A stretch of 34,734 nucleotides of DNA from the NCBI GenBank assembly GCA_964552115.1, contig CAZKGF010000002.1, positions 535 to 35,268 on the forward strand, in the 5' to 3' direction. Both the position numbers and the translations under genes were made by a program. Below are positions 1 to 34,734 of this stretch, one piece after another (within the stretch, counting starts at the first letter, position 1; every line of letters begins with the position of its first letter). The DNA is from an uncultured Halobacteriales archaeon (lineage in GTDB: Archaea; Halobacteriota; Halobacteria; Halobacteriales; Haloarculaceae). The notes beneath the pieces are model-generated. The model did not search any database and had not been told where the DNA came from. It was given only the letters and a program-made list of their open reading frames with translations.

Positions 1-125
1 AAGCTCTGGACCGCCTCGTCCATCGGAACGCTATAGGCGACCAGATTCTCCAAGTCCTCTCTGACCTCCGCTTTGTCGACGCCGAGGTCGGAGGCAAGCT
101 CCTCGGCATGCTCCTCGAGTGTCAT
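1..125 (-). CDS. partial CDS (first 41 codons, continues beyond window start); N-terminus resembles haloarchaeal replication factor A-type ssDNA-binding proteins
   Basis: ATG at 125..123, open to position 1: MTLEEHAEELASDLGVDKAEVREDLENLVAYSVPMDEAVQS. Acidic composition. TATA-like GATTTTAG (revcomp of 151..158) lies about 30 nt upstream, consistent with a leaderless start. Absent from the ORF track because it is truncated. Product call is from memory of similar N-termini only. Confidence 0.4.
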   Translation of the reverse strand, partial: MTLEEHAEELASDLGVDKAEVREDLENLVAYSVPMDEAVQS

Positions 126-198
126 CGGAGTTCGCTTCGCCCCCACCGCACTAAAATCGTTGCCGTCGGTCTGGCAGCCGAATTCGCTCGTAACTCGA

Positions 199-990
199 TC
201 AGTCGACGTCCCGGCGTCGGAAAAGTTCACGAGCGACTCCGAGGAGTACAACGGTCATGCCGACCAGAATTAGTCCGCCCATCAGGTCGATATCTCCTCG
301 AGTGAGAATTGCCGTGGGATCGTAGTACCGCGATGGCGCGACAGCCCCAACCCAGGGATACTCCGTTGTTGTGGCCAGGGAGTCGACTAGGAACAACGAG
401 AAGACCAGTCCAAGTGCAATCCGGGACGCTCTGCTCTCAGATGTTCCAGCGACCGAGAGGACCAGCCCGATGCCTGCACACGCCAACAGGTACGGTATCG
501 ACAGGAGATGGACGGCGATGAGACGAACGGGACTGAGCGATTCTCCGAGCAGGACGACACCGAGGTAAATCACAGGTACCGTCACGAGGTTGACGAGGAG
601 AACTGTCGGGACGAGTGCTGTAAAACGTTCGTAGAGGATCCGACTCCGAGAAACCGGGGTGGCGAGAAGCAGATCGATCCGGCGAGTTTCGACGTCACCC
701 GCGATCAATGAGGCTGCCCGGTAGGCAAGGTAGACGCCGAGGAGGAGCACCCAGATAAACTGGTATAGCTCCACGGCGAGAAACCCGCCGACTGACGTCA
801 TCGACTCCACACCAAACAACGTTCGCAAGGCCGGGGGAAGATTTTTGACGTACTCCTCGATCGCCGCTCCGCTGGCCTGTACTGACGGGAAAAACGCCAA
901 CATGAACGCACCGAAGACAGCGATGAGGACGCTCAGCACTACAGCGCCCGTGAGACGGCGTTCGATCTCGTAGCGTGCGATCTCAAACAT
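199..990 (-). CDS. ABC-2 type transporter permease
   Basis: Polytopic hydrophobic protein directly downstream of an ABC ATPase. ATG at 990..988 (MFEIARYEIERR...) overlaps the ATPase stop (985..983) by 8 nt, suggesting translational coupling. The track start at 1002 is a GTG. Confidence 0.8.
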   Translation of the reverse strand: MFEIARYEIERRLTGAVVLSVLIAVFGAFMLAFFPSVQASGAAIEEYVKNLPPALRTLFGVESMTSVGGFLAVELYQFIWVLLLGVYLAYRAASLIAGDVETRRIDLLLATPVSRSRILYERFTALVPTVLLVNLVTVPVIYLGVVLLGESLSPVRLIAVHLLSIPYLLACAGIGLVLSVAGTSESRASRIALGLVFSLFLVDSLATTTEYPWVGAVAPSRYYDPTAILTRGDIDLMGGLILVGMTVVLLGVARELFRRRDVD

Positions 991-1915
991 TCGATTCACC
1001 ACCGGCGGTTTCGTCGGGCTTGTCTCCGTAAAACCGCATAAATACCTCCTCCAGCGGGGCTTCTACGACCTCGAGGTCCTGCACAGTGAACGCCGTCAGG
1101 GCCTCGAGCAACCGGTCGTATTCGCCGGTGAACATGAATCGGAGTTCTCCATCGTCGACGACCAGATCGTGGACGCCTCCGAGCGAGAGATCGGCCGGCT
1201 CGAGCGATTCCGCGACGGACACTCGGACCAACCGTCCGCTGCGTGCGAGCAGTTCCCCGATGTCCGCGAGTTCGACCAGGTGCCCGTTTCGAATGATCCC
1301 GACACGATCGCAGACTTTGCGAACTTCACTCAAGACGTGAGAAGAAAAGAACAGCGTCGTTCCTCGGTCGGTTTCGGACCGAACGAAGTCGTTGAAGGTC
1401 GCTTGCTTGAGGGGATCTAACCCGGAGGTGGGTTCGTCCATGATCGCGAGATCGGGATCGTGCATAAACGCCTGGACGATCCCGAGCATTTGCCGATTGC
1501 CACGGGAATACTCGCCAATTGGCCGATCGAGGGGCGGATCGAACCGATCGAGGAGCACATCCAACCGGTCTGCTCCCTTGAGCTCACCGTGGTACTCGAG
1601 AAACCGCCTCCCGGTGACGTCATCATCGAACGTGGGATCTCCTGGGAGATACCCGACGTGACGTTTCGCTTCTCGGAGTGCCGCCTGGTTCGTAATGTCC
1701 CGGCCCAGGAGGGTCCCACCACCAGCAGTGGGAGCCATAAATCCCAGCATCGTGCGGATAGTGGTCGTCTTCCCCGCTCCGTTGGGCCCGAGAAATCCGA
1801 AGACTTCGCCACGTTCGACCGTAAGGGAGAGGTCTTCAACCCCCCGAACGGGACCGTAATATTTCGTGAGTTCGTCCACCGTGAGAACAGGCAATCCAAT
1901 CACTCCGTATTCCAC
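983..1915 (-). CDS. ABC transporter ATP-binding protein
   Basis: Walker A GPNGAGKTT, signature YSRGNRQ-type, Walker B LAIMDEPTSGLD, H-loop SSHVL. The Arg/Ser-rich first ~40 codons of the track ORF would overlap the divergent gene starting at 1987. GTG at 1915 or 1903 is the likely start. Confidence 0.85.
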   Translation of the reverse strand: MEYGVIGLPVLTVDELTKYYGPVRGVEDLSLTVERGEVFGFLGPNGAGKTTTIRTMLGFMAPTAGGGTLLGRDITNQAALREAKRHVGYLPGDPTFDDDVTGRRFLEYHGELKGADRLDVLLDRFDPPLDRPIGEYSRGNRQMLGIVQAFMHDPDLAIMDEPTSGLDPLKQATFNDFVRSETDRGTTLFFSSHVLSEVRKVCDRVGIIRNGHLVELADIGELLARSGRLVRVSVAESLEPADLSLGGVHDLVVDDGELRFMFTGEYDRLLEALTAFTVQDLEVVEAPLEEVFMRFYGDKPDETAGGESNV

Positions 1916-1986
1916 GCTATCGACGCTGGACCAAGAAGGTCCCTTCGACCGAAGAGGTTTCCCTCTGTGGTGGCCTGTGCACCGGC

Positions 1987-2643
1987 ATGGACGTGGTCGT
2001 GAACGCAGCGATGAGTGCTGATGGGAAGCTGTCAACCCCTCAGCGCGAGCAAATCACGATGAGCGGCGCCGATGACTTTCGACGGGTGGACGAACTTCGA
2101 GCGAGGAGCGACGCCGTGATGGTCGGGGTGGAGACGGTCCTCGCGGACGACCCCTCGCTTACAGTGTCTGAGGAGTCACTCCTCGACGCACCAGATGACG
2201 ACGCACAACCGGCCCGCGTTATTGCTGACTCCCGATTGCGGACACCGGTCTCAGCAACTGTGTTCGACGACCGCGCACACACCTACCTACTCACATCCTC
2301 CTCGGCCACACCTGACGATCGGGTGACTGCGACCGAGAACGGCGCTTCGGTCATCGTGGCCGGGGACGACCGTGTCGACTTGAAAAAGGCACTGGCTGAA
2401 CTGGAACGGGCCGGGATTTCCTCGCTCATGGTCGAGGGCGGTGGGGAACTCATCGCCGGGCTCTTGGCGACGGATCTCGTCGACGAACTGCGCGTGTACG
2501 TCGCTCCTCTGGTGATCGGTGGTCGCGACTCACCCACCCTCGTGGACGGTCCGGGCTTCGACGCTCCGTATGTCCAACTTACACTCGACGACGTCAAACG
2601 GCTCGACGATGGGGTCGTGCTGTCCTACAGTGTCGACAGTTAG
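1987..2643 (+). CDS. arfC: 2,5-diamino-6-(ribosylamino)-4(3H)-pyrimidinone 5'-phosphate reductase (RibD C-terminal-domain family, archaeal riboflavin pathway)
   Basis: MDVVVNAAMSADGKLS..., DAVMVGVETVLADDPSLTV and LMVEGGGELI are typical of the RibD_C/DHFR-like reductase fold. Length 218 aa. ATG start confirmed. Confidence 0.8.
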   Translation: MDVVVNAAMSADGKLSTPQREQITMSGADDFRRVDELRARSDAVMVGVETVLADDPSLTVSEESLLDAPDDDAQPARVIADSRLRTPVSATVFDDRAHTYLLTSSSATPDDRVTATENGASVIVAGDDRVDLKKALAELERAGISSLMVEGGGELIAGLLATDLVDELRVYVAPLVIGGRDSPTLVDGPGFDAPYVQLTLDDVKRLDDGVVLSYSVDS

Positions 2644-2924
2644 TGCTGGTGGCCGGTCATCTCACCGTAACTCTGGCCGAATCGGTCTTCGAAGAGGTCC
2701 ATGGTGACGGACTCAGCCGTCTGAAGCTCATCGTTCGTCTCGCCATGGCCGTGGTGAACAGCTGCATGGACCTGCTGAGCGAGGCCTAGCATCGCAATAT
2801 CAGCGACGACAGTTGGATCTGACTCGTCGCCTTCTCTGAGAGCGCTCAGGAGTGAGGTCGACACTTCGATTTCGTCCGTTGCATCCTCGGTCGAAAGTTC
2901 CACCGTGACGGTCTCGTCTGCCAT
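2640..2924 (-). CDS. small acidic hypothetical protein with His-rich segments
   Basis: 94 aa, ATG confirmed at 2924..2922. Halophile-like acidic composition (MADETVTVELSTEDATDEIEV...) with HAAVHHGHGE and a C-terminal TGHQH. No family recognised. Confidence 0.6.
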   Translation of the reverse strand: MADETVTVELSTEDATDEIEVSTSLLSALREGDESDPTVVADIAMLGLAQQVHAAVHHGHGETNDELQTAESVTMDLFEDRFGQSYGEMTGHQH

Positions 2925-2972
2925 GGGCGGACTGTGCCGTCGCGACGTAAGGATCTACTGGGTCGTCGGTAC

Positions 2973-4025
2973 TCAGTCGTCACCGGCAGCGCTGGCTTCC
3001 GTGGATTGTTCCGTCTCCCTGGGCACCGTCTCCTCTAAATAGTCGTCCGCGTCCAGTGCTGCCTTGCTTCCCATGCCACCGGCCGTGACGGCTTGTTGAT
3101 AATGGAAATCAACGACGTCACCGGCACCGAATATACCGTCCACGCCCGTCTTCGTCTGACCAGCGCCCCGACCCCCTTCCGTGACGACATAGCCCGCATC
3201 GTCCATCTCGACCGCCGTCCCCTCGAGGTACCCCGTGTTCGGGGTGTGCCCGATCGCCAAAAACACGGCGCCGACGTCGAGTTCGAACGTCTCCGTCTCC
3301 GGTTCGTCGAGGTTTTCTTTCGGATAGCCGGTTTCGTTCCTGGCGAGGACGGTGTAATCCACTCCATCGTCAGCCGAACCAGTGATCTCCAGCAGTTCGG
3401 TGTTCCGCAGGATCTCTATATCGCCCGCGTCCACGTGCTCCATGAGGCGGTCGATCCAGTAATCCTCAGCCCTGAATTTCTCTCTTCGATGAGCAACGTA
3501 GACTGTGTCGGCGAACTTCGTGAGGAAACACGCCTCCTCCATCGCTGCATCTCCACCGCCGACGACGAGCATGTCTTCCCCGCGGAAAAAGGCACCATCG
3601 CAGGTCGCACACGTCGAAACTCCGTATCCCATTAACTCGTCTTCGCCCGGGACGCCGAGCGTTCGGGCGCTCGCCCCGGACGCGGCGATGAACGCGTCAC
3701 AGGTGTATTGATCGCCTGTTTTGAGTTCGACACGAAGGGGGTCACTCGAGTCATCGACGTCGACGACGATCCCGTGGTCGATTTCGGCACCGAATCGAGT
3801 TGCCTGCTCTTTCATCCGCTGGACCAACTCTGGCCCTCCGATCCCCTCGGGAAACCCAGGATAGTTCGCCACGTCGGTCGTAAGGGTAAGTTGTCCCCCT
3901 GGTTCATCCCCTTCCAGAACGAGAGGGTCATTGTTCGAGCGGCCTGCGTAGATCGCGGCCGTGAGGCCGGCGATTCCAGTCCCAGCGATGATGAGTCGAC
4001 GGTGTTCGACCGTGTCGTCTGGCAT
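2973..4025 (-). CDS. trxB: thioredoxin-disulfide reductase
   Basis: FAD motif IIAGTGIAGLTAA, redox CATCDG, NADPH motif VVGGGDAAMEEA, and GHTPNT/GAGDV. ATG at 4025..4023 (MPDDTVEH...). The track start at 4034 is a GTG. Confidence 0.93.
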   Translation of the reverse strand: MPDDTVEHRRLIIAGTGIAGLTAAIYAGRSNNDPLVLEGDEPGGQLTLTTDVANYPGFPEGIGGPELVQRMKEQATRFGAEIDHGIVVDVDDSSDPLRVELKTGDQYTCDAFIAASGASARTLGVPGEDELMGYGVSTCATCDGAFFRGEDMLVVGGGDAAMEEACFLTKFADTVYVAHRREKFRAEDYWIDRLMEHVDAGDIEILRNTELLEITGSADDGVDYTVLARNETGYPKENLDEPETETFELDVGAVFLAIGHTPNTGYLEGTAVEMDDAGYVVTEGGRGAGQTKTGVDGIFGAGDVVDFHYQQAVTAGGMGSKAALDADDYLEETVPRETEQSTEASAAGDD

Positions 4026-4146
4026 GCGTTTCACTTCACCGTGAAGCTGTTTGTACGTTCCGCCAAGGGACTTGTATAGCTCCGGAGATAGCCGTCAGTG
4101 CCCCAGTATCCCCTACTATAAGGGCGGTTGTGGCATATCGAGGGGC

Positions 4147-4431
4147 ATGGCTGCCGAACTCCAGGAAAAGACCGACCGGTACGAACGGCTGTTGGCTGCG
4201 GCACTCGACGCTGCAGAGATCGCTCCACCCTCCGATACGCCCCTGGCAACTGCAGCTGAGGACTGCTATGAAATGGCTGAATCCTATCTGGCCGATGGTC
4301 GTCATTTTCGTACTGACGACGATCCGGTGAACGCACTCGCAGCGTTCGCCTACGGACACGGCTGGTTGGATGCGGGTGCACGCGTTGGTCTGTTGTCAGT
4401 CCCCAGGGACGACGAATTATTCACCGTCTGA
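4147..4431 (+). CDS. DUF357-family protein
   Basis: MAAELQEKTDRYERLL...AESYLADGRHFRTDDDPVNALAAFAYGHGWLDAGARVGLL matches my recollection of the DUF357 pattern. ATG at 4147 confirmed. The upstream part of the track ORF is not protein-like. Confidence 0.6.
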   Translation: MAAELQEKTDRYERLLAAALDAAEIAPPSDTPLATAAEDCYEMAESYLADGRHFRTDDDPVNALAAFAYGHGWLDAGARVGLLSVPRDDELFTV

Positions 4432-4522
4432 GGGGCAGTAACGTTGCCCACGTGCGAAGAGATGACATGTGAAGGTGTAACGGATATCGGCCCCCCGTCA
4501 TGCGATACCGTAGCCAGGCTTG

Positions 4523-4536
4523 CGAAAGATTTATAA
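4523..4536 (+). promoter_or_regulatory. BRE/TATA promoter of tfb
   Basis: CGAAAG (4523..4528) followed by TTTATAA (4530..4536). Predicted TSS is near 4559, giving a leader of about 50 nt to the ATG at 4611. Confidence 0.55.
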
Positions 4537-4610
4537 GAGTTACGGACTTACTATAAGTGAAGACAAGCCACCGGCGGAGAGGTGGCTTTCGCACCCACGT
4601 GACAATCCAA

Positions 4611-5576
4611 ATGAGTGAAACTAGCATCCGAAACCCGAAAGAACGCATTGAGGAGGAGACAGAATCCGAAACGACCCACCAGGACGTTTGTCCCGAGTGT
4701 AGCGGCCGCGTCGTTTCCGACGAAGAGCACGGGGAGTCAGTCTGTACGGACTGTGGCCTCGTAATCGAAGAGAACGAGATCGATCGCGGTCCCGAATGGC
4801 GTGCGTTCGACGCCGGTGAACGCGATCAGAAGTCCCGTGTCGGGGCCCCGACGACCCAGATGATGCACGACAAGGGGCTCTCGACGAATATCGGCTGGCA
4901 GAACAAGGACGCATACGGTCGGTCGCTGAATTCGAACCAGCGCGAAAAGATGCAACGCCTCCGGACGTGGAACGAGCGGTTCCGAACCCGGAACTCGAAA
5001 GAGCGCAATCTCAAACAGGCGTTGGGTGAGATCGACCGGATGGCGAGTGCCCTGGGACTGCCGGAGAACGTCCGTGAGACCGCATCGGTGATCTATCGGC
5101 GAGCGCTTTCCGAGGACCTTCTCCCCGGACGGTCCATTGAGGGAGTCGCCACGGCGGCACTATACGCAGCAGCCCGCCAAGCCGGAACGCCTCGCAGCCT
5201 CGACGAAATCGAACGCGTCTCTCGAGTCGACCACATGGAGTTGACGCGTACCTACCGGTACATTGTCAAGGAATTGAAGTTGGAAGTCAAACCCGCAGAC
5301 CCCGAGAGCTACGTCCCCCGGTTCGTTTCGGACTTGGATGTCTCGGACGAGGTCGAACGACAGGCGCGAGATCTGATCGAGAGCGGTCGGCAGGCCGGGC
5401 AACTCAGCGGAAAATCCCCAGTCGGCCTCGCGGCAGCAGCCGTGTATGCGGCCGCACTCCTGACCAACCAAAAGGTCACGCAGAGCGAAGTTTCGGAGGT
5501 CGCCAACGTCTCGGAAGTAACGATCCGAAACCGGTACAAGGAACTCCTCGAGGCTGAAGGCGTCCAGACGGCCTGA
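4611..5576 (+). CDS. tfb: transcription initiation factor IIB (TFB)
   Basis: N-terminal zinc ribbon CPECSGRVVSDEEHGESVCTDCG and a B-finger/linker, then two cyclin-like repeats (NLKQALGEIDRMASALGLP..., ...VSEVTIRNRYKEL). ATG 4611 confirmed. The GTG at 4557 lies at or before the predicted TSS. Confidence 0.93.
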   Translation: MSETSIRNPKERIEEETESETTHQDVCPECSGRVVSDEEHGESVCTDCGLVIEENEIDRGPEWRAFDAGERDQKSRVGAPTTQMMHDKGLSTNIGWQNKDAYGRSLNSNQREKMQRLRTWNERFRTRNSKERNLKQALGEIDRMASALGLPENVRETASVIYRRALSEDLLPGRSIEGVATAALYAAARQAGTPRSLDEIERVSRVDHMELTRTYRYIVKELKLEVKPADPESYVPRFVSDLDVSDEVERQARDLIESGRQAGQLSGKSPVGLAAAAVYAAALLTNQKVTQSEVSEVANVSEVTIRNRYKELLEAEGVQTA

Positions 5577-5581
5577 TTTTT
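5577..5581 (+). terminator. oligo-T terminator after tfb
   Basis: TTTTT immediately follows the TGA stop (5574..5576). Archaeal termination commonly uses T-runs. Confidence 0.4.
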
Positions 5582-5631
5582 CTCGCCGGCGCACAAGTCT
5601 TTTGAGCGATCACCGGGATGTGTTGGCATAC

Positions 5632-5811
5632 ATGGAGGAGACGTACGTCCGTTTACTGTGTGCGGAGTGCGCAAAAGAGTGGGAAGCCACGCCTGGGGAG
5701 TTACCAGCCCCCAACGAAACCTTTCACTGCCCCAACTGTCACAACAGTCGACGGTTGGCCGAATTCATGCGAACGGAACACGACCTCAAGACGCTGAAAC
5801 GGCTGGGTTGA
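5632..5811 (+). CDS. small zinc-finger protein (two CxxC pairs)
   Basis: MEETYVRLLCAECAKEWEATPGELPAPNETFHCPNCHNSRRL... carries CAEC and CPNC pairs, typical of small haloarchaeal zinc-ribbon proteins. ATG at 5632. The track start at 5602 is a TTG. Confidence 0.6.
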   Translation: MEETYVRLLCAECAKEWEATPGELPAPNETFHCPNCHNSRRLAEFMRTEHDLKTLKRLG

Positions 5812-5914
5812 CGAGTCGGATCGACGCTGCTACGTCTGTGGTCCGACGCGTTCAGGCCCACCGTCATCCGATCGATTGCCTCGAGCTGACCTCGGGCACC
5901 GTGGGTCGAGTCAG

Positions 5915-6319
5915 TTAGGAACCCGCAGTCGAGCGCGCACCACAGGCTTCACATCTGAGCAACACTGCCCCCTGTTCGCGTTCGAGTCTGGTGTCGGGTA
6001 AGCCACATTCCGGACAGCGAACGTAGGTCTCTGTGTACGCCTCGACTGCGTCAGCCATCCGACTCGAACCGAACTCGCCGGTTAGGCGTGCTCGCCCCGA
6101 TTCGTCGATGTGGCCGCTGGTTCCCAACTCGTTTTGCAGAAACTTCATCAGATGATCCGCATCGCGGTCGAGGTTGTTACACAAGTCCTGAAAATTCTCG
6201 ACGACAGTTACGTTTCCTTCTTGCCGGACCTCCGGATCGGGACCGTCGAACCGTTCTGAACCGTCCTCGATATCGGGGGTTTCCTCGATTCCCCGGTCGA
6301 GCATCTCTTCGTAGTCCAT
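5915..6319 (-). CDS. eif2b: translation initiation factor aIF-2 subunit beta
   Basis: MDYEEMLDRG..., HLMKFLQNELGTSG, and a C-terminal zinc ribbon YVRCPECGLPDT...LRCEACG. 134 aa, ATG confirmed. Confidence 0.92.
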   Translation of the reverse strand: MDYEEMLDRGIEETPDIEDGSERFDGPDPEVRQEGNVTVVENFQDLCNNLDRDADHLMKFLQNELGTSGHIDESGRARLTGEFGSSRMADAVEAYTETYVRCPECGLPDTRLEREQGAVLLRCEACGARSTAGS

Positions 6320-6349
6320 ACGGAGTCAAGAGGGGGTATCGAAAAATGC

Positions 6350-6760
6350 TTAACGCTGTGTTCGCTTCCCGTCAACCGGTTCTGCGGGGACACCAGCGAC
6401 GGTCGAGCCTTCTGGCACGTCGGAGGCGACGAGTGAGTTGGCTGCGACTCGGGCGTCCGCTCCGATTTCGACGCCGGGTAATACGATGGCGCCTGCACCG
6501 ATCATCGCCCGTTCTCCGATCCGAACCGGTCCGGTTCTGAGTTCGTCCTGGAGGAACTCGTGACAGAGGATCGTCGCGTCGTACCCTACGATCGCGTCGG
6601 CCTGGATGGTAATTAATTGCGGATAAAACACGTCGGGCGTCGCTTCCAGGGCGAAGACGGCGCCAGCCTCGATGGACATGCCGAGCCGCCGAAGCAGCCA
6701 CCGTTTCGCCCGGAGGCTGGGGGAGATCCGGCAGATGACGATCACGACGTAATTGAGCAT
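6350..6760 (-). CDS. hexapeptide-repeat (LbH) acetyl/acyltransferase, WcaF/maltose O-acetyltransferase-like
   Basis: The last 136 codons of the 283-aa track ORF carry the domain: IGERAMIGAGAIVLPGVEIGADARVAANSLV. ATG at 6760..6758 (MLNYVVIV...). The upstream part is Arg/Pro-rich junk. Confidence 0.75.
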   Translation of the reverse strand: MLNYVVIVICRISPSLRAKRWLLRRLGMSIEAGAVFALEATPDVFYPQLITIQADAIVGYDATILCHEFLQDELRTGPVRIGERAMIGAGAIVLPGVEIGADARVAANSLVASDVPEGSTVAGVPAEPVDGKRTQR

Positions 6761-6970
6761 GATTCGCAGTGGATTATGGTGTCGATGCCACCCGCGGAAC
6801 GAGTTGTGTGAATCAGGAGCTAGATGGGACGAGAGGCGCTCGTGACGTGGATCCTCGTCGCTCACACTGTCGCATTTGCGGGGCTGGGTCTTGAATACGG
6901 CGGGCCGACCACCATCGAGCCCGTAATTGCGGACGGTAGACTTAGGGACAGCCTCACCCAGGTTTTCCCC

Positions 6971-7834
6971 ATGTCGATGTCTATGGATGCTGTTGACCGG
7001 ATCGGTGTCGTGGGCGCGGGGACGATGGGGAGTGGTATCGCTCAGGTGGCTGCAGCGGCCGGGTTTGATGTCACCATTCGGGACGTCGACGACTCGCTTG
7101 TCGACGACGGCCTGGAGGCAGTCGAATCTGGGCTCGACCGGGCGGTCGATCGGGGTGAGCTTACTCAGAGCCAGGCCACGGCTGCTCGGGAACGAGTGCA
7201 CGGAACGACCGACCTATCAGACCTGGCCGATTGCCAGCTATGTATCGAAGCAGTCGTCGAGGACTTGCGCGTCAAGCGTGACGTCTTGGCGGATCTCGAT
7301 CGGATGACGGCCTCAGATGTTATTCTTGGGACCAACACGTCGACGCTTTCGATTACCGCACTGGCGGCCGCCACAGACCGGCCAAGCCAGGTGATCGGTA
7401 TCCATTTCATGAATCCGGTCCCGCGGATGCGAGGGGTGGAAATCGTCGTCGGCGAACGGACGGCACCGTTCGTGGTCGAACTCGGCCACGAATTTGCTGC
7501 TGCACTCGACAAGGAGACGTGGGAGTCCGACGATAAGCCCGGCTTCGTTACCAACCGGATTCTCATGCCCTGGATCAACGAGGGGATCCGTGCCTACGAC
7601 GAGGGAGTCGCATCGAAAGCCGATATCGATCGGGGAATGGAACTCGGGACGAACGTCCCAATGGGGCCGTTGGCGTTGGCGGATCACATCGGGCTGGATA
7701 TCTGTCTTCACGCCAGCCAGACGCTCCACGACGAGTTAGGTGAGCGCTTCCGGCCGGCGTATCTCCTCGCTCGGAAGGTCGAGGCCGGAGATCTCGGAAA
7801 GAAGACCGGACGTGGGTTTTACGAGTACGACTAG
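6971..7834 (+). CDS. hbd: 3-hydroxyacyl-CoA (3-hydroxybutyryl-CoA) dehydrogenase
   Basis: Rossmann motif IGVVGAGTMGSGIAQ, then NTSTLSIT, HFMNPVP, PGFVTNRIL. ATG at 6971 gives 287 aa, typical for the family. Confidence 0.9.
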   Translation: MSMSMDAVDRIGVVGAGTMGSGIAQVAAAAGFDVTIRDVDDSLVDDGLEAVESGLDRAVDRGELTQSQATAARERVHGTTDLSDLADCQLCIEAVVEDLRVKRDVLADLDRMTASDVILGTNTSTLSITALAAATDRPSQVIGIHFMNPVPRMRGVEIVVGERTAPFVVELGHEFAAALDKETWESDDKPGFVTNRILMPWINEGIRAYDEGVASKADIDRGMELGTNVPMGPLALADHIGLDICLHASQTLHDELGERFRPAYLLARKVEAGDLGKKTGRGFYEYD

Positions 7835-7841
7835 CGCCGAC

Positions 7842-9563
7842 TCATAGAACAGTGCCGTGTTTTTTCGAGGGGAGTTCCTTGTCGAGATCTGCATAAAACT
7901 CGAACCGGGCCTGTAACTCCGCTCGGAGCGAACTCGGCGGGACGATCTCGTCGATGACAACCTCGCTCGCCATGCGCATCGCGTCGATGTCCTCTCGGTA
8001 CTCCTCACGGAGTTCGGCCTCGAGGCGGTCTCGCTCGGCCCCGTCCTCGACAGCTGCGAGTTTACTCGCATACACTGCATTGACCGCGGCCTCCGGGCCC
8101 ATGATTGCCACTTCACCGCTGGGTAACGCGATGGTGGATTCGGGATCGTACGCCGGGCCGGACATCGCGTAGATTCCCGCGCCGTATGCCTTTCGGACGA
8201 TCACACACTGTTTGGGGACGGTCGCCGCAGACGTAGCATAGATCATCTTCTTGCCTTTCTCGAGAATGCCTTCTTTCTCGACTGCCCCACCAGCCATGAA
8301 GCCGGGTGTATCCACTAGATACAGTAGGGGAATGTTGTAGGCATCACAGGTCCAGATGAACCCGGCTGCCTTTTCGGCTGCGTCGGGGAAGATCGCACCC
8401 GCCCGCTGTGTGGGTTGGTTTGCTACGATGCCGATCGGGCGGCCGTCGATGCGGGCGAACCCGGTGAGTATTTCCGATCCGTACGCTGGCTGCAGTTCGA
8501 ACCACGAGTCCCGATCCACCACGCGGCGGATCACCGCCTCCATCTGATAGCCCCGATTTGGCTCCTGCGGAATCACGCTATCAATGCCTTCGGGGGATTG
8601 GGCAGGTGGGCGGCCCGTTGTCTGTGGGGGTGACTGCTCACAGTTCTGTGGCAAGTACCCAACAAGCGTAGCCACCAATTCGCGTGCGTGGTCCTCGTCA
8701 TCGGCGATCAAATCCGCGCTCCCGGAATGTTTGGCGTGGACCTCTGGGCCACCGAGTTCGGCCATCGTTACGTCTTCACCAGTCACCATTTTGACCATTC
8801 GGGGGCTGGCGATGGCCATCGCACTCATTTCTTTGACCATCACGGTGAAGTCCGCAAAGACCGGTGTGTACGCGGCCCCCGCGATACAGGGACCGTAGAG
8901 CACACAGATCTGCGGGACGCGGCCGGAGAGCCGTGAATGGTTGTAATAATACTTCCCGATACCCTCACGATGAGCAAAGAATCCGGTCTGCTGATCGATC
9001 CGGCCACCCGAGGAGTCCATCAGGTACAGCACAGGATTGCCGGTCTTCAGGGCGCGCTCTTGCATCCTGAGAAATTTCTCGACCCCTTTCGCCGCCATGC
9101 TCCCCCGTTTGACGGTATAGTCCGTGGCCATGAAGTGGACGTCTCGGCCTTCGAAATCCGCGCCACCCGTGATCATCCCATCGGCTGGGAGTTGCTCGGC
9201 AGAATCGAATTCCGCGAAGGTCCCGTCTTCGAACAAGAAACCGTCGGATCCGAACCAGTGTTCGATTCGATCACGGACGAACCGTTTGCCTTGTTCGGGT
9301 AACTCCTCGCGATACCGTTCGGGTCCACCCTGGTGAATCTCCTCGATCTCTTCGGTGAGCCGACGCTCCCGCTCGGTTGGTCCAAGTTCGTCCGCTTCGA
9401 CGGCATCGGAGGCCGGTTCCTCGGTCGGTTCTGCTGGGGCACTGGCCAGTTCTTCGCCCGATCGATCCATGACTGTGACTGGATGACCAAACCGCTCGGC
9501 GATGGCGATAGCGATCGCTTGGGCCTCGTCCGTACTCGTTTCTCCAGAGACTCTGACGTTCAT
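7842..9563 (-). CDS. acyl-CoA carboxylase carboxyltransferase (beta) subunit, propionyl-CoA carboxylase / methylmalonyl-CoA decarboxylase family, with an N-terminal extension of about 70 aa
   Basis: Typical CT motifs: GGADFEGRDVHFMATDYTVKRGSM, DSSGGRIDQ, GPCIAGAAYTP, and IVANQP...GAIF in the C-terminal half. ATG at 9563..9561 (MNVRVSG...). The track start is further upstream but not protein-like. Confidence 0.88.
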   Translation of the reverse strand: MNVRVSGETSTDEAQAIAIAIAERFGHPVTVMDRSGEELASAPAEPTEEPASDAVEADELGPTERERRLTEEIEEIHQGGPERYREELPEQGKRFVRDRIEHWFGSDGFLFEDGTFAEFDSAEQLPADGMITGGADFEGRDVHFMATDYTVKRGSMAAKGVEKFLRMQERALKTGNPVLYLMDSSGGRIDQQTGFFAHREGIGKYYYNHSRLSGRVPQICVLYGPCIAGAAYTPVFADFTVMVKEMSAMAIASPRMVKMVTGEDVTMAELGGPEVHAKHSGSADLIADDEDHARELVATLVGYLPQNCEQSPPQTTGRPPAQSPEGIDSVIPQEPNRGYQMEAVIRRVVDRDSWFELQPAYGSEILTGFARIDGRPIGIVANQPTQRAGAIFPDAAEKAAGFIWTCDAYNIPLLYLVDTPGFMAGGAVEKEGILEKGKKMIYATSAATVPKQCVIVRKAYGAGIYAMSGPAYDPESTIALPSGEVAIMGPEAAVNAVYASKLAAVEDGAERDRLEAELREEYREDIDAMRMASEVVIDEIVPPSSLRAELQARFEFYADLDKELPSKKHGTVL

Positions 9564-9732
9564 CGGCCTCGCTCCGTTGGGTCGCCTGCTCCGGGAGCGA
9601 ATGGCTCCGGGAGGGAGCCCGACGCTTCGCACACTTCTCTCGGTGCCCACCCGAACGCCGTTCGGTCTCCGTTCGGCCTCGTTGGCTCCATATCTCGATT
9701 GCTTTGCATACCGATTCCCCCGGGCAGTTTAC

Positions 9733-11022
9733 TCACTGCCGAAGGTCGGTCATGTGGTCGATTCGCTGTTTAACCAGGGCTTCGGTTCCGATATCGTGGC
9801 GGACCCGGAGATCGTCCTCGTTGAGCCCTTCGAACCCAGCCTCTACGATTTCCTCTGCAGCCGAAATCGATGCCGCCACCCCGACGAGGGCGAACGCTCG
9901 CGATGTGGTCGTATAGATCCCATCTGCCCGCTCGTCAACGCTCGCATAGAATAGGTGGGCATTTCCGACAGTTTCCTCATCGATGGTCACTTTGGCACCA
10001 GACTCGGGTGCCGTCGGATATCCTGCCGGGACTGCATATTTACACACTGTTGCCTGTGGACGAAACGTCAATCGTGGAAGTGACTCGCCGTCCCTGGCCG
10101 CTCGCACGATATCGAGGAGTCCTGTCTGCATGATCGGCAAGGTATTCATCGCCTCGGGATCCCCAAACCTCGCGTTGAACTCGACCACTTTGACGCCCGC
10201 TGCCGTCAGCATGAACTGGCCGTACAGAATCCCCTTGTAGCTCTCGAGGGCATCGGCTGTCTTGCGAATGATGTCGACGGCGTCCATGTACTCCGATTCT
10301 GTCATGAACGGAAGTTCCAGTGTCGTGTCGGAGTAACTCCCCATTCCGCCGGTATTGGGCCCCTCATCGCCCTCGTAGGCACGCTTGTGGTCCTGAACAG
10401 CCGGTGTCACCCGAACGTCGCCATTGGCGACAAACGCCTGGATCGTAAACTCCTCACCGATGAGCCGTTCTTCGAGGACAAGCCGTTCGTACTCGGATTC
10501 ACGGATGTAGGCTTTGGCCTCCGAGGGGGTGACTTGATCACCGATCACCCGGACCCCCTTCCCCCCGGTTAACCCTGCTGGCTTGACAACTAGATCGCGA
10601 TCGGCAGCGTCGATGTAGTCACACGCGGCCTCGGGTTCGTCGAAGGTTTCGAATTCGGGGCACCCGGGAATGTCGTGCCGGCGCATGAACCGACGTTGGT
10701 AGGCCTTGTCAGTCTCGATTCTGGCGTCCGCTTCGGTGGGCCCGAACGCGTAGATGCCGGCCCCATCAAGTGCGTCGACGACCCCCGCCTGCAGGGGCGC
10801 TTCTGGTCCCACGATCGCTATATCGGCACCGACCCGCGTCGCGTATTCGGTGACGGCAGATGGATTCGTGGCTTCCAGCGTTTCGAATCCAGTGGCAAGG
10901 CGGGCGATCCCTGGATTTCGGGTCCCAGCGCACGCATAGAGCGCACAGTCGCCAGTCGTGAGCGACCGCGCGATGGCGTGTTCGCGGCCGCCTCCACCGA
11001 CTAGCAACACTGCCTCAGCCAT
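9733..11022 (-). CDS. purD: phosphoribosylamine--glycine ligase
   Basis: VLLVGGGGREHAIA, an ATP-grasp body, EFNARFGDPE. ATG at 11022..11020 (MAEAVLLVGG...). Confidence 0.93.
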   Translation of the reverse strand: MAEAVLLVGGGGREHAIARSLTTGDCALYACAGTRNPGIARLATGFETLEATNPSAVTEYATRVGADIAIVGPEAPLQAGVVDALDGAGIYAFGPTEADARIETDKAYQRRFMRRHDIPGCPEFETFDEPEAACDYIDAADRDLVVKPAGLTGGKGVRVIGDQVTPSEAKAYIRESEYERLVLEERLIGEEFTIQAFVANGDVRVTPAVQDHKRAYEGDEGPNTGGMGSYSDTTLELPFMTESEYMDAVDIIRKTADALESYKGILYGQFMLTAAGVKVVEFNARFGDPEAMNTLPIMQTGLLDIVRAARDGESLPRLTFRPQATVCKYAVPAGYPTAPESGAKVTIDEETVGNAHLFYASVDERADGIYTTTSRAFALVGVAASISAAEEIVEAGFEGLNEDDLRVRHDIGTEALVKQRIDHMTDLRQ

Positions 11023-11112
11023 ACCGGAGTGGGGGAGACACCCGAGTGTAAAGGTTCCCCTTGGGCATACAGGCAAACGCCTTTACCAGTGGTGACCACC
11101 TACCGGGATTCA

Positions 11113-13275
11113 ATGACACGGCCTACGAGCGAGAATCGGTTGGACGGCGAGCAAAGTCCCTACCTCCGGCAGCACGCCGATAACCCGGTCCACTGGCAAC
11201 CATGGGACGACCAGGCCCTCGACGCTGCCGAAACCGAGGACAAACCGATCTTTCTCTCGATCGGCTATTCGGCCTGTCACTGGTGTCACGTCATGGAGGA
11301 GGAGAGTTTTCAGGACGAAGAAATCGCGTCACTGTTGAATGAGCATTTCGTCCCGATCAAGGTCGACCGGGAGGAACGGCCAGATGTCGACAGTATCTAC
11401 ATGTCTATCTGTCAGCAAGTAACCGGGCAGGGTGGCTGGCCGCTATCGGCCTTTCTCACGCCATCTGGCGATCCGTTTTACGTTGGAACCTACTTCCCAC
11501 CCGAGTCCGGGCGGGGCCAACCGGGATTTCGCCAATTGCTCACCGACATTCACGAGGCGTGGGCCGATCCCGAGGAACGAGCGGAACTCGAACAGCGTGC
11601 CACCCAGTGGTCCGCTGCCATCGAAGACGATCTCGAATCGGTTCCTGACCAACCCACGACGCCCGACGATTCTCTCCTCGAATCGGCTGCACAATCGGCC
11701 ATTCGGGGCGCTGATAGGGAGTACGGAGGCTGGGGACGAGGGCAAAAATTCCCCCACCCGGCCCGGATCCATTTACTGTTGACAGCACACGATCGGACGG
11801 ATCGCGCGGAGTATCGAACAGTGGCTGTCGAGACGCTTCGGGCCATGGCAGATCGGGGCATGTACGACCATCTCGGTGGTGGCTTTCATCGGTATACGAC
11901 CGATCGGGAGTGGATCGTCCCGCACTTCGAAAAGATGCTGTACGATAATGCAGAGCTCACGCGGGCGTATCTTGCCGCCTTTCAGGCGACCGGAATCGAA
12001 CGGTTCCGGACAGTGGCAGTGGACACACTCGAATTCGTGTCCGCGGACCTTCAACACCCCGAGGGTGGATTTTTTAGCACGCTCGACGCACGGAGTGAGA
12101 CCGACACCGGCGAAAGCGAGGAAGGGGCGTACTACGTCTGGACGCCGACTACGGTCGAGTCGGCCATGGAAGCACACCTGCCTGGAGAGCGAAACCCGTC
12201 TCGGGCCGCGGAACTATTCTGTGATCGGTACGGTGTGACCCAGCAGGGTAACTTCGAGGGCGCGACGGTACTGACCCAGTCGAAAGATTTGGCGACAATC
12301 GCCGACGAACACGATATGACCATCGACGCCGTGGAATCGCTTCTTTCGGCGGCCGAAGCGGCAGCCCTACAGGCACGCCAGGCCCGGCCTCGACCTCGGC
12401 GCGACGAGAAGGTGCTTGCTGGCTGGAATGGTCTCATGATATCGGCATACGCCGAGGCCAGCGTGGTGCTCGACAGAAAATTTCTCGATACTGCCGTAGA
12501 TGCCCTCTCGTTCGTCCGGGACCATCTCTGGTCTGCAGAACCTAACCGCCTCTCCCGGCGATACAAGGACGGCGATGTCGCCGTGGAGGGCTATCTCGAA
12601 GATTACGCCTTCGTTGCACGGGCTGCCTTCGATGCGTATCAGGCCAGTGGCGATGTCGATCACCTCGCCTTTGCCCTCGAGATCGCTGGGGCTATCGAAC
12701 GCGAATTCTGGGATCAGGATTCGGGCACCCTGTACTTCACGCCAGCCAGTGGCGAGGGACTCGTCGCGCGTCCCCAAGAATTGGACGATCGATCCACACC
12801 GTCCAGTGCGGGTGTCGCGGCGATGGTATTGGCGGACCTGAATCATTTCCGGGCTGACGATCGCTTCTCCGAGATCGCCGAAACCGTCGTCAAAACCCAC
12901 GGGAGCGAAATCCAAGCGGATCCACTTCGGCACGCATCGTTGACGCTGGCCACCGATAGAGTGCGGACGGGCGCACTCGAGTTGACGCTCTCGACTGACT
13001 CACTCCCGGAGGACTGGCTGGAGGCGCTGGCAGGGACGTACGTGCCCGATCGGTTGCTTGCGTGGCGTCCCGCGACCGAGTCGGGACTTGCCGACTGGAT
13101 CGACCGCCTCGACCTCCCAGATCCACCCCCGATCTGGGCCCAGCGCGGGGCTGTCGACGGCGAGCCGACAGTCTACGCCTGTCGATCGTTCACGTGTTCG
13201 CCTCCGCGCCACAGCCTCGAACGGGCCCTCGAGTGGGCCGACGAACAGCTGGCAACCTCAAAGACTGGACGCTGA
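11113..13275 (+). CDS. thioredoxin-domain protein, DUF255 / YyaL (SPATA20-like) family
   Basis: NRLDGEQSPYLRQHADNPVHWQPW and the CHWCHVMEEESF redox-like motif, followed by a long alpha/alpha-toroid-like C-terminal region. ATG at 11113. Confidence 0.85.
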   Translation: MTRPTSENRLDGEQSPYLRQHADNPVHWQPWDDQALDAAETEDKPIFLSIGYSACHWCHVMEEESFQDEEIASLLNEHFVPIKVDREERPDVDSIYMSICQQVTGQGGWPLSAFLTPSGDPFYVGTYFPPESGRGQPGFRQLLTDIHEAWADPEERAELEQRATQWSAAIEDDLESVPDQPTTPDDSLLESAAQSAIRGADREYGGWGRGQKFPHPARIHLLLTAHDRTDRAEYRTVAVETLRAMADRGMYDHLGGGFHRYTTDREWIVPHFEKMLYDNAELTRAYLAAFQATGIERFRTVAVDTLEFVSADLQHPEGGFFSTLDARSETDTGESEEGAYYVWTPTTVESAMEAHLPGERNPSRAAELFCDRYGVTQQGNFEGATVLTQSKDLATIADEHDMTIDAVESLLSAAEAAALQARQARPRPRRDEKVLAGWNGLMISAYAEASVVLDRKFLDTAVDALSFVRDHLWSAEPNRLSRRYKDGDVAVEGYLEDYAFVARAAFDAYQASGDVDHLAFALEIAGAIEREFWDQDSGTLYFTPASGEGLVARPQELDDRSTPSSAGVAAMVLADLNHFRADDRFSEIAETVVKTHGSEIQADPLRHASLTLATDRVRTGALELTLSTDSLPEDWLEALAGTYVPDRLLAWRPATESGLADWIDRLDLPDPPPIWAQRGAVDGEPTVYACRSFTCSPPRHSLERALEWADEQLATSKTGR

Positions 13276-13284
13276 GTTGTTCGG

Positions 13285-13677
13285 TCAGGTAGTGCGATTG
13301 GCGTCGGAGTCGAGGGCTGCTTCGATCTCATCGGCGAGGTAGACAGCAATCGGTGCTGGCTCTTCCTCGACAAACCGGGCGATTTCTTCACCATCGACTT
13401 CGACCACCACCGTCGGGATGAATTCGATGCCGTATTCGTCTACACCGGGTCCCTGTTTGTCCTGATCGACCTCGAAATGGTGAATGCGGTCATCGGGAAC
13501 GTCTGCGACTTCGAGCGCAGCCGCAAAATCGGGGAGTGACGCGCGGCAGTCCTTACACCAGTCGCCACCCCATACCTTGAATGTCAGTTGGTCGGCGTGG
13601 GCCCGTAACACGTCTATCGTGTCTGCATATGCGTCGCCCACCCAAACAGGGTTGGGCTCCATCGTTTCCAGGGTCAT
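13285..13677 (-). CDS. thioredoxin-fold protein (WCxxC)
   Basis: FKVWGGDWCKDCRASLPDF, with IPTVVV downstream (cis-Pro region). 130 aa, ATG confirmed. Confidence 0.75.
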   Translation of the reverse strand: MTLETMEPNPVWVGDAYADTIDVLRAHADQLTFKVWGGDWCKDCRASLPDFAAALEVADVPDDRIHHFEVDQDKQGPGVDEYGIEFIPTVVVEVDGEEIARFVEEEPAPIAVYLADEIEAALDSDANRTT

Positions 13678-13713
13678 AGACGTTGTAGGCGTGGGATACC
13701 AATAACTGTGTGG

Positions 13714-14187
13714 CTACTCACCCGGAGATGAGGGCCCGGACTCCTGACTGCGGGCCGTGGATGCCCCGCCCAATTGCTCCCGAAGAATTCTGCGGTGACA
13801 CCGTTTGTCGTCGCCTTCATAGCAGACGAGAACGACCGTTTCGCCGTCCCCTAGTCGATTGGAGAGGTCGTTCAATGCCGGGTTCGGCGCCTCGTCCGAA
13901 TCCAAATAGTCTCGGTACCGTCTCGCAAAATCCACTTCCTCCCAGGCTGCGTTCAGAGCAGCTGTCTCAGCGTATCCACGGTCCTCGAAGTTTGCCTCGA
14001 CGCGCTTGCATTCCTCGAGGAGTGACTCGGGTGGTCCCAGGGCCCGATAGTTGTAGTCGATTTCCGCATAGAACCACGGCGTCGGTCTCCTGACGACGCC
14101 GGCGAGGTGCTCGTCCCCGGCCAGTTCGACCAGGTCGTTTTGAAGCGCCGCGACGTAGGTATCCCGGACCGTCCCTCGAGATCCCAT
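13714..14187 (-). CDS. DUF488-family protein
   Basis: C-terminal VVLVCYEGDDKRCHRRILREQL and a mid-region W..F...Y pattern recall DUF488 (YeaO-like). ATG at 14187..14185. An alternative GTG lies at 14232. Confidence 0.6.
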   Translation of the reverse strand: MGSRGTVRDTYVAALQNDLVELAGDEHLAGVVRRPTPWFYAEIDYNYRALGPPESLLEECKRVEANFEDRGYAETAALNAAWEEVDFARRYRDYLDSDEAPNPALNDLSNRLGDGETVVLVCYEGDDKRCHRRILREQLGGASTARSQESGPSSPGE

Positions 14188-14283
14188 GTAGGCGTTTCGT
14201 TGTACTGCGTCAAGACGGTTTGGCCCAGGCACGCTCTGCCGGGGACAGGGCGTGTAAATGGGAGGATACCGAAGCGGTCTGTA

Positions 14284-15189
14284 GTGAAAGCCGATATTCT
14301 CGAAACCATCGGGTCGCCGCTCGTCGCTGTGGAGGCGCCTGATGGCACGACGATTGCAGCGAAGATCGAATCCAAAAATCCAGGCGGTTCGGCCAAGGAT
14401 CGCCCAGCTCGGGCGATGGTAGAGGCAGCCGAGAAAGCGGGGGATTTGGAACAGGGAGATACGATCGTCGAGCCCACGAGCGGAAACACGGGGATCGGCC
14501 TCGCCGTCGTCGGTGCTGCCAAAGGGTACGACGTTCGGTTGGTCATGCCTGCCTCGAAGTCGCCCGAACGTCGCTCATTGATGCGTGCCTACGGGGCCGA
14601 AGTGGAACTCATTGAAGGGGATATTTCCGCTGCTCGGACCCGGGCGGACGAACTGGCTGCGCGTGATACCTTCGTGCAGATGCACCAATTCGAGAACCCG
14701 GCCAATCCTGACGCTCACTATCGGACCACCGGACCGGAAATTCTGGACCAGGTCGGCGACCGGCGGATAGACGCATTCGTGGCGGGTATCGGGACTGGAG
14801 GGACCATCAGCGGGACGGGTCGTCGTCTTCGAGAAGCCGTTCCTACCATCGACATCGTCGGGGTCGAGCCGGCGGAGAATGCCGTCCTTTCGGGGGGCGA
14901 ATCGGGCGAAGACGAGTTCCAAGGGATGGGGCCTGGCTTCGTTTCAGACAATCTCGATCGGTCGTTGTTGGACGAAGTGGAGACGGTGACAATCGACGAG
15001 GCGGAGGCGGAGTGCAGACGTCTGGCACGGTCCGAGGGGATTCTCGTCGGCCAGTCCAGTGGCGCGTCGAACCTCGCTGCCAAACGGGTTGCCAGGCGTC
15101 TCAGGGACCGTATCGATGATCCCCTCGTCGTCACCATCTTTTGGGATTCGGGTGAGCGGTACCTCTCGACCGGGCTGTTCGACGAGTGA
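14284..15189 (+). CDS. cysK: cysteine synthase (O-acetylserine sulfhydrylase), PLP-dependent
   Basis: KIESKNPGGSAKDRPA (PLP Lys), EPTSGNTGIGLA, GIGTGGTISG. GTG at 14284 gives MKADILETIGSPLV... (301 aa). The upstream track extension overlaps the divergent DUF488 gene. Confidence 0.9.
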   Translation: MKADILETIGSPLVAVEAPDGTTIAAKIESKNPGGSAKDRPARAMVEAAEKAGDLEQGDTIVEPTSGNTGIGLAVVGAAKGYDVRLVMPASKSPERRSLMRAYGAEVELIEGDISAARTRADELAARDTFVQMHQFENPANPDAHYRTTGPEILDQVGDRRIDAFVAGIGTGGTISGTGRRLREAVPTIDIVGVEPAENAVLSGGESGEDEFQGMGPGFVSDNLDRSLLDEVETVTIDEAEAECRRLARSEGILVGQSSGASNLAAKRVARRLRDRIDDPLVVTIFWDSGERYLSTGLFDE

Positions 15190-15206
15190 TCGGACCGGTC
15201 GACCCA

Positions 15207-16643
15207 CTATAATAAGCGCCGCGGCAGCCGATGCCCCCGCTCGCGGATCCGGTCACGGATCGGAAACAGATTGACGAGAAGGGCGGTGACGATGGCGATG
15301 GCGAACCCAACGCCGAATCCGAGGAGGTGGCCGAGTATCCATACCGCTTGTGTGCCCGGGGTCTGTGCGGGGACGAGTCCGACACCAAATCCGACGAAGA
15401 CGATCGTGACGAGGAGGATGACACTGAATTGTTTGAGGAGGATTGGTACTCCCGTTTCTGTTCTCCGAGTCGCCTTGACCCGATTTCGGATGATCCAAAG
15501 GCCACAGACTGCCGTCAGGCCCGCGGTGATGGTGACCAGTGGTGAGCCGAAGATTCCCAACAAGACGTCGAGTGCGACGAGAACCATGAACGATCCGACG
15601 AGAAAGACATCTCGGTGGTCGTACACGGTCCGGAGGAGGACCAGAAATGCGACGAGGAGAAAGCCGACGAAACCAGCGACTACGTCAGAGAACCCGAGGA
15701 ACTGCGTGGCGTAGCCGGGGTATACCGTCGCGGACAGCCCGTACCCCACCCCTCTGGTCAGGAGGGGAAGGACGAACACCAGAGGTGCTGCGGTCAGGTA
15801 AAACCAGTTGGCGGCACTGATCCGGAGACAGACGACGTAGGTGAGTGAGGCGATGAGGACATATCCGATTATATTGCCGGCCAAATGCCCCAAATCCACG
15901 TGGACGACGGTTGTGAGGAGGGAAACGAGGATGTTCTGACTCGGCGTTCCGTAGGCAAGAATTCGCTCGAGTCCGTCCGGGAATCCGAGATGGATTCCGA
16001 TCAGGACCGCTGGGACAACAGCGAGTAGCATACTGTCGAATACCACGCGTCGACGGGGATACCGGAGGTAGGTATCGTTGCCCGGCTCGGCCTGCTCGGT
16101 AAGCTGTGTGTTGACCTGATCACGCAAATCTGCCAATTCAGCCGTCAATACTTGGTAAGCAGAACTTTGGCGGAGTTCGCTCGGCGTCTTATTGGCCTCG
16201 AGTGTATCTCGTTTCGAGGCTAAGGCGAAAAATCGTTGTAAGTCAGACTCCGATCGGTTGCGGGTTGCCAGGTGATCGACGGTGGATAGCAGATCATCGG
16301 CCGTAATCGGTTTTGTAAGGTACTCGTCGATATCCAGTTTGAGGATGTCGAAGTCGGGATCGACTGCGGTCACCAGTGCGACCCGACAGCTGTGGCCGCG
16401 CTCGCGGATGCGACCGAGGACATCGTCACCCGAGATGTCCGGGAGCCGACGGTCTAGTAAGACGACGTCGACCGTATCATCGACCGCGTCTAGAGCCCCT
16501 TCGCCGGTGTATGCTGTCCGAACGTCGTAGGCGTCCGCAAGCCACGAGGAGAAGACGTCAGCCAAGTCACGCTCGTCTTCGACGACGAGCACGACTGGCG
16601 AATCCCCGGTTTCCTTCGACGAAGCGGTCCCGAGCCCCTCCAT
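15207..16643 (-). CDS. response regulator (REC) - HalX domain - polytopic rhomboid-like membrane domain fusion protein
   Basis: REC residues: VVEDE, LLD, VALVTA, YLTKP. HalX-like helix: FFALASKRDTLEANKT...YQVLTAELADLRDQ. About 8 hydrophobic spans carry HVDLGHLAGN, LGFSDVVAGF and GHLLGFGVGFAIA. ATG at 16643..16641. An in-frame TTG at 16712 would add 23 aa. Confidence 0.8.
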   Translation of the reverse strand: MEGLGTASSKETGDSPVVLVVEDERDLADVFSSWLADAYDVRTAYTGEGALDAVDDTVDVVLLDRRLPDISGDDVLGRIRERGHSCRVALVTAVDPDFDILKLDIDEYLTKPITADDLLSTVDHLATRNRSESDLQRFFALASKRDTLEANKTPSELRQSSAYQVLTAELADLRDQVNTQLTEQAEPGNDTYLRYPRRRVVFDSMLLAVVPAVLIGIHLGFPDGLERILAYGTPSQNILVSLLTTVVHVDLGHLAGNIIGYVLIASLTYVVCLRISAANWFYLTAAPLVFVLPLLTRGVGYGLSATVYPGYATQFLGFSDVVAGFVGFLLVAFLVLLRTVYDHRDVFLVGSFMVLVALDVLLGIFGSPLVTITAGLTAVCGLWIIRNRVKATRRTETGVPILLKQFSVILLVTIVFVGFGVGLVPAQTPGTQAVWILGHLLGFGVGFAIAIVTALLVNLFPIRDRIRERGHRLPRRLL

Positions 16644-16754
16644 TACTTGGATAGGGGTTTCGGGAGCAGTACTTCTAGGTTTTGACTTTTCATCGTGGTG
16701 TTCTGTGGGCAATCCGTCCCTCCTCGAGGGACGGTGGTTCTCCAGGCCGTGTAG

Positions 16755-17261
16755 TCAGGCTCCGAACTCGGACTCGGTGACTCGAACACGGAGCGTCTCG
16801 TCGACGGCTTGGAGATCGTAGTCGGGAATGGTCTCACCGGTTCGTGTCACGAACATCGGTTCGACGAGTCTCGGTTTGTCGGCGGGCGCGTCGACGGCGT
16901 CCTGGTCCGATTCCGCCTCCTCGCTGCCAGTCTGGACACCGTACACTTTGAGAAATCGCCCGGATTCGGCGGCTGTGATTTCGTCAGTACGGATTGCCGT
17001 CGCCAATGCCCGCGAAAGCCATTCTGTTTCGCTAATGGACGGTTCGAGTATCATCGCTTGATCGACGTATCGAACCAAGTACCAGTTGAGATCATTCAGT
17101 AAGGAGACGGCTGCTCCGAGACTAACGGTGTCCAGGGCGATCGTGTTTTCGAACGGCTCTGATAAGTCATACGTGAGCAACGCATTGCGAGCCGTCTCGT
17201 AGGAGAGGAGCTGATACCGGAGATTGACGTCGGCTGCGCCCACGAGACAGACCCGCGTCAT
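16755..17261 (-). CDS. hypothetical protein (168 aa), no family recognised
   Basis: Acidic halophile-like composition. ATG at 17261..17259 (MTRVCLVGAADVNLRYQLL...). Same strand as, and immediately upstream of, the REC-HalX-membrane gene. The track start at 17288 is a TTG. Confidence 0.6.
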   Translation of the reverse strand: MTRVCLVGAADVNLRYQLLSYETARNALLTYDLSEPFENTIALDTVSLGAAVSLLNDLNWYLVRYVDQAMILEPSISETEWLSRALATAIRTDEITAAESGRFLKVYGVQTGSEEAESDQDAVDAPADKPRLVEPMFVTRTGETIPDYDLQAVDETLRVRVTESEFGA

Positions 17262-17310
17262 GGCCACGAGGTGCAGGCCGCCGTGCAAAGCGGTTTCGAC
17301 CGCTCACCCG

Positions 17311-18510
17311 TCACGGTGGCGGCTGTATCTGTGCCCCAATGTCTTCCGCCCGATCCAGAAGGTCGTCCGGTTCGGCGGCCTCGAGTGTCGATAGCTCCGC
17401 ACGCGTTTCTGGGAACGACGGCGCAACCCGATTGCAGCCAGCATCGATCGTGGCATCGTCGTACGTCCCGATTTCCCGTGCTTGGGCCTCGATTTCCGGT
17501 TTGTCCATAGACAGCAGTGGCCGATGGATCGGAAGCGAGGTCGCAGCGCTAGTGACGCTCAGATTGGCCGCCGTCTGGCTGGATTTCTGGCCCAGTGCTT
17601 CGCCACTGACGATCCCGGCTGCACCCACACGTCGGGCAACCGTGGCACCGACTCGATACATGAACCGTCGGAGCGACAACATCCGCATGGCACCCATCGA
17701 CTCCGCCAATTCTGCGACGATATCACCGCCTGGAGCGACGTGCAGTGTAAGGTCTTGGCCTGGAGCCCACTCGCCGAGGGATCCGACCGTGGCAGCCGCC
17801 CGCGCCTGGTGATCGGGCCCTCCATAATCGCCAAGGTCGACGTAGACCGGGATGATTGGTGATCCACGTCGCATGACGTTCCAGGCAGCCACCGGCGAGT
17901 CGATCCCTCCGCTGACGAGGACCACGAGTGGGGCTTGGGTTCCGAGTGGCAATCCACCCGGCCCGGAACGTTTTTCGACGAAGAGGTAGGCATCGTCGGA
18001 GCGACACTCGACGTAAAACGTCAGTTCAGGATTCTCCAGGTCGACCTCCGGATCGTGGCCGGCTGCTTCGGCTGTCTCCCAGATAGCAGTTCCCCCTGCT
18101 TCTTCGATGTCCGGGCTCCCGAAGGGGTGGGCATCGGTATCGCCAGCCCGGCGTGCTCTGACGGCAAACGGGCCCCCGTCGTACAGTTCTCGAGCGCTGT
18201 CAGCGAGTCCGTCTGTGATGGCCTCGAGGGTGGGATCGACGCGCAATGCCGGGCTGGCAGAGACCACGCCGAAGACACGCGTCGCGGCGTCTGTCGCTAC
18301 CTCGACTGCATTCCGGGAATCGGCGACGGCTGGTTGCCTAATGTATAGCCGCGTTCGTTCCTGGACGACTCTGCCGTCGATCCCGTCCGCCTGGATGGCG
18401 GCTGCAAGGTTGTCCCGCAGTTGGCCCTCCATGGACCGGCGGACCTGCTCGCTCTTGATGCCGATGTCCCCGTGTCTAACGAGGACCTGATCGGCACCGG
18501 GTGGATGCAT
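17311..18510 (-). CDS. thiI: tRNA 4-thiouridine sulfurtransferase ThiI (THUMP + PP-loop)
   Basis: LVRHGDIGIKS at the N-terminus, a THUMP-like middle, and PP-loop VLVSGGIDSPVAAW. 399 aa, ATG confirmed. Confidence 0.88.
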   Translation of the reverse strand: MHPPGADQVLVRHGDIGIKSEQVRRSMEGQLRDNLAAAIQADGIDGRVVQERTRLYIRQPAVADSRNAVEVATDAATRVFGVVSASPALRVDPTLEAITDGLADSARELYDGGPFAVRARRAGDTDAHPFGSPDIEEAGGTAIWETAEAAGHDPEVDLENPELTFYVECRSDDAYLFVEKRSGPGGLPLGTQAPLVVLVSGGIDSPVAAWNVMRRGSPIIPVYVDLGDYGGPDHQARAAATVGSLGEWAPGQDLTLHVAPGGDIVAELAESMGAMRMLSLRRFMYRVGATVARRVGAAGIVSGEALGQKSSQTAANLSVTSAATSLPIHRPLLSMDKPEIEAQAREIGTYDDATIDAGCNRVAPSFPETRAELSTLEAAEPDDLLDRAEDIGAQIQPPP

Positions 18511-18553
18511 GCGATTCCCTAGTAGACAGGCGGATAAACCGGTGTCGTCCCCA

Positions 18554-19756
18554 TCAGAACGTACTCAGTTCGTCGGCGACGATGCGTTCGGTGATTTCGG
18601 TGACGTTTGCGAGCTCGGTATCGATCGCCGTCTCGATATCGGACGTGATTTCCCCGACGTCGACGTCGTCAGTCGTGACCACCTCGGCATCCGCGACGTG
18701 AGGGTGATCGATTGGTTGGCCGATCTGACTTAGGAGACGGATTTGGAGTTGCCGAACCCCCCTAACGTCTTCAGCGACCGTCTTGGCTATTTCCGTGCTC
18801 AACAGATTGTAGATCTTCCCGATGTGATTCACCGGATTCTTTCCGCTCGTGGCCTCCATACTCATGGGCCGGTTTGGAGTAATCAGACCGTTCGCCCGAT
18901 TCCCCCGACCGACAGAACCGTCGTCCCCTTGTTCGGCACTCGTCCCGGTCGTCGTCAGATAAATCGACCCCTCGTCGTAATCGTCAGCCGTGTTCACGTG
19001 GACGGTAACCGATCGATCGGTATACTCTCTGGCCAGATCGGCCACGTACGTTCGGACCTCCTCGACGGCAGATCGGTACTCGTCGAGATCGTGAATGTAC
19101 CGATCGATCATGGCAGCAGCCACCGTCACGTCGATCTGATCGTGTTGCCGCTTACCCATGACTTTCAAGTCCTCGCCCAATTCTGGATGCTCGACGCTGT
19201 ACTCTCCGTTCAATCGTCGCTCTGTCTGGAGGACGATTCGCTCGGTTTCGGTCAACGGTGCGTGTCCGACCCCGTAACTCGTGTCGTTGGCCATGGGGAC
19301 GGAGGTATCATCCCCGAAGACCTCCTGGAGGTCACCGCTTCCCTCACCGAGTCGGACGTCAATCACGACGTCAGACCCGATGTCCAGATTCGGAAAGTTT
19401 TCGTCGAGATACTCCCGGGCCGCGTCAAGCGCGACGGTTTCAGTGGGGATGCGTTCGCCCTGATAGGTCTTCGTCGCCCGGCCAACGATCAAGAGATATA
19501 TCGGTTCGAGCATCTCTCCCCCGCCGAACTTGGGATCGGCGTTACCAGCGACTAACTGAGTTTCATCAGTGTTGAAGTGGAGAACAGTGTCGAATCGGTC
19601 GAGATAAAGGCGAGCAAGTCGCCGTGAGACCGTCTCGGCGACGCCGTCACAGATGGAGTCGGGATGGCCCAATCCCTTACGCTCGACGATTTCGACGGCC
19701 TGGTCTTCGACGGGGCGGCCGCCGGCCGCCTGGACGCTAATGTTCCGCTCGGTCAT
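18554..19756 (-). CDS. metK: S-adenosylmethionine synthetase, archaeal type
   Basis: [30 protein letters not shown], and [31 protein letters not shown] are characteristic of archaeal MAT. 400 aa. Confidence 0.93.
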
Positions 19757-19783
19757 GTTGGCTGAGGGTTTGGCAGGCCGTTG

Positions 19784-19796
19784 TCTATAACTTTCG
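19784..19796 (-). promoter_or_regulatory. BRE/TATA promoter of metK
   Basis: The minus strand reads CGAAAGTTATAGA, about 30 nt upstream of the ATG at 19756 (near-leaderless). It has the same CGAAAG-TTATA architecture as the tfb promoter. Confidence 0.5.
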
Positions 19797-19824
19797 GAAA
19801 CCTTCGCGCCCTATTTTATTACTG

Positions 19825-20394
19825 TTACTCATCCTTTTCGCGGAGTAGCCGGAGGTAGGACGTCCTGATCTGTGAATCCGGGTCCAGATCCAAGCGCTCG
19901 AGGGTTTCCATGGCACCGGTTCGCGCCGTTTCGATGCCACCATCTTCGGCCTCGGTTTCGACTTCCACGAACTCTCCGAGCCCGTTCACTGCATCAAGGG
20001 TAACTGTATAGCCGTCGAGACGGTAGATCTCGCGATCTTTTCGAACCTCTCCAGCCGGGTGAAAGCCGAGGCTTTCGAGTATGTCCGCGAGCGCTGTTTC
20101 ATCACCGATGGTCGTTTCGGCCTCAACACGCGTTTTCGATGCCGCTTCGACTAATGGGCCTTTGTAGGTTAGAAAGACTGCTCGATCGGTGGTCGCAACC
20201 TGCCCCGTGAGATCCTCGACCGGGATTGATTCACGGATTCGGAGGGCCTCGTCGGTCTCGGCGAAGTCCCGGTGGGGCGCATTATAATAAGTGTCGAATT
20301 GGCGGACGGCCCGGATCTCCTCGGCACCCTGTTCCCGCAATCGGAGTTTGACCGGTCCATGAGCCGCCCGGACTTTCACCTCTACCTCGTACAT
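19825..20394 (-). CDS. CYTH-domain protein (class IV adenylate cyclase CyaB / triphosphate tunnel metalloenzyme family)
   Basis: MYEVEVKVRA at the N-terminus (ExExK), DEALRIRE, EFVEVE. ATG at 20394..20392 gives 189 aa. Confidence 0.8.
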   Translation of the reverse strand: MYEVEVKVRAAHGPVKLRLREQGAEEIRAVRQFDTYYNAPHRDFAETDEALRIRESIPVEDLTGQVATTDRAVFLTYKGPLVEAASKTRVEAETTIGDETALADILESLGFHPAGEVRKDREIYRLDGYTVTLDAVNGLGEFVEVETEAEDGGIETARTGAMETLERLDLDPDSQIRTSYLRLLREKDE

Positions 20395-20466
20395 ATCCGG
20401 GAGAGGGAACGGGTGGGTGAAAAGTTTCGGCGATGACCGCATCCCACGAGCGGCCCGAAACGTTGT

Positions 20467-20474
20467 CCTTAAGA
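20467..20474 (+). promoter_or_regulatory. TATA-like element of the FKBP gene
   Basis: CCTTAAGA is centred about 27 nt upstream of the ATG at 20498, consistent with a leaderless transcript. Confidence 0.35.
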
Positions 20475-20497
20475 GTGCTTCGCGGTACCGACACGAC

Positions 20498-21499
20498 ATG
20501 AGCAACGATTCCGAGGCCGAGACGGACGAGGCCGACATCGAGTCGTCGGCCGAGGCGGCCGACGCAGATGAGCCAACGGCCGAGGACGACGAGTCTGGAC
20601 TTCAGGAGGGTGATTTCGTACGCATCGATTACACCGCTCGGACCGTCGATGGGGGAACGCTCGTCGACACGACCGATCCCGCCGTCGCCGAAGAGGAAGG
20701 GGTGGAGTCCGAACAGGAGTTCGCCCCACGAACGATCGTCCTCGGCGAAGGCCACGTGTTCGAAGCGGTCGAGTCCGATATTATTGGTGCCGAGGTCGGC
20801 GAGACTGGCTCGGTCGTGGTTCCAGCCACGGAGGCATTCGGAGAATACGACGACGAACAAGTCCGGACGGTCAGCAAAGACAAGATTCCAGAAGACGACC
20901 GGTATCCGGGTGCACAGGTCCAGATCGAGGGCCAGCAGGGCCAGGTCGAGACCATCGTCGGTGGCCGTGCCCGCGTCAACTTCAACCACCCGCTCGCTGG
21001 TGAAGACATCGAGTACGAGTGGGAGGTCCTCGAAGAAGTAACCGACCGAGAAACCCAAGCGGAGGGGCTGTTGGAGATGCTCCTCGACATGGAACTCGAC
21101 GTGTGGTTCGAGACGGACACGGTCGAGGAAGAACAGGTGGTCGAACCGGAGGAGGAGGCGGAGGACACCGAAGCCGAGGAGGAGGCAGCTGAACCCGAGA
21201 CCGAGATCGTCGAGGTAGAGAAGGAGAGTTTGTACATCGACGCGGATCCCCAGCTCACCATGAACCAACAGTGGATGATGGGCAAACAGCAGATCGCCCA
21301 GCAACTGATCGATCTTCTAGGTATCGATCGAGTAGTCATCCAGGAAATTATCGATGGCATGGGCGGAATGGGAATGCCCGGCATGATGGGCGGAATGGGT
21401 GGAATGGGCGGCGAGGGCGAACTCGAGGAACTACTCGAAGAAGGCGACATCGACGCGGACGAACTCGCCGAGGAGTTGGGTGAAGAAATCGAAGATTAA
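20498..21499 (+). CDS. long-type FKBP peptidyl-prolyl cis-trans isomerase (SlyD-like, insert-in-flap) with acidic linker and GGM-rich C-terminal tail
   Basis: GDFVRIDYTARTVDGG..., VNFNHPLAGEDIEYEWEV, then acidic repeats and GMGGMGMPGMMGGMGGMGG. ATG at 20498 (MSNDSEAE...). Confidence 0.85.
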   Translation: MSNDSEAETDEADIESSAEAADADEPTAEDDESGLQEGDFVRIDYTARTVDGGTLVDTTDPAVAEEEGVESEQEFAPRTIVLGEGHVFEAVESDIIGAEVGETGSVVVPATEAFGEYDDEQVRTVSKDKIPEDDRYPGAQVQIEGQQGQVETIVGGRARVNFNHPLAGEDIEYEWEVLEEVTDRETQAEGLLEMLLDMELDVWFETDTVEEEQVVEPEEEAEDTEAEEEAAEPETEIVEVEKESLYIDADPQLTMNQQWMMGKQQIAQQLIDLLGIDRVVIQEIIDGMGGMGMPGMMGGMGGMGGEGELEELLEEGDIDADELAEELGEEIED

Positions 21500-21516
21500 C
21501 TGTTCGGTTCAGTGGC

Positions 21517-21981
21517 TCAGGGCGTATGGATGTGTTCGGCGATGTCTTCTCGGACGATCGTATCACAGTAGACACACCGGACGCCCTCGTCCAACACTTC
21601 GAAGTGTGATTCGACCGGCTCATCTTCGTTCGTAATGCAGTGGTGGTTGGGACACTCCAGGACGCCGTACACCTCGGTCGGCCGTTCGACGCGGTGTTTA
21701 TCGACTACCTCGTAATCCCGGATGATGTTGATCGTCGCTGCTGGGGCGATCAGCGTAAGGACGTCCACCTCACTTTGTGACAACTCTCGGCCTTCGACCT
21801 TGACAACGTCCTTCCGGCCGAGTCGCTCGCTCGGGACGTTCATGCCGATCGACACTACCTCTCCGGTCGACCCATCGATTCCGAGGATGGCGAGGACGTT
21901 GAGCGCCTGGCCGCCGGTCACGTGATCGATGACGGTCCCGGACTTGATCTTTGCTACGCGAAGCGCCGGTTCCCCGCTCAT
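21517..21981 (-). CDS. pyrI: aspartate carbamoyltransferase regulatory subunit
   Basis: [14 protein letters not shown] and a C-terminal zinc domain CPNHHCITN...CVYCD. The ATG overlaps the pyrB stop (ATGA, 21978..21981). Confidence 0.93.
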
Positions 21982-22892
21982 GATTTCTCTCCCAGGATGA
22001 GATCGAGAAGCGCCATTCGAACCGGGACGCCGTTGTGTGCTTGCTGGAAGTACCGGGCGTGGTCGGTTCCGTCGATATCTTGCGCGATTTCGTCGACGCG
22101 GGGGAGCGGGTGCATTACTTTTAAATCGGGTTTCGCCGGTTCGAGAGTGGCTGCGTCGATCTGGTATTCGCCGGCGACGGCTCGGTATTCGCTCTCGTCG
22201 GCGAACCGTTCGCGCTGGATCCTGGTCACGTAGAGGATGTCCAAACTCGGTAAGACATCGGTCAATTCGGTGTGCTCCTCGATCGCAGCCCCTTCCTCGT
22301 GGAGGTCGAAGCGGACGTTGCGAGGTAGTTGGAGGCTCTCCGGGCTGATGAAGTGTTGGCGAACGTCGAAATTGGTGAGCGCGTAGGCCAGGGAATGAAC
22401 GGTACGTCCGTATTTGAGATCGCCCATGATCCCGACCGTAATTCCGTCGAGGCCGGCGTTCTCCTTGATAGTATAGAGGTCGAGGAGGGTTTGAGTCGGA
22501 TGTTGCCCCGCACCGTCGCCCGCATTGATCAAGGGCACATCGACGAATTCGCTGGCCATGGTGGCCGATCCCTCGCTGGGATGGCGGAGGACAAGGGCAT
22601 CAGCGTATCCTTCGACGACCCGGACCGTGTCCGCCAGGCTCTCGCCTTTTTTGACGCTGGAGGACTCGATCGAGCCCATGTCAACGATATCACCCCCGAG
22701 GCGCTTCATCGCTGCTGTGAAACTCATCTTCGTCCGGGTACTGGGCTCGAAAAAGAGGAGACCCAGGAGCGACCCTGCGTGGCGGTCGGCCACGGCGCCC
22801 GGATCCGCCGCGATGTCGCTCGCGCGATCCAGCACCTCCGTCACATCGGCGCGTGAGAGCTGTTTCGCGCTGATGATGTGGTCGTGACGCAT
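21978..22892 (-). CDS. pyrB: aspartate carbamoyltransferase catalytic subunit
   Basis: [28 protein letters not shown] at 22892..22890 ([12 protein letters not shown]...). The track start at 22913 is a TTG. Confidence 0.93.
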
Positions 22893-22962
22893 CGCGTGTG
22901 GTGGCGTACCCAATCACCTTGAATGTCCCGACGGACGGACGACGCCGTCCCGATTCCGTCGG

Positions 22963-22971
22963 AATATTTAA
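22963..22971. promoter_or_regulatory. AT-rich TATA-like element shared by divergent pyrB and the KaiC-like gene
   Basis: AATATTTAA is the only AT-rich stretch in the 108-nt divergent spacer. It lies about 33 nt from the ATG at 23001 and about 75 nt from the pyrB ATG. Confidence 0.35.
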
Positions 22972-23000
22972 CGGCTGACTAGTACTAGACCCTCCTGGGA

Positions 23001-23630
23001 ATGAAGAGCCGACTGCGGACAGGTATCGAAGTCCTCGATCGGAAGTTAGGCGGTGGCCTCCCAGCGGGGAGTATCGTCGCACTTTCCGCAGCCCCCGCGA
23101 GCCAGGCCGAGCTCCTGCTCTATGAACTCACTGCGACACGAGGGACGCTGTGGCTCTCACTGGATCGAACGGCAGAAGCGGTTGCCGAATCGATTCGAAA
23201 CACACCGACTGAAACGGGGGATCCGACGATCCGACATATCTCCGGGGAAGCACCACTCGACAATGCCGGCAAGCTGGTCAGCGCACTCCCCGAGAGTTCG
23301 AACCTCATTCTCGATCCTGTCGACGTCCTCGAGGTCCAAGAGCCTCCCTCGCGTTACCGCAGCTTCATGAACGATCTGCAAAACCACATTTTCAATACGA
23401 ATAGCCTGGCGATCCTCCTGTGTTTGGATGGCCGGGGGACACCGCCGCTTCGGGACACCACCGAACACTTCGCTGACGTGGTCTTCGATCTACAAACGAG
23501 CGTTCAAGGCGACGAGGTCGAAAACCGGTTGTCGATACCGAAATTCCGAGGTGGCCGCGCCCCCATGGACGTGATCAAACTGGATCTCGTCGAGGAGGTT
23601 TCGATCGATACGAGTCGAGATATCGCCTGA
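23001..23630 (+). CDS. RecA-superfamily KaiC/RAD55/GvpD-like single-domain protein with degenerate Walker A
   Basis: LRTGIEVLDRKLGGGLPAGSIVAL matches the KaiC-like N-terminal signature. The expected G-x-x-G-x-GKT is replaced by SAAPASQAE. Walker-B-like NLILDPV is present. 209 aa. Confidence 0.75.
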   Translation: MKSRLRTGIEVLDRKLGGGLPAGSIVALSAAPASQAELLLYELTATRGTLWLSLDRTAEAVAESIRNTPTETGDPTIRHISGEAPLDNAGKLVSALPESSNLILDPVDVLEVQEPPSRYRSFMNDLQNHIFNTNSLAILLCLDGRGTPPLRDTTEHFADVVFDLQTSVQGDEVENRLSIPKFRGGRAPMDVIKLDLVEEVSIDTSRDIA

Positions 23631-23640
23631 CCCAGAAGAA

Positions 23641-23648
23641 CTTTATCG
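23641..23648 (+). promoter_or_regulatory. TATA-like element preceding the micro-ORF
   Basis: CTTTATCG is centred about 26 nt upstream of the ATG at 23671. Confidence 0.35.
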
Positions 23649-23670
23649 GATTCGTTCGATTTTTCGTCTG

Positions 23671-23748
23671 ATGTCCCGGAAAGTCAAATTTGCCGTCGCC
23701 CTGGCCGCTGTTCTCGCGATTACCTACGTGGTTGTCGTCCGCGAATAG
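23671..23748 (+). CDS. candidate 25-aa single-span membrane micro-protein
   Basis: ATG..TAG reads MSRKVKFAVALAAVLAITYVVVVRE: a basic N-terminus, then an 18-residue hydrophobic span. GC-rich third positions. Flanked by a TATA-like box upstream and by a stem plus T6 downstream. Below the ORF-track size cutoff. Confidence 0.35.
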   Translation: MSRKVKFAVALAAVLAITYVVVVRE

Positions 23749-23797
23749 ACAGGCCGATTCGTCGTATCGATCCCAAAATACAGTCAGGATACGTCGG

Positions 23798-23803
23798 TTT
23801 TTT
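23798..23803 (+). terminator. T6 run preceded by a stem (CGTATC 23763..23768 / GATACG 23788..23793)
   Basis: ...CGTATCgatcccaaaatacagtcagGATACGtcggTTTTTT, located 50 nt after the micro-ORF stop. Confidence 0.35.
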
Positions 23804-24119
23804 GACCGCCTCGAACCGGCCGTGATGGGAGTGATGCCCGACACCCGGTTCGATGTAGTATCCGCCGACTCACGGCGTGTGCACAGTGTCGGGACCACCC
23901 TGAGCTATCGGTGCTTTTCGGCTCGTACCGGACCGAATTCGGTGGGCGACTCCCTCACTAACGGACCTGTCTTCCTGACCCGACAGTGCAGACTGTTCTA
24001 CCCCCAATGGACTCAGTCGATTGGGACACGGTTGGTCGGTAAACCGACCGCAACTTCGACAGGGGACCACTCGCTGTGCGATGGGCCGAGGTCAAGTGCG
24101 TCCCGCCCGAAGGCACGGT

Positions 24120-24950
24120 ATGTACGGCGTCGTTACCCGGAATGAACCGGAGCTCGACTGGCCCGAGTTTGATATCGCTTTTTTCGAGCAAAAAGACGTG
24201 ACCGGACGCGCAGCCGAACCCGTAGCGAGAGGGATCAATATGATATCCTGTTTTGGAGACAATGCAGCCGTCGAGGGCGATTCGACACTGGCCGCAATCA
24301 ACGAGGCTGGCGAACCCGCCACGCGCGATCGGCCGTATTTCGATTGGGATTACGTCTGTCCCACCCACGAGGGGTATCGCGCCGGGCTCATGGAGATGAT
24401 CGACGACGCTATCGCCGTCAGAGAGGACCTTCGATTGGATGACGTCGGTTTCCCGCGCGGCGAGTATTGTCACTGCCAGCGGTGTGAGGACAGATTCGCC
24501 GCCAGTGACTACGAAGACCGGAGCGCGTGGCGAAGCGGGATCGTGACGGAGTTCGTCTCGACCGTTCGTGAGCGCGTCCCTGGCCGTCTCTATCTCACGC
24601 TCTACCCCGATCCTTATCCAGGGCACCTCTACGATCGAACCGGCGTCGATATCGAGGAGTTGTCCCAATACGTCGACGAGTTCGTCGTTCCACTCTACGA
24701 CCGTGCCTACGCGACCACGTACTGGCTGGAGATCATCGCCAGTGGATTCGCTGACCGAGTCGAAACCCCGCTTTCGATCGAACTCTACGCAGTCGATGCA
24801 GACGTCGATGTCGACAGCCTCATCCACGCCGTTGAGGTCGCCGAAGCATACGCCGACACGGTATTACTGGGCTACGACGCGAGTAATGCCCGGGCGGCAC
24901 TTCGGCGGTACCGCGCAGAAGACCGTGAAGGCACGACCCACGGCGGTTAG
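24120..24950 (+). CDS. conserved-looking hypothetical protein with Cys cluster (CPTH ... CHCQRC); possibly a glycoside-hydrolase-like TIM barrel
   Basis: Acidic, well-behaved composition over about 275 codons. ATG at 24120 (MYGVVTRNEPELDW...). An alternative in-frame ATG lies at 24081. The fold guess is a weak impression only. Confidence 0.6.
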   Translation: MYGVVTRNEPELDWPEFDIAFFEQKDVTGRAAEPVARGINMISCFGDNAAVEGDSTLAAINEAGEPATRDRPYFDWDYVCPTHEGYRAGLMEMIDDAIAVREDLRLDDVGFPRGEYCHCQRCEDRFAASDYEDRSAWRSGIVTEFVSTVRERVPGRLYLTLYPDPYPGHLYDRTGVDIEELSQYVDEFVVPLYDRAYATTYWLEIIASGFADRVETPLSIELYAVDADVDVDSLIHAVEVAEAYADTVLLGYDASNARAALRRYRAEDREGTTHGG

Positions 24951-25507
24951 TCGAACCGCGTTGTGCGCCAAGCCAGTAGCTCGTCACGGTCACGCGTGTC
25001 TGGGGGGAGTTCCTCGAACCATCGTGCATCGGAGATTTCGTCGTCCGGATCGCAGACCGACAGCTCAGTCTCGATAGCACGCGCCTCAAAGACGGGCAGT
25101 ACGCCCCATGTCGTGTGATCTCCGTTGCGGAACCGAATCCGACCGAGCAATCCGAGATCCCCGAATTCGGCGCTAATACCGGCTTCTTCGGCTAATTCCC
25201 GCTGGGCGGCAGTCCGGAACGATTCGTCTGGTCCGGCCTCACCCCCCGGAAGTACCCAGCAGTCGACGCCCTCGTGACGGACGAGCACTAGTTCGCCCGA
25301 TTCCCTGTACGTGACAGCGTGGGCACCGTAGGGTGCTCCGTTGTCGCGGATCCGATCTGCGACAGTTCGAAACCGGCGGCGGGAGACGTGTTTCGTCGTC
25401 TCGAAGGTGTGTGCGGGGTCGTATTGTTCGCGCAGGCGATGGACGGTCTGTTCGGCCTGCTGACGGGCTTCATCGGCCTTGAACCACAGTTCGTCGACGG
25501 TGGTCAT
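24947..25507 (-). CDS. NUDIX hydrolase
   Basis: Nudix box GGEAGPDESFRTAAQRELAEEAGI. 186 aa, ATG confirmed. Confidence 0.88.
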   Translation of the reverse strand: MTTVDELWFKADEARQQAEQTVHRLREQYDPAHTFETTKHVSRRRFRTVADRIRDNGAPYGAHAVTYRESGELVLVRHEGVDCWVLPGGEAGPDESFRTAAQRELAEEAGISAEFGDLGLLGRIRFRNGDHTTWGVLPVFEARAIETELSVCDPDDEISDARWFEELPPDTRDRDELLAWRTTRFD

Positions 25508-25659
25508 CAGCGTTCGAGCAAACCATCTGAACTGGTTGGATGCCGATCCCTAGTTGTAGTCCTCATTGGCTGGCCGTGGGTCGCCCCATAGCATAAGTCT
25601 TCGACCCGGTGACTGACGGAATCAGTCCACTTTTGATGGGCCGTCGAGTATCTCCCCCT

Positions 25660-25842
25660 ATGACCTTCGACGAGGACGAGAGCGTCGTCCTACACGACAA
25701 ACATAGCGAGTTCGACGGCCAAGTCGGCACAGTCACGCAGGTGATGGAGACGATGTTCGGGGATGCGACCTACACTGTTAGTTTCGAGGACGGCCGGGAA
25801 CAGGGCGTGCCCGAAGACAACCTCGAAGCGGCCGAGGAATAG
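25660..25842 (+). CDS. small acidic hypothetical protein (60 aa)
   Basis: MTFDEDESVVLHDKHSEFDGQVGTVTQVMETMFGDATYTVSFEDGREQGVPEDNLEAAEE has a beta-rich, KOW/SH3-like feel. ATG at 25660, with alternatives at ATG 25636 and GTG 25609. Confidence 0.55.
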   Translation: MTFDEDESVVLHDKHSEFDGQVGTVTQVMETMFGDATYTVSFEDGREQGVPEDNLEAAEE

Positions 25843-25851
25843 GCGAGGCGG

Positions 25852-26283
25852 ATGGCCGCGGTTCCGTTCCACTACGTCGAAATCCGTGCCTTTGCCTACG
25901 CGACAGAGGCGGACGAAGCTGTCGAACGAGCCCTTCGCACGTTCGTCCCCGACGAAATCGAGTTGAATGGAGCGGTATCTGAAGGCCACCACGGTGATCC
26001 GATCCTCGTCCTCTCCGCACGCATCGAGACGGCGGACGAACTCAGAGCGGTCCTCGAGCAACTTTCCTCGTTGCCAGATCCGGACCACGATCGCATTCTC
26101 AACGAACTCGACGAACGCGTCGACGAGGACTGCAATCTCTTCGTTCGACTCGACAAACAGGCGGCAGCGCGGGGGGAGGTTGCCCTGGGCGAGGGGATTA
26201 CCCTCCGGGCCAAGGTCGAGGCGTACCCCGCCAAACAACCGACTGCCGTCGAAAACGCTCGAGCTGCCTTGGAGGCCCAGTGA
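25852..26283 (+). CDS. RNA-binding protein of the archaeal exosome-superoperon family (COG1931 / DUF54-like)
   Basis: 143 aa. Position immediately upstream of, and overlapping, the Rpp30 gene, as in the conserved archaeal superoperon. VEIRAFAYATEADEAV... is consistent with my memory of that family. Confidence 0.65.
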   Translation: MAAVPFHYVEIRAFAYATEADEAVERALRTFVPDEIELNGAVSEGHHGDPILVLSARIETADELRAVLEQLSSLPDPDHDRILNELDERVDEDCNLFVRLDKQAAARGEVALGEGITLRAKVEAYPAKQPTAVENARAALEAQ

Positions 26284-26993
26284 TGTACGCCGCTATTCAT
26301 GCCTATCCCGACGGGTCGTCGACCGTCGCTCGGATGGCCCATACCGCTGCAGAGTACGGGTACGGCGGAATCGTCGTTCGGAACCACGGAACCGACCAGG
26401 CGACTTACGATCCTGAACGGATTGCTTCGACGTACGACATCGATGTCGTGGCCTGTATCGAGGTGCGGACCGATGACCCGGCCCAGGCCAGCGGCTACGT
26501 TGGAAACTACCGCGAACAACGGACGATTGTCGCTGTCCATGGTGGCACTCCGGCGCTCAATCGCTTCGCAGTCGAACAACCGGCGGTCGACGTCTTGGCA
26601 CACCCCCTCTCCGGGGACCACGAACTCGACCACGTCCTCGTCAAGACGGCAGCGGAAAACGGGGTTCGACTGGAAGTGAATCTCCGAGATATCTTACACC
26701 AGACAGGCGGCACTCGTGTCCGCACAATCGAAGCGCTGCAACGTCTCAGGCGGCTGCTCGTGGAGTACGACACACCGTTCGTCGTCAGTTGTGATTCGCG
26801 GTCTCACCTCGAGCTGCGAGCTCCACGGGATCTGATCGGCGTGGGCGAGCAATTGGGGTTCGATGCCCAGTCGATCCGGGATGGCCTTACCGAGTGGGCT
26901 ACGTTGGCCGAGCGAAACCGAGACCGGATGGATGCTGCGTATCTTGGGCCAGGCTTACGCCGGGTCGACGGGACTGACGACGACTCTTCGTAG
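26283..26993 (+). CDS. rnp3: ribonuclease P protein component 3 (Rpp30)
   Basis: MYAAIHAYPDGSSTV...YGYGGIVVRNH... has PHP/TIM-like features, with DVLAHP and FVVSCDSRS. The ATG at 26283 shares one nt with the preceding TGA (TGATG). Confidence 0.8.
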   Translation: MYAAIHAYPDGSSTVARMAHTAAEYGYGGIVVRNHGTDQATYDPERIASTYDIDVVACIEVRTDDPAQASGYVGNYREQRTIVAVHGGTPALNRFAVEQPAVDVLAHPLSGDHELDHVLVKTAAENGVRLEVNLRDILHQTGGTRVRTIEALQRLRRLLVEYDTPFVVSCDSRSHLELRAPRDLIGVGEQLGFDAQSIRDGLTEWATLAERNRDRMDAAYLGPGLRRVDGTDDDSS

Positions 26994-27012
26994 GCTGCCT
27001 GCACTGTGTCTC

Positions 27013-27297
27013 TTAGGGTTCGGCGTGGTTCGAACGAACTGACTTGACCCAGCCTGTAACGCCGAAGGCCCGGAGCCCGTACCAGAGGTACAGGAGGACT
27101 GCCGGGACCACCAACAACACGGTGGTTACGATCGCGTTATCCATGTTGCCTTGCGAGGAATGGATCCACGCGACCTGCAACCAGAAGATCGACCACGCGA
27201 TGACGCCGACGAGGGCAGCGACACCAAATACGATCGTCCCGAGCGAGGGGACCGACCACTTCGAGTCGGTCTCGGTGTCGGATGCTGTCCCGCTCAT
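27013..27297 (-). CDS. small two-span membrane protein (94 aa)
   Basis: Only the last 94 codons of the 270-aa track ORF look real: MSGTASDTETDSKWSVPSLGTIVFGVAALVGVIAWSIFWL...VTTVLLVVPAVLLYLWYGL. ATG at 27297..27295. Confidence 0.55.
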   Translation of the reverse strand: MSGTASDTETDSKWSVPSLGTIVFGVAALVGVIAWSIFWLQVAWIHSSQGNMDNAIVTTVLLVVPAVLLYLWYGLRAFGVTGWVKSVRSNHAEP

Positions 27298-27382
27298 GCC
27301 CAATCGTGCAGTCTGCCACCGGTATAAAACCCCCTGCCCGGTGAGCGTGTGCTTCTTGGCCAACCGGCTAGTACACCCCACA

Positions 27383-28003
27383 ATGAAACGCACCTTGGAC
27401 GACCATGCAGCCAGATTCGACGAGTTGGCCGAGGAGTACGATAGCCACGACAGTGACGAGTATGCAGCCGCCGTTTCACTGGTCGTCGAACACGCCGCGC
27501 CCGGGCGGACGGACGTGGTGGTCGACCTGGGAACCGGGACAGGGGCGATCGCACTTCCGTTGGCCACCACGGCCAGCCGGGTGTTGGGTCGAGATATCAG
27601 TTCGGAGATGTTGGAACGAGCGCGGGAGAAGGCGGCCAACCGTGGACTCCATTCGGTCTCCTTCGATGAAGGGCGATTCCGGGCTCCGAATCTCCCCCCA
27701 GGAGTCGACGTCGACATCGTTACGTCGAATTTCGCCCTCCACCACCTGACTGATACCGCCAAACGCGAGGCAATCCACGTTGTCGCCGGATTGAGTCCCA
27801 GACGGATCGTCCTCGGCGACGTCATGTTGTTTGGCGAAGCCGATCCGTCCGAACCGTTCTACAGCCCCGATGTCGACGATCCGGCGACTGTCGGCGTGCT
27901 CGTCGACGCACTAACGGACGCCGGATATGCGGTAGTGGCTGTCGAACGGATTCACGAACAGGTCGGCGTTCTCGTCGCTGAACCGTGGGAGGGCTCGCAG
28001 TGA
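27383..28003 (+). CDS. class I SAM-dependent methyltransferase
   Basis: Motif I VVDLGTGTGAIALPLA, then post-I GRDIS and IVTSNFALHHL. ATG at 27383 (MKRTLDDHAARFDELAEEYD). Confidence 0.85.
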   Translation: MKRTLDDHAARFDELAEEYDSHDSDEYAAAVSLVVEHAAPGRTDVVVDLGTGTGAIALPLATTASRVLGRDISSEMLERAREKAANRGLHSVSFDEGRFRAPNLPPGVDVDIVTSNFALHHLTDTAKREAIHVVAGLSPRRIVLGDVMLFGEADPSEPFYSPDVDDPATVGVLVDALTDAGYAVVAVERIHEQVGVLVAEPWEGSQ

Positions 28004-28482
28004 CGCCGGCGCTTCCCAAACACCTCCGCCAGCGCAGGCGGTATCTCGCCGTACACTTAGAGACGTGGCCAGACACCGACCTCGAACGGACAGAGTTCCA
28101 ACGAGCAGTGTGGACGGCTGCCCGAACGCTCTGTGGAGATATTGGTAGTGCCGCAGTCGATCTGTCGGTCCAACGATTTACGCATTCTGACGGGACGGGT
28201 CACGCCATCCTCCGGATCCGACGGGGCGAAGCGGACCGGGCTCGCGCAGTGCTCGCCTGTCTTCCCTCGATCGATGGGGACGCACTCGGCCTTCGTGTGG
28301 CCGGTTCGAGCGGTACGATCCGGGCCTGTTCGGAAAAGTATATAGGACGCGAACCGGAACAAATCGCCCAGAGAAAGGTCGCGTTCGAGGGCGCCGAACG
28401 GTCAGCTGTTGTGCGGCAGGGCAGAGTGGATGTCCAGTCTGACGGCGCGTTCGTCGGCGCGACGGACCTCGATTTCGAGTAA
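28000..28482 (+). CDS. rnp2: ribonuclease P protein component 2 (Pop5)
   Basis: LPKHLRQRRRYLAV at the N-terminus is the typical Pop5 signature. GTG at 28000 overlaps the methyltransferase TGA (GTGA). An alternative GTG lies at 27985. Confidence 0.8.
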   Translation: MTPALPKHLRQRRRYLAVHLETWPDTDLERTEFQRAVWTAARTLCGDIGSAAVDLSVQRFTHSDGTGHAILRIRRGEADRARAVLACLPSIDGDALGLRVAGSSGTIRACSEKYIGREPEQIAQRKVAFEGAERSAVVRQGRVDVQSDGAFVGATDLDFE

Positions 28483-28484
28483 CT

Positions 28485-29237
28485 ATGCAGGGACAAAGCC
28501 AACAGCAGGCATACGACCGTGGGATTACGATCTTCTCGCCTGACGGCCGCCTCTATCAGGTTGAATACGCCCGTGAGGCCGTCAAGCGCGGAACCGCCAG
28601 TATTGGTGTTCGAACGAGTGATGGAGTGGTCCTCGTCGTCGACAAACGGATCCGGTCGCCACTCATGGAGCGCTCGAGTGTCGAGAAGATCCACAAGGCG
28701 GACGATCACATCGGGATCGCCTCCGCGGGCCACGTGGCCGATGCCCGCCAGTTGATCGACTTCGCACGTCGCCGGGCTCAGATCAACCAACTCCGATACG
28801 ACGAGCCGATCGGCGTCGAGACGCTGACCAAGGAAGTCACCGACTACATCCAACAGTACACGCAGGTGGGTGGCGCTCGGCCGTTCGGTGTCGCCCTGAT
28901 CATCGCTGGCATCGCCGATGGTCAACCCAGGTTGTACGAGACCGATCCCTCCGGGACGCCATACGAATGGAAGGCACTGGCGGTGGGTGCTGATCGCGGC
29001 GATATCCGGGAGTATCTCGAGGAACACTACGACGAGTCGGCAGATCTGGACGGCGGAATTGAACTGGCCTTGGGAGCGTTGGCCTCGGTCAGTGAGGAAG
29101 CGCTGACGCCTGAGGGAATCGGCCTCGCAACCATCAGTGTCGAAGACGAGACGTTCCGGCAACTTGACGAGGCGGACAAGCGCGACTATCTCGAGGAGTT
29201 CGACCTCCTTGCGGGCGACGAAAACGGCGAAGACTAA
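28485..29237 (+). CDS. psmA: proteasome subunit alpha
   Basis: YDRGITIFSPDGRLYQVEYAREAVKRG is the hallmark alpha-subunit N-terminus. 250 aa. Starts 2 nt after the Pop5 stop. Confidence 0.95.
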   Translation: MQGQSQQQAYDRGITIFSPDGRLYQVEYAREAVKRGTASIGVRTSDGVVLVVDKRIRSPLMERSSVEKIHKADDHIGIASAGHVADARQLIDFARRRAQINQLRYDEPIGVETLTKEVTDYIQQYTQVGGARPFGVALIIAGIADGQPRLYETDPSGTPYEWKALAVGADRGDIREYLEEHYDESADLDGGIELALGALASVSEEALTPEGIGLATISVEDETFRQLDEADKRDYLEEFDLLAGDENGED

Positions 29238-29290
29238 CGGTTCACCGTCCGACGGGAATGCATTTTACCCGGGGGGTCTAACCGATCGGT

Positions 29291-30016
29291 ATGATATCAC
29301 TCGACGAGGCCGTGACTGCTAGATTGGAGTCCCACGGCCAACGTTTCGAGGTCCTCGTCGATCCCGATGCCGCCCTCGCGATCAAACGCGGCGAGTTCGA
29401 GGGTGACCTCGAGGATGTCATCGCGGCAGAAGACGTCTTCGAGGACGCCTCACGTGGAGATCGACCACCTGAAGATTCCCTCGAAGAGGTGTTCGGGACG
29501 ACGGATCCACTGGAGATCATTCCCGAGGTTATCCAGGAAGGGGAAATCCAGATCACGGCCGAGCAGCGCCGCGAAATGCAGGAACAGAAACGAAAGCAGC
29601 TCATCAACCGGATTACCCGAAATGCGGTCAACCCGCAGATGGACGACGCGCCCCACCCCCCGGATCGAATCGAGACTGCACTCGAGGAGGCAGGCTTCAA
29701 AGTCGATCCGATGGAACCGGTGGAGAATCAGATCGACGAGGCTCTCGACCAACTCCGACCGATCATCCCGATTCGGTTCGACGAAATGACCGTGGCCGTC
29801 AGAGTTCCCGCCGAACACGCTGGATCGGCACAGGCGAAAATTCGTGGATTCGGCGACCTCGAACGCGAAGAATGGCAGAATGACGGGTCCTGGGTAGGTG
29901 TCATCAGGTTCCCCGCGGGCATGCAGAACGACTTCTACGATCTAGTCAATGAACACACCAGCGGCGAGGCAGAAACCCGGATCATCGAAGACGAAGACGA
30001 AATCTCGACCCGGTAG
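29291..30016 (+). CDS. SBDS-family ribosome maturation protein (Sdo1)
   Basis: ARLESHGQRFEVLVDPDAALAIKRG (FYSH domain), and conserved superoperon position after psmA. 241 aa. Confidence 0.88.
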   Translation: MISLDEAVTARLESHGQRFEVLVDPDAALAIKRGEFEGDLEDVIAAEDVFEDASRGDRPPEDSLEEVFGTTDPLEIIPEVIQEGEIQITAEQRREMQEQKRKQLINRITRNAVNPQMDDAPHPPDRIETALEEAGFKVDPMEPVENQIDEALDQLRPIIPIRFDEMTVAVRVPAEHAGSAQAKIRGFGDLEREEWQNDGSWVGVIRFPAGMQNDFYDLVNEHTSGEAETRIIEDEDEISTR

Positions 30017-30026
30017 TGTGGCCGGA

Positions 30027-30341
30027 TCAGGCCCGCTTGAAGCCGAGCACGAAGCCACCAGCGAAGCCAGCACCGATACCTGCTGTCGAAATGAACGTGG
30101 TGGCCAGCGACTGAGCCTGGCCGGGTGCATCACTCGCGAGGCCTTCGAAGGCGCCGCCGAGTTTCCCCCAATTAACGACGAGAATCCCCTGTGACTCCAG
30201 GAATTTGAACAGGACCAACTGAAGACCGACAATGATGGCAATCACCTTAGCGACCTTCTTGGCTGCAAAGCCGATGACCGCCCCCAGTAATGCACTACCG
30301 CCAATCTGAATCCCCAAACTCGTCGGATCTATTGCGACCAT
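30027..30341 (-). CDS. FUN14-family membrane protein
   Basis: Gly/Ala-rich spans GGSALLGAVIGFAAKKVAKV and AGIGAGFAGGFVLGFK. 104 aa, ATG confirmed. Confidence 0.65.
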   Translation of the reverse strand: MVAIDPTSLGIQIGGSALLGAVIGFAAKKVAKVIAIIVGLQLVLFKFLESQGILVVNWGKLGGAFEGLASDAPGQAQSLATTFISTAGIGAGFAGGFVLGFKRA

Positions 30342-30385
30342 GTCTGGCGGTCACGGTGGCCGGTTAAGTCGCTTGTGCCCGCGGG

Positions 30386-30395
30386 AATTTAAGTA
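30386..30395 (+). promoter_or_regulatory. TATA-like element of hflX
   Basis: AATTTAAGTA is centred about 29 nt upstream of the GTG start at 30420 (leaderless). Confidence 0.4.
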
Positions 30396-30419
30396 GGATC
30401 GGACCGTACGTGTGGCCGA

Positions 30420-31733
30420 GTGACGGAGCAAACCACTACACAGACCGTCGTGGTCAAACGGGTGGACGAGGGGAGTGCCGAGACCGCCGAGATACGAGAC
30501 CTTGCTCGAGCCGCAGGCTACGAGGTGGTCGCCGAGCACACCCAGACGCGGTCCGAAGATGCCGCATATCACATTGGTGAGGGTAAAGTGCAGACGGTGG
30601 CAGAATCGGTCCGGAACGAAGGCGCTACTGTCGTCGTGTTCGATAACGAACTGGGGCCGTACCAACGGTACAACGTCGGCACTGATCTGCCAGCCGGGAC
30701 CAGAGTCATGGACCGATTTCGGCTCATTCTCGAGATCTTCGGGCAACGCGCCCAGACGCGGAAGGCCCAACTGCAAGTCGAACTGGCAGAACTTCGGTAC
30801 GAACTGCCACGAGCCGAGGCCAAAGCGAGCCTGGCCCAGCGTGACGAACGGCCGGGGTTCATGGGACTGGGTGAATACGACGAGAGCCGCGAACAGGACA
30901 TCAAGGCCCAGATCTCTCGTATCCGTGACGACCTGGATGCGATCGAACAGACCGAGGAACACCGTCGTGAACAACGACGCGAATCGGGATTCGACTTGGT
31001 CGCCCTTGCCGGCTACACGAACGCCGGAAAGTCCTCATTACTTCGACGCCTCGCCACGGACCTGGATGTCGACATGAACAACGGCCGCCATCCGGACCTG
31101 GACACAACTGCGGCCTCCGAGGATCGGCTGTTTACGACCCTGGGGACAACGACACGAAAGGCCGCAATGGATCGTCGAGACGTGCTGGTGACGGACACTG
31201 TAGGCTTCATTTCCGATCTCCCACACTGGTTGGTCGAATCGTTCAAGTCCACCTTGGACGCCGTCTACCGCGCGGATTTAGTTTTGTTGGTTGTCGACGT
31301 CTCGGAATCGATCGAGGCAATCCGGGAAAAACTGGTGACGAGTCACGATACGTTGTACGAACGCAACGAAGCGCCGATCGTTACCGTATTGAACAAAGTC
31401 GACGCCGTCTCCGACGCAGAAGTCACACGCAAACGGGAAGCGCTGTCCGCCCTAGCCCCGAATCCGGTCTGCGTGAGCGCGACCGAAGGAACGAATCTCG
31501 ATGCGCTCCGCGAACGCATCCACCAGGAACTTCCACAGTTCGAACACGAACGCCTCGTGCTGCCGATGACGGAACAGACGATGAGTGTCGTCTCGTGGAT
31601 TCACGACAATGCGACCGTTCAGGGTGTCGACTACGGCGATCAGGTCGTCATCGAATTCGAGGCCCGGCCGGCCGTCGTTGAGCAATCAAGAGCCAAGGCA
31701 GGCGATCTGACCGGACAGAGCGCATCGGTTTGA
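30420..31733 (+). CDS. hflX: GTPase HflX
   Basis: HflX N-domain (LQVELAELRYELPR), G1 LAGYTNAGKSSLL, G3 DTVGF, G4 NKVD. Confidence 0.9.
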   Translation: MTEQTTTQTVVVKRVDEGSAETAEIRDLARAAGYEVVAEHTQTRSEDAAYHIGEGKVQTVAESVRNEGATVVVFDNELGPYQRYNVGTDLPAGTRVMDRFRLILEIFGQRAQTRKAQLQVELAELRYELPRAEAKASLAQRDERPGFMGLGEYDESREQDIKAQISRIRDDLDAIEQTEEHRREQRRESGFDLVALAGYTNAGKSSLLRRLATDLDVDMNNGRHPDLDTTAASEDRLFTTLGTTTRKAAMDRRDVLVTDTVGFISDLPHWLVESFKSTLDAVYRADLVLLVVDVSESIEAIREKLVTSHDTLYERNEAPIVTVLNKVDAVSDAEVTRKREALSALAPNPVCVSATEGTNLDALRERIHQELPQFEHERLVLPMTEQTMSVVSWIHDNATVQGVDYGDQVVIEFEARPAVVEQSRAKAGDLTGQSASV

Positions 31734-31783
31734 TCGGGAGCCGCGGGAGTGGTGCCCGTCCAGCCGGGCGGGTAAGGGGTAGA

Positions 31784-33211
31784 TCACCCCCAGATGACGG
31801 TCGGTATCGCATCGATAACGTCCGTCGCGACTAAGCCGTCTCCCCGATCGCCGTGGACGATGTCGCCTGCTTCTCCGGTGATATATGTTCCCATCGAACC
31901 GGCGTGGATGGGTGCCTGCGTGGCCAGAAGCGCCCCCGTCACCCCAGCCAACACGTCACCGGTGCCACCGACAGTCATGCCGGGATTTCCAGTCCGATTA
32001 ACCCGTGTAGTGTCGCCGTCGGAGACGATGTCGTAGGCCCCTTTGACTACAAGGGTCTGACCGAGATCGGCCGCAAACGACTCGACTAACTCCCGACGGG
32101 CTCTCCAGTCATCGGCCGTTTGCCCACCCATTTGGATCAGTTCGCCTTGGTGTGGCGTGCACACGAGCGTCGCGTCAGTCGAAAGATCCGGCACAATCTG
32201 AAGTGCGTCGGCGTCCACGACTGCTCGCCCCTCGTGACCAGAAAGAATCGCCTGGACAGCATCGAGGGTTGCCTCATCGTCGCCGAGACCCGGTCCGACG
32301 ACGATAGCGTCGTGACCTGCCGCGAGTTCTCTGAGCTGGTTTACGTGTTCGGGAGCGAGGATGTGGGCGTCGAACCGGCGGACGATGAGGTTTTCACTAT
32401 AGCCTTGAATCTCGTGAGAAACGCCGGCAGGACAGGCGACCCGGACCAGGTCTACCCCGGCACGGAGGGCGGCTTGTGCGGCTAATGCCGGCGCCCCGGC
32501 AAAGGGCCCACCGCCGATGATGAGAATTTCGCCGTGATCGCCTTTGTGACTCTCTGGGTCGCGATGAATTCGTTTGAGGTCGCCCGCGCCAGTGAACGTC
32601 TGGGCTGCATCGGGAATCCCGATGTCCGCGACCGTTACTGGCGCGTCGAGGGCCGCGAGGCCAGGTTTCGTGTCGTGAAACGTGACGACTCGGTCGGGAC
32701 TCACGGCATTGGCTACCATCTCACCGGACTGTGTATCGAGACCGGACGGGACATCAACGGAGATCACGGTTGCGTCACTCTCGTTCATGGCGCGTGCAGC
32801 GGAGGCTGCGGGCTCTCTGAGGGACCCGGCAATGCCGGTTCCCAGAATCGCGTCGACGAAGACCGCTGCATCACCCAGCTCGAGGTCGGTGGAATCTCGT
32901 ACTTCACGAGTCGGGATCTCTGCGGCGCCGAGTGCGTTCCAGTTTGCCCGCGCGATATCGGTGGTGATGGTCTCTGGTCGACCGAGGAGGACGACTCGTA
33001 CGTCGAATTCCTCGAGGAATCGTGCGGCAACGAATCCGTCACCGCCGTTGTTCCCCCGGCCGGCGACGATCGTTACTGTATCCCCTAGTGACGCAGAAGC
33101 TCGCACTTCGCGTGCGATCGCATTGCCACTCGACTCCATCAACTGCTTTTGAGAAATTCCCAGGTCCTCGGCGTTAGCGTCAACGACGGCCATCTCGGCG
33201 CCGGTAATCAT
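31784..33211 (-). CDS. nnr: bifunctional NAD(P)H-hydrate repair enzyme (epimerase / ADP-dependent dehydratase)
   Basis: YjeF_N part (VAGRGNNGGDGF) plus a carbohydrate-kinase part (IIGGGPFAGAPALAA..., GTGDVLAG). ATG at 33211..33209 (MITGAEMAVVD...). Confidence 0.9.
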   Translation of the reverse strand: MITGAEMAVVDANAEDLGISQKQLMESSGNAIAREVRASASLGDTVTIVAGRGNNGGDGFVAARFLEEFDVRVVLLGRPETITTDIARANWNALGAAEIPTREVRDSTDLELGDAAVFVDAILGTGIAGSLREPAASAARAMNESDATVISVDVPSGLDTQSGEMVANAVSPDRVVTFHDTKPGLAALDAPVTVADIGIPDAAQTFTGAGDLKRIHRDPESHKGDHGEILIIGGGPFAGAPALAAQAALRAGVDLVRVACPAGVSHEIQGYSENLIVRRFDAHILAPEHVNQLRELAAGHDAIVVGPGLGDDEATLDAVQAILSGHEGRAVVDADALQIVPDLSTDATLVCTPHQGELIQMGGQTADDWRARRELVESFAADLGQTLVVKGAYDIVSDGDTTRVNRTGNPGMTVGGTGDVLAGVTGALLATQAPIHAGSMGTYITGEAGDIVHGDRGDGLVATDVIDAIPTVIWG

Positions 33212-33242
33212 GGGCGACGATACATGACGCCCGCGAATAATT

Positions 33243-33662
33243 CTACTGCTGATCGTCTGTCGATCGCTCGATCCGAGCCGACGCGTCCAACTGAGTGGAA
33301 CTTCCGTCGGTTTCGAACACGTCGGCAACTGTCACGTAGAACGCACGGGTAGTCGCCGAGGAAACTTCGATCTCGAGATCTCGAGTCCAGGATTCCGTTC
33401 CGTCTGGCCCGTCACGTACAAGGTCGACGACGAGCGTGCCGGTCAGCGTCCGACTGGACGTATTTTCGACGGTAACCCGGATAGCAACGTCCGTAGGATA
33501 GGTGGCGTTGGGTGCTCCCGGCCGGTGGATAACAGTCGCCGAGACAGCGTGAAGCCCGGCGTCTGGGTCGTCGCCACTGCAGCCAGCCAGCAACACGCCG
33601 ACCGAGGAGCACATTGCCAGGAGGCGTCGTCGCGAACAGGAATGGGGGTCATCGGAGACCAT
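33243..33662 (-). CDS. Tat-signal lipoprotein, function unknown
   Basis: Twin-arginine SRRRLL, then an h-region and lipobox LLAGC. The mature part is beta-rich. 139 aa, ATG confirmed. Confidence 0.65.
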   Translation of the reverse strand: MVSDDPHSCSRRRLLAMCSSVGVLLAGCSGDDPDAGLHAVSATVIHRPGAPNATYPTDVAIRVTVENTSSRTLTGTLVVDLVRDGPDGTESWTRDLEIEVSSATTRAFYVTVADVFETDGSSTQLDASARIERSTDDQQ

Positions 33663-33666
33663 CAGG

Positions 33667-33945
33667 TTACCGCCGGATCCGAAAGCCGTCTACCCCGGTC
33701 GGGTCTTCCCACGTGACGTCGACACTATCGACAGAGGCGGCTGGCGGACCTTCGTGGCAGAATGTGAGCAAATCTTCGACGGCCACCTCGGGACCTTCGA
33801 AGACCGCTTCGACCCGTCCGTCGGCCAGATTTTGCACCCACCCATCGATCCCACGATCGCGTGCCTCGTCACGGGTCCTCGCCCGGAAGTAAACACCTTG
33901 TACCGTCCCCGAAACGTAAACGTGCGCACGGGTTCGATCACTCAT
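33667..33945 (-). CDS. acyP: acylphosphatase
   Basis: VSGTVQGVYFR and GWVQNLADGRVE signatures. ATG at 33945..33943 gives 92 aa. The rest of the 184-aa track ORF is an extension artefact. Confidence 0.9.
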   Translation of the reverse strand: MSDRTRAHVYVSGTVQGVYFRARTRDEARDRGIDGWVQNLADGRVEAVFEGPEVAVEDLLTFCHEGPPAASVDSVDVTWEDPTGVDGFRIRR

Positions 33946-33998
33946 CGTCCCCGGATTCGCCCTGGGCCTACTAAACCCTGCGCCGTCGGTCAGCCCCG

Positions 33999-34734
33999 TC
34001 AGGCTATCGCTCTCGGTTCTTCGTCGGCGTGACGCAAAAAATGGAAGAGGTAGGTTTGGGTGTACCCGGCGAATTGCCCACCGAGGCGCGACCGAATCGC
34101 CCTGGAGGTCTCCTCGTACGAGCCGGCCGCACTCTCGGGGTAGTACGCCTCGATGGCTTTCTGAATCCACGTATCCAATGGGACGGCTTCGAGGTGATCC
34201 AACGCAAACAGACACACGCAATCTGCCACTTTATCGCCGACGCCGACGAACTGGGTCAGATGTTCTCTCGCAGCTTCGTACTCGAGGGACCGAGCCCGGG
34301 CGGGGTCGACCGTTCCCTCGGCCACCAGTCGGGCTGTTTCCACGACGTACGGAGCCCGGTACCCGAGGCCGAGATCTCGCAATTTCTCCTCGCCCGCCCC
34401 GGCCAGGGTAGCCGGCGACGGGTAGCCCTGCCACTGTTGCCCGTCGACAGTCACGGTCGGGCCGAGTGCTCGACGGAGTGACTGCTGCATCTCGAAGATA
34501 CGTTCGACCCGCATTTGGGCCGAACAGATGAACGTTATCAACGTTGGGAAGATCGGCTCGGTGACAAGACGCATTCCCCAGTACCTGTCCCAGGCCTGTA
34601 CGAGTACGTCATCGTCCGGTGATTGGGCTCGGATACGAGGAAGATCGTCGCCGAGTCGAAGGCGGTGTCGCACCACCGGCTCGGCGTCGAATCCTGCTTC
34701 CCACTCGAGGCGTCCATCGACCTGTCGCAGCCTG
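33999..34734 (-). CDS. ogg: 8-oxoguanine DNA glycosylase / HhH-GPD family (Ogg1-type), N-terminus beyond window end
   Basis: The motif VGVGDKVADCVCLFALD plus PLDTW is Ogg1-like. I translated upstream of the track GTG (34676) and the frame stays open and protein-like (RLRQVDGRLEWEAGFDAEP...) to the window edge. Confidence 0.8.
   Translation of the reverse strand, partial: RLRQVDGRLEWEAGFDAEPVVRHRLRLGDDLPRIRAQSPDDDVLVQAWDRYWGMRLVTEPIFPTLITFICSAQMRVERIFEMQQSLRRALGPTVTVDGQQWQGYPSPATLAGAGEEKLRDLGLGYRAPYVVETARLVAEGTVDPARARSLEYEAAREHLTQFVGVGDKVADCVCLFALDHLEAVPLDTWIQKAIEAYYPESAAGSYEETSRAIRSRLGGQFAGYTQTYLFHFLRHADEEPRAIA

Follow-up and report, generated by a model that had tools for sequence, protein, structure and literature searches.

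Whether a two-component receiver has been joined in one chain to a rhomboid-type intramembrane protease, and whether the one could control the other, is the question raised by a single open reading frame of an uncultured Halobacteriales archaeon (contig CAZKGF010000002.1). The frame lies on the minus strand of the window, by which the whole 34,734-nucleotide stretch of DNA analyzed is meant. It was described in an earlier note as uninterrupted and made of three parts: a response-regulator receiver (REC), a HalX segment and a polytopic membrane domain. The frame was free of internal stops, and Pfam matches and hydropathy agreed on the same three parts. The features of the whole frame and of its cytoplasmic portions were as follows.

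15207..16712, minus strand: complete ORF with its stop codon (TTG start at 16712, 501 aa; ATG start at 16643, 478 aa)
16278..16592, minus strand: receiver, residues 41-145 (Pfam Response_reg, 2.4e-17; pLDDT about 90)
16452..16454, minus strand: codon of the phospho-acceptor Asp87 (motif position in the ORF)
16086..16262, minus strand: HalX, residues 151-209 (Pfam HalX, 8.2e-16; pLDDT 81-88)
16056..16085, minus strand: flexible basic/aromatic juxtamembrane linker YLRYPRRR, about residues 210-219 (model and alignment)
15210..15272, minus strand: basic C-terminal tail on the cytoplasmic side, NLFPIRDRIRERGHRLPRRLL, residues 481-501 (tail motif scan and alignment)

The ATG at 16643, rather than the TTG, is probably the true start; the NCBI protein call (P0001, 478 aa) begins there, homologue N-termini sit 8-24 residues ahead of strand beta-1 in the alignment, and residues 1-36 were disordered in the full-length AlphaFold2 model. 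The same fusion in one ORF was found in P0002, P0154, P0004 (with P0164-P0167), P0005, P0008 and at loci L003 (468 aa) and L004 (467 aa). It was retained as a single ORF across about nine lineages, including Haloarculaceae and Halovenus MAGs, with 37-51% identity to the window protein. An assembly or frameshift artefact, in which a REC-HalX gene would have been joined to an adjacent membrane-protein gene, has next to no probability, because the fusion recurs in independent assemblies at this level of identity; no point in favor of an artefact was found, and the split frame in related genomes that had been allowed for beforehand was not what was seen.

Scanned directly against Pfam and NCBIfam, the window protein matched REC and HalX only. 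The Response_reg match (63.5 bits, cut-off 30.2) contained every key residue of a receiver: the acidic pair E44/D45, the phospho-acceptor Asp87, Thr115 and Lys134, all kept across the fusion clade and located within the strings VVEDE (43-47), LLDRR (85-89), VALVTA (111-116) and YLTKP (131-135). LLDRRLP was kept in every clade member whose receiver region is present in the alignment. The HalX match (58.6 bits, cut-off 23.2) was placed directly after REC, and in the AlphaFold2 model HalX formed a helical hairpin (helices 138-174 and 184-207) that prolongs REC helix alpha-5. Confidence fell in the linker region, with pLDDT <50 at residues 208-216 of the full-length model. The canonical receiver and the HalX-type helical segment that had been read from the letters were thus both recovered by profile.

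For the remainder of the chain, the following features were assigned.

15267..16055, minus strand: eight-helix rhomboid-superfamily membrane domain, residues 220-482 (family search, Pfam on relatives and consensuses, AlphaFold2, Foldseek)
15873..15902, minus strand: H271-x4-H276-x3-N280 (HVDLGHLAGN, residues 271-280) at the start of TM2 (conservation; hhalign register with GlpG H145/H150/N154)
15684..15695, minus strand: G340-F-S342-D343, with the putative nucleophile Ser342, codon 15687..15689 (conservation; aligns to GlpG S201)
15468..15617, minus strand: TM5 and TM6, residues 366-415 (AlphaFold2 models, per-helix conservation)
15306..15332, minus strand: G461-H462-x2-G465-x3-G469 in TM8, with the putative general base His462, codon 15327..15329 (conservation; aligns to GlpG H254/G257/G261)

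The about eight hydrophobic spans proposed earlier became exactly eight in the hydropathy scan and in both AlphaFold2 models, and Ser342 was the first residue of helix TM4 (residue 128 of the membrane-domain model). Three helices (residues 366-445) separated the Ser and His helices in the hydropathy scan and the models, where standard rhomboids have one, in line with the two additional spans of the earlier note; two of the three have no counterpart in 6-TM rhomboids. TM5 and TM6 were the least conserved helices, and per-helix conservation did not single out which two of helices 5-7 are inserted. Rhomboid topologies described in reviews are 6, 6+1 or 1+6 (PMC12615303), and the eight helices found here follow none of these. 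Since Lys and Arg lie mostly in the tail and in loops predicted to be cytoplasmic, with one only in the outside loops, the topology was read as N-in/C-in. By the same positive-inside rule Ser342 and His462 are predicted to face the outer side, as in rhomboids and as had been suggested. A W-R motif in loop L1 is common in active rhomboids; it was absent from L1 of the window protein, which reads FPDGLERILAYGTPSQN, and from the family consensus.

Conservation was calculated on a family that annotation had missed. Word-index homology searches gave very few relatives, and only an exhaustive representative search exposed the family, with at least 254 representatives at E<=1e-3 for a profile built from fusion proteins only. 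Most members were stand-alone proteins of about 280 aa, and those with source names were from Halobacteria, labeled ‘hypothetical protein’ or ‘OmpR family regulator’. In a 90-member alignment of the family, N280, P316, G340, S342 and H462 were exactly invariant, H271 was kept in 88 and H276 in 85 of the 90, and G465 and G469 in 87 and 89, respectively. The three rhomboid motifs, which the earlier note had located at the nucleotide positions listed, accordingly fell on columns that were invariant or at least 94% conserved. They are not due to chance, because the invariant columns of the family, P316 apart, are those same motif residues. The candidate dyad Ser342/His462, the H271/H276/N280 set and the G-x3-G of TM8 are retained in the membrane domain, and the catalytic and oxyanion-type residues were invariant in every fusion-clade member of the alignment.

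The relation to rhomboids was reached through relatives. The window protein alone gave no Pfam Rhomboid match, even at E<=10 (gathering score 22.6 bits). The fusion-clade profile found the family member P0010 at 2.1e-30, which in turn matched Pfam Rhomboid at 4.9e-11 (43.4 bits). Ten members were scanned singly, and P0010, P0158 (28.5 bits) and P0152 (27.2 bits) exceeded the gathering score; the fusion member P0005 reached 21.1 bits. Pfam Rhomboid matched 39 of the 90 members at E<=1, and the consensus of the whole family scored 40 bits; the fusion-clade consensus, at 23.0 bits, was barely over the cut-off. In hhalign comparison with a canonical haloarchaeal rhomboid, the TM2 motif was matched at a probability of 75% (E 2.5e-5). 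For structure, the membrane domain as modeled by AlphaFold2 (pLDDT 87.9, pTM 0.86) was compared with the PDB by Foldseek. The 33 best matches were all GlpG, with probabilities of 0.90-1.00 and target-normalized TM-scores of 0.47-0.58; E-values were weak (0.04-0.6), and RMSDs were large because of the inserted helices. iRhom1 was also among the matches.

A membrane domain unrelated to rhomboids, for example a transporter or sensor with a convergent or chance likeness, would be consistent with part of these results. Neither the protein nor the family profile matched a solved rhomboid structure by sequence: the single domain gave no rhomboid match as a query, nor did an 18-member profile, and the 90-member profile was swamped by receiver matches because receiver columns had entered it. 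In hhalign comparisons with GlpG, whether as a single sequence or as a profile of orthologues, the motifs came into register but the scores lacked significance (probability 0.5-12%), and the Foldseek E-values were all >0.01. In a GlpG homology search meant to yield a diverse rhomboid profile, the matches listed were all GlpG of enterobacteria, at >=78% identity. Against this, some members and both consensuses exceeded the curated Pfam Rhomboid cut-off, the 33 best structural matches were rhomboids only, with non-rhomboid matches at probabilities of <=0.25, and the conserved columns were in register with the rhomboid catalytic positions. The rhombosortase model TIGR03902 and DUF1751, another rhomboid-type family, also matched 53 and 3 of the 90 members, respectively, both below their cut-offs. 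An unrelated domain is very improbable on this evidence, and that reading is already largely refuted; the membrane domain belongs to a divergent rhomboid-superfamily branch that occurs in haloarchaea. Two observations had been named in advance as jointly telling against a rhomboid: the lack of a Rhomboid HMM match, which was borne out for the window protein, and a fold unlike that of rhomboids, which was not, GlpG being the best match. The rhomboid reading itself stood, on the invariant motif residues, the chain of sequence matches to Pfam Rhomboid, the GlpG fold matches and the topology.

Two narrower assignments were rejected. Rhombosortases are known from proteobacteria and have six TM helices; the window protein was unmatched by TIGR03902, and members scanned singly gave 16-28 bits against its 84-bit equivalog cut-off. 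The CPBP and archaeosortase types were also considered and dropped, as neither motifs nor fold matches point there.

Compared with GlpG (E. coli/H. influenzae; MEROPS S54, PF01694), the three motifs agreed in order, spacing and membrane depth, N-in/C-in topology was shared, and GlpG was the best structural match to the predicted model. Unlike GlpG, the domain has eight helices, two of them additional and lying between those of the Ser and the His; its L1 loop is short and lacks W-R, it reads GFSD where GlpG has GLSG, a direct Rhomboid HMM match is missing, and REC-HalX takes the place of the GlpG N-domain at the N-terminus. The stand-alone haloarchaeal proteins (e.g., Halorussus WP_115864734.1, ‘hypothetical protein’) have the same full-length eight-helix domain and the same invariant residues. 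They differ in having neither REC-HalX nor the basic tail and in carrying Gly after the Ser, and are 22-34% identical to the window domain.

The Asp after Ser342 was confirmed as a true deviation: this residue was Gly in 67 and Asp in 6 of the 90 members, and within the fusion clade position 343 drifts among D, N, H, Q, A and G. Altered or weak activity is therefore possible. iRhoms and derlins are rhomboid pseudoproteases that have lost catalytic residues. A scaffold of that kind, which would bind TM clients uncut while the receiver controlled binding or release, could be accommodated by Asp343 and its drift, by two extra helices that could remodel the gate and by a sequence too divergent for the Pfam Rhomboid model. 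It is nevertheless quite improbable, and strict conservation of the catalytic residues disfavors it: the Ser, the His, the Asn and the Gly of G-x-S were found in 90 of 90 members and throughout the fusion clade, whereas known pseudoproteases have lost these residues. The window protein has both the catalytic Ser and the catalytic His, of which the iRhom/derlin type lacks one or both, and no Pro precedes the Ser, unlike in iRhoms.

An active rhomboid-type protease controlled by a phospho-receiver, that is, a membrane-embedded response regulator with proteolytic output, has about an even chance of being the correct description. In the pathway envisaged, a putative histidine kinase would phosphorylate Asp87 in the cytoplasm, and the REC-HalX hairpin would then change conformation or pairing, possibly with participation of the clade-specific basic tail, which is predicted on the same side of the membrane. 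The geometry of TM1 or the gate helix, the oligomeric state or substrate recruitment would be altered in turn, toggling cleavage of a membrane-protein substrate on or off at an active site open to the outer side. Such a pathway would end in an irreversible membrane-protein cut instead of transcription. The more specific proposal, that phosphorylation of Asp87 directly switches the protease via the HalX hairpin and the tail, is tentative and has somewhat less than an even chance.

The tail motif N-x-[FYV]-P-[IV]-[RKG]-[DE] was present in fusion-clade proteins and their fragments only, among 167 proteins scanned, all but one of which were family members. All of the about nine fusion lineages had the tail and the stand-alone members did not, and its gain by the fusion clade points to co-adaptation of the cytoplasmic and membrane parts. 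In the full-length model no confident contact of REC-HalX with the membrane domain or tail was predicted (pTM 0.56), and the tail remained at pLDDT 54-66, gaining no confidence beside REC-HalX.

This lack of confident inter-domain contact and the disordered linker favor another account, in which the protease is active but independent of the receiver. The membrane domain would be constitutive and the fusion would mainly tether REC-HalX at the membrane, where it would pair via HalX with other REC-HalX proteins or be freed by self-cleavage near TM1. Two points speak for such tethering: HalX, which occurs in many haloarchaeal regulators, has been predicted to act as a coiled-coil or pairing module (PMC5847659), and a hybrid kinase adjacent to the L003 fusion bears a REC-HalX very close to that of the window protein (phmmer 2.4e-44). 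The conserved tail of the fusion clade, missing from the stand-alone proteases, and the continued invariance of the catalytic residues within the clade speak against it, and this account is considered unlikely, if less so than the pseudoprotease.

As for a kinase partner, none is encoded in the window, as had been stated from the letters; this holds at the sensitivity of phmmer, run with one haloarchaeal histidine kinase against all window ORFs >=70 aa. Across the window, six other fusion loci and the loci of three stand-alone members, no neighbor gene was conserved. Both results count against control by a phospho-receiver. Locus L003 carries a REC-HalX-PAS-HK gene at 8854..10458, and in the kinase next to the L003 fusion, HalX lies between REC and PAS-HisKA-HATPase.

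Among rhomboids, Drosophila Rhomboid-4 and human RHBDL2 (Ca2+) and B. subtilis YqgP (metal-binding N-domain) show cytosolic regulation. All are similar to the fusion in carrying a cytoplasmic N-terminal sensory domain on a rhomboid core, which governs gating or substrate handling; ion binding is their input, whereas His-Asp phosphotransfer would be the input here. Such an input is not described for any rhomboid in the literature searched, nor is a combination of REC-HalX with a rhomboid-type protease. Passages of PMC12615303, PMC13597478 and PMC11985538 cite regulated rhomboids with cytoplasmic extensions, and one in PMC12615303 cites Baker & Urban (2015) as precedent for cytosolic extensions governing rhomboid gating. 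Studies of two haloarchaeal rhomboids of Haloferax volcanii, Rho1 with nine TMS and Rho2 with six TMS and an AN1 zinc finger, connect them with motility, adhesion and cell shape (PMC4343526, PMC11985538). Compared by description only, they resemble the window protein in departing from the standard topology or in having a cytoplasmic domain added at the N-terminus, and differ in being homologues recognized as rhomboids in the literature and in being without REC-HalX.

REC-HalX regulators (PF00072 and PF08663), such as H. volcanii QarC and QarA (REC-HalX-GAF-BAT-HTH), share the module, complete in its phospho-acceptor residues. Another effector domain may follow HalX (PMC5847659, PMC13464002), and in QarA HalX lies between REC and GAF-BAT-HTH (PMC13464002). 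Its position between REC and other effector modules, in QarA as in the L003 kinase, fits a transmitter role for HalX. The HalX architectures in a 2018 census were HalX, REC-HalX and HxlR-REC-HalX, none with a membrane or protease output (PMC5847659).

Annotation has passed over a rhomboid branch that comprises 254 or more sequence clusters, and reviews describe no topology in which, as in this branch, the catalytic helices are separated by two inserted ones. The regulation of prokaryotic rhomboids is largely unexplained and confirmed prokaryotic substrates are few, while HalX is among the commonest archaeal response-regulator outputs (>550 proteins in the 2018 census) with no documented function. 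As a rhomboid-type protease and HalX are here joined in one chain, both questions become testable. If control by the phospho-receiver is true, the fusion would be the first case of a rhomboid coupled directly to His-Asp phosphotransfer, with intramembrane proteolysis as a two-component output, and HalX would gain a biochemical role as the transmitter between a receiver and an effector domain.

The ORF at 15207..16712 (minus strand) was free of stops throughout, as the earlier note had claimed, and encodes 501 aa if read from the first TTG. NCBI's call for this protein on the same contig (P0001) takes the ATG at 16643 as its start, for a length of 478 aa. The ATG is favoured because homologues start just 8-24 residues ahead of the first beta-strand, residues 1-36 were disordered in the AlphaFold2 model, and 111 bp then remain to the upstream gene (42 bp from the TTG). 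Using 501-aa numbering, the following features were located, all on the minus strand.

Residues 41-145: Response_reg (Pfam, 2.4e-17)
Residues 151-209: HalX (Pfam, 8.2e-16)
Nt 15873..15902: H-x4-H-x3-N motif, string located in the ORF
15687..15689: Ser342 codon, string located in the ORF
15327..15329: His462 codon, string located in the ORF
Residues 366-387, 392-415 and 421-445: three helices between the Ser and His helices, where known rhomboids have one

The receiver and HalX domains read by eye were thus matched, and all quoted strings sat at their claimed positions. For the roughly eight hydrophobic spans proposed, hydropathy scanning and both AlphaFold2 models concordantly gave eight membrane helices. 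Lys and Arg were concentrated in alternate loops and the tail, indicating an N-in/C-in topology; in this orientation Ser342 and His462 each lie in the outer half of the helix that carries them, the side claimed for them. Receiver and protease residues were intact and the topology rhomboid-like. In the full-length AlphaFold2 model the HalX hairpin prolonged receiver helix alpha-5, and a flexible linker of ~10 residues separated it from TM1.

The chance that the fusion is an artefact, for instance of a frameshift, is negligible, as independent sources showed the same architecture again as a single ORF: P0002, P0154, P0004, P0005 and P0008, besides a Haloarculaceae MAG (468 aa, contig L003) and a Halovenus MAG (467 aa, contig L004). 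P0004 was accompanied by four nearly identical copies from JGI and Logan, which carry the name 'OmpR family regulator', and fragments were also recovered (P0003, P0006, P0007, P0128). Fusion proteins shared 37-51% identity with the window protein and had kept every receiver and protease residue; they scored 183-557 bits with the fusion profile vs at most 128 bits for stand-alone members. A conserved basic cytoplasmic tail, N-x-F-P-I-R-D-R-x4-G-Y-x-L-P-x-R-L-L, was found only in these proteins, which suggests that tail and REC-HalX were gained, or kept, together. By sequence comparison, the fusion is genuine and its proteins form a clade; it is rare, its known carriers being uncultured haloarchaea only.

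In profile-HMM scans (Pfam, NCBIfam) the window protein by itself matched just the two N-terminal domains, and the expected Rhomboid match was not obtained even at E<=10; a sequence search of solved structures gave no match, and word-index searches returned just two or three relatives. An exhaustive HMMER search, with a profile of the two fusion proteins known at that point as query, returned 254 representative clusters with E<=1e-3, of which 108 also reached E<=1e-10. Most representatives were stand-alone proteins of 265-300 aa matching along the whole membrane domain; named members were 'hypothetical protein' from Halorussus, and genome matches came from Halorubrum, Halalkalirubrum and Haloferacaceae. 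One stand-alone member, P0013 (529 aa, Logan contig), carried an additional polytopic C-terminal extension (~250 aa) with a second, partial family-HMM match (positions 147-230). In a 90-member alignment, the sole invariant columns were N280, P316, G340, S342 and H462, and H271 (88/90), H276 (85/90), G465 (87/90) and G469 (89/90) were near-invariant; the motif residues picked by eye are these same columns.

The family consensus at the Ser, RGFSGVVAGF, is the canonical rhomboid G-x-S-G. Pfam Rhomboid matched 39 of the 90 members at E<=1, and three of ten scanned singly exceeded its 22.6-bit cut-off: P0010 (43.4 bits; retrieved by the fusion-only profile at 2.1e-30), P0158 (28.5) and P0152 (27.2). 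The family consensus scored 40 bits, the fusion-clade consensus 23.0, and fusion member P0005 21.1 (E 3.8e-4). With hhalign, the family aligned over the TM2 motif to a canonical haloarchaeal rhomboid, encoded beside the fusion gene of locus L011 (75% probability, E 2.5e-5); against GlpG profiles the motifs were in register, but not significantly. The AlphaFold2 membrane-domain model (18 homologues; pLDDT 87.9, pTM 0.86) placed Ser342 as the first residue of its helix. Its best 33 Foldseek matches in the PDB were all GlpG rhomboids (probability 0.90-1.00, target-normalised TM-score 0.47-0.58, E-values just 0.04-0.6), with unrelated folds at probability <=0.25. Matches to the rhombosortase model fell far below its cut-off.

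A non-rhomboid membrane domain, compatible with the unmatched single-sequence scans, is very unlikely given these profile and structure matches. From alignments and predicted structures we assign the domain to a divergent branch of the rhomboid superfamily, one that has eight helices and a predicted complete catalytic set and lies outside every named subfamily. The window protein is, with high confidence, REC-HalX fused to such a domain with catalytic residues.

The three intervening helices amount to two extra, as claimed, and this is a feature of the entire family. A review from 2025 gives rhomboid topologies of 6, 6+1 or 1+6 (PMC12615303), and the eight-helix layout is not among them. Which pair is inserted differs between alignments, all three helices being poorly conserved. 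Loop L1 also departs from known rhomboids, being short and without the W-R motif. The Asp noted in place of the canonical Gly after the Ser is Asp343; Gly occupies this position in 67/90 members, and within the fusion clade it is D, N, H, Q, A or G. A pseudoprotease, to which this substitution might point, is improbable beside the invariant Ser and His.

Window neighbours of the fusion gene were housekeeping genes.

14107..15189, plus strand: PALP enzyme, cysteine-synthase type
16755..17288, minus strand: DUF5804 protein (Pfam 1.8e-53), immediately upstream on the fusion gene's strand
Within 17311..19756, minus strand: ThiI and archaeal SAM synthetase
Also in the window: CYTH-domain protein, PurD and DUF255 protein

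The PALP ORF overlaps an opposite-strand DUF488 ORF (13714..14232, minus strand) by ~125 bp; its Pfam match starts at residue 70, so translation probably begins well downstream of 14107. Among ~15 billion proteins, the SAM synthetase had no relative at >=90% identity, and it, ThiI and three other window proteins were unnamed singleton clusters at 90% identity, which points to a divergent, poorly sampled haloarchaeal lineage. A phmmer search of all window ORFs of 70 aa or more with a haloarchaeal histidine kinase found none that resembled its kinase part, in line with the earlier note. Neighbourhoods of other fusion genes differed from each other. In L003, a 534-aa REC-HalX-PAS-HisKA-HATPase hybrid kinase (8854..10458, minus strand) is convergent with the fusion gene, one base past its stop codon; its REC-HalX strongly resembles that of the window protein (phmmer 2.4e-44), and it is a possible partner kinase or HalX pairing partner. 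In L011, fusion gene P0008 is immediately followed by a convergent gene for a canonical 212-aa rhomboid (5620..6258, minus strand; Pfam 69.6 bits). No locus but L011 showed this arrangement; in both other contigs that carry it the gene is cut off. In L009, a 1655-aa PKD-repeat protein (2942..7909, minus strand) follows fusion gene P0154 and is a purely speculative candidate substrate.

Phosphorylation of Asp87 would make the REC-HalX hairpin rearrange or pair, the tail perhaps taking part, and this could alter the geometry of the gate, the oligomeric state or the recruitment of substrates. Such phospho-controlled proteolysis is given about an even chance. It is plausible because HalX also stands ahead of other effector domains, examples being the L003 kinase and QarA (PMC13464002), because rhomboids controlled via cytosolic extensions are known from works cited in PMC12615303 and PMC13597478, and because the tail specific to this clade is cytoplasmic. 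It is weakened by the monomer full-length model, which gave no confident inter-domain contact (pTM 0.56, tail pLDDT 54-66); an unregulated protease serving as a membrane tether would fit that model, does not readily account for the clade-specific tail, and is the less probable reading.

Full-text literature searches found no paper joining HalX or a receiver to a rhomboid. In a 2018 archaeal census, the architectures given are limited to HalX, REC-HalX and HxlR-REC-HalX (PMC5847659), and haloarchaeal rhomboid reviews describe only six-or-more-TMS and AN1-finger forms (PMC4343526, PMC11985538). Relative to these papers, and with function inferred throughout, the novelty lies in the regulatory module and the topology of this rhomboid, which belongs to a family missed by annotation.
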